NCBI GenBank assembly: GCA_951813565.1 | Contig: OX638351.1 | Location: 4,896,001 to 4,960,000 of the forward strand | Direction of reading: 5' to 3' | Length of the DNA stretch: 64,000 nt | From: an uncultured Poribacteria bacterium | Lineage (GTDB): Bacteria; Poribacteria; WGA-4E; WGA-3G | In this document: positions 1 to 64,000 of the stretch, piece by piece | Position numbering within the stretch: the first letter of the stretch is position 1 | Layout: each line of letters begins with the position of its first letter | Notes under the pieces: generated by a model | What the model saw: only the letters and a program-made list of their open reading frames with translations | What the model was told of the DNA's origin: nothing | Databases searched by the model: none | Made by a program: the position numbers and the translations under genes

Positions 1-1121
1 AATTCAGCATTTGGACATGATAATAAACGTATGAGGTAGGGATATTTCTCAGCGACGTGTGCCATGCCCGGTTCCTCCGAAAGCGGAGAACGATAACCGA
101 TAGAACACGGTATCCCTTCAGCAGATAGGGCGTTGACAAATTCCTGTCGCGATTTTCCTCCAAAACCTTCTGGGTTATACTTCATGCAATAAAGGTGATA
201 TCCGTGTTTTGTAACCCATGGGGCAAGTTCAGGAGGTGTGATACCGGGTATGGTTTCTAATGCGTTGGAAAGACAGACAGCATTCTTGTTGCGTAGGTCA
301 GTTTGTGCCTCCAGCAGTTCTAATCTCACCGACAGTATCGCTGCAAGGTATTCAGAAGGACGGTAATTCCATCCAAGTCGAGGATATTCCCATCTTGCAC
401 CGCCGGGTGCACGGCCAACATTCATAAAGGCACAAACCCTGTCGTGAATATCTTTGTCGTTTGTGGTAACCATACCACCTTCACCCGAAGTAAGATTTTT
501 GGATGCTTGAAAACTAAATGCACCAACATCGCTAAGACTACCCACTTTTTTTGTCTGGTATTCTGCACCATGTGCCTGCGCACAGTCCTCAATAATTTTG
601 AGTTGATGACGTTGGGCAATTTCCTGTAACGCCCCCATATCTGCTGGATGACCACCGAGATGAACAGGAAGGATCGCGCGGGTTTCTGGTCGAATTGCAG
701 CCGCTACCGCTTCGGGATCAATTGTATATGTATTTGGGCAAACATCTACAAATGCTACGGTGCAGTTACGTTCTAAGACTGCACTTGCAGTCGCTACAAA
801 TGTATAGTTCGGGACGATGACCTCTCCACCATCGCTGAACCCATCAAGATCAAGTGCTCCAGCTAAAGCAGCACTGATAGAATCTGTCCCGTGTGGCATA
901 AAAAGGGCATAATTTGTCCCAGAATACTGGGCATACTGCTCACAAAAACGCGGGATCATTGTCCCACCGCTACCTTCGTTACCACTCATATAGACATCGT
1001 GAAGTAATGGCTCTATCTTAGATTCCCACTCATCAGATGTCCGTATTGGCCAGGACGGCCACGGGTGGGTTTGTGTATTTCGGACAGGTGTTCCACCAGA
1101 TACTGCTAATTGATTGGACAT
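1..1121 (-). CDS. DegT/DnrJ/EryC1/StrS family PLP-dependent aminotransferase; 3' end runs off the window
   Basis: Manual translation from the ATG at 1121 (MSNQLAVSGGTPVR...) gives EVIVPNYTFVATASAV, ILPVHLGGHPADM, IIEDCAQAHGA and FSFQASKNLTSGEGG (PLP lysine). Absent from the ORF track because it has no stop in the window. Confidence 0.92.
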   Translation of the reverse strand, partial: MSNQLAVSGGTPVRNTQTHPWPSWPIRTSDEWESKIEPLLHDVYMSGNEGSGGTMIPRFCEQYAQYSGTNYALFMPHGTDSISAALAGALDLDGFSDGGEVIVPNYTFVATASAVLERNCTVAFVDVCPNTYTIDPEAVAAAIRPETRAILPVHLGGHPADMGALQEIAQRHQLKIIEDCAQAHGAEYQTKKVGSLSDVGAFSFQASKNLTSGEGGMVTTNDKDIHDRVCAFMNVGRAPGGARWEYPRLGWNYRPSEYLAAILSVRLELLEAQTDLRNKNAVCLSNALETIPGITPPELAPWVTKHGYHLYCMKYNPEGFGGKSRQEFVNALSAEGIPCSIGYRSPLSEEPGMAHVAEKYPYLIRLLSCPNAE

Positions 1122-1260
1122 GTAAACTCCAATTTTTCGGCTGTATAAAAATGTTTAGTTTCGTGGAAGTATTGAGCGTTAGCAATTAGGAAATGTAAAC
1201 TGCTTTTGCCGATGATATTCCTCACTTGTCTCAGTAGGAATTAGAGATTCCGAATAACAA

Positions 1261-1998
1261 CTATCTGTCGGATGGAATTATGTTTCCCTCTTCATCTAAA
1301 TACACAACTTCCCATCCCTCTGGTTCTATCCCTTTATTCTTTAGGTCAGCTTCCTGTTTCTTAGAAAGTTCTGGGCCTATAACAGATATAATTTCTCCAT
1401 TCTCCGATCTTGTTTTAGTACTTACCTGACGAATCGACAATCCATTTTCCGTTTTCTGTACGTACATCCTTCCCGGAATAGAAGGTAATGCTTTTCCATT
1501 TACCACAAACCAGTCATTAATTCCTGGATAGGTGCGTTTTGCCTCATTGGTAACCTGATGCTTAACGCGATGCTTTTGTAGCATTGAGTCTATGTGTGTA
1601 TCTTTAGCGATTTCGAAATCATCTTCAGAATGAAATTCCTTCATAATGAGATCCACACGTAAATTGAGTAATCTATCATAATCCTTAAATTTTTCTATTG
1701 TGAAACCTTTATTTATGAGCATCTGAATCCACTCTTGGCGTGGGTATTTCGCATCCATACTTTTCAATGTAATCTCAATCCTACGTTTTTCACCGAAAGA
1801 TGTTTCCATACCAGTAGCCCACTTAGCACTTGAAGCGCGGGAAGTGTATCTTTTATCAAACGCTTTCATAAGAGCATCAACGGTTTGAGGACCGGTATAA
1901 CTATCTGTCTCCACATCATAATAAGTTATCCCTTGACATCCGACTATGGTAATTCCGACAATGAACAAAAGTAAAACATTCAAGACAATAGGTTTCAT
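1261..1998 (-). CDS. Hypothetical lipoprotein
   Basis: 245-aa ORF with signal peptide and lipobox (IVGC), and an AGGAG RBS upstream. Confidence 0.75.
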   Translation of the reverse strand: MKPIVLNVLLLFIVGITIVGCQGITYYDVETDSYTGPQTVDALMKAFDKRYTSRASSAKWATGMETSFGEKRRIEITLKSMDAKYPRQEWIQMLINKGFTIEKFKDYDRLLNLRVDLIMKEFHSEDDFEIAKDTHIDSMLQKHRVKHQVTNEAKRTYPGINDWFVVNGKALPSIPGRMYVQKTENGLSIRQVSTKTRSENGEIISVIGPELSKKQEADLKNKGIEPEGWEVVYLDEEGNIIPSDR

Positions 1999-2167
1999 GA
2001 TTATTCTCCTTGATTGAACAAATCTTTGTAATCTTTTCTTTAAGATAGAAAATTATTCTCTGTTAGATTATATTCTCATGTAATGTTTGATAGGTTTAAT
2101 CGTAAATCGCTATTGTTTAACCCATAGCCTACCCTAATATAGAAAATATTGCAAGAAAAAAGACTAT

Positions 2168-2196
2168 TTGACAATCGCAGAATTAGGGTATACAAT
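2168..2196 (+). promoter_or_regulatory. Sigma70-type promoter
   Basis: TTGACA-17 bp-TACAAT upstream of the Cache-domain gene. Confidence 0.65.
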
Positions 2197-2255
2197 TAAA
2201 GGGTATAAATGTTTTTATAGCAATAAATTGCTTTTAACAAATAAGGAGTTACAAA

Positions 2256-2819
2256 TTGAAGAATTTTTTGATCATGCTGCTTATGTTAGGATTTGCAGCT
2301 ATTAGCATTACCGGGTGTGAAAAGAAAATGGTGGATTCCATGATGGATGCTGCTAAACCATCAGAGACACCAACAAAGGATAATCCTGAGGCGTATACAG
2401 TTGCCTTAGTACAAGCGGCAATTGATCTCTACAAAACAGAAGGCCTCGATGCAGTTATAGCTTACCACAATGATCCCGCCAATATTGATGGTCAGCGGTA
2501 TGTGTTCATTACAGATGAAAACGATAACTTTCTCGCACACGCGCCAATGCCAGAATTGATTGGTACAGATCTTAAAGATGTCAAATGGCTTGAAGAGGAT
2601 GTTGAACGTCATGATGGATCTACTTTGGGGGCAAAAATAGCCGAGGCAACTGCAACAGGGGCATGGATTGACTACTTATGGCCCAATCCGGTAAGTGGCG
2701 AAAATGAACAGAAACGCACTTGGGCGATTCGACACGGTGGATACCTTTTCGGTTCAGGATATTATGTGCCGATAGAGGACGATTCTGAAGAGCAAGCCTC
2801 AGAAACAGTAGAAAATTAA
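2256..2819 (+). CDS. Lipoprotein with a single Cache sensor domain
   Basis: Lipobox ITGC; Cache-like motifs YVFITD..FLAH..PELIG and GAWIDYLWPNPVSGENEQKRTWAIRHGGYLFGSGYY; TTG start after AAGGAG. Confidence 0.8.
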   Translation: MKNFLIMLLMLGFAAISITGCEKKMVDSMMDAAKPSETPTKDNPEAYTVALVQAAIDLYKTEGLDAVIAYHNDPANIDGQRYVFITDENDNFLAHAPMPELIGTDLKDVKWLEEDVERHDGSTLGAKIAEATATGAWIDYLWPNPVSGENEQKRTWAIRHGGYLFGSGYYVPIEDDSEEQASETVEN

Positions 2820-2827
2820 AATAATAC

Positions 2828-2979
2828 ATGGCGAGGAATTTTCCTCGCCATTCCTACAAATTTACCATCCACACAATTGGCGTGTCTACTTTTAATTGTG
2901 AATCGCCACAGTCGTCGGGAATCGGAGTTCCCTCCTACAACACTTAACATTTCTGTAGGAGCGATCCCCGAATCGCGAC
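2828..2979. repeat. Cluster of GTAG-type REP-like hairpins between convergent genes
   Basis: Hairpin ATGGCGAGGAA-TT-TTCCTCGCCAT followed by TCCTAC; GTAGGAGCGATCCCCGAATCGCGAC and GGGAATCGGAGTTCCCTCCTAC units, with related units near 44414-44478 and 49100-49163. Confidence 0.75.
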
Positions 2980-3037
2980 ATTTACCCAAATACGAATGGA
3001 TACAGCACGATTGGGGCATTCTCCAGCACCAATTCAT

Positions 3038-4105
3038 TTACTTTCCACTGATAAGCGTCCGTATCGCATCCACTGCCTTTTCCGTATCTTGGAGTGATGT
3101 GTTTGTATTGCCACTTGATGCAAGTGCTTCGTCAATTTGCTGTGATAGTTCACTGAGTGAACATCGCCTCACAATTGAATTTTGTTCCATATACGCATAG
3201 ACTTTATACCGCTTCGGTTGTCTCCGACTTTTTCGTGAAAGTGTCAGAACGATAACTTTACATCCGCTACTTGCTGCTTCACATACCATTGAAAAACTAT
3301 CTGCTGTAACAATAAGTAGGTCGCTTAGAGCAAGAATAACTTGATACGGGTCATCAAGTTCTGAAGATGCGTTTGGCTCAATGAAGATCGGGCACCAGTC
3401 CGCGGATTTCAGCGTTGATGCTAAATGTGCTGTCACATCTGAAGGTGTTCTACGAGAGGTCGTCACCAAAATCTGCACTTTCATTTTCTTGGTAACTGCC
3501 TTGCATATCTCGCATAGATGCTTAGCGTCTGCTATAGTGATAGTCTCGTGTTTGTCCGTCCCACCGACGAGTATACCGATGCGCGGGCAGGCTGGCAGAT
3601 TGAGTTTTTGCTCCAACGCTGTTCGTTCGGCATTTAGTGTATCTGGAGAAATAGGGTTTGGTACACCGATCGTTTTGCAGGCATTCCCTCTGCCTTTACC
3701 ACTCTCCCACGAAAGCATCGGGAGAATTGCGAGATCAAAATAACGGATACCTATAGGCGAAGGTCTACGACAGGTAACCGTTTTGGCATTAAGGATTTTA
3801 CCGAGGAGTAAATTAACTGCAGCTACAGATGATCCAGTAGAAAGAACTATGTCTACATCTTGGATTTGTAAAACGGAGTTATAGGTGGATGGGGTAAGGC
3901 TTGACCGGAGGAGTGTGTGGATAAACGAAACAGATAATGGAATACCTCCGAAAATACAGATAAAAATTCGTAGCAGATTATCGCGCCATTTAGCACGGAA
4001 TTGTATCTCAAGCCATTCCATTTGGCATTCAGGCATTTTTTGCACAATGCCCAAAGATTGTTTGTAATGCCCTGGTTTAGTGTCACTTAAGATAACAACT
4101 TTCAT
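3038..4105 (-). CDS. ELM1-like (mitochondrial fission ELM1 family) putative glycosyltransferase-fold protein
   Basis: N-terminal LSDTKPGHYKQSLG, plus LVGG, LVTTSRRTP and VTADSFSMVCEAASSG motifs typical of the family. Confidence 0.8.
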   Translation of the reverse strand: MKVVILSDTKPGHYKQSLGIVQKMPECQMEWLEIQFRAKWRDNLLRIFICIFGGIPLSVSFIHTLLRSSLTPSTYNSVLQIQDVDIVLSTGSSVAAVNLLLGKILNAKTVTCRRPSPIGIRYFDLAILPMLSWESGKGRGNACKTIGVPNPISPDTLNAERTALEQKLNLPACPRIGILVGGTDKHETITIADAKHLCEICKAVTKKMKVQILVTTSRRTPSDVTAHLASTLKSADWCPIFIEPNASSELDDPYQVILALSDLLIVTADSFSMVCEAASSGCKVIVLTLSRKSRRQPKRYKVYAYMEQNSIVRRCSLSELSQQIDEALASSGNTNTSLQDTEKAVDAIRTLISGK

Positions 4106-4854
4106 TTTAATTTATATTCAATCAACTCTGACACACCGCGTTCATCTTCGATTTTGACAATACCAACATGAGGAACGAACCAAATTGTTTGGTCACGTAC
4201 GGTTGACTCCTCATTAGACAAAACAGTTTGCAAGATTTTTGTATGATATATGACTTGAAATGCGTTCTCAAACCGACCTGCAGGTGTTTCAATAGAACCT
4301 TTGCTAATTACCTCACCTTTGATATTGAAATGCATCTCAAAAGGAAATTGAAGGAGAGTTAGGTTTTGTAACATAATGTTTCCATTTACCTTTATATTGA
4401 AAGCATCCCATTGGGAATTGGAAATTAAAGGTATTTGGAAGAAGAGGAGTTCGGGAAAAGAAGTTGGCTCAATTGACACATTTACGTTCAAGCCTTGAAA
4501 TTCATCCTTTACTGAGGTAAGGAGATCGGTTTGGATATAGCGGTCTATCTTTTCGCCAACATTGAAAAAGATTTGATTTTGACTATCTCGGAAGGATGTC
4601 GGACTTAGGAAATCAAATTCTGTTTCTGCAATTGAAGGATTGTAGGTAAAGGTCAGATAATCTCTGTCTTGAGAGTCGTTTCCATCTGTAATTTCCCGTG
4701 ACCATTTGGATCCGTTAGCGTTTCGATAGACCCATCTGTTTCCAACAGCGTCGGGGAAATAGTTCGGTTCTGTTTCAGCAGGTTCCAGTATTTCATCAGA
4801 ACCGCACGCAAAAAGCAACAAGACACTGCAGAGAGTTAAAAATAATGCTCGCAT
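4102..4854 (-). CDS. Hypothetical lipoprotein
   Basis: Lipobox LFAC; YFPDAVGNRWVY, IETPAGRFENA and WFVPHVGIVK motifs; 4-bp overlap with the downstream gene. Confidence 0.8.
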   Translation of the reverse strand: MRALFLTLCSVLLLFACGSDEILEPAETEPNYFPDAVGNRWVYRNANGSKWSREITDGNDSQDRDYLTFTYNPSIAETEFDFLSPTSFRDSQNQIFFNVGEKIDRYIQTDLLTSVKDEFQGLNVNVSIEPTSFPELLFFQIPLISNSQWDAFNIKVNGNIMLQNLTLLQFPFEMHFNIKGEVISKGSIETPAGRFENAFQVIYHTKILQTVLSNEESTVRDQTIWFVPHVGIVKIEDERGVSELIEYKLK

Positions 4855-4909
4855 TTCATTTGAGATTCTACAGTGTACTTAAAATGTTGTCCAGAAGAAA
4901 ATATAATGA

Positions 4910-4932
4910 AAGGCGCGAGAAAATCGCGCCTT
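4910..4932 (-). terminator. Hairpin, possible intrinsic terminator
   Basis: AAGGCGCGA-GAAAA-TCGCGCCTT just downstream of the stop at 4948. Confidence 0.45.
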
Positions 4933-4947
4933 CTACCTGCTGCATTG

Positions 4948-5417
4948 TTATTCTGCAGACTCTTCATTTAATGCTTTCACAACCATGCTCTCTAACTTTT
5001 CACCTCTTGCACTATTAGAGATTAATTTGCCCTCTTTGTCAATAAGCCACATATTGGGAATAGAATAAATACCATACTGTCGTGAAACAGGACTATCCCA
5101 TCCTTCTCCACTGAAAACTTGACGCCACGGTATGTCATTCTCCTTGAGAAAATCACGGAGGCTCGTTTCGTCATTGTCAAGACTGATTCCGATAATATCA
5201 AACCCTTTGTCCTTATACTTTTCGTAAACTTTCTTGACGTTGGGCATTTCCGCGATGCACGGCCCACACCACACTGCCCAGAAATCCACTAATACGACTT
5301 TCCCACGATATGCCTCAATGGAAATAGGTTTACCGTCAAGATCCGTTGCCGAAAAATCGGGAACCATCTCGCCAAGGAACGCCAACCCCGGTACATACTT
5401 TTTCCGGTATTCCAATG
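4948..5417 (-). pseudogene. 3' half (TlpA/redoxin domain, WCGPC) of a gene split by the IS element at 5418-6781
   Basis: PDFSATDLDGKPIS..GKVVLVDFWAVWCGPC; joins in frame to 6782-7628 when the IS is removed. Confidence 0.85.
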
Positions 5418-5560
5418 GTCATAGGTACCCACTACCTAAAGGTAGGGGCTTGTGCTTCCTTGCGACTGCGGTTTTCTCAGAGAGTTGACCGTCTTATTGT
5501 CGCTCCACTTTAGGCAGCCAAGCCTGCCCGTTTGATATTGATAGCAGCGTTGGTGTCTCT
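5418..5560 (-). ncRNA. Predicted TnpB omega/reRNA scaffold; 5' boundary uncertain
   Basis: Inferred from established TnpB biology (the RNA spans the tnpB 3' end to the right end); the right-end hairpin is visible. Not folded computationally. Confidence 0.5.
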
Positions 5561-6622
5561 GTCGTGGTGTGACCCACATTCGGGACATGTCCACTGCCTA
5601 TCAGAAAGAGAGAGTTCTTTGTTATGGTATCCACAATCACTACAAGGTTTTGTTGTTGCTATCCATTGAGAGATTCGCACAAGTTTTTTGCCGTGCTTCG
5701 CACACTTCTGTTCCAATATCTGAAGAAACTGGTAGAAAGAATGGTCAGAAACTTTACGTCCCCATAATCGTTTCATACCGTCAAGGTTCAGCGTTTCCAA
5801 AATGAGTGTGTCAAACTCTACACAAAGTTTTGAGGCAAGTTTCCATTGCCAATCTTCTCTTTGTCGTGCCACTTTTCTGTGTTGCCTTGCTAAAGCACGG
5901 CACGCACGATAATAGTTGTTAGAACCTTTGACTTTACGACTGAGTGCTTTGTTGAGAGATCGCAACGTGTTGAGTGATTGTTTGAAAAACTGCGGGGATT
6001 CTATTGTGTCCCCTTCGTCGCTTGTTAGGAATGTTTTGTTTCCGTAATCAAATCCTGCGCTCTTACCTGTCTTGGGTTTGGGTTCGGGATCGTCAACATT
6101 CTCGCACGAAAAGCATATCCAATAGTCACCGCACCTGTCACGTTTGATGGTGATCGTCTTGATGACACCTTTGATTTCACGGTGTTTGTGAAACGAAAAC
6201 CATGTATCTATACAGTTGATTTTGATACGATTATCTTCAAGTTTGTAGCCCGCTTGTGTGAAGGTCATGGAGTTGTATTTGTGTCTCGGTTTGATTTTCG
6301 GTCTACCCACTTTACGCGTTGTTTTACCTGATTTGCGGCTTGCTATATTTTGGAAAAATGCGTCTTGTGATTTACCATAACGTAGGACAACGTCTTGCAC
6401 AACTTGACTCGGCAAGGCTGCCCAATGCGGTTTAGTTGTCTTTTTAAGTTTTGTGACGTGTGCCTTCAGACGATACGCAGACAAATTTTTGCCGAACATG
6501 CGATAATACCTACGTGCCAAACGCATGATATGCACATGGATTTCCCACATATCATCAAGCATATTACCAAGTTTGATTGTGTTAGATTGGTGTTGAAGTT
6601 TGAACTTGTGAGATTTTCTCAT
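5510..6622 (-). CDS. tnpB: RNA-guided endonuclease TnpB
   Basis: 370 aa; RuvC-I GFDYG, RuvC-II ILETLN, zinc finger CSDC/CPEC, RuvC-III DRDTNAAINI. Confidence 0.95.
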   Translation of the reverse strand: MRKSHKFKLQHQSNTIKLGNMLDDMWEIHVHIMRLARRYYRMFGKNLSAYRLKAHVTKLKKTTKPHWAALPSQVVQDVVLRYGKSQDAFFQNIASRKSGKTTRKVGRPKIKPRHKYNSMTFTQAGYKLEDNRIKINCIDTWFSFHKHREIKGVIKTITIKRDRCGDYWICFSCENVDDPEPKPKTGKSAGFDYGNKTFLTSDEGDTIESPQFFKQSLNTLRSLNKALSRKVKGSNNYYRACRALARQHRKVARQREDWQWKLASKLCVEFDTLILETLNLDGMKRLWGRKVSDHSFYQFLQILEQKCAKHGKKLVRISQWIATTKPCSDCGYHNKELSLSDRQWTCPECGSHHDRDTNAAINIKRAGLAA

Positions 6623-6672
6623 TGTCCACTTTGACCTTCAATATAGTCTTTTATCACTTCAAGAGCTACAAT
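6619..6672 (-). pseudogene. tnpA: C-terminal remnant of the Y1 transposase TnpA
   Basis: Translates IVALEVIKDYIEGQSGQ* (YIxxQ catalytic helix); its TGA overlaps the tnpB ATG (ATGA). Confidence 0.7.
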
Positions 6673-6781
6673 ATAGTATGATATATTATACCACATTGTG
6701 ATTAGATTGAAAGTATATTTTAAATCAAAACTTTCGCCGTCTACATCCCCTACCTAAAGGCAGGGGGTTTGACGGGGAGTG

Positions 6782-7628
6782 CTAATTCATCATTCCCGCG
6801 TTGTTTGTGAATCTTCTCAAGTCTTTCTAAAACAACGCGGTTTTTTGGCATCTGTTTTTCAAGCTCTTCATATAGTTGAAGTTCTTCATCATGCCGATTC
6901 ATCGCCCTAAGCATATCTCCAACGTACGAATAATGGTATGCGTTGTTAGTATCCATGACCGTTTTGAAACGGTCTATAAGATTTTCAGCCTCTTCCTTTC
7001 GTTCTGCCTTCATATAGAGTTTAAAAAGTGTAAGATATGCGCTAAAGAAACGCCCATTGTCCGGCATTTTCTGCAATCCATCTTCCAACGCATCAATGGC
7101 TGCTTCAACGCTACCATAAATTTTAACCAGTGAATTCTGCCACGAATAGGGTACTTGATACACTTTATTCCCGAAACTCAAGCTTAAGGTGTTTGCAATT
7201 GTTCTTTCATTATGATGTAAACAACGTACAAGTGGTGTGACATCACCGAACAGTATTTGAGATTCCATGGTACTTTTTCGAAACTTTGGAGCTAACTGGT
7301 AATCGTAACTTATTGCATTTTTTGGATCTTTGGTATATGGGTGTATTGCTTCACCATCTTTCTTATCTGCAGGACAAATCAAGATACCTTTATCCACCAT
7401 GTGTTTAGGAAGAAGTTCCGAGAGCCACTCTGGATAATCTCCGTGTTTTTCATGATAGGTTTGAATTGCCCTTCCAATTTCTTGGAGATTATGTGTGCAA
7501 ATTTCAATATTCTTAGCATTCTGTTCTGCAGCGAGATCATTGCTCGCTTTCTTTTTAGATGTCTCTTCTGCATAAACAGAAGTAATCAACAAACTCAACA
7601 CGATTCCTAAGGCTATAATAACTCTCAT
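6782..7628 (-). pseudogene. 5' half of the IS-interrupted gene: signal peptide, DUF1559-like segment and TPR-like helices
   Basis: ATG at 7628 after GGAG; CTHNLQEIGRAIQTYHEKHGDYP motif; the frame runs into the IS left end and stops at 6750. Confidence 0.8.
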
Positions 7629-7820
7629 TTGATGTCTCCATAATTTGTGTGAAGAATTTAAACTCATTATAATGAACTTTAGTTTATAACGTGAATTTGA
7701 TAAGAGAAATGGTATTGTGTGATAGTAAAGAACCTTTTGAAATAGTGAAATAACCAAACCTGTTATAAAATAACTTGAGGTCGGTGTAAGAGATATGAAG
7801 TGCTTAATACTTGAATCTTA

Positions 7821-7959
7821 TACCATTTCTATAAAATAACATACCTTTTGCTGATTCGTAGTCGCGCAATTTATTGCCAAATCAACGCAGCATGCGCTTG
7901 TGGCATGCTGCGCCTCGGACATTCTAATTCGAAAGGGAAATTCATTTATAGAATTGGTA
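7821..7959. mobile_element. MITE, TACCA-end family, TTA target duplication
   Basis: TTA|TACCATTTCTATAAAAT...ATTTATAGAATTGGTA|TTA; contains a REP-like unit carrying a 34-bp hairpin insert. Confidence 0.7.
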
Positions 7960-8194
7960 TTACTCTCATAACCGCACTCTGTAGCACAAACTGTATGAAG
8001 ATTAACTTATTCTTTCGGTAATTTTCTGTCCGCACGAGGCAGGTGTACCCACCTGCTGGCGAGGTTTCCTAACCTCGCTAAATTACCGATTTATTTTTTT
8101 AAACTTCATTTAGTTTGTGTCGTATTTGCGCAAACTGAAAGTTTACGCTACAGTAGTGTAAAGATAATTACAGGTTTTACTATAAATAACCTAA

Positions 8195-8528
8195 TACCAC
8201 ATTAACTTGATTCATATTTATGGAGCAGTTAGGAAAACGTACCTTATGCGTCAATTTAAGGATATACCCTCTTGTGGGAGGGGTTTTCAACCCCGATTTT
8301 CTTCTGTAGGAGCGACCTCCCGGTCGCGAGCTGGAGCTCGTTCCTACAGAATGTCCGAGGCGACAAGTCATGGCGAATACCACGCGTATTCGCCCAAGTG
8401 CGCTTGGCGTTGATTTGGCAATGAATTGCACGACTACAAACGCTTTTTTTCTTAAATTGACAGTTATGGAGCGGTTAGGAAACCGCACCTACCGTCCGGA
8501 AAATGCGATAAATCCCGTTAATTTGGTA
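8195..8528. mobile_element. MITE, TACCA-end family, TAA target duplication; near-identical copy at 35421-35857
   Basis: TAA|TACCACATTAAC...GTTAATTTGGTA|TAA. Confidence 0.8.
8243..8468. mobile_element. MITE, CATAGGTGTCAATTTA family, 20-bp target duplication
   Basis: TIRs ..GTCAATTTAAG / CTTAAATTGAC..; flanks GAGCAGTTAGGAAAACGTAC and GAGCGGTTAGGAAACCGCAC. Confidence 0.75.
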
Positions 8529-8700
8529 TAAGTTGCTACGGACAAGATTTCAAGCTTGCAGACATTGCTTTTTACTGAAAAACAAGGATTTCCAGCTAAT
8601 TCTTATGCTTTCTTTTCTAAATCGGGGTTAGAAACCCCTCCTACAAGAGCATTCGCGATATAGGTAGCAACTTGGGTTATAAATACACAGCATCAACACA

Positions 8701-8728
8701 AAAAGCACCAGTCTTCACTGATGCTTTT
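8701..8728. terminator. Intrinsic terminator-like hairpin
   Basis: AAAAGCACCAGT-CTTC-ACTGATGCTTTT, with a T run on either strand. Confidence 0.6.
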
Positions 8729-8782
8729 AATAACTTAAATCCTATATTGAACTCTCTTTCTTGTTCTATCTACATCTGATTT

Positions 8783-8940
8783 TTAGGCAAATCCGATATA
8801 ACGAGCAATATAGAAAAAGCGAAATAGCAATCGAGTGGATTCACCTCTTTTCTGTGTCCAGTAACTATCTTTTGAAACGAGATAGAGATGAATTGAAATG
8901 TGATACCATCAGTGATATTGAAGGTGAGTAACATCATCAC
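8783..8940 (-). pseudogene. Decayed duplicate of the last ~52 codons of the NCS2 permease gene
   Basis: Translates VMMLLTFNITDGITFQFISISFQKIVTGHRKEVNPLDCYFA.. versus the intact VMMPLSFSITEGIAFGFISISFLKIVTGRHKELNPLVHYFA; frameshifted near the end. Confidence 0.8.
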
Positions 8941-9203
8941 GTCACTCTTATGGTAATTTCCAATTCGTTACTATCCTTGATATTATCAGGGGTAACTTGT
9001 GTCATTATAGTCAACGGCATATCCAATATTCTTAGGACATGCCGCATCATATAATGAATATCGCCTTTTGTAACACCAGAGAGAAATAGGACTTCACAAT
9101 AATTTTCATTCGTAAGTCTGTGCATTTGTTTGACAAGTGACTTCGTGACCCGATCCAATCCATCTTTTTTGATTGGATCAGGTCCTATTATAATCCGGAT
9201 CAT
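8937..9203 (-). CDS. Hypothetical protein (88 aa)
   Basis: ORF with an AGGAGAG RBS; no recognised motif. Confidence 0.6.
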   Translation of the reverse strand: MIRIIIGPDPIKKDGLDRVTKSLVKQMHRLTNENYCEVLFLSGVTKGDIHYMMRHVLRILDMPLTIMTQVTPDNIKDSNELEITIRVT

Positions 9204-9297
9204 ATAGATTAAACTCTCCTCACATTTTTATCCTGTGCGCGTGCTTTCGCTCCTGTGGAGCGGCATACTACCCATCACACATAAATACCTTCTCGAA

Positions 9298-10638
9298 TTA
9301 TGCAAAACCGATATAGCGAGCAATAAAGAACACAGCAAAATAGTGGACAAGTGGGTTTAATTCTTTATGACGTCCAGTGACTATCTTTAGAAACGAAATA
9401 GAAATAAATCCGAATGCGATTCCTTCGGTAATACTAAAACTTAGCGGCATCATTACAACAGTCAGCGCAGCGGGGATCGCTTCGGTAAAATCGTCCCAAT
9501 TAATGTTCACCAGGTCTTTGAGCAACAAGCCACCAACTACTATTAATGCAGGACCGATAATGGGATAAAGGTCGGGTTTACTGGGATCAATTGGATCAAT
9601 GTAGCCACTTCCAACGATTTCAATGAGTGGTCTAAAAAACAGTGCCAGCAGCATGAGAAGACCGGTGACAATTGATGTAAGTCCGGTGCGTCCTCCCTCA
9701 GCGATCCCAGAGGCACTTTCAATATAACATGTTACTGTAGAAGTTCCAAGACAAGCACCGCCTACTGAACCGATAGCATCTGTCAAGAGTGCCTGTCTAC
9801 CTTTAGTAAGTTTTCCATCCTCAAGTAGGTCTGCTTCATGTCCAGTAGCCGTGAGTGTGCCGATACTATCAAACATGTCAACAGAAAAGAAAACAAATAT
9901 AATTGGAATTATCTCAACTTTAGTAAAAATATCTGGAAAACTGAGTTTAAAAAACGTTGGTGCAATGGATGGTGGTGCTGAGACTACACCATTGAATTTA
10001 ACAATTCCTAAGAGTAAAGCAAGGACGGTTGTAGCCAAGATCCCCATAAGAATGGCACCCTTTACTCGATGTGACATAAGTGTGAGAATAATTAAAATGC
10101 CAAAGATAGCGATCAGAACAGGTTTTGAATGGATATTACCGAGTGTTACAAACGTTTCGGAGTGCGGAGCAATAATACCACTCATCTGCAAGCCAATGAA
10201 GGCAATGAACACTCCTATTCCGACAGCAATAGCATTGTGCAACGAAGAAGGGAGCGCATTCATTACGGCTGCACGCAAACCGACAAATGATAGTATAACG
10301 AACAACATTCCCGATATAAATACGATGCCTAACGCTTCTTGCCATGGCAGCTGCAATTGATCACCCATGCAGACCTCAAAAACAAAATAGGCGTTAATTC
10401 CCATACCTGGTGCAAGTGCAACTGGGTAATTAGTCATGAATGCCATTAGGAAGGTTGCGCCTGCACTCGAAATACAAGTAGCAACCATGACCGCGCCGGG
10501 ATCCATACCTGCAATTGTAAGAAGCGTGGGTTGGACAAAAATTATATACGAGAGTGTCGTAAAGGTTGTGCTTCCTGCGACAATCTCTCGCCTAATACTC
10601 GTGCCGTTTTCTTTTAACCGAAATAATTTCTCTAACAT
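9298..10638 (-). CDS. NCS2/AzgA-type purine (guanine/hypoxanthine/adenine) permease
   Basis: Polytopic membrane protein; LAPGMGINAYF, DMFDSIGT and YIESASGIAEGGRTGLT; lies downstream of apt. Confidence 0.93.
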   Translation of the reverse strand: MLEKLFRLKENGTSIRREIVAGSTTFTTLSYIIFVQPTLLTIAGMDPGAVMVATCISSAGATFLMAFMTNYPVALAPGMGINAYFVFEVCMGDQLQLPWQEALGIVFISGMLFVILSFVGLRAAVMNALPSSLHNAIAVGIGVFIAFIGLQMSGIIAPHSETFVTLGNIHSKPVLIAIFGILIILTLMSHRVKGAILMGILATTVLALLLGIVKFNGVVSAPPSIAPTFFKLSFPDIFTKVEIIPIIFVFFSVDMFDSIGTLTATGHEADLLEDGKLTKGRQALLTDAIGSVGGACLGTSTVTCYIESASGIAEGGRTGLTSIVTGLLMLLALFFRPLIEIVGSGYIDPIDPSKPDLYPIIGPALIVVGGLLLKDLVNINWDDFTEAIPAALTVVMMPLSFSITEGIAFGFISISFLKIVTGRHKELNPLVHYFAVFFIARYIGFA

Positions 10639-10720
10639 ATCCTCTCCCTAATAGTCTCCCTCGAATTGACAATTGCTGTGTCCGCTGTTTTACCTATTCA
10701 AAAGTATAGTCCGAGACTTG

Positions 10721-11236
10721 TTAATATTTTATGAGAGAAAAAATATCCAAGTCTTCAAATTTTTCTCGTCCGTTGAGTTCAGTGAGTTCGATCAAGAGGG
10801 CAATGCCAACTATGTCTCCACCCAGTTTTTCAACAAGTTCAACCGTTGCAGCAAGGGTTCCACCGGTAGCTAAGAGATCATCACATATAAGCACGCGAGT
10901 TCCCTTTGGAAAAGCATCTTGATGAATAGCTAGTGTATCATTACCGTATTCAAGTTCGTAGGTCACTTCATACGTATCATACGGCAGTTTTCCCTTTTTT
11001 CGAACAGGCACAAAACCGACACCTAACCGATGCGCGACTGCAGAGGCAAAGATGAAACCTCGTGATTCAATTCCCACAATTACGTCAACGACCTTATATT
11101 TATAACAGTTTGCGAAAACCTCAACTGCAGCGTGGAAAACAGCACCATTCCCTAAAAGTGGTGTAATGTCTTTAAATGCAATACCCGGCTCTGGAAAATC
11201 TGGTATATTTCGAATAAACTTGGTAAAATCGCTCAT
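10721..11236 (-). CDS. apt: Adenine phosphoribosyltransferase
   Basis: IPDFPEPGIAFKDITPLL, GIESRGF, VRKKGKLP and the PRPP motif VLICDDLLATGGT. Confidence 0.97.
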   Translation of the reverse strand: MSDFTKFIRNIPDFPEPGIAFKDITPLLGNGAVFHAAVEVFANCYKYKVVDVIVGIESRGFIFASAVAHRLGVGFVPVRKKGKLPYDTYEVTYELEYGNDTLAIHQDAFPKGTRVLICDDLLATGGTLAATVELVEKLGGDIVGIALLIELTELNGREKFEDLDIFSLIKY

Positions 11237-11534
11237 ACCTTTCCTTTAAATTAAGTTTGGACATTTTAGAATATCTAAGTTGTCATTAAAAGAAAACATG
11301 GAGTTTTCAGAATTATTCCAATTAAGTCATGCCATTCCTAAAAGGCAGCTTATATGAATTTAGTCCCAATATGGCGATTATATAATGGTTGGAATAAAAA
11401 GTCAAATAAAATCAAGAGTGTTCATAAATCAAAGGGTATCTTATAAAATACTTGAGGTTTGTAGAATAGTTGTGAATTGAACACAGACGATCATAGAATT
11501 GAAATTCAAAGGGTTTAGATTAATTTTTATATTG

Positions 11535-11690
11535 TAACCCAAGTTGCTACCGATTTCGTAAATTCTCTTGTAGGAGGGGTTTCTAACCCCGATTTATAAC
11601 AAAAGACATCCAGAATCAACGAAAAACCCTTGTTTTTTAGGAAAAACATCGTCTTTTTGTTCAAAACTTTGTAAGTAGCAACTTGCGTTA
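11535..11690. mobile_element. MITE, TAACCYAAGTTGCTAC family (156 bp), TTG target duplication
   Basis: TTG|TAACCCAAGTTGCTAC...GTAGCAACTTGCGTTA|TTG; a partial copy also starts at 13632. Confidence 0.8.
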
Positions 11691-11743
11691 TTGTAGGGCA
11701 AGCGCATGAAGTTACTTACCCTACAACACGAATCGTCTGAGTA

Positions 11744-13537
11744 TTATTGATTTTGACGCAGGCGGGTTTCTAATGCTTCTAATTCTTCTGACAGAGCATT
11801 GGGAAGTGTGTCCTCAAACCGTTCGTAATGTTCACGAATAGACTGAATTTCGTTAAGCCATTCGTCAATATCAACGTTCAGGAGTTCATCCATTTGCTCC
11901 TCAGACACATCAAGCCCGGAGGTATCAATTGCGTCCTTGTCTGGCAAATACCCGATAGGTGTTTCAACTGCTTCACCCTTTTCGCTAATGCGTTCAACAA
12001 TCCACTTTAGAACACGACTGTTTTCACCGAAACCTGGCCAGAGCCATCCGCCATCCGCATCTTTACGGAACCAGTTGACATAAAATATTCGGGGGAGTTT
12101 ATCAGCATCAGTTTTTTCTCCCATTTCAAGCCAGTGTGCGAAATAATCGCCCATGTTGTAACCACAGAATGGGAGCATAGCCATCGGATCACGTCTGAGT
12201 TCACCGACAGTACCAGCCGCGGCTGCAGTACGCTCAGAGGAAGCAATAGAACCGATAAAGGTACCGTGTTGCCAATTAAATGCTTCAAATACAAGTGGAA
12301 CCGTAGTGGCCCGTCGTCCACCGAAAAGAATTGCAGAAATCGGAACACCTTTCGGATTTTCCCAATTCGGATCAATGATCGGACATTGCGATGCGGGTGT
12401 TGTATAGCGGGAATTGGGATGTGCCGCTGTCTTTTCATCGCCGGGATGCCACTCTTCACCGAGCCAACTTGTAACGGTTTCAGGTTCATCTTCGCTCATC
12501 TCTTCCCACCAGACATCCTTTTCAGGAGTGAGCGCAGCATTTGTAAAGATAGAGTTTGATGCAAGCGTATGCATCGCATTCGGGTTGGTATCCATAGACG
12601 TTCCTGGCGCCACACCGAAAAAGCCTGCTTCAGGATTGATTGCATAGAGTCGTCCGTCTTCACCGAACTTCATCCAAGCGATGTCGTCACCGATAGTTTC
12701 TGCTTTCCATCCTGGGATTGTCGGCGTGAGCATGGCAAGGTTAGTTTTACCACAAGCACTGGGAAATGCTGCTGCGATATAAGTTTTTTTGCCTTCAGGA
12801 CTTGTTAAGCCCAAAATAAGCATGTGTTCTGCCATCCATCCATCGTTTTTTGCCATAATAGAGGCGATGCGGAGGGCATAGCACTTTTTACCGAGCAAAG
12901 CGTTACCACCGTAGCCGCTACCATACGACCAGATAGAACGTTCTTCTGGAAAATGTACAATATATTTATTATCAGGATTACAAGGCCAGGAGACATCTTC
13001 TTGTCCCGGTTCAAGCGGCATTCCGACAGAGTGTAAACATGGGACAAAATCACCATCTTCCCCTAAAATCTCCAATACATCTTTGCCCATGCGCGTCATA
13101 ATACGCATATTGACAACGACATAAGGCGAATCACTTATTTCCACACCGATATGTGAAATTGGTGACCCAAGTGGACCCATACTAAAGGGAACGACGTACA
13201 TTGTTCGTCCTTTCATACATCCTTTAAAAAGCCCTTTTAGGGTGGTTTTCATCTCATCGGGGTCATGCCAATTGTTTGTAGGTCCTGCCTCAGCTGGGGT
13301 TTTGGCGCAAATGTATGTTCTTCCTTCAACGCGAGCCACGTCTGCTGGATTAGAACGAGCAAGGTAACTGCCGGGTCGTTTATCCGGATTCAATCGAACA
13401 AATGTCCCCTTTTGTACTAATGCTTCACACAATCTGTCGTTCTCTTCCTGAGAACCATCGCACCAATAAATATCATCAGGTTGGCACAGTTCTGCTGCTT
13501 CCTGCACCCAACTGAGCAATTTATTATTGTTTGTCAT
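11744..13537 (-). CDS. pckG: Phosphoenolpyruvate carboxykinase (GTP)
   Basis: [54 protein letters not shown] and [12 protein letters not shown]. Confidence 0.97.
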
Positions 13538-13856
13538 CCAAATCCTCCATTTTTATTTTTTAAACTATATTATCACAGATATTAGGGATGTCGCAATCAA
13601 TTTGAGATAAAGGCACGGAATTTCGCTACTATAACCCAAGTTGCCACCTATTTCGCAAATGCTCTTGTAGGAGGGGTTTCTAACCCGATATAAAAAAGCA
13701 CCGTTTGTAGTCGCGCAATTCATTGCGCCTCTTACATTAACAGTATAGTGTTTGAAATTACAACGGAACCAAAATGTATCAATAATTACAAACTTTTCTA
13801 TAAATCAAGACGTTTGGATACCAATAAAGTTGAAATCCATTTCAAGCGAAAGTGCC

Positions 13857-15731
13857 TCAAAATGACGCTCCCAATTTCACATGTATTTTACCGCGTAGTG
13901 CTGAATCTCCAGCTGCGAGTCCATAATCTAATTGTATAATTCCGCCTTTTGATTCAAGCCTTGTGCCGAATCCATACCCTATTCGTAATTTATCAAAAAC
14001 AGAGGGTCGGTCAATGAAAGTAACCGACCCTAAATCAACGAAGGTAAAAATTTGGGAATTTCGCCCCATAAGGAATCTATATTCGAGATTAGCATGCGCG
14101 CGCCGAGGGCCCGAGAACCAATCTTCATCATATCCGCGCAGCGTAGTTGCACCTCCCAAATAAAACAGTTCCGTTGGTGGAATGTTGATGCCCCACGCAG
14201 CTGCGCCGTGCAATTCAATCGCTATTATTTGGTTTTCCCACGTTTGAAAGTACTGTTGAAGGTCAAGCCAAACTTTACGTAGTTTAAAATCGCTTCGGGA
14301 GAGTTCTACTGCAACACTATCGCGTCTGCCGTGTGTAGGACTAAGAAAATAATCTCGCGAATCCCGTGTTAACCGAAGGGTCACACTATACTTCGTACCA
14401 CGTTCTATCGGAGCAGGCATATTGTCTTGAGAAGTATTTATAGTCGGAGATAGTGTATCTGGTAAGGTAGTGCCTGACAAAGGAGATGTTATGCCGCCAA
14501 AGCGAATCCGCTTATAGCCGAGCGTCACCTCACTCTCATAAAATCCACCAAATTTTGTATTTCCGCTGATATTTGCTGCCCGTTCTTCAGATTCGGATTC
14601 ATTGATCGGACTGCGTTGTTTGAGTTGACTATACATGACTCCAAGCGTAATTGGCTTACCTAAAATCCACGGTTCTTTATAGCCGACTCGTAATGCCTTC
14701 AACAAACCTGATTTCCAATAGAAGTTGACATCACGTCCCGTTCCTAAGAGATTTGTCTCACGCACTTCCACGACGCCTGTGAGTTGCGGCACAGAATCTA
14801 AACCTTCGACAGGTGGCGCGTAACCGAGAACCCCGATCAATCGCCCTGTTCGTGCCTCAGCGACTTTCGCGTGCAAGTTGATTGTCCCCTCAGTTGTGCC
14901 TGCCTCAAGTAAATTTGGCTGGATGTGGTGAAAATACCCTAAATTTCGTAAGCGATGGTAACTCTGATCAATTTTTCGCTGGTCAAAATAGTCGTTTGCC
15001 TTAACTGGAATTTCTCTAAGGACTACATCGGTTTTTGTTTTCTGAAGTCCACTTACCTTTATCTTATTTATCTTAACTTTCTCGCCTTCTCGGATCTGCA
15101 AGCCAAAATTGATACTGCCAGTCGAAGGTAAAAGATTGGTGATAGTTGGTTCAATTTCAACTTTTGGATATCCATGTTCACTATACAATAACTGAATGCG
15201 TTCAATTCCGTGTTCAAGCGCGGTTTGCGAAAAGAATTGTCCCTTTCGTAAACCGAGTTCACGCAGAATTTTGGATTGAGAAAACAACTTATTTCCTATA
15301 AGTGATAAATTCCCTATGCGGAGTCGTTTCCCTTCTCGGATTTTGGCATTGAGAGATATGTGTGTATTGCCTGTGGAAGCTGGCGAAACGACGGGTGGGG
15401 ATACCAGCGCAAACACGAATCCCTCATTTTGATATGCTGCGAGAATACGTTCAAAACCTTCTCTTATTTCATGCTGAGAGTATGCTCTTTTTACCTCCCA
15501 CCCGAATAGATCGCGCAACCTTTTCTGATTGAAATGTTTATTACCCTCAAAGTTGAGTTGAGTAATGTTGTAAAGGGGTATTGCGCTGATGTCCTTTGTT
15601 TCGTTGTCAGTAGGTGTCTTTTCTGAAGTGGCATCCTGCGCTGTACCGCTAAAAGCATGCACAGTTTCTGGCATAGATACTAAACTGAGAAGTAGGACGC
15701 TGATAAGTATGAGGAGGCGGTTTGAGTGCAT
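13857..15731 (-). CDS. Omp85 (BamA/TamA family) outer membrane protein with POTRA domains
   Basis: Signal peptide, POTRA-like repeats, ETNLLGTG, loop-6 motif LGGATTLRGY, C-terminal Phe. Confidence 0.9.
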   Translation of the reverse strand: MHSNRLLILISVLLLSLVSMPETVHAFSGTAQDATSEKTPTDNETKDISAIPLYNITQLNFEGNKHFNQKRLRDLFGWEVKRAYSQHEIREGFERILAAYQNEGFVFALVSPPVVSPASTGNTHISLNAKIREGKRLRIGNLSLIGNKLFSQSKILRELGLRKGQFFSQTALEHGIERIQLLYSEHGYPKVEIEPTITNLLPSTGSINFGLQIREGEKVKINKIKVSGLQKTKTDVVLREIPVKANDYFDQRKIDQSYHRLRNLGYFHHIQPNLLEAGTTEGTINLHAKVAEARTGRLIGVLGYAPPVEGLDSVPQLTGVVEVRETNLLGTGRDVNFYWKSGLLKALRVGYKEPWILGKPITLGVMYSQLKQRSPINESESEERAANISGNTKFGGFYESEVTLGYKRIRFGGITSPLSGTTLPDTLSPTINTSQDNMPAPIERGTKYSVTLRLTRDSRDYFLSPTHGRRDSVAVELSRSDFKLRKVWLDLQQYFQTWENQIIAIELHGAAAWGINIPPTELFYLGGATTLRGYDEDWFSGPRRAHANLEYRFLMGRNSQIFTFVDLGSVTFIDRPSVFDKLRIGYGFGTRLESKGGIIQLDYGLAAGDSALRGKIHVKLGASF

Positions 15732-15842
15732 GCGATGGAAACCTGTGGGTTAAGTGGTAGGAATATTTTACCATGCACGGCACGGTAAATGCAAATGCCT
15801 GTTAGGTTTCCAGTAGCGTTTGTAGTTTTCCTGGTATACTAA

Positions 15843-15931
15843 TACCAAATTACCCTAAATCGTAGGGGCGGGTCTCTGTGCCCGCCCTTACCATCGGCAA
15901 TGAAAACAATGCAATTCTCGTTAATTTGGTA
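15843..15931. mobile_element. Short MITE, TACCA-end family, TAA target duplication
   Basis: TAA|TACCAAATTACC...GTTAATTTGGTA|TAA enclosing a GTAGGGGCGGGTCTCTGTGCCCGCCC hairpin. Confidence 0.7.
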
Positions 15932-15940
15932 TAAGGAGGG

Positions 15941-16180
15941 TTATGAAGTTCTTCTGTCTTTTATGAGTTGACGCAGTCGAAGGACAACGGGTGGAGGATT
16001 TTTCTCGTATTCCTCTCGTGCCTTTCGGCAGTATTCCAGATAAGCTGCAAAATAAGCACTTACTTTTTGCTGATTTTGAAGGAAATATAGAATTGTAGCG
16101 TAGACTTGTTCTAATGTCACCGTGTGAAAACGTTGATCAATCTCCTCTGGTGTTTTGCCGTTGTGAATATATTCATATAA
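15941..16180 (-). pseudogene. 5'-truncated DUF433-like (putative antitoxin) gene
   Basis: Translates LYEYIHNGKTPEEIDQRFHTVTLEQVYATILYFLQNQQKVSAY...; no start codon; abuts a repeat cluster. Confidence 0.7.
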
Positions 16181-16185
16181 CGACC

Positions 16186-16470
16186 TGTGCCAGTTAAGTG
16201 AAAGTTTTGCTGTATTTCACAATTGTTCATGTTTTGGAATCAACGCCAAATACGCTTTTGGCATTTGGCGGGTTTGTAACCCCGATATTGTGAACCTAAA
16301 CTAATTAAATCGGAGTTACAAACCCGCAGCATGTCACACGCGCATGCTGCGTTGATTCACTCCTACAAGAAAATCTATCCTTAAATTGACGCCTATAGGT
16401 AGAGCTTGCGAAACCCAACATACAAGATAACTACAAGAGTGCCTCGCGACAATTGAATAGTTCTGGCACA
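16186..16470. repeat. Cluster of REP-like hairpins, two 34-bp hairpin inserts and MITE ends
   Basis: Inserts at 16236-16269 and 16326-16359; a TTAAATTGACGCCTAT end near 16381 and an AATTGAATAGTTCTG end near 16451. Confidence 0.7.
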
Positions 16471-16561
16471 AAAGCGAAAACGGACACGAATATCCAAAAA
16501 TATGCTATACTGCAACAAACCGATGTCCAAACACTCAACGTCTATAGTGAGGTAATAGACT

Positions 16562-18454
16562 ATGTTTCCAACAATTGAGGCGCAAACACGAGTTCAAACA
16601 CCACCAACGTGGGCATTACTTGAACGTGAACTGATTGACAAAATCAATGATGCAGCGCCGCAGGTTTTGAAGAAATACACACGTCCAGATGGGACGTTGT
16701 ATTGGCCAACACATCCAGATTTTCAAAGCTTTGATGGATTAGACGATGCTTATGAGAGTTTCCATAACTGGCCGCTTTTCTACATGCTTGGTGGAGATGC
16801 ACAGTTTTTGGTAGATGCGCAAAACGAATTTGAGGTTATCACGAAAGACATGGCGCGCTACGGTTCAGGATACGACTATCCGATGGTCGTTAAGGAGTAT
16901 CAACCGGGGTATGACTGGTTTCACCAAAGCGAAGGGAACTATCTGTTTTACATGCTTTGCATGGCAGATCCATCACATACAAAGAATATTGAACGCGCCA
17001 AACGGTTCGCAGGATTCTTTATAAACGAAGACCCTGATGCACAGAATTACGACCCGGAACACAAAATCATCAAGTGTGTGATGAACGGCAGTAAAGGACC
17101 GGCATTTTGGACGTTTGAAGGGCAATCTTTTTGGCCATGGGACGGGTACAACATGCCGTTTTACGATGTTCCGGGATGCACAAGTCATGAAGTAGTCAAG
17201 GAAGACGAGGCATTGCGCGAACTTATGGGACGAACAATTAGGGAAAGACAAGGCAAAGGAGATGCAATCGGAAACCTTGCTGCAACGACACTTGCTACCA
17301 ATGCTTATATGTTGGCTGGCAACGACAAATATAAGGCGTGGGTTCAGGAATATGTTGATGCGTGGATAGCACGCACAAAGGAAAATGGTGGTATTGTGCC
17401 GGACAACGTTGGGTTATCGGGAATCATCGGAGAACACATGGAGGGTAAATGGTATGGTTCTCGTTATGGGTGGAGTTGGCCCCACGGGTGGCATAGCGTT
17501 GGTCAGGCGGTGAGTGTTGCTGCGCAGAATGCAGCACTCCTTCACAGAGATTTGACATATATGGACTTTCCACGCTCCCAAATTGATGTTCTCATACAGC
17601 AAGGTATAGAGCATAAAGATCAATTGTATGTGCCACAAAAGTATGGCGACCCTGATAAAGTGAACTATGTCCCCGGTCCATGGCTCCAGTATCCGATTAC
17701 AAATGAGGATGGAACTGCTTTACAGATAGACGGTTGGTTTGAATTCATGCCGATGCATCCGTCTGATGTGGCACATCTGTGGGCAATGTCAATGGATGAT
17801 GCTGACCAAGACCGTGCGAAACAGATTGCGAAAAAAACAGGGTCTAAATTTGACATCAACGCGTGGCATCATACGAAAGATAGTGGCGGTCGTGATGGCG
17901 GATGGTTAGCATATATGCGAGGCGATTTTCCTGAATACCCAGAATCAATCCTCAATCATAACATTTCGCAAGTTGAACAACGACTCAACTACATGGAAAA
18001 TGATGACGAAGACCCAGCAGGATACGGAGATGCTTATTTCCAGAGACGCAACCCCGTTACGTGTGAAGGATTAGTTGAGCTCACATGTGGCGGTCCCTTG
18101 CCGCATTACAATGGCGGTCTTTTTGTAACGCGGGTGCGGCACTTTGACCCACATAATAAACGTCCTGGACTTCCAGCAGATGTTGCTGCATTGGTTTCTA
18201 AACTGACTGACGATTCCACTGAATTGGAGTTGGTAAACCTAAACGCTAACGAAGCACGCTATGTAATTATCCAAGCGGGATCAATGGGTGAGCATAACTT
18301 CACAACTGCACGTGCCAAAGGTGGTAACGGTGAGAACACCCTCGTTGTCAACGGTACGTATCTTCAAGTACATCTGCCACCGAACACGCATATTGCGTTA
18401 GAGGTGAGAATAGAACGTTTTGTTAATTCCCCTTCATATCAACAGCCATGGTAA
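16562..18454 (+). CDS. Uncharacterised 630-aa protein, possibly an (alpha/alpha)-barrel hydrolase/lyase
   Basis: Long ORF rich in Trp/Tyr/Asp (DGLDDAYESFHNWP, YDWFHQSEG); the fold assignment is a guess. Confidence 0.75.
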   Translation: MFPTIEAQTRVQTPPTWALLERELIDKINDAAPQVLKKYTRPDGTLYWPTHPDFQSFDGLDDAYESFHNWPLFYMLGGDAQFLVDAQNEFEVITKDMARYGSGYDYPMVVKEYQPGYDWFHQSEGNYLFYMLCMADPSHTKNIERAKRFAGFFINEDPDAQNYDPEHKIIKCVMNGSKGPAFWTFEGQSFWPWDGYNMPFYDVPGCTSHEVVKEDEALRELMGRTIRERQGKGDAIGNLAATTLATNAYMLAGNDKYKAWVQEYVDAWIARTKENGGIVPDNVGLSGIIGEHMEGKWYGSRYGWSWPHGWHSVGQAVSVAAQNAALLHRDLTYMDFPRSQIDVLIQQGIEHKDQLYVPQKYGDPDKVNYVPGPWLQYPITNEDGTALQIDGWFEFMPMHPSDVAHLWAMSMDDADQDRAKQIAKKTGSKFDINAWHHTKDSGGRDGGWLAYMRGDFPEYPESILNHNISQVEQRLNYMENDDEDPAGYGDAYFQRRNPVTCEGLVELTCGGPLPHYNGGLFVTRVRHFDPHNKRPGLPADVAALVSKLTDDSTELELVNLNANEARYVIIQAGSMGEHNFTTARAKGGNGENTLVVNGTYLQVHLPPNTHIALEVRIERFVNSPSYQQPW

Positions 18455-18557
18455 TAGGCAAATCATCTTATATATCTGGTGGATGTGTAATGTGGGAAAG
18501 GCTTTCAACCTCGATTTTGCGCACACAGTAGCAAGTACAAATTAGGAGACACAGATT

Positions 18558-19577
18558 ATGGCAGTAGAGAGATTTTTAACAGCAGAACAGGGCGTTGAAC
18601 AGCTTCTGAAAACAACGCCACCACTTTACTTCAATGGAAACCCAACCAAAGCGGAGTGGCAAGCGTGGCGGAAGAAATTCAGACGCAACATCGCTCGGTC
18701 TTTAGGTCCAAAACCTGAACCGGTCCCGTTGGAAGTCCAAACCTTAGAACGGATACAACAAGATGGATACACAAGAGAAAAGATAATCTTCAATCCAGAT
18801 GCATTCTCATCAATTCCAGCATACATTTTAATCCCAGACAGCGCAAGCACGGACAACCCCACACCCGCAGTACTCTGTGCGCACGGACATGGCGTTGGTA
18901 AAGATGGGGCAGTTGGTATTGTGGAGGATTATCAGAAACAGTATGCCGTTGAATTGGCACAACGCGGGTTTGTTACACTTGCACCGGATTGGCGGTGTTT
19001 CGGTGAGCGGAAAGATAGGGATGAGTGGGTACGCCGTCCAGGCAGAGATGGGTGTAACGCAGCCTATTTTGCACTCGGTTATTTCGGTTATCAGCTCCTC
19101 CAACTCAACATTTCGGATGGGCAACGTTGCTTGGATTATCTGCAGTCCCGTCCTGAAGTGGATAGCAGGCGGTTAGGTTGTATGGGATGTTCCTTTGGTG
19201 GCACAATGACAACCTATATTTCTGCCTTTGATCGACGGATTAAGGCGGCTGTTATTGTCTGTTATCTCAGCACTTTAATAGATGCCCTTGGTGACCGTGG
19301 ACGTGGAAACACATGTGGGTCGCAATTCATGTTTGGACTACGCGCAGCGGGTGACATTGCCGATGTCGCAGGGCTTATCGCGCCGCGGGCGTGTATGGTG
19401 CAAATCGGTTCTGATGACCAATGTTTTATTGAGTCTGATGCTTTAGCGGCGTTTGAACATCTTAAAAAGATATATGATGCATGCGGGAAAAGCGAACGGT
19501 TAGTGCTGGACCATTTTCAAGGTGAGCATGAGATTGATTTGGAGACTGGAATTGCGTTTTTGGAACAGCGATTATAA
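18558..19577 (+). CDS. Alpha/beta hydrolase (dienelactone hydrolase / acetylxylan esterase-like)
   Basis: AVLCAHGHG, nucleophile motif GCSFGG, GLIAPR and C-terminal GEHE. Confidence 0.88.
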   Translation: MAVERFLTAEQGVEQLLKTTPPLYFNGNPTKAEWQAWRKKFRRNIARSLGPKPEPVPLEVQTLERIQQDGYTREKIIFNPDAFSSIPAYILIPDSASTDNPTPAVLCAHGHGVGKDGAVGIVEDYQKQYAVELAQRGFVTLAPDWRCFGERKDRDEWVRRPGRDGCNAAYFALGYFGYQLLQLNISDGQRCLDYLQSRPEVDSRRLGCMGCSFGGTMTTYISAFDRRIKAAVIVCYLSTLIDALGDRGRGNTCGSQFMFGLRAAGDIADVAGLIAPRACMVQIGSDDQCFIESDALAAFEHLKKIYDACGKSERLVLDHFQGEHEIDLETGIAFLEQRL

Positions 19578-19610
19578 GATGTCGGTGCCATGATTGAAGC
19601 ATACCTTGAA

Positions 19611-19940
19611 CTAAACAGCAACCACCCGCTGCTGTCCTTCTCTATCCTCTGAAGGAATAATCCGAATCTCAATATCACGATTCAACTGATTAAGAAACCT
19701 CATCAATCGCTCAACGCTGTAGTCAGAAAGTTTAGCGGCTTTAAGGCGGGAAACTTCAGTGTGTTTAATGCCAAGTAGTTTCGCCGCCTCAACATGAGTG
19801 AGTTTACGTTCTTTCAGAATGCGGAAAATCTCAGCTCCCAATTGCGCTTTTAGGAGTTCTTTCTCCGAAACCTCATCAGAAAAACCCAAATCCTTGAAGA
19901 TATTCCCGCTGCCTTCTTCAACTTTAATGTTACTGCTCAT
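19611..19940 (-). CDS. XRE-type HTH antitoxin
   Basis: GSGNIFKDLGF..K..L, HTH LTHVEAAKLLGIKHTEVSRL and YSVERLMRFL. Confidence 0.9.
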   Translation of the reverse strand: MSSNIKVEEGSGNIFKDLGFSDEVSEKELLKAQLGAEIFRILKERKLTHVEAAKLLGIKHTEVSRLKAAKLSDYSVERLMRFLNQLNRDIEIRIIPSEDREGQQRVVAV

Positions 19941-20299
19941 AATTCTTTCTCCATCTCCTTAGCTCGCCTTAATCTTCGTTTAATCAAGTCAATGTCCTTC
20001 TTTGGGGTCCTAATTCCACGTTTTGATTTCTTTTGAAAACAGTGCAGTACATACATGCTTCGACCAATCTTAACCGCATAAACAACTCGGTAAGTGTCCG
20101 TATTGTAGGTATCCACAAGTTCAAACACCCCAGATTCTATACCTTTCATCGGTTTTGCCGATGGCGGGGTCTCGCCAATCTGCACACGAAATAAGGCATG
20201 TCCAATATCCCTACGCACCGGCTCCGGAAAAGCCTGTAACCTTTCTTTTGAATCACCAACCCATTGAACGTTCCTAAGGGTTGTTATTTCTTGATCCAT
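19937..20299 (-). CDS. RelE/HigB-like (phage Gp49-like) toxin, toxin-first order
   Basis: AKPMKGIESGVFEL..TYRVVYAVK..YVLHCFQKKSKRGIRTPK; 4-bp overlap with the antitoxin. Confidence 0.9.
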   Translation of the reverse strand: MDQEITTLRNVQWVGDSKERLQAFPEPVRRDIGHALFRVQIGETPPSAKPMKGIESGVFELVDTYNTDTYRVVYAVKIGRSMYVLHCFQKKSKRGIRTPKKDIDLIKRRLRRAKEMEKEL

Positions 20300-20471
20300 A
20301 TCCTATTGTAACGCATTAACTTATATTTTTGCAAGTCCAAGTTATCAATGTTAAGGGGTGTGTAAAATTTTTGCCACTTGTCTGTCTGAATCTCAGATTT
20401 TCGCAGAGGACATCAAATCAACGGGACGCATAGTGATAAAGCTACTTGAATCTAATAATATTGTCCAAACT

Positions 20472-22082
20472 TTAGTCATCTAACAGTCGTTTTAGAAATG
20501 TGGCGAGTTCTGTGAGTTCTTTTGCCCATTTTTCCCCGAAGATATCAACGAGTATTTTTGGGTTACCTTCTCTCATCTTGTCTAATATGTCTGAAAGTCT
20601 GCTCAAGTTCATTGTATTGCAGTTCGTTTCTTCATCTTTGATAATGCTTGCACTTTCAAAGATGCTTCCCGCCAAACCTGCTTGGAATTCTCCCCACCGC
20701 GGTCCCATAATTTTTTTCAAATGTCCGAGTTGTTTTGAATTGAATATGCCGCCACCTTTTTTTGTAAATTCTTGAAATAGGAGTACAGGGACATCTCTTT
20801 CTGACCATTCTATGATGCGTTTTGCTGCGGGAGTCTTTCTAATTTCAGGGGTTTCTTCCGTTCGCTTTACTTCATCAAGTAGGTCTTGATATCGTTGTAG
20901 GGTTTCAGGTTCAAGCAGTACGTCGAGGCTTGAACGAATTCTGTTAAGTTCGTTTTGTAAGCCTGTACTTGTGAGATCGACTGTTTCTGAATAGATTGCT
21001 CGTCTGATGAGGTTTTCAAAAATGCGGGGTAGTCGTTTACGCATTGCGCGATTGATGAGGTTTGCCAAAATGGAGGATAGTGGTCCTTTACGCATTGCGC
21101 GATTGATGAGGTTTGCTAAAATGGAGGGTTGTAGTTCCTTCCATAGTTTTGGACCTAATCCTTTTTTGACTACTCCTAATTCTTCGGTTTTTAGGAGTAT
21201 CAGGTGGTCTATTGCCATTTCAGGTCGGGTCATAAGATCTTTAAACCACCTTGTGTTCTGGAGTTCTATTTTTGCTTTATATGCTTCGTCCGTTTGTCTA
21301 AAGTGTTGTGCTTGTTCTGGCGTAATTTTTCCTTCTACAACAATTTTGTCTAAATTGTTGTAAAGGTCTTCTGATAGTGTGTCGAAAAATACTTTTTTTA
21401 GTTCGCGTGCATTGTCTGGTAACATTTTATTTTGCCGTATACTTAGATCTATATTCTTCATATAGTTTGGTCGTAACCGAACTATATCTCCGAAAGTGTA
21501 TCCTTTCCCTGTCTCTTTGATTGCCTGTTTTACTTTCTCTTCTGTTTCTGCCGTGAAACAGTTGCCAATGATGCGTTCAACAACTGCAAGGTTTGGGTCC
21601 GGTAGTAAGAATCTTGTGAGACCTTCTTTCTCCGTAAGTTCTTTTAGTTTTGCATTTGTGGCTGGGAGGATCGCTGCAACATTAAGGTCAAGCGTTGCTA
21701 CCTCTGTGTCCATAGTAGCAACAAGTGTTTTATTTTTTGCGTGACTGAATATGCCGAACATGCTTTGGACTTCGGATACTTCTTCTTCGATAACAAGACT
21801 GAAACTGAACATGTCTGCCTCGAATGATTCGCCAGTCACTTTTTCTATTTTTTCTTGAAGAGCGTCAAGTGCGGCAGTATCTTCTGCCTCCCATTCATCA
21901 ATAACATTATCAAGCAAAATTTTTGCTGTGCGGCTTGGTTGTGTGATGGATGTTCTATACACGTCATATTTTTCTTCGAGTCCTTCAAGAGTCTCCCATA
22001 CTGTTTCTTCTGCTTCTTCCAATTTCTGATTAATCATCTCCCGCACATAAGTTTTTTTGGATTTAATGATACGTGTAAACAT
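20472..22082 (-). CDS. Hypothetical helical protein (~536 aa) with internal 17-aa repeats
   Basis: ATG at 22082 after GGAGG; 51-bp periodic repeat at about 20985-21127; no recognised domain. Confidence 0.75.
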   Translation of the reverse strand: MFTRIIKSKKTYVREMINQKLEEAEETVWETLEGLEEKYDVYRTSITQPSRTAKILLDNVIDEWEAEDTAALDALQEKIEKVTGESFEADMFSFSLVIEEEVSEVQSMFGIFSHAKNKTLVATMDTEVATLDLNVAAILPATNAKLKELTEKEGLTRFLLPDPNLAVVERIIGNCFTAETEEKVKQAIKETGKGYTFGDIVRLRPNYMKNIDLSIRQNKMLPDNARELKKVFFDTLSEDLYNNLDKIVVEGKITPEQAQHFRQTDEAYKAKIELQNTRWFKDLMTRPEMAIDHLILLKTEELGVVKKGLGPKLWKELQPSILANLINRAMRKGPLSSILANLINRAMRKRLPRIFENLIRRAIYSETVDLTSTGLQNELNRIRSSLDVLLEPETLQRYQDLLDEVKRTEETPEIRKTPAAKRIIEWSERDVPVLLFQEFTKKGGGIFNSKQLGHLKKIMGPRWGEFQAGLAGSIFESASIIKDEETNCNTMNLSRLSDILDKMREGNPKILVDIFGEKWAKELTELATFLKRLLDD

Positions 22083-22158
22083 AGTCAACCTCCTTTTGCG
22101 TGATTTTCATTTCCGTTGTCTCATTTGATAGACGAACATGTTTGTCATAAACCGATTT

Positions 22159-22362
22159 TCAATCATCCCCCTTCAGTCCCTGAACAATCCAACGAATGGC
22201 GTAATACAATATCCAAAGAAATCCGAAAGGGATCAGACCGATAAAAACTGCAAGTTCCACCCCGACTGAATTGCCCAGCATTATCAGAATCAGAACACCT
22301 AAAAAGAGTGGTATAACAGAAACGACTATCGTGAGTCTGAAAAAGAACCTATCCCAATTCAT
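22159..22362 (-). CDS. Small two-TM membrane protein
   Basis: ATG at 22362 after GGAGG; two hydrophobic segments. Confidence 0.7.
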   Translation of the reverse strand: MNWDRFFFRLTIVVSVIPLFLGVLILIMLGNSVGVELAVFIGLIPFGFLWILYYAIRWIVQGLKGDD

Positions 22363-22442
22363 ATTGCCTCCTGCGGATTTTCTTCGTTTCATTGCCGTAT
22401 CTGATAAACAAACAGGTTGGTAATGATTGACTACATTTCCCT

Positions 22443-22782
22443 TTACCTCACAATATAGTATCTTCGTAAATATAGTTCTTTGCGATTATGTTTTATGCGT
22501 TTCCGCTTTTCTAAAGTCAATAGTGCCTCTTCCAATACTTGTGGGGATAACATTGTTTTATACCGTAAGTAATCGTATGATCGTTCAGTGCCGTCGTCTA
22601 AGACTTCTAATATTCGTTGTTCCGCTTTTTTTTTGTTCCTGATGGTGTGTATACCACTCTTTTCCACCAGAGACATCCCACAACCAATTACCGGCACTAA
22701 TTATAACTAACATTACAATTACAATTACAATACCACAACCTATAACATGTTCTTTTATGGTAAACTTCTGTTCCTGTCCCAT
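22443..22782 (-). pseudogene. TM plus winged-helix-like protein, frameshifted at an A9 tract
   Basis: ORFs 22585-22782 and 22443-22697 join (QEQKKAEQRILEVL) if A9 at 22626-22634 is read as A8. Confidence 0.65.
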
Positions 22783-23148
22783 TCCTTTCGGTTATCCTTT
22801 ATTTTCGTTGTCGCATTTGGTAAACAAATAGGTTTGTCGTAAATCTGAATACGTCGCTTGATCGTCGCGAGGCAAGCGGTGCGCGGCTGTCTACTTCTGC
22901 TGTTTTTCCGTAACGCTTCTTTCAATATTCGAGGGTGTTAACCAATAATGATGCAAAAGTCCACAGTCCCTCTAAACTGTGATTAATCAAAACAATATTT
23001 TAATTAATCACATATTGGACATTAAGGTGTCAATGTTATTTGGACGATTTTGCCATACTTGGCTGCTCGGACAGGTTGATATACAACGAGTCGGTCTCTG
23101 GATAGTAGTTGAGTCTCATGGCTAAATACTCAAATTCACGCAGCCTTT

Positions 23149-24811
<1,663 letters not shown>

Positions 24812-24840
24812 TTTCTTTCTCCCACTAACTCATAATATTG

Positions 24841-25254
24841 TTAATATGCCTCGTCAATCCACTCGTTATCATGGTCGGGGTTATAGATCAACCCCTTCCT
24901 GATATCAACACAGAGGTCTAATTGTTCTAAAACCATGTGTCCGACAAGCACAGGTAAGCCCGCCGGCAAGTCAGTTATCGGTAGTGTGCCTTCTCGTTCC
25001 AATAATGTAAATCGGACTTCTGAATAGATGGTCCGATCCACGATGCCGTTTGACGTTCTCGCCTTTGCTTTGCTTAAGGGTGTTAAACCGAGTTGTTCAA
25101 TGATCGGTTGCGGTAAAGATAACCGCGTGGCACCGGTATCAACGAGGGCATCTTCAACAGTAACACGGCGAACCGCTTCGGGAGTGATAACACCTCTGTT
25201 TGATAAATTGAGGTCTGACAGATTTGCAAGTTCAATTCTTGTTGTGTGTCTCAT
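24841..25254 (-). CDS. Clan AA (retropepsin-like) aspartic protease, copy 2
   Basis: Identical to copy 1 except at residues ~8-19; 443-bp period. Confidence 0.88.
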   Translation of the reverse strand: MRHTTRIELANLSDLNLSNRGVITPEAVRRVTVEDALVDTGATRLSLPQPIIEQLGLTPLSKAKARTSNGIVDRTIYSEVRFTLLEREGTLPITDLPAGLPVLVGHMVLEQLDLCVDIRKGLIYNPDHDNEWIDEAY

Positions 25255-25388
25255 TTTCTTTCTCCTACATAACCGAATGGATCAAGTAATATTTCGGCTA
25301 ATGACGCTTCTTTTTTTATTTTTGTCTCTATTTAGGATACCACACAATACCTGTAAGGTCAAGCTTTTACAGACACTGCCACTTTAAC

Positions 25389-26534
25389 CTAATACTCGCG
25401 TTTATGCCAATCGTCTTCCCAGAGATTGAATGAACCCTCACGATACGGATGCGCCGCAATAAGGTCCTCATTGAGTTCCATACCGAGTCCTGGTCCGTTA
25501 GGTAAGCTAAAGTATCCATCTATCACTTCTGGGCATCCTGTTGATGCTTCTTTAACCCACGCTTCTGAGAAATCATTGAAATGCTCCTGAATTTTGAAGT
25601 TCGTGGTGCATGCAGCGAAGTGCAAAGCGGTTGCAGTAGAAACTGGTCCACCAACGTTATGCGGTGCGACCGTCATATAACACATATCTCCCATCGCAGC
25701 GATTTTTTTGGTTTCCAAAAATCCACCAGTCTGGGTAATATCAGGTTGAAGAATATCTGCGGCTTGTAAGTTAATCAACTCACGATACTCATATTTGTTA
25801 TGAAGTCGTTCTCCAGTAGCAACGGGTAGATTGATCTTTTCTGCTGCTTTTGCAAGTGCTGCAATGTTATCGGGTGGAACGGGTTCTTCAACCCAACTCG
25901 GTTGAAATTGCTCTAACTCTGCAGCAATTTCTATGGCAGTATACGGGCTAAACCGACCATGCATCTCAACAAGTATTTCGACATCCGGTCCCACAGCATC
26001 ACGCACCGCCTCAACGAGAGAAACAGATTTTAACTTCTCCTCATAAGAGAGTTCATAATAGCCAGCACCGAACGGATCAAACTTGAGCGCTTTATACCCT
26101 TTTTCAAGCACCTTTTTGGCAGCCTCGTGAAATTCTTCGGGTGTTCGTTCGACGCGATACCAACCGTTCGCGTAAGCCTTGATTTTATCACGGCAAGCAC
26201 CGCCAAGCAAACGATACACAGGCTGATTCAATGCTTTGCCGATAATATCCCAACATGCGATTTCAACAACGCTAATGCCTGTTGCAACGATTTCTCCTGC
26301 ACGACCATAGTCGTCCCGAAACATCCGCTGATAAAGGTCTTCTGTATTGAACGGATCGCTCCCGATAACGTGTCTGCGCTTGGCACCGTCAATATATGCC
26401 ACAAGCGCATCTGTGCGATTGTTCATCCGTACTTCACTGATACCTGTCAAACCTTCGTCAGTTTCAACTTTAACGAAGGTTAAATTTCGCCAACTGGTAC
26501 CCATCACAAGGGTTACTACATCTGTAATTTTCAT
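25389..26534 (-). CDS. Mandelate racemase/muconate lactonizing (enolase superfamily) enzyme, galactonate dehydratase-like
   Basis: WDIIGKALNQPVYRLLGG, KxD motif ALKFDPF, EMHGRF, WVEEP, TGER and APHN; start at the ATG at 26534. Confidence 0.9.
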   Translation of the reverse strand: MKITDVVTLVMGTSWRNLTFVKVETDEGLTGISEVRMNNRTDALVAYIDGAKRRHVIGSDPFNTEDLYQRMFRDDYGRAGEIVATGISVVEIACWDIIGKALNQPVYRLLGGACRDKIKAYANGWYRVERTPEEFHEAAKKVLEKGYKALKFDPFGAGYYELSYEEKLKSVSLVEAVRDAVGPDVEILVEMHGRFSPYTAIEIAAELEQFQPSWVEEPVPPDNIAALAKAAEKINLPVATGERLHNKYEYRELINLQAADILQPDITQTGGFLETKKIAAMGDMCYMTVAPHNVGGPVSTATALHFAACTTNFKIQEHFNDFSEAWVKEASTGCPEVIDGYFSLPNGPGLGMELNEDLIAAHPYREGSFNLWEDDWHKREY

Positions 26535-26535
26535 T

Positions 26536-27897
26536 CTAACTTTTTGCTTCTCCTTCAGATACACGACGTTGTCCGCTTCCTTGTTGCGGTGCAGGTTCAA
26601 TTGTTGGTGCTTCTTCACCTGCTTCAACCATCCGCCGAATAAGTCGTTCACGCATTACCTCAGCCACATTTTCATGCGATCGAAGTCCGATAAGATTTCG
26701 TAACTCGTACGGGTCTGCATCAAGATCGTAGAGGTACTGCTCAATGTATGTGTCAGAACCAGCGTCTTTTCCACCACCTTTGTTAGGCGCATCAACCCCA
26801 TATTTCCATCGTTGCGTGCGCACAGCGCGACCCACTTGTGCCTCGCTAATTTGGACGAACACCTCTTCGGGCCAATCGTCTGTTTCACCGCGCAGCAGCG
26901 GCAGAACAGATCGCCCTTGCATCTCATCAGGGACTGCCAAACCTGCTGCATCCAATAGTGTCGGCGGTAGGTCTACAAGACTCACGAGCTCTTGAATTTG
27001 TCCGCCTCCGATAAAACCCGGTCCGTGGAATGCAGTCGGCACTCGGATTGAACTTTCGTGGCACGAACGTTTATATTCGCTATTGCGGGTTTTGAAATGA
27101 CACCCATGGTCAGAGGTAAACAGGATGATGGTATTATCAAGTAAATCAAGACTTTTGAGAGCATCCAATAGTCTACCGAGCGCTTCGTCAAGCCTTTTCA
27201 CCATGCCATAATAACCGCCTAAATGCTGGTGCGTTGACCCGCCCAGCGCGGCGAGATCAGGTGGAATCCACTTGCCTGTATACCTTTCCCTATATCCATC
27301 TGGCGGTGGGTAATCGTCCAGATGGTTTTGGTGATGCGGTTCAATGTATGAAGTAAATAGATAGAAAGGATCATTTTTATGTTGGTCAACGTAACTTATC
27401 ACCGCATCTGTTACAGCATCAACACGATAGCCGGGTAGGTCAACAGGTTGATTGTCGTTATCAAAAAGCCTTGTCTGATATGCATCAGAGGTCATTTCCA
27501 GCACATTAGACGCTAACCAATAGTCATATCCACCGCGGTTCTCAGGCGGAACAGGTCCAGTACTTCCTGAATGGAGGTGCCACTTACCGATGTATCCGGT
27601 AGCATAACCTGCATCACCGAAGTGATGTGCAAGTGTTTTGAGATTGGGTGATAAGGGGATACCGTTTCTGAAACATCCTGTGCGAGTTGCATATAGTCCT
27701 GTTTGTAGGCATGAACGTGCTGGTCCGCAGACAGGTTGGCACGTAAAAGAGCGGTGGACATGTGTGCCCCGCTGTGCCATCCGGTCGAAATTGGGCATCA
27801 AATCGAGCGGGTTGCCGTGCAAGCCTGAGGTGTCCCACCGCTGTTGGTCAGTAAAAAAGACAATGACGTTCGGTTGATTTGCGTCAGTTTGTGGCAT
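26536..27897 (-). CDS. Formylglycine-dependent sulfatase
   Basis: PNVIVFFTDQQR, CGPAR (CxPxR), GKWHL and FTSDHG. Confidence 0.95.
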   Translation of the reverse strand: MPQTDANQPNVIVFFTDQQRWDTSGLHGNPLDLMPNFDRMAQRGTHVHRSFTCQPVCGPARSCLQTGLYATRTGCFRNGIPLSPNLKTLAHHFGDAGYATGYIGKWHLHSGSTGPVPPENRGGYDYWLASNVLEMTSDAYQTRLFDNDNQPVDLPGYRVDAVTDAVISYVDQHKNDPFYLFTSYIEPHHQNHLDDYPPPDGYRERYTGKWIPPDLAALGGSTHQHLGGYYGMVKRLDEALGRLLDALKSLDLLDNTIILFTSDHGCHFKTRNSEYKRSCHESSIRVPTAFHGPGFIGGGQIQELVSLVDLPPTLLDAAGLAVPDEMQGRSVLPLLRGETDDWPEEVFVQISEAQVGRAVRTQRWKYGVDAPNKGGGKDAGSDTYIEQYLYDLDADPYELRNLIGLRSHENVAEVMRERLIRRMVEAGEEAPTIEPAPQQGSGQRRVSEGEAKS

Positions 27898-27978
27898 ATT
27901 TCTGTTTTTCCTCTCTATTCAGGTTTTGAATAATCCATTTTAATGAATTATTTGATTGGTGTCAAGTGGAAATGCATC

Positions 27979-28218
27979 CATAGGTGTCAATTTAGGAAAC
28001 AAATCCCATCAAAATTTGTAGGGCCAAATCAACGCCAAATGCGCTTTTTGGCATTTGGCGGGGTCTCTGTGCCCCGCCATATCTGATGTATCCAAACAAC
28101 GGACGGGCACAGAGAACCGCCCCTACGATGGAGCTGGGATGCACAAAAAAATATCGGGCTTAGAAAGCCCTCCCACAAGAGATAATCTGGCAATTATATT
28201 CTTAAATTGACAGTTATG
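27979..28218. mobile_element. MITE, CATAGGTGTCAATTTA family, perfect 20-bp target duplication
   Basis: GTGTCAAGTGGAAATGCATC occurs at 27959-27978 and 28219-28238. Confidence 0.85.
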
Positions 28219-28338
28219 GTGTCAAGTGGAAATGCATCGATTGAGAGGCGTTTAGTTTTTTCAGTTTCCGTAGCGAATTCACCAAAAGACCGTGAAACCG
28301 AAATGTATCCTGTTATATGATTTTATTAGTGATAAACG

Positions 28339-29055
28339 TCACACTGGCTTCAACTTCCTAATACCGTTTTCGTAGCGGACCTGATAAGGTACATCTGGCA
28401 CATCCAGTGCACGGATAGCCAACTCGCCGAACGTGATAAGCGGTTCGGAAAGCAGAAGCAGCGCATCAAGCGATTCAGATGGTGCCTTATCGGTTGTATC
28501 CAGCACGATTTTACGTCCTTTTTGGGTAAATAGGGACTTATCAATCTCTTCATCAAAAAGACGTTTAAGTCTCGGAATATCCTCAGCCTTAATAATCTGG
28601 TATTCGTGTGGATCATCTTTCATCCGCGCCTTTATCGCATCATCGCTTGCGGTGACGTGAATCAAAACCACGTCCGGCAACCTTGCCTCCATAACTTGTG
28701 TCTCATAGCCTCGCTGTGCGCGGTAGTGGTAATTCTGATAATATGAACTTTCTGGATCGCCACCATAAACCGTCGTATAGACTGCTTCTTCTATGTGCCA
28801 TCCTGCAATAAGTGTATTCGGGTAGTTCTTTATCACTTCAACGTGATATTGGATCTGCATCCGTTGCATTCGTTCTTTCACGTCATCCGGGAAGTCTACG
28901 TATGCTGCCCTTGATTCTGCGCTCAATGTAGAATCCGGAATAGTAAAATGATCATCAACGTGCACGGCTAATTTTCTGTGCCGATAGTATTCAGTTAAAA
29001 GATTTATCAAAGTTGATTTTCCTGCATATTCAATGCCGACAAAAACACATCGCAT
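28339..29055 (-). CDS. P-loop nucleoside monophosphate kinase-like protein
   Basis: N-terminal Walker A GIEYAGKST; NMP-kinase-like layout. Confidence 0.7.
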   Translation of the reverse strand: MRCVFVGIEYAGKSTLINLLTEYYRHRKLAVHVDDHFTIPDSTLSAESRAAYVDFPDDVKERMQRMQIQYHVEVIKNYPNTLIAGWHIEEAVYTTVYGGDPESSYYQNYHYRAQRGYETQVMEARLPDVVLIHVTASDDAIKARMKDDPHEYQIIKAEDIPRLKRLFDEEIDKSLFTQKGRKIVLDTTDKAPSESLDALLLLSEPLITFGELAIRALDVPDVPYQVRYENGIRKLKPV

Positions 29056-29179
29056 TAAATTACCTCGCTGTTGAATGAGAAATAAAATTTTGTAGTCTTA
29101 CCTTTAGATTTATCACGAAATCGGAATAATGTCAAGAATTTGGATAGGTTATAAAGCCGACTCCTCTACCTTGATTTCC

Positions 29180-29208
29180 TTGACAACGACACTATTGCAA
29201 GATATAAT
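29180..29208 (+). promoter_or_regulatory. Consensus sigma70 promoter
   Basis: TTGACA-17 bp-TATAAT. Confidence 0.75.
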
Positions 29209-29248
29209 AAACCTTAATCTAAACAATTTTAGCATTAGGAAGCCACCT

Positions 29249-29800
29249 ATGGAACAGATTCAGACTGTTAAAATTCATGATTTGGAGTATGAAACAACTT
29301 ATACCGCTCATATCCAAAGGAACGGGGATGGTTGGATGGGATAGATACAAGAACATCCCAAAGTAAAGTGCGAAGATACCACAAAAGAAGCACTTCTGAA
29401 AACTCTGGAACAAACGCTTTATGAAACGTTGGAGGCTGACTGGGAAGCCTGGGATAAGCAGTTGGAAGAAAACATCAAAGCTGGAAAACTTGATAAATTG
29501 GCCGAAAAGGCTCTTGAGGACTTGCGTGCAGGAAAGTGTACCGACTCTATAGAACTAATCAAACGTTTTGGAAATGCTTTCGTAATCTTTCACAACAACT
29601 TCAACAACGTGCAAACAAGAGTTTTGTAATCTTGAAGCAAGACTCAAAGCATCCTTCTTTGGATTTTAAGAAGGTTGGAAAGATCTTTGGTCTGTGAGAA
29701 TCAGTAGAGATTACCGCACCTTAGCACGTGAAGAAAATGGAACATTAGTCTGGTTTTGGATCGGAAAGCATGATGAATACATCCGAAGAATAAGACATCA
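29249..29800 (+). pseudogene. Decayed toxin-antitoxin pair (antitoxin with an internal TAG; RelE/ParE-like toxin with a frameshift)
   Basis: GWMG*IQEHPKV...WDKQLEENIKAGKLDKLAEKALEDLRAGKC; toxin remnants FWKCFRNL..KHPSLDFKKVG and WSVRISRDYRTLA..LVWFWIGKHDEY lie in different frames. Confidence 0.75.
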
Positions 29801-29834
29801 GGACAACCAAAAATTATCTCTCAAAATTATACTT

Positions 29835-30860
29835 ATGCTAACAATTGGCAATCTCAATATTCCAGATTTTCCGCTTCTGCTGGCACCGATGGAAGATGTC
29901 AGCGATCCACCTTTTCGCGCTGTTTGCAAAGAAAATGGCGCGGATCTCATGTATACCGAATTCATCTCCTCCGAAGCGCTTATTCGTGATGCTGCACAAA
30001 GTGTTGCCAAGTTAGACATCTTTGAAGCGGAAAAACCGATCGGTATCCAAATTTTTGGACACAATATTGAGGTGATGCGCGAATCCGTTGAAATTACTGA
30101 ACGTGTCCAACCGAACATCATTGACATAAACTACGGATGTCCAGTAAAAAAAGTCACTTGTAAAGGCGCAGGCGCAGGAATTTTGCAGGACATTCCGAAG
30201 ATGGTCAAAATGACTGCTGAAATGGTGAAAGCCACAGAATTACCTGTTACCGTCAAAACACGGTTGGGTTGGGACGATAACACAAAATATATTGTTGAGG
30301 TAGCAGAACGTCTGCAAGATGTCGGTATCCGTGCTATTGCCATTCACGGCAGAACGCGGCGTCAGATGTATAAAGGAGAGGCAGACTGGACGCTCATCGG
30401 AAAAATCAAAGATAATCCACGCATGAATATCCCCGTTTTCGGCAATGGCGATGTGGATAGTCCTCAGAAAGCCTCACAGATGCTGCAACAATATGGCGTA
30501 GACGGTATCATGATCGGTCGTGCTGCGATTGGCTATCCGTGGATTTTTAATGAGATTAAACACTATTTCGCAACAGGCAAATTACTTCCGCCGCCCTCAA
30601 TAGACGAGCGCATTGCCGTTTTTAGAAAACATCTGGATTTTTCTATTGAGTGGAAAGGTTTGAAACTTGGATTATTAGAGATGCGACGACACTATACAAA
30701 CTATTTTAAAAGCATTCCGCACGTCAAACCTTTCCGTTACCGTTTGGTCACCTGTGATAGTTACGATGGCGTTTTAGGAATCGTGGAAGAACTCCGCAAG
30801 CATGCTTACCAATACACAGAGCGGACAGACCAATTTGCGTATAGCCCTTCACCCAATTGA
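29835..30860 (+). CDS. dusB: tRNA-dihydrouridine synthase B
   Basis: LLAPMEDVSD, IDINYGCP, TVKTRLGW, IHGRT, NGDV and MIGRA; probable start at 29835. Confidence 0.93.
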   Translation: MLTIGNLNIPDFPLLLAPMEDVSDPPFRAVCKENGADLMYTEFISSEALIRDAAQSVAKLDIFEAEKPIGIQIFGHNIEVMRESVEITERVQPNIIDINYGCPVKKVTCKGAGAGILQDIPKMVKMTAEMVKATELPVTVKTRLGWDDNTKYIVEVAERLQDVGIRAIAIHGRTRRQMYKGEADWTLIGKIKDNPRMNIPVFGNGDVDSPQKASQMLQQYGVDGIMIGRAAIGYPWIFNEIKHYFATGKLLPPPSIDERIAVFRKHLDFSIEWKGLKLGLLEMRRHYTNYFKSIPHVKPFRYRLVTCDSYDGVLGIVEELRKHAYQYTERTDQFAYSPSPN

Positions 30861-30861
30861 A

Positions 30862-30991
30862 CAGAACCATTCAGTTTTCGTGTTTTTCTCAATATTTTGA
30901 TACGGTCGCTACCTGGAGGTCGCTCCTACAAAAGAAATCGGGGTTACAAACCCCTCCCACAAGAGCACTTCGCGACAATTGAATGGCTATG
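30862..30991. mobile_element. MITE, CAGA(G/A)CCATTCA family, ~9-bp target duplication
   Basis: CCAATTGAA|CAGAACCATTCAGTT...AATTGAATGGCTATG|TCAATTGAA. Confidence 0.6.
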
Positions 30992-31003
30992 TCAATTGAA
31001 AAC

Positions 31004-31032
31004 TTGACGTAAAAGCAGAATAATTTTATCAT
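31004..31032 (+). promoter_or_regulatory. Sigma70-type promoter for dapF-dapA
   Basis: TTGACG-17 bp-TATCAT. Confidence 0.55.
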
Positions 31033-31061
31033 AGAATAAAAGACATGAATAAGGACAGGAT

Positions 31062-31895
31062 ATGAACAAAATACCCTTTATGAAACTCAGTGGTGCGGGT
31101 AACGACTTCGTTATCATCAATAATTTAAGCAAAATCGTTGATAGCACAGATTCAGAATTCATGAATTTCGTTACAAAGGTATGCCAACGTCGTATGTCAG
31201 TTGGTGCTGATGGCGTGCTACTCGTTGAACCGACAGAAAATGTTGATTTTCGGATGCGTTACTTCAATGCCGATGGTGGCGAGGTTGAAACTTGTGGAAA
31301 CGGCGCGAGGTGTATCTCTAAATTCGCTTACCTGAAAGGTATCGTTTCAGAACAGATGCGGTTTCTAACAAATGCTGGTATTTATGAAGCCGAAGTAGTC
31401 GGTGATAACGTTAAAGTACGAATGAGCGACCCGACAGATATTCGGATTAATGTCCCACTTCGGCTTGAAGACGGTATCCATAATGTAGGTTTTACGAATA
31501 GTGGTGTGCCGCATGTCGTGTTCTTTGTAGATGATTTGGTAGCAACCGATGTTTTTGATCTCGGACAACAAACGCGTTATCATAACGATTTTAAGCCTGC
31601 TGGCACAAATGCGAATTTTATCCGTATCCACTCACAGGAACTAATTGAAATTCGGACTTACGAACGAGGCGTTGAAAATGAGACGCTTGCATGTGGCACG
31701 GGGTCTATTGCTTCTGCAATTGTTTCTGCAACTTTAGGCAAGGTTAAATCGCCTGTCTCCGTCAAAACAGCAAGTGGTGTTGTCTTAAAGATTCATTTTG
31801 ATTTGGAAAATGACGAAGCAAAAAACGTCTATCTTGAAGGCGATGCGCGCGTTATATTTGCAGGCGAACTCACATCGGAAGCATGGGATTATTAG
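31062..31895 (+). CDS. dapF: Diaminopimelate epimerase
   Basis: GAGNDF, NADGGEVETCGNGARC, GVPH and ERGVENETLACGTG. Confidence 0.97.
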   Translation: MNKIPFMKLSGAGNDFVIINNLSKIVDSTDSEFMNFVTKVCQRRMSVGADGVLLVEPTENVDFRMRYFNADGGEVETCGNGARCISKFAYLKGIVSEQMRFLTNAGIYEAEVVGDNVKVRMSDPTDIRINVPLRLEDGIHNVGFTNSGVPHVVFFVDDLVATDVFDLGQQTRYHNDFKPAGTNANFIRIHSQELIEIRTYERGVENETLACGTGSIASAIVSATLGKVKSPVSVKTASGVVLKIHFDLENDEAKNVYLEGDARVIFAGELTSEAWDY

Positions 31896-31942
31896 AAGTA
31901 GTAGGCACGCCAATGTGCTGTAGTTAACAAAGGAGGATTTAA

Positions 31943-32818
31943 ATGTTTGAGGGCTCTTATGTTGCACTCGTCACACCATTTAAGGACGATGAATCGTTAG
32001 ATGAAGCGAAACTCAAAGAACTGATTCAGTTTCAGATTGAAGGCGGCACACACGGCATCGTCCCGTGTGGAACAACAGGTGAATCCCCCGCACTTTCAGA
32101 AGCTGAACATGACAGAGTTATAGAAATCACCGTTGAAACGGTGGATGGTCGGCTACCTGTCATCGCAGGCACAGGTTCTAATTCAACAACACGCACGCTG
32201 CGCGCGACAGAACACGCCAAAGCAGCTGGTGCGGATGCCGCACTTATAGTAACCCCTTATTACAATAAACCCACCCAAGAGGGATTATACGCGCACTATA
32301 TGAAAATCGCTGACACAGTTGACATCCCGATTGTTGTCTACAATGTTCCCGGACGATGCGGCACGGACATCCTTTCACCAACCATTGCGCGTCTTGCTGA
32401 GCATCCAAACATCGTTGCGCTCAAAGAGGCGACAGGTGAACTCAAACGCGCAAGTGAAGTCGTCAATCTATGTCCCGATGATTTCGTTGTCCTCTCAGGC
32501 GATGATGTCAACACACTGCCGATTATGGCAGTAGGTGGAAAAGGAGTTATCTCGGTTGTTGCTAATGTGTCTCCCTGCGATGTCGCGGAGATGTGTAACG
32601 CCTTTCATGCTGGAAATCTTGAACTTGCTCGTAAACTTCACTATAAAACCTTGCCATTAGCAGTTAATCTGTTTATTGAAACGAACCCTATTCCAGCAAA
32701 AACAGCGTTGATGCTAATGGATAAACTGAACGGAAAAGTGCGTCTCCCGCTTGCACCAATGGTGCCTGCGAATCTCGAATCACTCCGCAATACACTTGTG
32801 GAAACAGGATTGATTTAA
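31943..32818 (+). CDS. dapA: 4-hydroxy-tetrahydrodipicolinate synthase
   Basis: ALVTPF, GTTGES, PYYNKP, YNVPGR, LKEA and ETNPIP. Confidence 0.97.
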   Translation: MFEGSYVALVTPFKDDESLDEAKLKELIQFQIEGGTHGIVPCGTTGESPALSEAEHDRVIEITVETVDGRLPVIAGTGSNSTTRTLRATEHAKAAGADAALIVTPYYNKPTQEGLYAHYMKIADTVDIPIVVYNVPGRCGTDILSPTIARLAEHPNIVALKEATGELKRASEVVNLCPDDFVVLSGDDVNTLPIMAVGGKGVISVVANVSPCDVAEMCNAFHAGNLELARKLHYKTLPLAVNLFIETNPIPAKTALMLMDKLNGKVRLPLAPMVPANLESLRNTLVETGLI

Positions 32819-32825
32819 TTGTGCT

Positions 32826-33212
32826 ATGCTAAGTAAAAGCAGATTGTTTAATACCGATACAAACAGGACTCAAAGACATTTTTCGCAGTATTCCATCAAG
32901 TGGTTTTCACTGTATGCAATCGGTTTCTCTACATTCATTTGGTCTATGGTCCTTGATTGGAGTCTGCTGGAATCGTGGATTCCATTATCCATATTTATTG
33001 TGGTGTTAGTTGCGAATGCAATACCTATCCTATTTTTGGTATCTTTCAGCCGAAAACGCAAAACTACCAATGGACTTTCCCGAATCTACCCCTATATCAA
33101 CGCATTATTATATGTTGGACTTGCAACTATTGCTGCATTAATCGGTTGGTTTGGAGGGACATTGATGGTGAAATTCATAGAATTAGGATCTACAGAGAAT
33201 TTTATATTCTAA
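32826..33212 (+). CDS. Hypothetical membrane protein
   Basis: 128 aa with three hydrophobic segments, directly after dapA. Confidence 0.55.
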   Translation: MLSKSRLFNTDTNRTQRHFSQYSIKWFSLYAIGFSTFIWSMVLDWSLLESWIPLSIFIVVLVANAIPILFLVSFSRKRKTTNGLSRIYPYINALLYVGLATIAALIGWFGGTLMVKFIELGSTENFIF

Positions 33213-33299
33213 TGACAACCTCTATGTCTGAATTCTTTGAATTGGGTTTGGATAAGGAGTATATTTTTCTAAAATACCTATAATCTGAATATAAGAGAA

Positions 33300-34394
33300 A
33301 TGAACATGAAAAGAGCGATAAGATTTGTACTTATAGGTGTTGGGGGTGTAATAGTATTCGTAGGCATTGCTGCCGTATATATGTTTTGGCAGATGGGGCA
33401 ACCGCTCTATACGTTCGGTTCTGTCAATGCGGTTGAAAACTTGCGAGGTCCGTTAGACCCACCAGAACAGACAGATCCATCTGTGTGGCATGTGGAATCC
33501 GATATATCCCTTCACTTTGAAGTATCCGGCAAAGGCAGACCTGTCATCATTGTTCATGGCGGTCCAGGAATTCCTTATGCAAACGCATGGAAAGGGTTAA
33601 AATCGTTAGCGGAGCAATATGCATTCTATTATTTCCACCAACGCGGTGCAGGGAATTCAACCAGACCAATTGACCGCTTTGAATCAAAAAACTATCCGAA
33701 AAATATGACTCAGCTGGAACAAACGCTTGGCATTGGCGCACAGATTGCAGATATTGAGCGGATCCGCCGCATCCTCAAAGAGGAGAAATTACTGCTCATC
33801 GGGCATTCTTTTGGCGGTTTTATTGCTGCGCTTTACGCAGCGGAATTCCCAGAACAGGTTGAAAAACTGATACTTGTCACACCTGCAGGTATGCTTACGC
33901 CGCCACAGAAGGAGAATAATATCTTTGATGCTGTTAGAGAGAGAATCCCTGAAAAAGAACTACCTAAATATGATTCACTGGTAAAGGAATACTTTAATTT
34001 TGGCAATATCTTCTCAAAATCGGATGCCGATCTCGTTGATTTACATACGCAAGTAGGGCGTTATCTTTTGAAAGGGATGGGATACGACATCTCTCTTATG
34101 GATGCACCGCCTACGCCTGGTGGCTGGAGTTCATTCGCTGTTTACTTCAGTACCGGTAAATCACCAGATTTCCGCGATGCAGTCGGACACATCACAGCAC
34201 CTACGCTAATCCTGCATGGAAAGGATGACGATATTTCGCTGAATGGTAGCAAGGAATACGAGGAATTTATTCCGAATGCGAAGTTTGTATCTATCGGTTG
34301 TACGGACACATCTACCATTTCGGGACATTTTATCTATGACGATTGTCCTGAGCAGTTTGGCGCAGCCGTCAGGAATTTCTTGACTGACGAATAA
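33300..34394 (+). CDS. Membrane-anchored alpha/beta hydrolase (proline iminopeptidase-like)
   Basis: N-terminal TM, HGGPG, GHSFGG, LHGKDD and SGH. Confidence 0.88.
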   Translation: MNMKRAIRFVLIGVGGVIVFVGIAAVYMFWQMGQPLYTFGSVNAVENLRGPLDPPEQTDPSVWHVESDISLHFEVSGKGRPVIIVHGGPGIPYANAWKGLKSLAEQYAFYYFHQRGAGNSTRPIDRFESKNYPKNMTQLEQTLGIGAQIADIERIRRILKEEKLLLIGHSFGGFIAALYAAEFPEQVEKLILVTPAGMLTPPQKENNIFDAVRERIPEKELPKYDSLVKEYFNFGNIFSKSDADLVDLHTQVGRYLLKGMGYDISLMDAPPTPGGWSSFAVYFSTGKSPDFRDAVGHITAPTLILHGKDDDISLNGSKEYEEFIPNAKFVSIGCTDTSTISGHFIYDDCPEQFGAAVRNFLTDE

Positions 34395-35289
34395 ACGCAT
34401 CAATCTTTGATGAGTGCGTCTCAAAATCTCTTTCCGCTAACGATTTCAGATTTTCTGACTGCACAACAGTATCTATATCCCAAAAATCTATTGTCGGATC
34501 AATCCGTAAATAATTATCCTTCAGTAGAAGTTTCATCATATTTGCGGATGCCTGAGATTGCAATGTCATTACGTAAGAAACTAACTTGATACCGCCCCAC
34601 CCCGATAGAAAACCCCAACCTCGTCTTTTACGATACATGGACACCGAATGTCCTGTGCCAATGGACACTATTTTAACTTGTGATGCCTCTTTTCCGAAAT
34701 TTGTGAGTGCTTCCGTATAGGCAGCAACAGAAGGGTTGTTTGCCCATAAACCGCCATCTGCTAACAGATGTTTTTTTACCTGTTTAGGTGCGAAAAATGT
34801 CGGCGCAGCACAAGACGCAACAATCGCATCTCTTAGGCAAACGTCTCCATCTGAATAATCAGATTCTCCAAGTTTTTCGGCATAATTTGATCTAAAAATG
34901 TGCAGCTCACTCTTTGTAATCTCCGAAGTTGTTATCATCAAGGGTTTTGATATTTCTGATAAGGGTTTTGCAGGTATATGTTTAGCAATAATCTGCGCGA
35001 GGTTTTCATTTGAATACTTACTAAAAAACAACGGATTCCGATACCACCTTTCTCGGAATATATCGGGTGCTTCAATCTCAAAGAGTTCTACTATCTCATC
35101 CATTGGAATATCGGACACAACAGCACCGGCGATAATCGCGCCTGTGCTTGTCCCAACGATAAGATCAAAACAGTCTTTGATACGCACATCAAGCAGCTGC
35201 TCTACTTTGTTTAGGAGTTGGGCGGAGTAGATGCCGCGGGTGCCGCCGCCATCTAAAGCAAGGATATGAAAAGTGTCCGCGTTATTCAT
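34369..35289 (-). CDS. Patatin-like phospholipase
   Basis: LDGGGTRG, GTSTG, ASCAAPTFF, DGGLWANNP and SIGTG. Confidence 0.93.
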   Translation of the reverse strand: MNNADTFHILALDGGGTRGIYSAQLLNKVEQLLDVRIKDCFDLIVGTSTGAIIAGAVVSDIPMDEIVELFEIEAPDIFRERWYRNPLFFSKYSNENLAQIIAKHIPAKPLSEISKPLMITTSEITKSELHIFRSNYAEKLGESDYSDGDVCLRDAIVASCAAPTFFAPKQVKKHLLADGGLWANNPSVAAYTEALTNFGKEASQVKIVSIGTGHSVSMYRKRRGWGFLSGWGGIKLVSYVMTLQSQASANMMKLLLKDNYLRIDPTIDFWDIDTVVQSENLKSLAERDFETHSSKIDAFIRQSRNS

Positions 35290-35420
35290 TGAGTGCCTCT
35301 CTTAGTCTTTTGTCATAATCAAGTTACCACATCTGTTTGCCAAAATCAACTGATTTTCGGTTTGACTTGAATTAACTATATATGGTAAAATCGCTTATGT
35401 ATTAAGGGAGTGGGCAGTAA

Positions 35421-35857
35421 CACCACATTAACTTGATTCATATTTATGGAGCAGTTAGGAAAACGCACCTTATGCGTCAATTTAAGGATATACCCTCTTG
35501 TGGGAGCGAATCAACGCAGCATGCGCGTTTGGCATGCTGCCAAATCAACGCCAAATGCGCTTTTTGGCATTTGTCCAAATCAACGCAGCATGCGCGTTTG
35601 GCATGCTGCGGGTTTTCAACCCCGATTTTCTTCTGTAGGAGCGACCTCCCGGTCGCGAGCTGGAGCTCGCTCCTACAGAATGTCCGAGGCGACAAGTCAT
35701 GGCGAATACCACGCGTATTCGCCCAAGTGCGCTTGGCGTTGATTTGGCAATGAATTGCACGACTACAAACGCTTTTTTTCTTAAATTGACAGTTATGGAG
35801 CGGTTAGGAAACCGCACCTACCGTCCGGAAAATGCGATAAATCCCGTTAATTTGGTA
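35421..35857. mobile_element. Composite MITE: copy of 8195-8528 plus 103 bp of three tandem hairpin units
   Basis: TAA target duplication; inner long-TSD MITE at 35469-35797; units at 35507-35609. Confidence 0.85.
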
Positions 35858-35917
35858 TAAGTAGCACATTTATTGACTCAAGATATTCTACAGAGAACCC
35901 TGTGAAGGCGGTGAAAT

Positions 35918-37063
35918 ATGAAAGAGAAACCAAAAGAAAAGCTCAATCAGACACTAGAACCTCCTGTAGATGAGGAGACAAACGGTTCAGATAAAAACCC
36001 AGAAACTGAACCTCCTATTGACACCTCAATTCAACACCAATTCAATGAACTAAAGCGCGATTATCTGAACGACCGTTCCAATTCAATTAATCGGTTGTTA
36101 GTCTTTATCTGCATAGTGCTTGTCTTTTTTACGATTGCAATTCCGATTGTAACAGGTATTGCCGCGTATTTAGTCTATGAAAAGTTTGAGAGCATACAAT
36201 CTCAAATGCTAATACATGTGAATGAAGCGAGCAAACAGGCTACCGAGGCAGAAAAACATGCTAACCAAGCTGCGCAATATCTAAAGGAAATAAAGGAGCA
36301 CCAAACCGAACTGAAAGTTATTATATCCAAGTTAACGAGTAAAGATTTCAGCAATCCGAATAAGGTTGAAATTTTCAAGACAACTATTGAAGGTATTCAA
36401 AAAAATCCTGACCTATCCCTTGAAGACAAGGCTATCATTGAGGCTTACAGACTGCAGAATGCTGGCGAAATTCCAGAAGCAATTGAGAAATGGAGATCTA
36501 TCGCTAATACTGCTAAAGGTTTCAATGACGATCTTGTCGCCCGTGCATTCTTCTCAATTGGCTACCTCCATTCTGAGCAAAATGAAAATGATCAGGCACT
36601 TTCTGCTTTCGACCAAGCAATTGAACTGATGCCAGATTTTGCTGATGCGTACACCGGTCGCGGTATTGTAAAAAGTGCACTTGGAAACGCTGAGGAAGCT
36701 ATTGCTGATCACGACGAAGCGATACGTTTGAAACCCGATTTTGCTGAGGCGTACATCAATCGCGGCACAGCGAAGCGCGCACTCAAAAAATATGAGGAAG
36801 CGATCGCTGACTTTGACGAAGCGATCCATCTTAATCCGAATTCTGCTTCTGCCTACACGCATCGTGGCGTGTCAAAGAATGCACTCGGTAAATCTCAGGA
36901 GGCGATTGCTGACCATGACGAGGCTATCCGTCTCAATCCGAATTTCGTTGAGGCATATATCAATCGCGGTGCAGCAAAGCGAGAATTGGGGCAGATGAGC
37001 GAAGCAGAGAAGGATATGCAAAAGGCATTGCAACTCGCGCAGGAGCAGGAGGAGAAGCCTTAA
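35918..37063 (+). CDS. Membrane-anchored coiled-coil plus TPR protein
   Basis: TM segment followed by 34-aa repeats (AEAYINRG..K..L..YEEAIADFDEAI.LNP). Confidence 0.9.
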   Translation: MKEKPKEKLNQTLEPPVDEETNGSDKNPETEPPIDTSIQHQFNELKRDYLNDRSNSINRLLVFICIVLVFFTIAIPIVTGIAAYLVYEKFESIQSQMLIHVNEASKQATEAEKHANQAAQYLKEIKEHQTELKVIISKLTSKDFSNPNKVEIFKTTIEGIQKNPDLSLEDKAIIEAYRLQNAGEIPEAIEKWRSIANTAKGFNDDLVARAFFSIGYLHSEQNENDQALSAFDQAIELMPDFADAYTGRGIVKSALGNAEEAIADHDEAIRLKPDFAEAYINRGTAKRALKKYEEAIADFDEAIHLNPNSASAYTHRGVSKNALGKSQEAIADHDEAIRLNPNFVEAYINRGAAKRELGQMSEAEKDMQKALQLAQEQEEKP

Positions 37064-37092
37064 CATAATCTGCAGATTGAAATCTCTTTTTC

Positions 37093-37121
37093 TTGAAATC
37101 TTTCACAAATTGATGTATAAT
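37093..37121 (+). promoter_or_regulatory. Sigma70-type promoter for the higB cassette
   Basis: TTGAAA-17 bp-TATAAT. Confidence 0.55.
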
Positions 37122-37270
37122 TTTCGCGGTAATTAACACGATGGTAAGTGGAGGTTTATTTTTGCGTGTGATAACGTTCTTCCTATCAGAACATCTAAGT
37201 TCGCTTGTGTTATCAGCATTTGATAACAATCGTTTACACTCGCAATTCGCATTTTTGAGATAGGTTGACA

Positions 37271-37612
37271 ATGCAGATTATTTTTGAACATAAACTTACT
37301 GAATTTGCAGAACGACATTCAACCTCCAGACCGGGACTTCTCCGTTGGATCAACTTGATACAACAAAAAAATTTCAGTTCGGTAACTGCATTGCGGGAAA
37401 CTTTTCCTCACGCGGACCTCGTAAAAAAAGAAACACATGTTCAACTAAGACATCAGGTTCCTTACAGCAACCGAGAAACAACGTTTACAGTTTTCAACAT
37501 TGGCGGTAACAAAGCGCGACTTATTACAATTATGCGATATAAGTCTCGGCAAGTTGTCATTCATGAAGTGCTGACACACGCCGAGTACGATGCATGGAAC
37601 AAGAAGAGGTAA
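37271..37612 (+). CDS. higB: HigB family toxin (mRNA interferase)
   Basis: LRETFPHADLV..TVFNIGGNKARLI..VLTHAEYD signature. Confidence 0.88.
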   Translation: MQIIFEHKLTEFAERHSTSRPGLLRWINLIQQKNFSSVTALRETFPHADLVKKETHVQLRHQVPYSNRETTFTVFNIGGNKARLITIMRYKSRQVVIHEVLTHAEYDAWNKKR

Positions 37613-37618
37613 CGAACA

Positions 37619-38710
37619 ATGTCAACTGGAATGCCAATTCCGAAAGATATATTGTCAACATTTACGCCTTTTGGACCATCAGTTTTAGATGCAGACGTCT
37701 TGTCAGATCAGGTGTTACATGCGTCAATACAACCTATTACCAAGAAATTTGTGCATGTTACGCCTTATCCGGAAAGTGCTGTTAAGTGGCTCATAAGTTT
37801 ATTAGACCTATTCGCTGGTATCGTGAATCGGAACGAAGACCTTAGTCGTATTGTAATAACGGAAACCGAGTACCAACAACTTTCAGAATTCTTAGACGAT
37901 TTAATCTATAGTGCCGGTGAAGACGAAAATCACCCCTTGTCGGCAACAATGACAATGGTCGGTATCCTTATTAAGATGTATGAGGATCAACATTTTCCAA
38001 AGTTAGATACACTCTTTCCTGAACTTGCAGAAGGTGCATCCGATGAAGCTGTTAGCAACAATAGGGATGCGACTACTACCATATCAGGACAGATTGACAC
38101 AGATTTTGTCATTGTACTCTTTTCGATTGGTTGTCTTCTTTGGACGGGCGGCAAGTTCAAAAAAGCTATTTCTGCCTATGACTTGGCAATTAGTATAAAT
38201 CCTGATTATGCCAGTATCCACACAAGTCGGGGTGAAGCAAAGTCCAGTCTAAATAACTTTACGGGCGCAAAGGAAGACCTCCAGAGTGCATTGAAACTCA
38301 CGGAAAAACAAGGAGAAGATAACTTCAGCACTGCCATTAAGGAACGACTTGAGGAACTTGATGTGGTAGAGGCTGCTGTTGCCTATCTTTCAGCATCCAA
38401 ATTCTCGAAATTTTCCATTCTTAGAGAGTGTAAAATCCAGATGGGAACAATCCATAGCAGAGCCGATATTGTGCTTTGCGATGCAGAAGGAAATTTTATA
38501 GCTATCGTAGAGTGCAAATTGCTTGCAGGTTCCGGACATGGTGAATATAATCACGAGCCACTAAAGAGTTATCTCTGTGCAACCGACACGCTATTCGGTA
38601 TATTTGCTTCTAACATAAATCCAGATTCATGGATTTTCTATGAAAATTTGCGTCACAATCGATTTCGGCAAATTAAGCGTTCTGATTTTGAGAAGCGGGT
38701 TCTTAAGTAA
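37619..38710 (+). CDS. Fusion of a HigA-like N-terminal domain, TPR and an HsdR-N-like PD-(D/E)XK domain
   Basis: TETEYQQLSEFLDDL..GEDENHPL..LIKMYEDQHFP; AISAYDLAISINPDYA; RADIVL..IVECK. Confidence 0.7.
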   Translation: MSTGMPIPKDILSTFTPFGPSVLDADVLSDQVLHASIQPITKKFVHVTPYPESAVKWLISLLDLFAGIVNRNEDLSRIVITETEYQQLSEFLDDLIYSAGEDENHPLSATMTMVGILIKMYEDQHFPKLDTLFPELAEGASDEAVSNNRDATTTISGQIDTDFVIVLFSIGCLLWTGGKFKKAISAYDLAISINPDYASIHTSRGEAKSSLNNFTGAKEDLQSALKLTEKQGEDNFSTAIKERLEELDVVEAAVAYLSASKFSKFSILRECKIQMGTIHSRADIVLCDAEGNFIAIVECKLLAGSGHGEYNHEPLKSYLCATDTLFGIFASNINPDSWIFYENLRHNRFRQIKRSDFEKRVLK

Positions 38711-38898
38711 GCGAATAATCTGATGCTTATATCAATCGCGGTGCAGCAAAGCGAGAATTGGGGCAGATGAGCGAAGCAGAGAAGGATATGCAAAAGGCAT
38801 TGCAACTTGCGCAGGAGCAGGAGGAGAAGCCTAAGGTTGATGGTGAGTAAAGGTTTTGATGGGAAGGTTATCCCTGTGCAGTGAAAAGGGGGTAAAAA

Positions 38899-40268
38899 AT
38901 GGATAAAAAACAATCGACTGAACTTGAACAACAAGAAATGATGTCGGAACATTCAGTGGAATCTGAGCAATCAGAAGATGCTTCTGATAACACGACTGGT
39001 GAAAATGTTTCCACTGATAAACGCAAAATTCTTGAACGTATTTGGACATTTAGTCTTCAGCATAAACTTTTTGCCGCTGTAACGTGTGTAGGTGTGCTTC
39101 TTGGTGGTATCGGTACATTTCTTCTCGGTATTGATGCAATTCGCCCTGATAGCTCAAATTTGAGTTTAAAGGGTGAAGAAATAGTAAAGTTCATTCAAGC
39201 TGTAAAATCCGATGAAATGGCACAAGTTGAAGAATCTCTGCAGAAGGTTGAGGAAAATAAAAGGCTTCTATTTTGGACAAGGCGGTGGTAGAAGCCTACA
39301 GATTGAAACAGGATGGGAAAATTGATGATTCCATCGAAAAATGGCGTTCTATTGCAAACATAGCTGAAGGAAATAATAACGATCTTGCCTCTGGTGCGTG
39401 GTTCTCGATTGGTTATCTCCATTCGCAGGAAGGTGAACGAAAAGAGGCTATTTCTGCATACAACGAAGCGATACGGCTAAAACCAGATTTTGCAAAAGCA
39501 TTTACTAATCGGGGTGCTGTAAAGCAAGAACTTGGTAGATATGAAGAGGCGATTGTTGACTATAATGAAGCAATACGGCTAAAACCAGATTATGCAAGAG
39601 CATACTACAATCGGGGTGTTTTTAAGTATGAACTTGGTAGATATGAAGAGGCGATTGTTGACTTCAATGAAGCAATACGGCTAAAACCTGATGATGCAGA
39701 AGCATACTACAATCGAGGTTTTGTTAAGTATAAACTTGGTAGATATGAAGAGGCGATTGTTGACTATAATGAAGCAATACGGCTAAAACCAGATTTGGCA
39801 AAAGCATATTACGATCGGGGTATTGTTAAGAAAGTACTTGGTAGATATGAAGAGGCGATTGTTGACTATAATGAAGCAATACGGCTAAAACCAGATGATG
39901 CAGAAGCATACTACAATCGAGGTTTTGTTAAGTATGCACTTGGTAAATCTGAAGAGGCGATTGTTGACTATAATGAAGCAATACGGCTAAAACCTGATTG
40001 GGCAGAAGCCTATATTATTCGCGGTAATGTAAAGGGTGAACTTGGTAGATATGAAGAGGCGATAGTTGACTGCAATGAAGCAATACGGCTAAAACCAGAT
40101 TTGGCAGAAACCTATATTATTCGCGGTGCTGCGAAAAGGATACTTGGCAATCATGAGGAAGCTAAAAGGGATTTCCAGTTCGCTTTGAAACTTGCTGAAC
40201 AGCAAGGAAACGATAACCTAAAAACTATTACAGAGAAGATGATTCAAGAACTTAAAGACAAAGAATAG
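38899..40268 (+). pseudogene. TM plus TPR-array protein, split by a one-base frameshift near 39260
   Basis: ORFs 38899-39291 and 39273-40268 overlap; adding one base gives EENKKASILDKAVVEAYRL, matching the paralog QKNPDLSLEDKAIIEAYRL. Confidence 0.75.
39531..40142 (+). repeat. Six tandem 102-bp TPR-coding units
   Basis: CTTGGTAGATATGAAGAGGCGATTGTTGACTATAATGAAGCAATACGGCTAAAACC recurs with few changes every 102 bp. Confidence 0.9.
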
Positions 40269-40321
40269 CAATTTAGACAACCCATTGATTCAGCACTTGG
40301 AAAGTTAGGCTTCTTATCAAA

Positions 40322-40717
40322 TCATAACGGCAGCGCAAAACACAAAACATAACCATCATGATCCTTCAGTTCAAAAGCACGTAAACCGTCATCAGTATCT
40401 TCAAGCGGTTCGTGGAATTCTAATCCATTTGACTGATACTCAGCAAAAAGCGCATCCGGATCAGAAGTCAGAATAAAGGCATCCCAGCGTGCCCACGCAT
40501 GCCGAGTATGGTTTGGGACTGGGTGGATATATTCAGTAATCTGTTTGAGCAGTATCCGCACATTATCACGACACACGATACCAAAAAACGGATCGTCTTC
40601 AGGGACAAGTAAATCTGTTTTAAAACCGAGTTTTTGATTGTAGAATTCTATTGATTCAGCAAGGTTATCAACAATAAAAAAGGGATAGATTCTCTCAAGT
40701 GTTACATCTTTTTGCAT
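40322..40717 (-). CDS. VOC/glyoxalase/bleomycin-resistance family protein
   Basis: SIEFYNQKLGF and GLRAFELKDHDGYVLCF. Confidence 0.88.
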   Translation of the reverse strand: MQKDVTLERIYPFFIVDNLAESIEFYNQKLGFKTDLLVPEDDPFFGIVCRDNVRILLKQITEYIHPVPNHTRHAWARWDAFILTSDPDALFAEYQSNGLEFHEPLEDTDDGLRAFELKDHDGYVLCFALPL

Positions 40718-40782
40718 AGGAATTCTCCTTTATTTACATTTGCAATGTTTATAGTCGCGCAATTACTGTACCTTATAGATCT

Positions 40783-40858
40783 GTAGGGCGGGGTCCTTGT
40801 GCCCCGCCAATATTTGGAACATGCCAAGCAATGTGCGGGCACAAGGACCCGCACCTAC
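40783..40858. repeat. Inverted GTAG REP-like doublet (REPIN-like)
   Basis: GTAGGGCGGGGTCCTTGTGCCCCGCC ... GCGGGCACAAGGACCCGCACCTAC; similar doublets at 28018-28126 and 44302-44373. Confidence 0.75.
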
Positions 40859-40888
40859 AAAACAAATAGATTATTTTCGGACATTTTT

Positions 40889-41863
40889 ATGGCAATACTC
40901 AGATGGGGCATACTCGGTTGCGGCAATGTTGCAGAACATAAAGGCGGACCACCGCTTTACACTGTTGACGGTTCAGAACTCATTGCAGTCATGCGGCGTG
41001 ACCGCGCCAAAGCTGAATCCTTTGCAGAGCGGCACGGTGCAAAACGTTTCTATACCAACTTAGAGCAACTCCTATCAGATGACGAAATCAATGCGGTTTA
41101 CATTGCAACGCCGCCATATCTCCACTGCGAACAGACAATCCGTGCCGCACAAGTGGGCAAGCACGTTCTCTGTGAAAAACCGATGGCGATGACGGTAGAA
41201 GAGTGTCAACAGATGGTAGATGCGTGCCATGAAGCAGGTGTTACCTTGATGCTCGCTTACTACCGAAACCACTATCCGAATGTCGTGAAGATGAAAACGC
41301 TGATGGATGAAGGCGCAATCGGTGATGTCGTGCTGGCACGTATCAACTGCACAGGTTACTACAATCCGAATCGTCAAGATTTGAAGAATTGGCGGATAAA
41401 TCCAGAGATTAGCGGTGGCGGTGTGTTGATGGACATTGGTAGTCATCGCATCAGTCTGCTGCAGTATCTGATGGGAGACATCGCATCGGCACAAGGCTAC
41501 GCTGAAACGGTGCATTTGGACGCTGCGGTTGATGATTCTGCTGTGTTTTCCCTCCGTTTTGAAAGTGGCACGCATGCTGTTGCGAATATCAACTGGAATG
41601 TCGGCATCGGGATTGATGATGTTGAGGTATACGGCACTGCAGGCTGTTTACGGTGTTCGCCTCTGAATTCTGGGAATCTGACGCTTGAGACAAAATCAGA
41701 TGGACAAGTTGAGTTGCATCAAACGCCTCTGCCACATACGCATACAGGACTTGTGGAAGATTTTGTCAATCATCTCAAGACAGGTGAACCGATCCGATGT
41801 TCAGGTGAGTCGGGGATGCAGACAAATATTATCATTGAACAGATTTATGGGGATGGGCATTAA
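40889..41863 (+). CDS. Gfo/Idh/MocA family oxidoreductase
   Basis: WGILGCG, HVLCEKPMA and GGGVLMDIGSH; start at the ATG at 40889. Confidence 0.93.
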   Translation: MAILRWGILGCGNVAEHKGGPPLYTVDGSELIAVMRRDRAKAESFAERHGAKRFYTNLEQLLSDDEINAVYIATPPYLHCEQTIRAAQVGKHVLCEKPMAMTVEECQQMVDACHEAGVTLMLAYYRNHYPNVVKMKTLMDEGAIGDVVLARINCTGYYNPNRQDLKNWRINPEISGGGVLMDIGSHRISLLQYLMGDIASAQGYAETVHLDAAVDDSAVFSLRFESGTHAVANINWNVGIGIDDVEVYGTAGCLRCSPLNSGNLTLETKSDGQVELHQTPLPHTHTGLVEDFVNHLKTGEPIRCSGESGMQTNIIIEQIYGDGH

Positions 41864-41979
41864 GATTCATCGGGCTTACAAAGCCCTCCAACAAGATAGT
41901 ACTTCTTTATAATCGAAAATAATATCGGGCTTGGTGTCCATACTGGATAACCTCCAACAAGATAGTACTTCTTTATAAT

Positions 41980-43134
41980 CTATTGCTTAATCCGCTTGGA
42001 TTCCAAAGTCAACCATTCACCATAACCGCGCGGCATTTCCGCAGGCGGTTGTAATCCCGATTCCTCTCGCCATCGTAATAACGGATGCCTACGGTCAGCC
42101 TGCGGTAGATTCACACGCGTGCCGTAAGCTGCAGATTCAAAGATGCCCATCATCATCTCAATGACGTGTCTTCCCTCATGTCCACTGCACACATGTGGTC
42201 TTCCTTCATCCAAGGCATTTACATAATCCTCAACAAACCAGTAATCCATTTCGGATGCACTGCTTTTCGGATTGTAATGTTCGGGATACATTAATTCTAA
42301 CGATTCCCATTTGTCATTGTTGCCATCAGGCAGATAGTGTGGCGTTGGCAAATAATATGCACCACCCATTTTCCAGAAAAGTCTTCCTTCAGTTCCAAAC
42401 AGTTCCATTGTGTAGGCATTCGTATCCATTTTTTCAAAACGGTGCTGAAGTAACGTACCAGTCACGTTTCCTTCATATTGCATTGTCGCGGTGATATATT
42501 CTCCAGCAATAGTTCCCATGCCACTCGGTGATGGGACAACGTCTTCGGGCGTAATCGGCTTTCCACCAGTTGTCAGTTGTGCTACGACGCTTTCACACCG
42601 CTTGCCAAAATGTAGCATGTTGTTTAGCATGTGTGTACCGATGTTCATCAAGCCATAACCACCGTAGTAGCCTTTTCCGCTGCCGTACATATACCGCAAT
42701 TCACCGATCTTACCAGCATTGAAAGCACACGCAATTGTCTGCATAGATGCACCAACTCTACCCTGATGATGCACAGCAACTTGCACACCTTTTTCCTCAG
42801 CTTTGTCAATTACAGCATCCGCTTGCCCAAGATCAACACACATCGGCTTTTCTACTTCTATATGCACACCGTGTTCTAATACACGCATACACAAATCGTA
42901 GTGAAACTCTGTGCCGGTAGGAATCGCAACGATGTCAGGTGAGGTTTCCCGAATCATCTCATCAAGATCGGCGAACCGTGCTGTGACGTTTATCTCTGCA
43001 CCTAATGTCCTACGTCTCTCCTCAACCAAGTCGCAGAGTCCAACAATTTCCGTGCGTGGATGCGCGTGATATGCCCGGGCAGCTGCTGTTCCGCGTCCCC
43101 TACAACCCAAAATAGCAACTCGGTATGTCTTCAT
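41980..43134 (-). CDS. Gfo/Idh/MocA family oxidoreductase
   Basis: VAILGCRGRG, VEKPM and LMNIGTH; start at the ATG at 43134. Confidence 0.9.
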   Translation of the reverse strand: MKTYRVAILGCRGRGTAAARAYHAHPRTEIVGLCDLVEERRRTLGAEINVTARFADLDEMIRETSPDIVAIPTGTEFHYDLCMRVLEHGVHIEVEKPMCVDLGQADAVIDKAEEKGVQVAVHHQGRVGASMQTIACAFNAGKIGELRYMYGSGKGYYGGYGLMNIGTHMLNNMLHFGKRCESVVAQLTTGGKPITPEDVVPSPSGMGTIAGEYITATMQYEGNVTGTLLQHRFEKMDTNAYTMELFGTEGRLFWKMGGAYYLPTPHYLPDGNNDKWESLELMYPEHYNPKSSASEMDYWFVEDYVNALDEGRPHVCSGHEGRHVIEMMMGIFESAAYGTRVNLPQADRRHPLLRWREESGLQPPAEMPRGYGEWLTLESKRIKQ

Positions 43135-43305
43135 AGATTTCTCCTGTGTTGGAAAATTTCCATATCTGTTTGTCATACAAGCCCTGAATATCTGCACAGT
43201 AGCACAAGTTTACAAACTTATCAATTCAAATTGGTGTAGAAATAAGGTAAGTGAGTTCTCCAGCAGCATTGATCTTCTGCTCGAACCTCATTTTGGACAA
43301 AGCAG

Positions 43306-43334
43306 TTGATAAATTATACATATTCTGATATAAT
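43306..43334 (+). promoter_or_regulatory. Sigma70-type promoter
   Basis: TTGATA-17 bp-TATAAT upstream of the methyltransferase gene. Confidence 0.55.
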
Positions 43335-43406
43335 TTCTCCACAAAAAAGTAAATCTAATCCAAATCTAATAGCGTGTTTTGAAAGCACTATTAAGAAACG
43401 AAACGC

Positions 43407-44270
43407 ATGTCTAAACACCATCTCTATTATGGAGATAACCTCACAATTCTTCAGAAGTATGTTTCTGATGAGAGTATCAACTTAATATATATTGACCCAC
43501 CCTTTAACACTGGAAGGTATCGACTGCGTACTGAAATACAAGTTGAGCAAGATGATCAAGGTGACCGAGTGGGATTCCAAGGCAAGATATATAAAACTCA
43601 CAGAGGGAAAACCAGGCACTACTCTGATAAGTTCAAAAGTTCGGATGCCTATCTCGCGTTTTTGCGCCTCCGTTTTGAAGAGGCGTATCGAGTCCTGAAC
43701 CCGCAAGGTAGTTTTTTTCTACATATTGATTACCGAGAGGTGCATTACTGTAAAGTGATACTTGATGAAATTTTTGGGCGGGACTCCTTTGTCAATGAAA
43801 TTATTTGGGCTTACGATTACGGTGGGAGGTCTAAGTCTCGATGGCCTACCAAACACGATAACATCTTGTGGTACGCTAAAACACCGAAACATTATACCTT
43901 CAATTTTGATGAGATGGATCGGATTCCGTATATGGCACCGGGGTTGGTGGGTAAAGAGAAGGCGGCGCGAGGCAAAACACCAACAGACGTGTGGTGGCAT
44001 ACAATTGTTAGCACCAATGGACAAGAAAAAACCGGTTATCCGACACAAAAACCGCTCGGAATTCTTAATCGTATTGTCAAGGTGCATTCATCGCCAGGAG
44101 ATACGCTTTTGGATTTTTTTGCCGGTAGCGGATCGTTCGGGGAAGCTGCAGCGTTGCACAACCGTTCCTCAATTTTAATTGATAATAATATCCCGGCAAT
44201 CCACAGTATCATGAGTAGATTAGCGGTTTTTGGGGTTGAACTTGTCAATGCTGATTACGAAACTTTGTAA
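43407..44270 (+). CDS. Beta-class N6-adenine/N4-cytosine DNA methyltransferase (orphan)
   Basis: IYIDPPF precedes YPTQKP and LDFFAGSGS. Confidence 0.93.
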   Translation: MSKHHLYYGDNLTILQKYVSDESINLIYIDPPFNTGRYRLRTEIQVEQDDQGDRVGFQGKIYKTHRGKTRHYSDKFKSSDAYLAFLRLRFEEAYRVLNPQGSFFLHIDYREVHYCKVILDEIFGRDSFVNEIIWAYDYGGRSKSRWPTKHDNILWYAKTPKHYTFNFDEMDRIPYMAPGLVGKEKAARGKTPTDVWWHTIVSTNGQEKTGYPTQKPLGILNRIVKVHSSPGDTLLDFFAGSGSFGEAAALHNRSSILIDNNIPAIHSIMSRLAVFGVELVNADYETL

Positions 44271-44590
44271 AAAAATTTTGAAAATATTTCATAAATGACT
44301 TGTAGGGCGAGGTCCCTGTGCCTCGCCGTTTCTTGGTTAGAAGACGACGGGCGAGCGCAGGGACCGCCCCTACAATTTATAGTGAACTTGAAAAATAAAG
44401 ATACACATTTTCTGTAGGAGCGATCTCCGAATCGCGACGAAACTCACTGATAGTCGGGAATCGGAGTTCCCTCCTACCTTGAGGACAGCAGCTATCGGAA
44501 AAGTTGCGGAATGCAAACCCAAACAAGAGGAACATGTGAAATATAAATATACCAAATGTTAACTGGCACAACGCGTTATATTGAGTATTA

Positions 44591-44747
44591 TAACCCAAGT
44601 TGCTACCTATATCGCGAATGCTCTTGTAGGAGGGGTTTCTAACCCCGATTTAGAATAAAAAACATAAGAATCAGCGAAAAAGCCTTGTTTTTTCAGTAAA
44701 AAGCAGTGTTTGCTAACTTGAAATCTTGTCCGTAGCAACTTAGGTTA
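44591..44747. mobile_element. MITE, TAACCYAAGTTGCTAC family (157 bp), TTA target duplication
   Basis: TTA|TAACCCAAGTTGCTAC...GTAGCAACTTAGGTTA|TTA. Confidence 0.8.
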
Positions 44748-44883
44748 TTATACGAAAAATTAAAATATGTTTCCTATCTTTTTAAGTTCAAATGTCTCTT
44801 TTAGGTAAGTGATCCATTCAAGGTAAATAGTCAATAAGAATATTATCGGTAAATTCGACATAGTAGACACCGGAGGCATCAAA

Positions 44884-45543
44884 ATGAAAAGACTAAAGCA
44901 AATTTCAGAACAGATCAAAGAGAACATCGACCAATTTATAGCGGCAGCGGAAAACAACAAATCTCCGCTTGAAAAAACTATCGTTGATATGAAAAGACGG
45001 ATCGCGGAGGCGAAAGAACTTGTGGCTACAGCGATTGCGGAAGAGCAAAGACTCAAACAAGCATACTATGAAGCCGTTGAGACAGCACAAGTATGGAGTG
45101 AAAAAGTTGACGCTATTTCGCAGGATGGACACACGAAAAGCGTAAAGGAAGCACAACTGCATTTGCAACGCGTAAATGATTTAGAACGACAAATTCACGC
45201 CCAGGAAGCAGTTGTAGCAGACCTAAAAACTGCTTTGTATGAATTTTATCAACAATTCCGAGACGCAGCGAAACGGGCGGAAACGTTATCCCAACGTCAA
45301 AAACAGGCTGAAACGCGGGCAGAATTCTATAAATTATTAGCAGAATTTGATCTATCTGAGGATAATGTCGCATTTCAACAGGCAGAACAAGAGCTTAAAG
45401 AGACAGAAACCGAAGCAGAAATGTGGGAACAACGAAACCGCCGCGCCGCAGCCCAAACGGAAACAATAGAAGACAATTTAGACATTGATGAAACACTCGC
45501 AGCACTTAAAAGTGAAATTCTTGGCAGTGGTCAAAATGATTGA
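44884..45543 (+). CDS. PspA/IM30 family protein
   Basis: 219-aa coiled coil; KENIDQFI..P.EKTIVDM..VATAIAEEQRL; C-terminal IDETLAALK. Confidence 0.8.
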   Translation: MKRLKQISEQIKENIDQFIAAAENNKSPLEKTIVDMKRRIAEAKELVATAIAEEQRLKQAYYEAVETAQVWSEKVDAISQDGHTKSVKEAQLHLQRVNDLERQIHAQEAVVADLKTALYEFYQQFRDAAKRAETLSQRQKQAETRAEFYKLLAEFDLSEDNVAFQQAEQELKETETEAEMWEQRNRRAAAQTETIEDNLDIDETLAALKSEILGSGQND

Positions 45544-46294
45544 AACCTTAAATCTGACCAAATATTTCGGTAAATTGTGTGCTGTAGATTCACTCATGCT
45601 ACATGTAGACTCAGGTGAAATATTTGGGTTTCTCGGTCCTAATGGGGCAGGTAAGACAACCACAATCAATATGCTTACAGGTTTACTTCGTCCAACATCT
45701 GGCACGGCGACACTCGGTGGGTACGATATTCAGAAACAGAGTTTACAGGCAAAGGCAATCCTTGGTCTTATGCCAGATACACCACAACTCTATGAAGCGT
45801 TGAGCGGCAGGCAGTTTGTGCGTATGATAGCCGATTTATATGAGGTGCCACCGCAACAAGCTGAAAACGAAATGGATGCGCTGCTTGAACAACTTGAGCT
45901 TACTGATGCCGCTGATGACCAAATCAAAGGGTATTCCTACGGTATGCAGAAGAAAATTCTGCTTATCTCTGTCCTCATACATCACCCAAAAATTCTGTTC
46001 CTTGATGAACCGACAAGTGGATTAGACCCGAGAAGCGCACGCACTGTTAGAGAAATTTTGCGCGAACGATGTGAACAAGGCTGCACCGTCTTTATGACGA
46101 CACACATTCTTGAAATTGCAGAACGTATTTGTGACAGAGTTGGAATTATCAGTAAAGGCCAACTTATTGCTGTCGGAACGCTTGCCGAATTACAGGCAAA
46201 GAAACGAGAATTGCGTGCACAACCCACAGACATTGACCCGCATCGGACAGAGACGTTGGAGGATATTTTTCTCGATCTTACTGCAGATGCCTAA
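45536..46294 (+). CDS. ABC transporter ATP-binding protein
   Basis: GPNGAGKTT, YSYGM, LFLDEPTSGLDP and TTH. Confidence 0.95.
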   Translation: MIETLNLTKYFGKLCAVDSLMLHVDSGEIFGFLGPNGAGKTTTINMLTGLLRPTSGTATLGGYDIQKQSLQAKAILGLMPDTPQLYEALSGRQFVRMIADLYEVPPQQAENEMDALLEQLELTDAADDQIKGYSYGMQKKILLISVLIHHPKILFLDEPTSGLDPRSARTVREILRERCEQGCTVFMTTHILEIAERICDRVGIISKGQLIAVGTLAELQAKKRELRAQPTDIDPHRTETLEDIFLDLTADA

Positions 46295-46465
46295 AGAGTG
46301 AATTTGACTAAAGTCCGAAGTGAATCGAAACCGAGTGCGTGTTTGGTATTTAGCGGATTACTATCGGGCTTATAAAGCCTTCCCACACAAGAAAGAATAA
46401 ACGCTAAATTGACACCTATAGATATTTTAAGGTTCAACCCAACCTGCACGCTGTTTGGAGTTTAG

Positions 46466-48103
46466 ATGTTAAAAAGTATTAAGATATTGCTCAAGGCGGA
46501 TTGCTATGCATGGCTGAACAGTTTTAAACACGATAAACAAGCATGGCGTAAAAGCGTTTTAAAGGGTATCGGCTACCTCATTTTCATCGTGGCGTTGTCG
46601 GTGTTAGGTTATTCACTTTTCTCACATTTGCGGTCCACAGACGCACCGTCTCAGATGCTTTTGAGCGTGATTAACGGGTTCATGGTATTCGGAATTATTG
46701 TGGTCGCAAAGGAATTAATGGAAAGTTCATTGAGAATTTTATATGAAGCACCAGACACCCCACTGTTACACGCTGCACCAATTAAACCTGTAGCAATCTT
46801 TGGGTATAAATTTATTCATATTACGGCAACCCGTTTATTGAGCATTCTCTGCTTTTTGGGACCACCGTGGGTAGTTTTTGGTGTGATTTATGAATTGCCA
46901 TGGCATTTTTTTCCGGTTCTTTTGCCTGTTTCAGTTTGCCTACTGATAACGATCGCGAGTTTTATTACTATCAAAATGATGGTAATAGCAAGATACTTTT
47001 CATCTGTAGGTCTACTAACCACGCTAAAGGTAATCGGGACTGCTATAGGTGTGGCAGTAGGTTTTCTGCTATCCTTCACCTTGCTTTCCGGATCCGATAC
47101 AGTACCAGTGAAACGTATTTTTCTTGATTGGGCTTCTGCAAGAACAGGAGATGCGGCAGCCACATGGTATCCACACGACTGGATGGGAAAACTTCTCTTG
47201 AGTTGGGGGACTGAATCTACAGTCTGGATGCGGACGAAATGGGCGCTTGTCGGATTTGGCATAACGTCTGTTTTTACTGTATTAGCAATATTCACAGCAC
47301 AAGGGATATACCAACGTGGATGGGAAAACATCCGACAATTGAAATCGAAACGTAAACCTGCACGGACAAACGAAAACGCTGCTACTGCTCCACTTAGCGG
47401 AATAATGATAATTTTCGGACGTGGCAAGATACAATCCCTGATGTTAAAGGACTTTTTGATCTTCATCAAGTATACTGGACGGGTGATTGCTATCGTCATG
47501 TTGACAATCTTTTTGGTGGTCCACATCGGTTATTTGCTTGTGAGTGGCGGCAGTGTGGCATCAAACGCAGCAGAAATCCTCACTGTTCAAGTGCTTCTGT
47601 ATAGTTTGCTTATCACTTTTGGGATCAGTTGCAACGGTCTACGAGATGAAGCGAAAACATGGTGGATGCTGAAATCTGCTCCTATTACACCACAATTGGT
47701 ATTCACCAGCAAATTTTTGACAGCTTTGTTGTGTGCGTTGATATATGCGGAATTCTGGTCCCTAATTGCTGTTTTCATGCTTCAAATGACTGCTGACAAT
47801 GTTGTGCCGGTACTTCTTACACCTTTCATAGCGTTACCGACAGGATGTGCATTGAATACAATGATTGGTACGTTGCCGTGGATGGCGGAACTGACGCATC
47901 AACCGAAACCTGTTTTAAGAGTTTTAACTTTCACCGTGACGCTCATTATTGATGTAGTATTTGTCATCGCACCGGTAATTGCATGGTACACGAAAAATTA
48001 TATTATATTTTTAGTGTTGCTAACCATTCTATGGGTAGTTTTCATGATTTCGTATAGACACGGAATAGGAAATCTGCGAAAATTGTTAGTAGCACAACCT
48101 TGA
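46466..48103 (+). CDS. Putative ABC-2-type exporter permease
   Basis: Polytopic membrane protein with two similar halves (LLHAAPIKP, MLKSAPITP), following the ATPase. Confidence 0.8.
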   Translation: MLKSIKILLKADCYAWLNSFKHDKQAWRKSVLKGIGYLIFIVALSVLGYSLFSHLRSTDAPSQMLLSVINGFMVFGIIVVAKELMESSLRILYEAPDTPLLHAAPIKPVAIFGYKFIHITATRLLSILCFLGPPWVVFGVIYELPWHFFPVLLPVSVCLLITIASFITIKMMVIARYFSSVGLLTTLKVIGTAIGVAVGFLLSFTLLSGSDTVPVKRIFLDWASARTGDAAATWYPHDWMGKLLLSWGTESTVWMRTKWALVGFGITSVFTVLAIFTAQGIYQRGWENIRQLKSKRKPARTNENAATAPLSGIMIIFGRGKIQSLMLKDFLIFIKYTGRVIAIVMLTIFLVVHIGYLLVSGGSVASNAAEILTVQVLLYSLLITFGISCNGLRDEAKTWWMLKSAPITPQLVFTSKFLTALLCALIYAEFWSLIAVFMLQMTADNVVPVLLTPFIALPTGCALNTMIGTLPWMAELTHQPKPVLRVLTFTVTLIIDVVFVIAPVIAWYTKNYIIFLVLLTILWVVFMISYRHGIGNLRKLLVAQP

Positions 48104-48158
48104 AAATTTACTTATTTGGCTAATTACGAGTTATCAAATACACTTGAAAGAAGGAAAA

Positions 48159-48674
48159 ATGTTAATACAATACGAAGGTATAACACCGAATGTACATTCC
48201 TCTGTATTTGTCGCGCCAGGAGCGATGATAATTGGAGATGTAACAATTGGTGAAGAATCGAATGTGTGGTTCAACTGTGTGCTACGGGGTGACTTAGAAC
48301 CGATCCGTATCGGGTACCGAACAAACATTCAGGACGGAACGGTGATACACATGGACAAAGAGATTCCGTGTCTTATCGGTGATGATGTTACTATCGGACA
48401 CGGTGCTATTCTTCATAGCTGCGCTATTGAGAACGAAGCACTGATCGGAATGGGGGCAATCCTCCTGACAGGGTGCAAAATTGGTGAACGTGCAATTGTT
48501 GCGGCAGGCACGCTTGTACCTGAAGGACAGGAAATCCCTCCTGGGACAGTTGCAATGGGTGTGCCAGCAAAAGTCCGACGAGAGGCTACTGAGGCAGAAT
48601 TTGAACGCGTCCGACACGGTAAAGATGATTACGTTTTACGTGGCAGATTGATGAAAGACAGTTTAAAAACATAA
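48159..48674 (+). CDS. Gamma carbonic anhydrase family (hexapeptide repeat) protein
   Basis: LRGD, NIQDGTVIH and IGHGAILH. Confidence 0.92.
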   Translation: MLIQYEGITPNVHSSVFVAPGAMIIGDVTIGEESNVWFNCVLRGDLEPIRIGYRTNIQDGTVIHMDKEIPCLIGDDVTIGHGAILHSCAIENEALIGMGAILLTGCKIGERAIVAAGTLVPEGQEIPPGTVAMGVPAKVRREATEAEFERVRHGKDDYVLRGRLMKDSLKT

Positions 48675-48784
48675 TTTTGTGTAGGTTTAAAATAAAAAAT
48701 CAAGCGTAGGTTGGGTAGAGCGTAGCGAAACCCAACAATTCAACCGTTGGGGTGTAAAATAGTTGGGTTTCACGTTGTTCTACC

Positions 48785-48985
48785 CATAGGCGTCAATTTA
48801 GTGCCTGATTTTCTTGTGGGAGGGCTTTCTAAGCCCGATATTGTGAGACTCAAACCGTTATATCGGGGTTGAAAACCCGCCAAATGCCAAAAAGCGCATT
48901 TGGCGTTGATTTGGCAGCATGCCACACGCGCATGCTGCGTTGATTCACTCCCACAAGAGGATATATCCTAAAATTGACACCTATG
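48785..48985. mobile_element. MITE, CATAGGTGTCAATTTA family, 19-bp target duplication
   Basis: GGTTTCACGTTGTTCTACC occurs at 48766-48784 and 48986-49004, inside a REP-like hairpin. Confidence 0.85.
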
Positions 48986-49211
48986 GGTTTCACGTTGTTC
49001 TACCCAACCTACAGCATTTTTCGAACTCACGCAACAGTGTACATATAATTCTATTTTTTGGTTTTATAGCGGATTCTACAATTAACTGGACATCTGAGCT
49101 GTCCGAGGGAACTCCGATTCCTGACTAACAGTGGTTTCGTCGCGATTCGGAGATCGCTCCTACAGAATATATGTGAACTTATTTACATAATTTACTATAA
49201 AAAGGAAAGTT

Positions 49212-50252
49212 ATGGCGAAACACACATGTTTAATGATTGGTGGCAGCGGTATGGCTGGGGGTTGGATTCACAACTTCAGAAGTAATTTCAGTGACCGCGT
49301 TGAGATTGTTGGTTTAGCAGATGTAAAAACAGATGTCCTTAAAAATCAAGGTGAGGTTTTGGGACTTAGTTCCTCACAGCTTTTCACCGATTTTAACGAG
49401 GCGTGTGCCTCTGTCAAGGCAGATTTTTGCGGTGTGGCGACCCCACCTAAATTTCATAGCCCCGCTGCAGTTGCAGCGATGGAAAATGGTATGCCTGTTA
49501 TTTGCGAAAAACCGATTGCTGATACTTTAGACGCAGCAAAAGCGATGGTACGCACATCACAAAAAACGGGATTGCCGTGTGCTATTATCCAAAACTATCG
49601 TTATGCAAACAATAAACAGGAATTGGTACGCATCCGTGAGGAAGGTAAATTAGGACGTCTCCAACATATCGTAGGCAGATACGCGTGTGATTACCGCCGC
49701 TATCTCTCATGGGGTGTAGATTGGCGGCACGATATGGATTTTAGCCTTCTTTTTGAGGCATCAGTACATCACCTTGATATGCTCCGATTTCTCTCTGGCG
49801 GCGACTGTGAAACGCTGGTTGGCTTCGGTTGGAACCCCGAATGGTCAAGTTTCAAGCATTTTTCAAGCGGATACTATTTAATGCGGATGGACAATGGGGT
49901 TCACACATCCTATGAGGGAAACAGCACCGCTGCAGGTATTATAAATTGTTGGAATGGTGAACACTACCGCGCCGAATTTGAGGAAGGTGCAGTCGAAATT
50001 GCAGGTGGAAACCAAATGACGATCCATCGCGTCGGTGGCGAGAAAGAGGTCTATGAAGCTCCAGGTATCCCTTATTATGCCCATCAACATCTGTTTGATG
50101 AGTTCCTGAATTGGCTTGAAGGAGGCAAACCCTCAGACACACGGATTGAAGACAATATCAAGAGTTTTGTCCTTGTCATCGCTGCGATGGAGACGACAGT
50201 TGATGGTCAACCCAAGCAGATTGCTGATTATCTAAGCGATTTGGATCTCTAA
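49212..50252 (+). CDS. Gfo/Idh/MocA family oxidoreductase
   Basis: IGGSGMA, VICEKPIA, QNYRY and EASVHHLD. Confidence 0.92.
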   Translation: MAKHTCLMIGGSGMAGGWIHNFRSNFSDRVEIVGLADVKTDVLKNQGEVLGLSSSQLFTDFNEACASVKADFCGVATPPKFHSPAAVAAMENGMPVICEKPIADTLDAAKAMVRTSQKTGLPCAIIQNYRYANNKQELVRIREEGKLGRLQHIVGRYACDYRRYLSWGVDWRHDMDFSLLFEASVHHLDMLRFLSGGDCETLVGFGWNPEWSSFKHFSSGYYLMRMDNGVHTSYEGNSTAAGIINCWNGEHYRAEFEEGAVEIAGGNQMTIHRVGGEKEVYEAPGIPYYAHQHLFDEFLNWLEGGKPSDTRIEDNIKSFVLVIAAMETTVDGQPKQIADYLSDLDL

Positions 50253-50350
50253 TATTGAATGTAACGTTGAGACCGATAAATCGAGCCATACGCTATTCTG
50301 ACAATTAGCAGACAGTATGCCGATACATGTCGGGTGTCGCAAGCTCTACC

Positions 50351-50603
50351 CATAGGTGTAAACTTAAGAAAAAAATGCTGGATTTTTTCTTGTGGGAGGG
50401 CTTTCTAAGCCCGATAGAATACTCGGACATTGTGGGAGGGAGACCTTGTCCGCCCGATTGAACGAGATTCAAGCAGAAAATCCAAATCAACGCAGCATGC
50501 GCGTATGGCATGCTGCGGGGTTGAAAACCCGCCAAATGCCAAAAAGCGCATTTGACGTTGATTCACTCCCACAAGAGGATATATCCTTAAATTGACACCT
50601 ATG
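50351..50603. mobile_element. MITE, CATAGGTGTCAATTTA family, 19-bp target duplication
   Basis: GGGTGTCGCAAGCTCTACC occurs at 50332-50350 and 50604-50622. Confidence 0.85.
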
Positions 50604-50636
50604 GGGTGTCGCAAGCTCTACCCGACCTACAAGACT

Positions 50637-50963
50637 ATGTACAATCAAAACCCCGAAATACCAACTGTTCTTGAGGATATTCCAGAATCCGAACAACACG
50701 TTCTGCTTGAAAAACTGGCACAATGGATTGTGCGCCGAAGTTTAACCGCGCCCGCTATTCTTTTTCTTGAGACAGGCAAACCTTTAAACTTTTTGGGATC
50801 GCAATTATTGATTGCTTTTAGTCCTTTTGTGCAAGCGTTTTTCAAAGGAGATCAGTACCATAAAATCGCTCTAATTCTTGAGAAAGACGAAAACGTTGAA
50901 TTACTCATACAACTTATAGAAAATCCAAAGGATGATACATCAAATGAAATAGGAGAAACTTGA
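50637..50963 (+). CDS. Hypothetical protein
   Basis: LEKLAQWIVRRSLTAPAILFLETGKPLNFLGSQ; its stop overlaps the next start. Confidence 0.75.
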   Translation: MYNQNPEIPTVLEDIPESEQHVLLEKLAQWIVRRSLTAPAILFLETGKPLNFLGSQLLIAFSPFVQAFFKGDQYHKIALILEKDENVELLIQLIENPKDDTSNEIGET

Positions 50964-52327
50964 TGGCTGTTGAACTGAGAATGCTCCAGATGGATCAGAC
51001 AATGACTAAGGGAAAAATCGGGAAATGGCTTGTTAAGGAAGGCGATACCGTGACAGAGGGACAACCTCTGTTAGAAATTGAAACGGATAAAGTTGTTCAT
51101 GAACAAGAATCGCCTGCTGATGGTGTAATTGCCCAAATACTCCCAGAAGAAGGTAGTAATGTCCCAGTTAATGCACTGTTAGCGATTATCGCTGCACCGG
51201 GTGAAGAGGTAGAACGTGTGGAAGCGGATACTACGGCAGCGCCACAGACATCTGATAAGCCAGAGCAGGTGACTACACCCGTTGCGCCAGCAAAAACACA
51301 AACTCAACCGAGTACACCAGCATCAAAAAGCATTAAAGCATCGCCCGCAGCAGAGCAGCTCGCCAAAAAACTCGCTATTGATTTAATACAGGTGAAAGCC
51401 TCTGGTCCTGGAGGACGGATCCTTGAAAGCGATATTCATCGCTATATTGAAACGAGAGGGCCCGTTTCAAGTGAATCAACACGCCTCAAAGCATCACCGC
51501 TTGCCCGGCGATTAGCAAAGGAATTTGGACTTGACCTTGCTTTAATTTCGGGTTCGGGACCCGATGGCAGAATTGTTCGCGATGACGTGATGCAAGCCAG
51601 CACTGAAATCCCCGCCCAAGTATTCCGCACTGAACCCGCTGCTTCAGAAGTCATTGAACTTAGCGGTATCCGTAAAATCATCGCTGAACGGATGACAATG
51701 AGCGTTCAGACGAACGCCAGTGTCACACTTCACACCGAAGTTGACGCGACAACCCTTGTTGAATTGCGCGGGATGTTCAACGAAGAATTACAGAAAAGAG
51801 AGGTGAGTCTTACCTTTACCGATCTACTTGTGAAGATTGTTGCAATCGCCTTAGGCGAACATCGATCACTTAATGCAACGCTTACAGATGAAGGAATTCA
51901 CATGTTAGCGGACATCAACATCGGGGTGGCAGTTGCATTGGAAGATGGACTTGTCGTGCCAGTTGTCCGCAATGCTGATAAGATAGGTTTAGCTGCTATC
52001 TCTGAACAGGTAAAAACCTTAGCAGAAAAGGCACGTAACAATCAGCTTACACCTGGTGAACTGCAAGGTGGTACTTTTACCTTGACAAACCTCGGTAATT
52101 TTGGAATAGATGCATTTACACCTATTATAAATCCGCCTGAGTGTGCGATCCTTGGGGTAGGACGCATTGTAAAGAAACCGGTTGTCCACAACGATGAAAT
52201 TGTTATTCGGAGCATGCTGGCGCTGAGTCTGACATTTGATCATCGTGTTGTTGATGGTGCACCTGCTGCACAATTCCTGCAAACGGTGTCTCAATATATT
52301 CAGAACCCATATCTATTGCTTGTATAA
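50963..52327 (+). CDS. 2-oxoacid dehydrogenase E2 (dihydrolipoamide acyltransferase)
   Basis: Lipoyl motif EIETDKV, two subunit-binding domains (KASPAA..GPGGRI and KASPLARR..GPDGRI) and catalytic DHRVVDG. Confidence 0.95.
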   Translation: MAVELRMLQMDQTMTKGKIGKWLVKEGDTVTEGQPLLEIETDKVVHEQESPADGVIAQILPEEGSNVPVNALLAIIAAPGEEVERVEADTTAAPQTSDKPEQVTTPVAPAKTQTQPSTPASKSIKASPAAEQLAKKLAIDLIQVKASGPGGRILESDIHRYIETRGPVSSESTRLKASPLARRLAKEFGLDLALISGSGPDGRIVRDDVMQASTEIPAQVFRTEPAASEVIELSGIRKIIAERMTMSVQTNASVTLHTEVDATTLVELRGMFNEELQKREVSLTFTDLLVKIVAIALGEHRSLNATLTDEGIHMLADINIGVAVALEDGLVVPVVRNADKIGLAAISEQVKTLAEKARNNQLTPGELQGGTFTLTNLGNFGIDAFTPIINPPECAILGVGRIVKKPVVHNDEIVIRSMLALSLTFDHRVVDGAPAAQFLQTVSQYIQNPYLLLV

Positions 52328-52338
52328 GGAAAACGTTT

Positions 52339-52965
52339 ATGAAAAAATGGATATGTTTACTTGTCTCGCTATTTTTGTTTACAGTAGGGTACGCTCAAGA
52401 AACAGATTTTGATGACTTGCTCGCGTCTGATGTAAATGCGGATGGAATCGTTAATATTCTTGATTTGGTGTTCGTGGCTTCACACTTTGGTGTAACATCT
52501 TCTGCGGATCAGTATGCTAATCCAGATGTAAACGGTGATGGAACTGTAAACATTCTTGACCTTACATTGGTAGCGAGCCACTTTGGTAAATATTCTGGTA
52601 TTCCACTTGAATTAACCGATAAAACATTTGACAATGTTGTGCGTAACGCAAAATTGCCTATTTTAGTCGAATTTAAGTCCGATTACTGAATCTACTGTTT
52701 ATTGATGAGACCGGTGGTCTCTGAAATTGCCTTAGAATATCGTGACGTTTTCGTCGTAGCAAAGTTAGATGTGAACGACAATCCAGAAAAAACAGAAGAG
52801 TACCACATCCGCGGAACACCGACATATATCCTATTCTACAAAGGAAGCGTTATAAGAACAATCATCGGTGCCATGCCAAAAGATAGATTGGTAAATCGTA
52901 TTCTTGAAGGGTTAACTACGGTGATAGAACCACCACTCGCACAGGAGCAAACAGACAGCGAATAA
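52339..52965 (+). CDS. Secreted dockerin-like plus thioredoxin protein with an in-frame UGA (candidate selenoprotein, UxxC)
   Basis: ORFs 52339-52689 and 52702-52965 are in the same frame; read-through gives LVEFKSDY-U-IYC-LLMRPVV; DVNADGIVNILDLV repeats; cis-Pro motif IRGTPT. Confidence 0.8.
52698..52725 (+). promoter_or_regulatory. Bacterial SECIS-like hairpin
   Basis: GAGACC-GGT-GGTCTC stem-loop with the loop G 24 nt after the UGA; possible lower stem TTTA/TGAA. Confidence 0.6.
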
Positions 52966-54804
52966 TGCTGTCCATTGCCATACCTCCCGCGTAAGAGGTT
53001 GTAGCAGATTTTTTTCGTTTACTTGTTTTTCTGTGCTTGATTCTGTTGTGGAATAGGAAAGTGCAGATTCGGTTGCATCAAGTAAATTGACTGCGAATCG
53101 CGCAAATAGTGAATCGCCAGAAAATACAGAATAAACACCGATTTGGTCTGTTTCTGAGAACACTTCACTCTCTAATTCAATCATGGCACTGTCAGGTTTT
53201 TTCACCTGAATGTTTGGGTTTTCCACAGTTGATAAATCGATTTTCAATTGTTCTCCTGTCCGAAATATCTGCCGTGTCCTATTTTTTTGAACTGTAAGCG
53301 ACTTTATCGGGACGGTTCCCGCCTCAAGCCACGCTAAGCATCGGTACATAAATATTGGAACATCTGGAATAGTCGTGAGAAAAGAAGAAATTCCTGGATT
53401 GAACGCATCAAATTCAAAGACCAGAAATTGTCTGTCTGCCTCAGTGCCAAGCCATACCAATGCCCCTTTCTCGGATTCAATAAGTGAATTTCCCCAGAGT
53501 GGCAATTCTCTACGCACAGATTCCTTTACTTGTAATCCCATAATAGATACGTCTTGCATAATCGGATGGGTTTTATCCTCTTTGATAATGGAAACAGGTG
53601 TTGTGATAATTTCAACCGAGGATTCTGTCATGAAAGGTAATTCCCTCTCCGAATTGATAACAATGATGCTTTCTGTGCCGAGAACGTTCAAAAAGTTGTG
53701 CTCCGATGAGATTCCACCATCGAAAACGATAATGTCCGCATCACCCGTGCCGTGATATTCATCCGTTGACACTTTTTGTAGCTCAACATGATCTCCGTAA
53801 CTTCTCAAAAGTTCCATCAATAGTAGTTGATCTCTGTCGCTGACGAGTAGGATTCGGAATTGTTTTAATGGGTTAAGGATTGCCCACGTCCTATTGTCCA
53901 ACTCAAAGTCATCAGCGGCATCAACAAGGTAGAGGCTAATGGCTCTACCATCTAATCCTTCCGCATTGATAGAGAACAGAACAGTTTTTACCTCTCCAGC
54001 GGCAAGTGTTACAAGTTTTTCAGCAATTGACGTGCCATCTTCAAGTCCTAATGCAATATCTATTTTTCTTTGCGTGTCTGTCCAATTCTGAATACCCGCA
54101 AGAACCGTATATTGGTCTGCAATTCTTTCCACACTGAATTGCACAATACCGATATTTTCGGCCTTTCCTCCTACTGCGATTTTATTGATAGGCACAGATG
54201 TAACCGGCAAATTTTCAAATGAATCGCTCATAAAAAAGATTTGGTCTTGTGGTGAATCCGCATAGCGTGTTGCATGATCAAAAACAGATGTCAATTCACC
54301 AACTGCATGTGTTGGCGCGATATTTTGCACGGCACGTCGAAGTTTATCTTTATCTGTAGTAAATGCTTGTTGAATATAAGGTTTAGGGGCATGCGTTGCC
54401 ATAATCATCATGCCGCCGCTCGCAGAAACCTGACTGATGCGTTTCAACGCTTCCTGTTTAGCAAGTGCTAATCGGGCCTCTCCCATCTCCTGCGACTGCA
54501 TACTTGCCGAATTATCAACGATAAAGATTATTTTGCCATGGACTATGCCGGGAAGTTGCAAAGCAGGCCGTGCTACGCTAACGATTATGACAAGTAAAAA
54601 CAAGCCTTGTAAAATCGGTAAGAGTAGATTCCGCAGACGCTGAAAGGGGACATTCGCTTTCTGATCCTCTGCACCTGCTCGCCAAAGTAGTAGACTCGGA
54701 ACAACGTAACGTTGTCTACGCAGCTTCAGAAAATGCAGCGCAATCACGATAGGGATAATTCCTAACAAGTAAAACGCAGCCGGGTTCAGAAAAGCCATTT
54801 TCAA
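52912..54804 (-). CDS. BatA N-terminal plus von Willebrand factor A domain protein
   Basis: FLNP..IALHFLK..VPSLLLW, SVARP, MIDAS DNSASM and C-terminal TM ending LLLCEWW. Confidence 0.9.
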   Translation of the reverse strand: MKMAFLNPAAFYLLGIIPIVIALHFLKLRRQRYVVPSLLLWRAGAEDQKANVPFQRLRNLLLPILQGLFLLVIIVSVARPALQLPGIVHGKIIFIVDNSASMQSQEMGEARLALAKQEALKRISQVSASGGMMIMATHAPKPYIQQAFTTDKDKLRRAVQNIAPTHAVGELTSVFDHATRYADSPQDQIFFMSDSFENLPVTSVPINKIAVGGKAENIGIVQFSVERIADQYTVLAGIQNWTDTQRKIDIALGLEDGTSIAEKLVTLAAGEVKTVLFSINAEGLDGRAISLYLVDAADDFELDNRTWAILNPLKQFRILLVSDRDQLLLMELLRSYGDHVELQKVSTDEYHGTGDADIIVFDGGISSEHNFLNVLGTESIIVINSERELPFMTESSVEIITTPVSIIKEDKTHPIMQDVSIMGLQVKESVRRELPLWGNSLIESEKGALVWLGTEADRQFLVFEFDAFNPGISSFLTTIPDVPIFMYRCLAWLEAGTVPIKSLTVQKNRTRQIFRTGEQLKIDLSTVENPNIQVKKPDSAMIELESEVFSETDQIGVYSVFSGDSLFARFAVNLLDATESALSYSTTESSTEKQVNEKNLLQPLTREVWQWTALFAVCLLLCEWWFYHRS

Positions 54805-54955
54805 TGTCGGGAGTCAAAGGGTAAGAACATCATGAAGCTTAACTTTTCATAATGTATTTTGGAGTTTATTCTACTTTGGATGGATAGCAAAACGTTGCAT
54901 CTCTATATACCGCAATTCAGATTTTATGTTTGTATTACGGTATATAGGGACACTG

Positions 54956-55417
54956 TTATGGGTTAGGATTCGGTGGTGTCGTCTGTGATTCTGCTGGAGA
55001 CGGTGAAGATTCTCCATTCTCTCTTTCGTTGAGATTCTTGATAACTTCCTCTGCATCCAGTTTGCCTACTTCGCCGTAGTTTTGTAGACATTCACAAGCT
55101 TCACGAACCTTATCGTATTCACCAAGCTCCAAATAGATATTCGCTAAGTTCTTGTGCATCTCGCGAAAGACACCGGGCCAATTCCGTTCGCCTTCCTTTT
55201 CAACAATCCGCGTTGCATTTTCTATAGCAATGTTGACAACATTGTCAAACTCTGCTTTTTCTGATGCTGAAAAGGGGACATTTTCTTGTTGTCGTTGCTC
55301 ATTATAGGCGCGCAAAGCACCCAAAGCCTTGTCACATTGGTTATAAGTCTTTTCAATGCTCAAGGCACCTTCAAAGATTTTTGATAAAAACCCAAATTTC
55401 ATAAAAATAGGTCTCAT
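54956..55417 (-). CDS. Hypothetical protein with one TPR-like hairpin
   Basis: MHKNLANIYLELGEYDKVREAC; the start may be the second Met. Confidence 0.7.
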   Translation of the reverse strand: MRPIFMKFGFLSKIFEGALSIEKTYNQCDKALGALRAYNEQRQQENVPFSASEKAEFDNVVNIAIENATRIVEKEGERNWPGVFREMHKNLANIYLELGEYDKVREACECLQNYGEVGKLDAEEVIKNLNERENGESSPSPAESQTTPPNPNP

Positions 55418-55435
55418 TAGTGTAAAGTCATCAAA

Positions 55436-56227
55436 TTAAAAAGATGTTTTCAGTTGTCCCCAAGTAACAGCCAATTTGTCTTTCGCTTCCACATCCAAAA
55501 CACCAGGAATACCAATTTCCATAGAGGTTTTTACCTCTTCCTCCGTCAGCGCTTTTGAATAGATGACAACTTCATCAATAATTGCATCTTCAACTCTATG
55601 GACGTTTGGGTTTTCACCCGCACCAATGTAAATTGATGCCTCTTTGAACTTTGGAAACTTGAAGTTCTCTACCTGCGAACCGATGAATTCTCCGTTGACG
55701 TAGATTTTACCGTCAGCACCGTCAGCGACTAAAACATAGTGGTACCATTCTTTCAGTTCAAATTTGAAATTTACCAATTTTTTATCCGCGTGGTGGGCAG
55801 CATCCCAAAATGGATTGAATTCAGGATTCACCATCGTACGAAATTCGCAACATCCGCCATCTACAGTCTCAATTGAGATGATCCCATCGTAAGCTGCATG
55901 TTGATTAAGATAAAACCACGCCTCCATCGTAATTTGCCCGTTTTCACCGATCGGGACGATGAAATCGTTGGGAGGAGTCATCTGGACGATGCCACCGTTT
56001 AAATGTACCGCTTTACCAAATTGACCGTCAACAAGTTTGCCACTGCCAACTAACTCGGCATCATTTCCATTGCCAGAGCCGTCTTTGAATATTTTTCCAT
56101 CAAGTTTATCAAAGGAATAGTAAACAACAATGTGATCCCTAACATCATCCTCTTCAACAGCGTAGGTGAAACTGACAGCGAAAATTAACATCGCCGAAAG
56201 TCCTAACAAAAATAAATTTCTAAGCAT
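55436..56227 (-). CDS. Secreted LamG/concanavalin A-like domain protein
   Basis: YYSFD..DGSGNGND..GQFGKAV, EWYHYV, IIDEVVIYSKALTEEEV; C-terminal VEAKDKLAVTWGQLK; start at the ATG at 56227. Confidence 0.9.
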   Translation of the reverse strand: MLRNLFLLGLSAMLIFAVSFTYAVEEDDVRDHIVVYYSFDKLDGKIFKDGSGNGNDAELVGSGKLVDGQFGKAVHLNGGIVQMTPPNDFIVPIGENGQITMEAWFYLNQHAAYDGIISIETVDGGCCEFRTMVNPEFNPFWDAAHHADKKLVNFKFELKEWYHYVLVADGADGKIYVNGEFIGSQVENFKFPKFKEASIYIGAGENPNVHRVEDAIIDEVVIYSKALTEEEVKTSMEIGIPGVLDVEAKDKLAVTWGQLKTSF

Positions 56228-56303
56228 GGTCTGTGCCTCCTTCATATCATTAGTAAAATTATTGTAGCAGACATACAAAACGGTGTCAACAAGTTTATTC
56301 TGA

Positions 56304-56615
56304 GGACATGAAGCAGAGCGATTCAATTCTCCAATGATTTTTTTTACCAAGACTCCAAAAAATCGCGTCAACCACCATGCTGACAACAAAATGCACGCTC
56401 ATCCAAGATGCAAAAACGTATCAACCCAACTTTTCGACTAAAACCGATAATTAGACAAAAATTGAATGCCTTTGGGACATGAAGCAGAGCCATTCAATTC
56501 TCCAATAATTTCTTCTTTTTCCTAATACCTCTTCTTGTAGGAGCGAGCTCCAGCTCGCGACCATGTGCAAAATGTTGAGAAAAACTCAACAATTGAATGC
56601 CTCTGGGACATGAAG
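56304..56615. mobile_element. Two tandem MITEs (CAGAGCCATTCAATT TIR) sharing a triplicated 10-bp target
   Basis: GGACATGAAG occurs at 56304, 56475 and 56606; the elements span 56314-56474 and 56485-56605. Confidence 0.75.
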
Positions 56616-56683
56616 CGTTTAACTTGACTAATACCGCCTGTTATGTTAGGATAGACGCAAAAAACAACAGGGAGAGATGATAT

Positions 56684-58459
56684 ATGACACTGATTTCTAT
56701 GTTTGAGCAATCAGTCCAGAAGTATGGCAACAAACCCGCATTAGCACATAAACCGAAAGGCGGTACCTATCTGGATATTTCTTACGCCGAATTTGGCGAA
56801 TCGGTGGACGCTTTTAGTAAAGGTTTAAATGTGTTAGGGGTGCAAAAAGGGGACAGAATAGCAATTTTATCCGAAAATCGTCCGGAATGGGCAATTTCGG
56901 ACTTCGGTATCCTTAAAGCCGGTGCGGTTAACGTGCCAATGTTTTCAACGTTAACCGCGGCACAAGTTGGTTATATTCTCAAAGATTCTGGGGCAAAAAT
57001 AATCTGTGTTTCAACCAAAGACCAGCTGGAAAAGGTAATTGCAATTCGCGATAAGGTGCCATCACTTGAACAGATAATTATCTTTGATTCAATTGAAGGT
57101 AAATCTCCAGAAAGCGTTTTAGAATTTGAGCGGATATGCCATCGTGGCAAAGAAGCAGATGCACTTGAAGAGGATGAAACGGATAAAGATGATATTGCTA
57201 CGATTATCTATACCTCCGGCACGACCGGCAACCCGAAAGGTGTTATGCTAACGCATGCGAATTTTTTATCAAACTTTAATGCTTGTAAAACGCTCATTGA
57301 TGTCGGCGAAACGGATGTGTTGTTATCTTTCCTCCCGTTGTCTCATGTTTTTGAACGACTCGGTGGACACTATGTGCCAATGTTTTCTGGCGCGAAGATA
57401 GCGTATGCAGAGAGCACCTTCACAGTAGCGCAGAATATGCAGGAGGTTTCACCGACAGTAATGCTCAGCGTGCCGCGCTTGTATGAAACGATGCATGACA
57501 GGGTTTTACGTGCTGTGCAGGCGGGTTCATCGCTCAAACAGAAGATTTTCCACTGGGGTGTCTCAGTTGGTTCAGCAGTGAGTTCTAAAATTCAACAAGG
57601 AAAAAAACCATCTGCGCTCTTGCAGCTACAACAGGGCATTGCGGACAAACTGGTTTTTGCAAAGTTGAAAGCTGCAATAGGTGGACAACTGCGGTTTTTT
57701 GTGTCCGGTGGTGCTGCGTTACCACAATCAATCGCTGAGTTTTTCCACGCAGCAGGGATTCTGATTTTAGAAGGGTACGGTTTAACAGAAACCTCGCCAG
57801 TCATTAGTCTGAACCATCCGGAAAAGTGGAAGTTCGGGACTGTTGGCGCGCCTATTCCCGGTATTGAAGTCCAGATCGCTGAAGATGGAGAAATTTTGAC
57901 CCGTGGACCGCATGTCATGAAGGGTTATTTTAACAATGAAGACGCAACCGTAGAGGTTATTGATGGAGAGGGTTGGTTTCATACTGGAGATATCGGTATT
58001 ATTGACGATGATGGATTTATCAAGATTACTGACCGCAAGAAGAACATCATTGTGTTATCCAATGGTAAGAATGTGGCACCACAACCGATAGAAAGCGAAC
58101 TGGTGCAAAGTCCATTTATTGATCAGATTATGTTGGTGGGCAATGAACGTAAAAATGTTGCTGCACTGATTGTTCCGAATTTTGATGCGCTTAAATCATG
58201 GGCATCGGAGAATAGTGTTGATACGTCAGATATTCCTGAGATGTTGAAAACTCGCGAGGTGCAACAACTCATTCAAAGTGAAATTCGGGAACGTTTAACA
58301 GATTTCGCAGATTTTGAACAGGTTAGACGGTTTGTGCTGCTTGAAAAGGAATTCTCGCAGGAAGAGGACGAGATGACTCCCACACTGAAGTTAAAACGGA
58401 ACGTTATTTTTGAAAAGTATAGTGATGTGATTGAGGGTATGTATCCGGAAGAGGCGTAG
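56684..58459 (+). CDS. Long-chain fatty acid-CoA ligase (AMP-dependent synthetase)
   Basis: IYTSGTTGNPKG, EGYGLTE, WFHTGDIG, ITDRKK and TPTLKLKR. Confidence 0.95.
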   Translation: MTLISMFEQSVQKYGNKPALAHKPKGGTYLDISYAEFGESVDAFSKGLNVLGVQKGDRIAILSENRPEWAISDFGILKAGAVNVPMFSTLTAAQVGYILKDSGAKIICVSTKDQLEKVIAIRDKVPSLEQIIIFDSIEGKSPESVLEFERICHRGKEADALEEDETDKDDIATIIYTSGTTGNPKGVMLTHANFLSNFNACKTLIDVGETDVLLSFLPLSHVFERLGGHYVPMFSGAKIAYAESTFTVAQNMQEVSPTVMLSVPRLYETMHDRVLRAVQAGSSLKQKIFHWGVSVGSAVSSKIQQGKKPSALLQLQQGIADKLVFAKLKAAIGGQLRFFVSGGAALPQSIAEFFHAAGILILEGYGLTETSPVISLNHPEKWKFGTVGAPIPGIEVQIAEDGEILTRGPHVMKGYFNNEDATVEVIDGEGWFHTGDIGIIDDDGFIKITDRKKNIIVLSNGKNVAPQPIESELVQSPFIDQIMLVGNERKNVAALIVPNFDALKSWASENSVDTSDIPEMLKTREVQQLIQSEIRERLTDFADFEQVRRFVLLEKEFSQEEDEMTPTLKLKRNVIFEKYSDVIEGMYPEEA

Positions 58460-58501
58460 GCATAGGGCGGACAAAGCCCTCCTACAAGAAAGAATCAACA
58501 T

Positions 58502-59398
58502 CTAAGATGGCACAAGAACAGTGAGACCGTGCTTGATAATTTCAATCGTGGCAGGTGTTTCGCACATCGGTTCACCATCGGCATAAAGCATAACGGGTGG
58601 GTCGGTCTCAATCTTCAAACTACGGGTCTGATGGATTTCTACTGCAGGATGAGAGACATGACCACCCCAAAATAGGGTAACCATCAGACGAAGTACTGTA
58701 AAGGATGAGACGGGATGGATAAGGCATACATCAAAAAGCCCATCATCAAAGTGTGCGTTTGGCACGATCTTAAATCCGCCACCATAACTTTTTGTACTTC
58801 CGGTTGCAGCAAGTAGAAGCTGCCCCTCATGAGTGCCAAAGTCGCCTTCAATTCGTACGAACGGACATTCGTATTTGAATAATGTAGCGACAGCAGCATA
58901 GACGTAAGATGCTGTCCCAGAAAATGGTGTGGTGCGCGCCGCAGCGCGACGACTGACCTCAGTATCGTAGCCACAAGTCGTTATTGTCGTGAAATAGTGT
59001 TCGCTATCCTTCTCTGAGCGGACGCGACCTAAATCAATATGTTTGATCTCGCCAGTTAATAGTGTTTCAATAGCGTGCTGCGGTTTACGTGGAATACCGA
59101 CAGCAGTTGCTAAATCGTTGCCGCGCCCACACGGAATTATACCTAAGCTAACATCTGGAACAGTCGCAATACCGTTGACAATCTCATGAAGCGTGCCATC
59201 ACCACCACAAGCAATTACCCGTCGAATTCCACTTGAGACTGCTTCTTGAGCAAAACGTGTTGCATCTCCAGTGTCAGTCGTTAGCCTCATTTCACCGTTA
59301 TGGCCCGCTACTGTCAGGGCGGTGCATGCCTGCTCAGCAACCGTTTTTGCTTTGCCTTTACCAGATATTGGGTTTGCGATAAGGATAAAGTCGTCCAT
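58502..59398 (-). CDS. Diacylglycerol kinase family (YegS/Rv2252) lipid kinase
   Basis: ANPISG, GGDGTLHE, PCGRGNDLA and DGE. Confidence 0.93.
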   Translation of the reverse strand: MDDFILIANPISGKGKAKTVAEQACTALTVAGHNGEMRLTTDTGDATRFAQEAVSSGIRRVIACGGDGTLHEIVNGIATVPDVSLGIIPCGRGNDLATAVGIPRKPQHAIETLLTGEIKHIDLGRVRSEKDSEHYFTTITTCGYDTEVSRRAAARTTPFSGTASYVYAAVATLFKYECPFVRIEGDFGTHEGQLLLAATGSTKSYGGGFKIVPNAHFDDGLFDVCLIHPVSSFTVLRLMVTLFWGGHVSHPAVEIHQTRSLKIETDPPVMLYADGEPMCETPATIEIIKHGLTVLVPS

Positions 59399-59413
59399 AA
59401 TTGTAATAACAAC

Positions 59414-62400
59414 TCACTTAATCACAGCAATCTTACCAACCTTTTTCTGCGTATCAAATTCAAGGATGTAGATATAGATGCCAGTGGCTATATCACCGAT
59501 GCTGCCATTTGTTAACCACCACTGTTTGCTATTGCCATCGCTTTCGGTGACGTTCAAGTTCTCAAGCAGTTCTCCCTTAGGTGTGAAAAGTTGGATGCGA
59601 GTGCCGATCGGCACTTTATCAAAGGTGACTGCCCCTTTATCTGCTCGGTTCGGATGGACAGGGTTTGGATAGACGCGTAACTGTGTAAAATCTTTCACTT
59701 CTGCTTCAGTAACACTCCGTTGGATTTCAACAAAGTTGGTCGCAGCTCGAATTGGGTTTTCATCAATATCAGTCACATTGGACACGGCAATCTCATACTG
59801 GTTTGTTGAAACAGCGATTAGCGACTGTAGACTTTCCGTATCAAAGGCTAAAAGAGCACGCGTTCCCATTCTGTCACGGATAGCGGACATTGGTCGTAAT
59901 CCCCCCAGCTGTTTTGGTTCACGTAAAAGATACCGGCGTTCATCACTAATGGTTGAGTTCATCCGTCTATCAAAGGCGACAATTACCCAATTGGGAGGTT
60001 GATAGGCAGCACTCAGGATTTTAGGGGCGAGACGCGGCGTTGCGGATACTGCCTCGGTTCGCTCTGTTTCTATACCCGTTTCTCCTTTTGCAGTGATAGC
60101 ATACCAATAGGTTGTATCTGTCTTGACCGTTCTGTCTAAGAACCTTGGAAGGGCAAGATTTTCTGCGATTGTTTCAAATTTGGTGTCGGCGGGCGTCTCA
60201 CCCTTTTCACCGATTGCACGATAGATAGTAAAAACAGTTGGCGTTTTTGTTTTTTCTACCATCTCCCACGTAATCTGAACAACCTTTGCTGTCAAAGGTG
60301 TAGCGTAGACATTCCATGGTGTGAGCGTAGCAACAGACTTACTATTTGTCGCAAAAGCGGATTCAATGAAACTTAGTCCTTCGTCAAGGTTAATGTAAAC
60401 TTCGTGGAACCCATTGTTGTTCAGGTCAGCGGTAAAGAGGTTTGGTGTTTCAGAGACTTTTTGGTGGAATGTTGGTATGAATGTTGTTCCATTCCATTTT
60501 ACGATATATAGATTTGGATGTGTGATGATGACAAGTTCGTTTTGCCTGTCGTCATCAAGTTCTGCTATGGTAAGGCTGTTTCCGTTTAACCGATACGGTG
60601 CTATCGCCTGTTCCCAGAGTGGTACATACTTGCCAGATGTATACGTAAAAACAAGAAACTTCCATATAGGTGAAGCAGAAGGCACATCGGGCTGTGAAAA
60701 GGTGCCGCCAACAACCAATTCCGGCTTTCCATCCCCGGTTAAATCTCCAGAAGTCAGTTGCCTAACATTATCTATATTGAGTTGAGTTTGCCACTGCAGA
60801 CGGAAACTGTCGTTTGCGGTAGCGGAATAAACGAATAATTCACCTTCGCTATCACCAACAATCAAATCAACGTTACCATCTGAATCAAGGTCGTCAATTG
60901 CAAAGTGTCGCGCAAAGATATTTTTCCCTTCCGTTTCATTAACTAACTCAGCGATTCTGTCGTAATGGTTATTGCCCCTGTTTTCAAAGATAAGAATCCG
61001 ATGATTGTTGTTGTCAATTCCAACAATTTCCTTTCTGCCGTCACCATCCAGGTCAGCGATTTTTCCACCTGAAATGAATGGTGTCTCCCAGATAATTTGC
61101 GCAGGGTAACCATTCGGTTTGAGACTCTCTATCAGAAAGGTGCGATCTTTGTCGTTAGCAAGGATTTCCAACAAACCGTCATCATCTGTGTCACCCACTG
61201 TCCACGGCGTGAAAGTTTCTAAATCTATACCTTGACCCGATAGTTCAAGAGATTCAATATCGGAAACGGTATGTGCGATTTGAAATTTACCAGTTGGTGA
61301 TCGTTCATAAATAGCGAGATTATGTAGCGCGGTCAGATCACCTCCAGAGGTGTCAGAAAGTGGGACACCGACGAGTTCAGGTAATCCGTCTTTGTCAAAG
61401 TCGGTGGTAACACCTGCAATGTGGAGTGGGGTGATGCCGAGGTCAGTTTCAACGAATCCGCTCGGTGATATAGAATTGCCGACAATGTCAATAGCATAGT
61501 ACTTTCCATCGTTGTCGGCAACTGTTTTTAAACCGACAGTGTTTTGTGCTGCAATGTAAAACTGGTATTGCCCTGTTTCCAACCCCAGAGAGAATAGATG
61601 TTCTTTTCCAAGTCCTCTTTCCTCAATAGGAGCAAAAGGAGTGATTTGACCACTCCGTCGAAAATAAAAGGTGTCACGAGTAACATCGTCTGTTGCCCAA
61701 GTGAAAATGGTGGTAGAACTGTCTCCGTATAACGTTTCAGTTGCCGTGACAGAGATGATTTTAGGAGGTGTGCGGTCCACTGTTAGCACAACTTGGTCGT
61801 GTGTCTGGCTCCCGTCTCTTCCCGTAACAACAAGGCGAACAGTGTAAACGTCCTCTGGTATATCAGTGGTATCCCATACTGCTAAATGTTCTTCTACTTT
61901 CTGCGTTGATACAGGGTCGGTAAACGGAACATAAGTTGTCGGGACAGATGAACTTCCATAAAATAGCTGCCACGAATTAAACTTATAACCTCCTGCAGTT
62001 CCGATAAATGCAATTGAAGTTGATCCGCCACTATTTGTTTCTGGAAAATGAATTCTCGCTTGTAAGACACCACTTGCTAACAAAGCGCGTTCAGCATTTA
62101 GGGTGCCCGCACCGGCAAGGTTCGGATCAGGTACATCGCTATCCTTTTCTAAAACAACATCAGTAGTGTCGATAAGTATCTGCCGGGCCTCTTCGTGGGT
62201 AAGGGCAGGTCGTTTTGATCGCATCAATGCTGCGACGCCAGCGACATGTGGTGCTGCCATAGAAGTACCGGTAAGAATACGATAGTCGTTGTCGATTTGT
62301 GTGCTGAGAATGGCGTTTCCGGGTGCTCCGATATCAACAGATGCCCCAAAATTCGATTTATAGTAACGCTGTTTATGTTGGGTCGTTGATGCTACAGAGA

Positions 62401-63442
62401 TCACTTTTCGGTATCCGGCAGGAAAAATACTCTCCGCCTCCTGTGAATTGCCAGCTGCACCAATCAATACCGCACCACGGGCATAGGCATAATCAATAGC
62501 ATCTTGAATAACAAAGGAGTGTTGTGAACTTCCCCAACTCATATTGATAATGCTTGCCCCGTTATCTGCGGCGTAGACAATCGCGGCGGCAGAGTCGTCA
62601 TCCTGCATGCGGGAACCACCACCGAGTGAAAGTCCAGCGCGCACCGCCATTAGTCGGCAATTCCACGCTACGCCTGCAATGCCGATACCGTTATTTGGCA
62701 TTGCCCCTGCGATTCCAGCGACATGTGTTCCATGTCCCGATTCATCAATCGGTTCATTATCACCCTCTATAAAATCGCCCTCTGCTTGTAGATTGGGAGC
62801 ATCGGTAAAATCCCATCCATGCATATCATCAATATAACCGTTTCCATCATCGTCTAATCCATTATCAGGGATTTCACCAGGATTCACCCATATTTTTGAA
62901 GCGAGATCATCGTGTCTATAGTCAATACCAGAGTCGATAATGGCGATAACGACTTCACGGTTTCCCTTCTCAATTGCCCACGCTTGTGGCAGATTTATGA
63001 GTGGCAAACTCCACTGTTCTGAATATTTTGGGTCGTTGGGAACAACTTCATCCGCTAATGTTGGTCGAAGATAGTTATACGCTACCGCCTCAATGAGGTT
63101 GCTCTCTTCAAATGATGCTTTAAGTGTAGGCAGGTCTGCGGTGAGTGAAAACCTTAGCAGATAGGTGCGTTGTAGGTTGGTGTTGTGTTGGGGATAACTT
63201 GTTGAAAACGGAAAGATCGGTTTCAAAGATTCCACGTTGTACTTTGCATACAATGCTGCTAACGGTGATTTAGCTTGCAGGCGTTGTAGATCTGCTGACG
63301 CTTCTGGTGTTAGGCGGATTAGTAATTCACCAGGGGTAATTTCAGGCGGAACCGCATTCCCAACAACAGCGCAATTACATAAAATCCCTACAATGAGGAG
63401 GAATAAATGAGGCAGATTTTTTGAAGGTGTCCGCTGATTCAT
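59414..63442 (-). CDS. Secreted S8 subtilisin-like protease with FG-GAP/VCBS repeats, FN3-like domains and a C-terminal Ig-like tail
   Basis: IIDSGID, GHGTHVAG and GTSMAAPHV; repeated DLDGDG..E motifs; C-terminal VYPNP...ATGIYIY..KIAVIK. Confidence 0.93.
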   Translation of the reverse strand: MNQRTPSKNLPHLFLLIVGILCNCAVVGNAVPPEITPGELLIRLTPEASADLQRLQAKSPLAALYAKYNVESLKPIFPFSTSYPQHNTNLQRTYLLRFSLTADLPTLKASFEESNLIEAVAYNYLRPTLADEVVPNDPKYSEQWSLPLINLPQAWAIEKGNREVVIAIIDSGIDYRHDDLASKIWVNPGEIPDNGLDDDGNGYIDDMHGWDFTDAPNLQAEGDFIEGDNEPIDESGHGTHVAGIAGAMPNNGIGIAGVAWNCRLMAVRAGLSLGGGSRMQDDDSAAAIVYAADNGASIINMSWGSSQHSFVIQDAIDYAYARGAVLIGAAGNSQEAESIFPAGYRKVISVASTTQHKQRYYKSNFGASVDIGAPGNAILSTQIDNDYRILTGTSMAAPHVAGVAALMRSKRPALTHEEARQILIDTTDVVLEKDSDVPDPNLAGAGTLNAERALLASGVLQARIHFPETNSGGSTSIAFIGTAGGYKFNSWQLFYGSSSVPTTYVPFTDPVSTQKVEEHLAVWDTTDIPEDVYTVRLVVTGRDGSQTHDQVVLTVDRTPPKIISVTATETLYGDSSTTIFTWATDDVTRDTFYFRRSGQITPFAPIEERGLGKEHLFSLGLETGQYQFYIAAQNTVGLKTVADNDGKYYAIDIVGNSISPSGFVETDLGITPLHIAGVTTDFDKDGLPELVGVPLSDTSGGDLTALHNLAIYERSPTGKFQIAHTVSDIESLELSGQGIDLETFTPWTVGDTDDDGLLEILANDKDRTFLIESLKPNGYPAQIIWETPFISGGKIADLDGDGRKEIVGIDNNNHRILIFENRGNNHYDRIAELVNETEGKNIFARHFAIDDLDSDGNVDLIVGDSEGELFVYSATANDSFRLQWQTQLNIDNVRQLTSGDLTGDGKPELVVGGTFSQPDVPSASPIWKFLVFTYTSGKYVPLWEQAIAPYRLNGNSLTIAELDDDRQNELVIITHPNLYIVKWNGTTFIPTFHQKVSETPNLFTADLNNNGFHEVYINLDEGLSFIESAFATNSKSVATLTPWNVYATPLTAKVVQITWEMVEKTKTPTVFTIYRAIGEKGETPADTKFETIAENLALPRFLDRTVKTDTTYWYAITAKGETGIETERTEAVSATPRLAPKILSAAYQPPNWVIVAFDRRMNSTISDERRYLLREPKQLGGLRPMSAIRDRMGTRALLAFDTESLQSLIAVSTNQYEIAVSNVTDIDENPIRAATNFVEIQRSVTEAEVKDFTQLRVYPNPVHPNRADKGAVTFDKVPIGTRIQLFTPKGELLENLNVTESDGNSKQWWLTNGSIGDIATGIYIYILEFDTQKKVGKIAVIK

Positions 63443-63448
63443 ACGATG

Positions 63449-64000
63449 CTAATCCAGAAGTTCAAGTTTACCTGTTTCGGGTTCGCCTTTCAAAATATCT
63501 AAGACTTTTCCAGTTTTGTCATCAATAATACCGATTACGAGATTACCCCACCCGTGGTTATAGAAACTGACTGTCCAAGCGAATCCTTGAAACCAAGCAT
63601 ATTCACGAATCCCTTTTTGATCCGCCAACGCAGCTTTGATGCGCGAATCAGATTTTGCTATGTGAAGGATTTTATCTACTTTTTTCAATGGTGTTATTTG
63701 CGGTTTCGGTTTCTGAAATTGTATCCGCTTACCAATGTTTACTTCAGGTGGTAATGCCTTTGGAGAGCGCTTAGCAAACGTTCGGAGTAGTGTAGCATGG
63801 CGGAGATATGCGTCTCGAAGTTGTTCATAGTCTTTCAATCCATATTTTATTGGAATCTTCTCATACTGCGCTGCACACATTTCAGCTGCATCTGCCTCAA
63901 GATGGAGGAATCTTGCATAATCTTTTTTCTGTTCGGCGCGTTCCTGTAGTTCTCCAAAAAAAGTAGCGTAGATACCAAAATTGTAAAATCTATCTGGATA
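63449..64000 (-). CDS. Hypothetical protein; 5' end lies outside the window
   Basis: The frame stays open from 63880 to the window edge. Confidence 0.7.
   Translation of the reverse strand, partial: YPDRFYNFGIYATFFGELQERAEQKKDYARFLHLEADAAEMCAAQYEKIPIKYGLKDYEQLRDAYLRHATLLRTFAKRSPKALPPEVNIGKRIQFQKPKPQITPLKKVDKILHIAKSDSRIKAALADQKGIREYAWFQGFAWTVSFYNHGWGNLVIGIIDDKTGKVLDILKGEPETGKLELLD

Follow-up and report, generated by a model that had tools for sequence, protein, structure and literature searches.

A 34–36-base hairpin unit inserted in REP-type repeats of Poribacteria and its possible copying into RAYT nicks

The unit and its copies in the window

The window, i.e. the whole stretch of 64,000 nucleotides of DNA analysed here, from a Poribacteria bacterium that is likely sponge-associated, belongs to a genome (G000) that consists of one contig of 5.43 Mb. 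Around position 35507 it harbors an array of three short hairpin units embedded in a mosaic of other repeats (Table 1). In the unit, two variable bases precede a 7-base leader, which is followed by a 9-bp stem with a loop of 7–8 bases; the whole amounts to 34–36 bases. The hairpin of unit 1 has a computed energy of -10.5 kcal/mol with DNA parameters, and the G at 35610 lengthens the stem of unit 3 and may itself be part of the unit.

The initial annotation listed 11 canonical units, each of 34 or 35 bases, and two variants of 56 bases; every one of them was located at its coordinates and on its strand. With its GG start, the unit at 16236 departs from the (C/T)(A/G) consensus given there. A 16-mer of leader plus stem has nine matches in the window with at most three mismatches, compared with 0.62 expected and a maximum of three after shuffling.

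Table 1. Repeat units, carriers and a candidate nuclease gene. Positions are those of the window, except for the RAYT gene, which is given as located in G000.
Feature	Position	Strand	Remarks
Composite carrier holding the 35507 array	35418..35871	.	MITE/REPIN-like mosaic of REPs; ends approximate, ~450 bases
Unit 1 of the 35507 array	35507..35540	+	34 nt; leader 35509-35515; 9-bp stem; 7-base loop
Unit 2 of the 35507 array	35541..35575	+	35 nt; second stem subtype; C.T mismatch at stem position 2
Unit 3 of the 35507 array	35576..35609	+	34 nt
Nested variant, second hairpin inside unit	35691..35746	-	56 nt; in the same carrier as the 35507 array
Paralogous carrier copy without array	8192..8536	.	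341/345 bases identical
Nested variant	8362..8417	-	56 nt, identical to 35691..35746; in the paralogous carrier
MITE-like carrier of the 28025 unit	27979..28216	.	238 bases
Single unit	28025..28059	+	C|G step of GTAG-tagged REP
Single unit	7878..7911	+	C|G step, 3' arm of GTAG-tagged palindrome
Single unit	16236..16269	+	starts GG, behind T-run
Single unit	16326..16359	-	starts TG, GTAG tag seven bases ahead
Two-unit array	48879..48947	-	35 + 34 nt
Single unit	50483..50516	+	REP hairpin, far foot
Single unit	50531..50565	-	same REP as 50483 unit, opposite orientation
RAYT gene in G000	242008-242493		one of the candidate nicking nucleases; another RAYT gene lies at 5070803-5071252 of G000

Stem position 3 occurs in three Watson-Crick forms (C-G, A-T and T-A) and positions 1, 4, 5 and 8 in two each. 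Among 62 stem variants, which are mutually related, 83% of the cells are paired, compared with 72% (largest value 75%) when the arms are shuffled. The covariation of the stem is real, and the compensatory changes noted initially are borne out, but the subtypes number more than the two proposed. Folding of the leader strand is slightly favoured by computed energies, while the mismatch types lean to the other strand: on the leader strand A.C exceeds G.T by 73 to 25 when copies are counted and by 16 to 10 when distinct events are counted (p = 0.33).

Copy number and distribution

The genome search for leader plus hairpin that had been suggested with the initial annotation returns more than 500 copies in G000. 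By a strict rule there are 402 hairpin units in 313 arrays, namely 258 single units, 39 doubles, nine triples, four arrays of 5 units and single arrays of 4, 6 and 9 units. When a second subfamily with a bulged stem is included, 422 + 141 units in 473 arrays are obtained (about 560 simple units), and 985 leaders are followed by the recurrent start if nested and interrupted forms are counted as well, about 30 of these belonging to two unrelated repeats. The arrays lie outside crudely called ORFs in 427 of the 473 cases, and most of the other 46 are found in short doubtful ORFs; with these 473 arrays the unit is a 20–40-base extragenic palindrome in high copy. Multi-unit arrays run head to tail, reach nine units and are either homogeneous or alternating. 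Both orientations are present in all 14 genome bins, the GC skew being too irregular for placing origin or terminus.

The array sequence matches all 31 genomes of the genus and 21 of 45 genomes of the sister genus, where the same build was seen in the 20 matches inspected, and gives no match in five genomes from three further genera of the same family or in 39 genomes of other families. A search with the exact 26-base hairpin through one genome each of 185,579 species yielded 18 matches, all of them Ca. Poribacteria records. Two 26-mers have no match among viral contigs, and no RNA run is found among the public runs listed as containing the unit.

Two special arrangements were noticed. At L011, L098 and L125 two opposed units share the hairpin at which they are fused, so that the resulting palindrome is bordered by a leader at either end; twelve right-hand flanks of such fused doubles occur in G000. 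In 33 G000 arrays of the second subfamily a short near-copy of the leader precedes the leader, once twice over, for which slippage and repeated priming are proposed as alternatives.

Carriers, empty sites and assembly support

Among the comparisons listed, G006 and G052 lack the composite carrier of the 35507 array at the orthologous site. The MITE-like carrier of the 28025 unit is bounded by 22-base direct repeats (27957-27978 and 28217-28238) and is not present at the corresponding site of G052, G048 or G002; in G012 and G006 other REP insertions are found at this orthologous site. The segment 27957-28238 also displays short terminal inverted repeats, its 22-base target direct repeat is unusually long, and the orthologous site of G052 contains one copy of the 22-base target sequence.

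Three places in the window had been interpreted as empty sites. For 8271-8290 this reading is correct insofar as 8192-8536 corresponds to 35418-35865 minus the 103-base array (341/345 bases), but the site is a paralogue and not an orthologous pre-insertion site. At 40783 and 13725, assigned to the units at 28025 and 7878, respectively, the flanks do match, but the match comprises REP arms only. The empty sites of the window are paralogous copies of larger mobile carriers, and the copy number therefore overstates the number of events. Most unit copies are accounted for by carriers; much of the copy number of the unit is passive, multiplied by the carriers.

Syntenic comparisons, drawn from 400 kb of G006 and another 400 kb of G052, number 35 (15 + 2 + 10 + 8); none of those listed shows an identical host that lacks just the bare unit (0/35), because whole carriers differ. 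Precursor alleles were therefore deduced from paralogues. One unit site is shared in these comparisons, and in G000 it adjoins a RAYT gene.

Public contigs from three of four runs (X3, X8 and X9) show no difference from position 27000 into the 28025 unit, as far as 28045. In one divergent contig 28024-28076 is skipped at a joint, which probably represents a paralogue. The 35507 array is spanned by none of the listed public contigs and is thus neither confirmed nor refuted by reads; three other arrays of G000 match 35505-35612 at 99–100%.

Insertion junctions

Leaving aside 15 of the 478 arrays on account of rare stems, 71 junction contexts are obtained from the other 463. On its right the unit is followed by G in 59 of the 71 and by GG in 41, and six further contexts run on into another leader. 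The left end is coupled to the host: a CA start is found after an upstream C in 26/33 contexts as opposed to 3/38 otherwise (p = 8e-10), an NG start after an upstream G in 16/19 contexts as opposed to 13/52 otherwise. CA also opens every one of the 111 tandem junctions counted. The ends of the unit are consequently not fixed; its first two bases vary with the upstream host base, which fits joining by microhomology and not the fixed ends of an HUH reaction.

Stricter clustering of the junctions gives 97 clusters, 67 of them without a unit-free allele and 30 testable. Thirteen of the testable clusters have an allele with no loss of host bases, whereas the other 17 have host-loss alleles only, a few of these being merely diverged paralogues. 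The precise insertion stated in the initial annotation can accordingly not be upheld as a general rule. Losses of 1–5 host bases are found at many sites. In 12 of the 17 host-loss clusters, as read from the cluster table, A is the last base lost and the host sequence resumes with G right after it, in six motif types; a lost A before G corresponds to C|T when the strand opposite the leader is read, and the REP tag is where many such junctions lie. Single contexts have no exact allele among 110, 98 and 35 unit-free sites. In the 98-site context loss of host bases is not required, but the unit boundaries then shift and the unit adds its own G. As an alternative to the precursors deduced from paralogues, a rare G-bearing allele may exist that is always filled.

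Other claims made for the junctions have proved sound. The target is not duplicated, there being at most short overlaps, usually one shared C, and entry into REP-like repeats with formation of tandem arrays extends to about 70 kinds of site as well as to the unit itself, the arrays running head to tail. Many units in G000, in G006 and in the sister genus lie inside the tag, with different stem subtypes. Insertion 5' of a G, as seen in the right-hand base (59/71), is partly an effect of the unit's own terminal G, which in several contexts stands where the host has A. Across contexts there is no conserved 4-base target, only weak preferences over 1–3 bases.

In the simplest description the unit carries a terminal G that also pairs with the last leader base, the left end would be joined by 1–2 bases of microhomology, and clean insertions are those cases in which the target offers a C|G step. 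Insertion leaves C|G once more at the end of the filled site, which lets arrays grow on the right. Due to the G-runs, the exact position and strand of the cut are ambiguous.

The unit is thus described as a real 34–36-base selfish DNA at about 70 distinct sites in REP-type repeats and in itself. It has entered different repeats repeatedly and independently; its independent mobility is concluded from the 71 junction contexts and from the different stem subtypes found at like sites in different species.

Candidate enzymes

Ten Y1 matches are found in G000: five are IS605-type, four of them adjoining a TnpB-like frame, two are IS200-like and three RAYT-like. One of the RAYT-like matches is interrupted by a stop; both intact RAYTs pass NCBIfam NF047646. 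Within the genus, Y1 genes are present in 36 of 40 genomes and close RAYT homologues in 20 of 40. Next to the RAYT genes of the genus lie GTAG-, GTGG- and GTTG-tagged REPs, which are the REPs invaded by the unit. Natural tag variants are seen at L159 and L161, where the REP flanks of RAYT genes are GTGG- and GTTG-tagged.

A Y1 or RAYT gene flanked by units, for which the initial annotation suggested looking, does not occur in G000 in the fashion of a REPtron, the RAYT genes being flanked by host REPs. The unit is the element next to a RAYT gene, on one side, in two of the 20 loci shown (L152 and L168), and a diverged unit adjoins the gene on one side at L008. At L006 and L007, IS200-like Y1 genes without TnpB are flanked by a separate genome-wide hairpin family and may constitute a second REPtron-like system.

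Genomes that possess this RAYT clade have more copies of the unit by strict counts (p = 0.04 for 14 versus 11 genomes, kinship being ignored) and by a broader copy count (p = 2e-4), the query of which included host REP sequence and which likewise ignores kinship. Three genomes are counter-examples to RAYT dependence: G023, assembled as one contig, has 14 strict copies and no Y1 match, G014 has 33 strict copies and no match to the NF047646-type RAYT of G000, and G016 possesses that RAYT and no strict copy.

No dedicated enzyme for the unit was found. The family leaders stand on both sides, within 350 bases, of 35 genes of G000. A cis-acting driver gene among them was rejected, as they look ordinary by N-terminal sequence and none except a Cas1-like gene with putative unit neighbours resembles a nuclease or transposase. 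Resident IS605 elements were dismissed too, their right ends being unlike the unit. IS110 was discarded as well, with no match in G000 and a matching control, while the IS91/Y2 search gave no match and its control was likewise without a match anywhere.

Two reverse transcriptase genes are present in G000, neither of them flanked by units. One belongs to a CRISPR-Cas1 locus (G000:C1:3988991-3996100), adjoining a Cas1-like gene and a CRISPR-like array, and the other is a stand-alone enzyme of 511 aa (G000:C1:811749-813284). RVT_1 frames of similar length are seen in G011, G015, G024, G044 and G055. RVT_1 has no match in G006, G012, G014 and G017, with 138, 47, 33 and 45 strict copies, respectively. 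Reverse transcriptase was rejected as the driver, as copy number is not associated with it (p = 0.8).

For RAYT enzymes, cleavage rules are available from two systems. According to passages of PMC3333891, TnpA-REP of E. coli cleaves C|T, also where C|T falls within the sequence complementary to the GTAG tag; the 3'-OH resulting from the cut has been proposed as a primer for synthesis. TnpA of Marinomonas cuts CT and CA, and also CC once the tag is GTGG, as stated in part of PMC8266576.

Possible modes of insertion

Our tentative first choice, which we regard as quite possible though somewhat short of probable, is that the unit is copied into single-strand nicks predicted from the RAYT nucleases of the host REPs and not moved by clean strand transfer. 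A RAYT acting on a neighbouring REP would nick the strand opposite the leader after C (C|T, C|A or C|C) and leave a C-3'-OH. This end would pair with the G or GG behind a donor hairpin and be extended through hairpin and leader, whereupon the new strand would rejoin the target by 1–2 bases of microhomology, host bases being trimmed back to the matching base. Every insertion would recreate the C|G step at the right end and so allow the array to grow, later followed by slippage or unequal exchange, and REPIN or MITE carriers would multiply the filled alleles. Such copying would explain the fixed G, the coupled left end and the small losses, as well as the preference for the neighbourhood of REPs and the polar growth of arrays. 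We infer nicking, priming and mobility alike from the junctions. Clean C|G sites followed by a base other than G are common, lie outside the published RAYT rules (C|T, C|A and C|C) and speak against nick-primed copying, which moreover gives no account of why one particular hairpin with its leader has been kept and serves as the favoured donor. A further-reaching version, rather doubtful in our view, has the unit as a 34-base single-stranded replicator that hijacks RAYT nicks, is copied from their 3'-OH and overwrites the guide tag of the REP. Encoding no transposase and recruiting none of its own, the unit would live as a hyperparasite on REP/RAYT.

The absence of target duplication and a conserved leader located 5' of a covarying stem would be expected as well if a Y1 enzyme read a guide at the hairpin foot of the unit, excised a single-strand circle of 34–35 nt and strand-transferred it. 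At clean C|G sites all cuts can indeed be placed after C on the leader strand, the tandem junction resembles a circle junction, and Y1 genes are widespread in the genus (36/40). Transfer by such an own-guide HUH reaction is nevertheless unlikely, as the unit ends are variable and track the host base, host bases are lost in 17 of the 30 testable contexts and a conserved 4-base target is lacking. Furthermore, no gene is bracketed in REPtron style, the 35 unit-flanked genes being ordinary-looking, and a unit adjoins a RAYT gene only at L152 and L168 among the 20 loci shown, apart from the diverged unit at L008. The mismatch types also lean to folding of the other strand, non-significantly when distinct events are counted.

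It appears similarly unlikely that host machinery alone, through template switching and gene conversion at forks stalled by hairpins, has spread the unit with no transposase involved. Neither the choice of one 34-base unit with a fixed leader as donor, kept in two genera, nor the fact that different stem subtypes have repeatedly led to an identical outcome at GTAG tags is explained in this way. The microhomology-like left junctions are compatible with it, as are the fused inverted doubles with one common hairpin and the short leader duplications, the homogeneous and alternating arrays of up to nine units, the dominance of carriers in the copy number, and the copies in G023, a genome without a Y1 match.

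Target-primed reverse transcription yields one fixed and one variable junction. An RNA copy reverse-transcribed into nicked DNA, or an unrecognised leader-binding enzyme, would hence fit the junctions, and two reverse transcriptase genes are at hand in G000. Given that the element-rich genomes G006, G012, G014 and G017 lack an RVT_1 match, that copy number is unassociated with reverse transcriptase (p = 0.8), that one of the two genes sits in a CRISPR-Cas1 locus and neither is flanked by units, and that IS110 has no match in G000, we consider this route unlikely too.

An assembly artefact or chance, which the lack of a listed public contig bridging the 35507 array might suggest, is refuted for the element family by the nine matches in the window against 0.62 expected, by its occurrence in 52 other genomes of the same bacterial family and by independent contigs that enter the 28025 unit without difference. 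Two further readings were dropped, integron attC sites on account of the arms, which are too short, and CRISPR spacers on account of the absent repeat-spacer structure.

Comparison with known elements

As judged by description only, the SDR micro-repeats of Nostoc (small dispersed repeats; Elhai et al. 2008, Genome Res 18:1484) would be the closest known kind. SDRs are reportedly self-nesting hairpins of 21–27 bases that move by no established mechanism. Like them, the unit is inserted in other repeats and in itself. SDR5 inserts between bases 3 and 4 of HIP1 according to part of PMC4390886, and SDRs of Nostocaceae are also cited in passages of PMC5861425 and PMC3116915; like the unit, an SDR is a very small mobile repeat at a fixed step of another short repeat. 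In contrast to the SDRs of Nostocaceae, the unit belongs to a different phylum, measures 34–36 bases, targets RAYT-associated REPs and MITEs and is frequently accompanied by loss of host bases.

With tagged REPs, BIMEs and REPINs the unit shares, as far as described in parts of PMC3333891 and PMC8266576, its size and a hairpin with a conserved 5' flank, and furthermore the intergenic site, the tandem arrays and the absence of target duplication (passages of PMC3116915, PMC3733652 and PMC6006769). Such REPs are the hosts of the unit, and their RAYT genes are present. The unit bears neither a GTAG nor a CGTC tag but a different 7-base leader at the hairpin foot, and it often destroys the tag of its host. 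An inverted doublet as in REPINs is not its unit of replication, 258 of 313 arrays being single and the multiples running head to tail, and unlike in a REPtron it does not flank the RAYT gene on both sides, the 20 RAYT loci being flanked by host REPs.

PATEs are non-autonomous derivatives of IS200/IS605 elements. The unit differs from both in having a single hairpin, a variable end and no fixed target tetranucleotide, and the right ends of the resident IS605 copies do not resemble it. Common to them and the unit are the lack of target duplication and a hairpin near the end, the IS mechanism being described in part of PMC6006769. Compared with a classical MITE the unit is asymmetric and has neither terminal inverted repeats nor target duplication, whereas the 28025 carrier has both. 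The unit is therefore neither a tagged REP nor a REPIN, a PATE or a MITE. In agreement with the initial annotation it matches no recognised family: Rfam gives no match at the gathering score, and no published description was found in searches of the open literature, so that a description in print is possible.

On the spread of REP-sized DNA, published work, in the passages available, comprises RAYT cleavage and strand transfer in vitro and treats insertion by models only. Dozens of independent insertion junctions are preserved in the family of the unit, and they follow a legible rule, consisting of a G fixed on one side and microhomology with small losses on the other, often at the position of a RAYT cut in the tag. 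This rule makes nick-primed copying and strand transfer directly distinguishable in tests with short oligonucleotides and a 162-residue protein. SDR-like micro-elements would also reach beyond the cyanobacteria and, if the proposal of a hyperparasite is true, the unit would be among the smallest mobile DNAs, near the lower size limit, and its mode of mobility one not yet described.

Other features of the window

A tandem duplication with a spacing of 443 bases is found at 24384-25126, identical over the 300 bases compared (100%), which may be either genuine or an assembly error. It holds two ORFs of 137 aa each (24398-24811 and 24841-25254). Repeats of 102 bases (34 codons) extend over 36591-40251 in the ORFs 35918-37063 and 39273-40268, which are likely TPR-type proteins. 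On the minus strand, 5510-6622 is an ORF of 370 aa with a DNA word that is common to the TnpB-like genes of the IS605 loci and likely represents a TnpB-only element; the same word follows the leader 19 times in G000.
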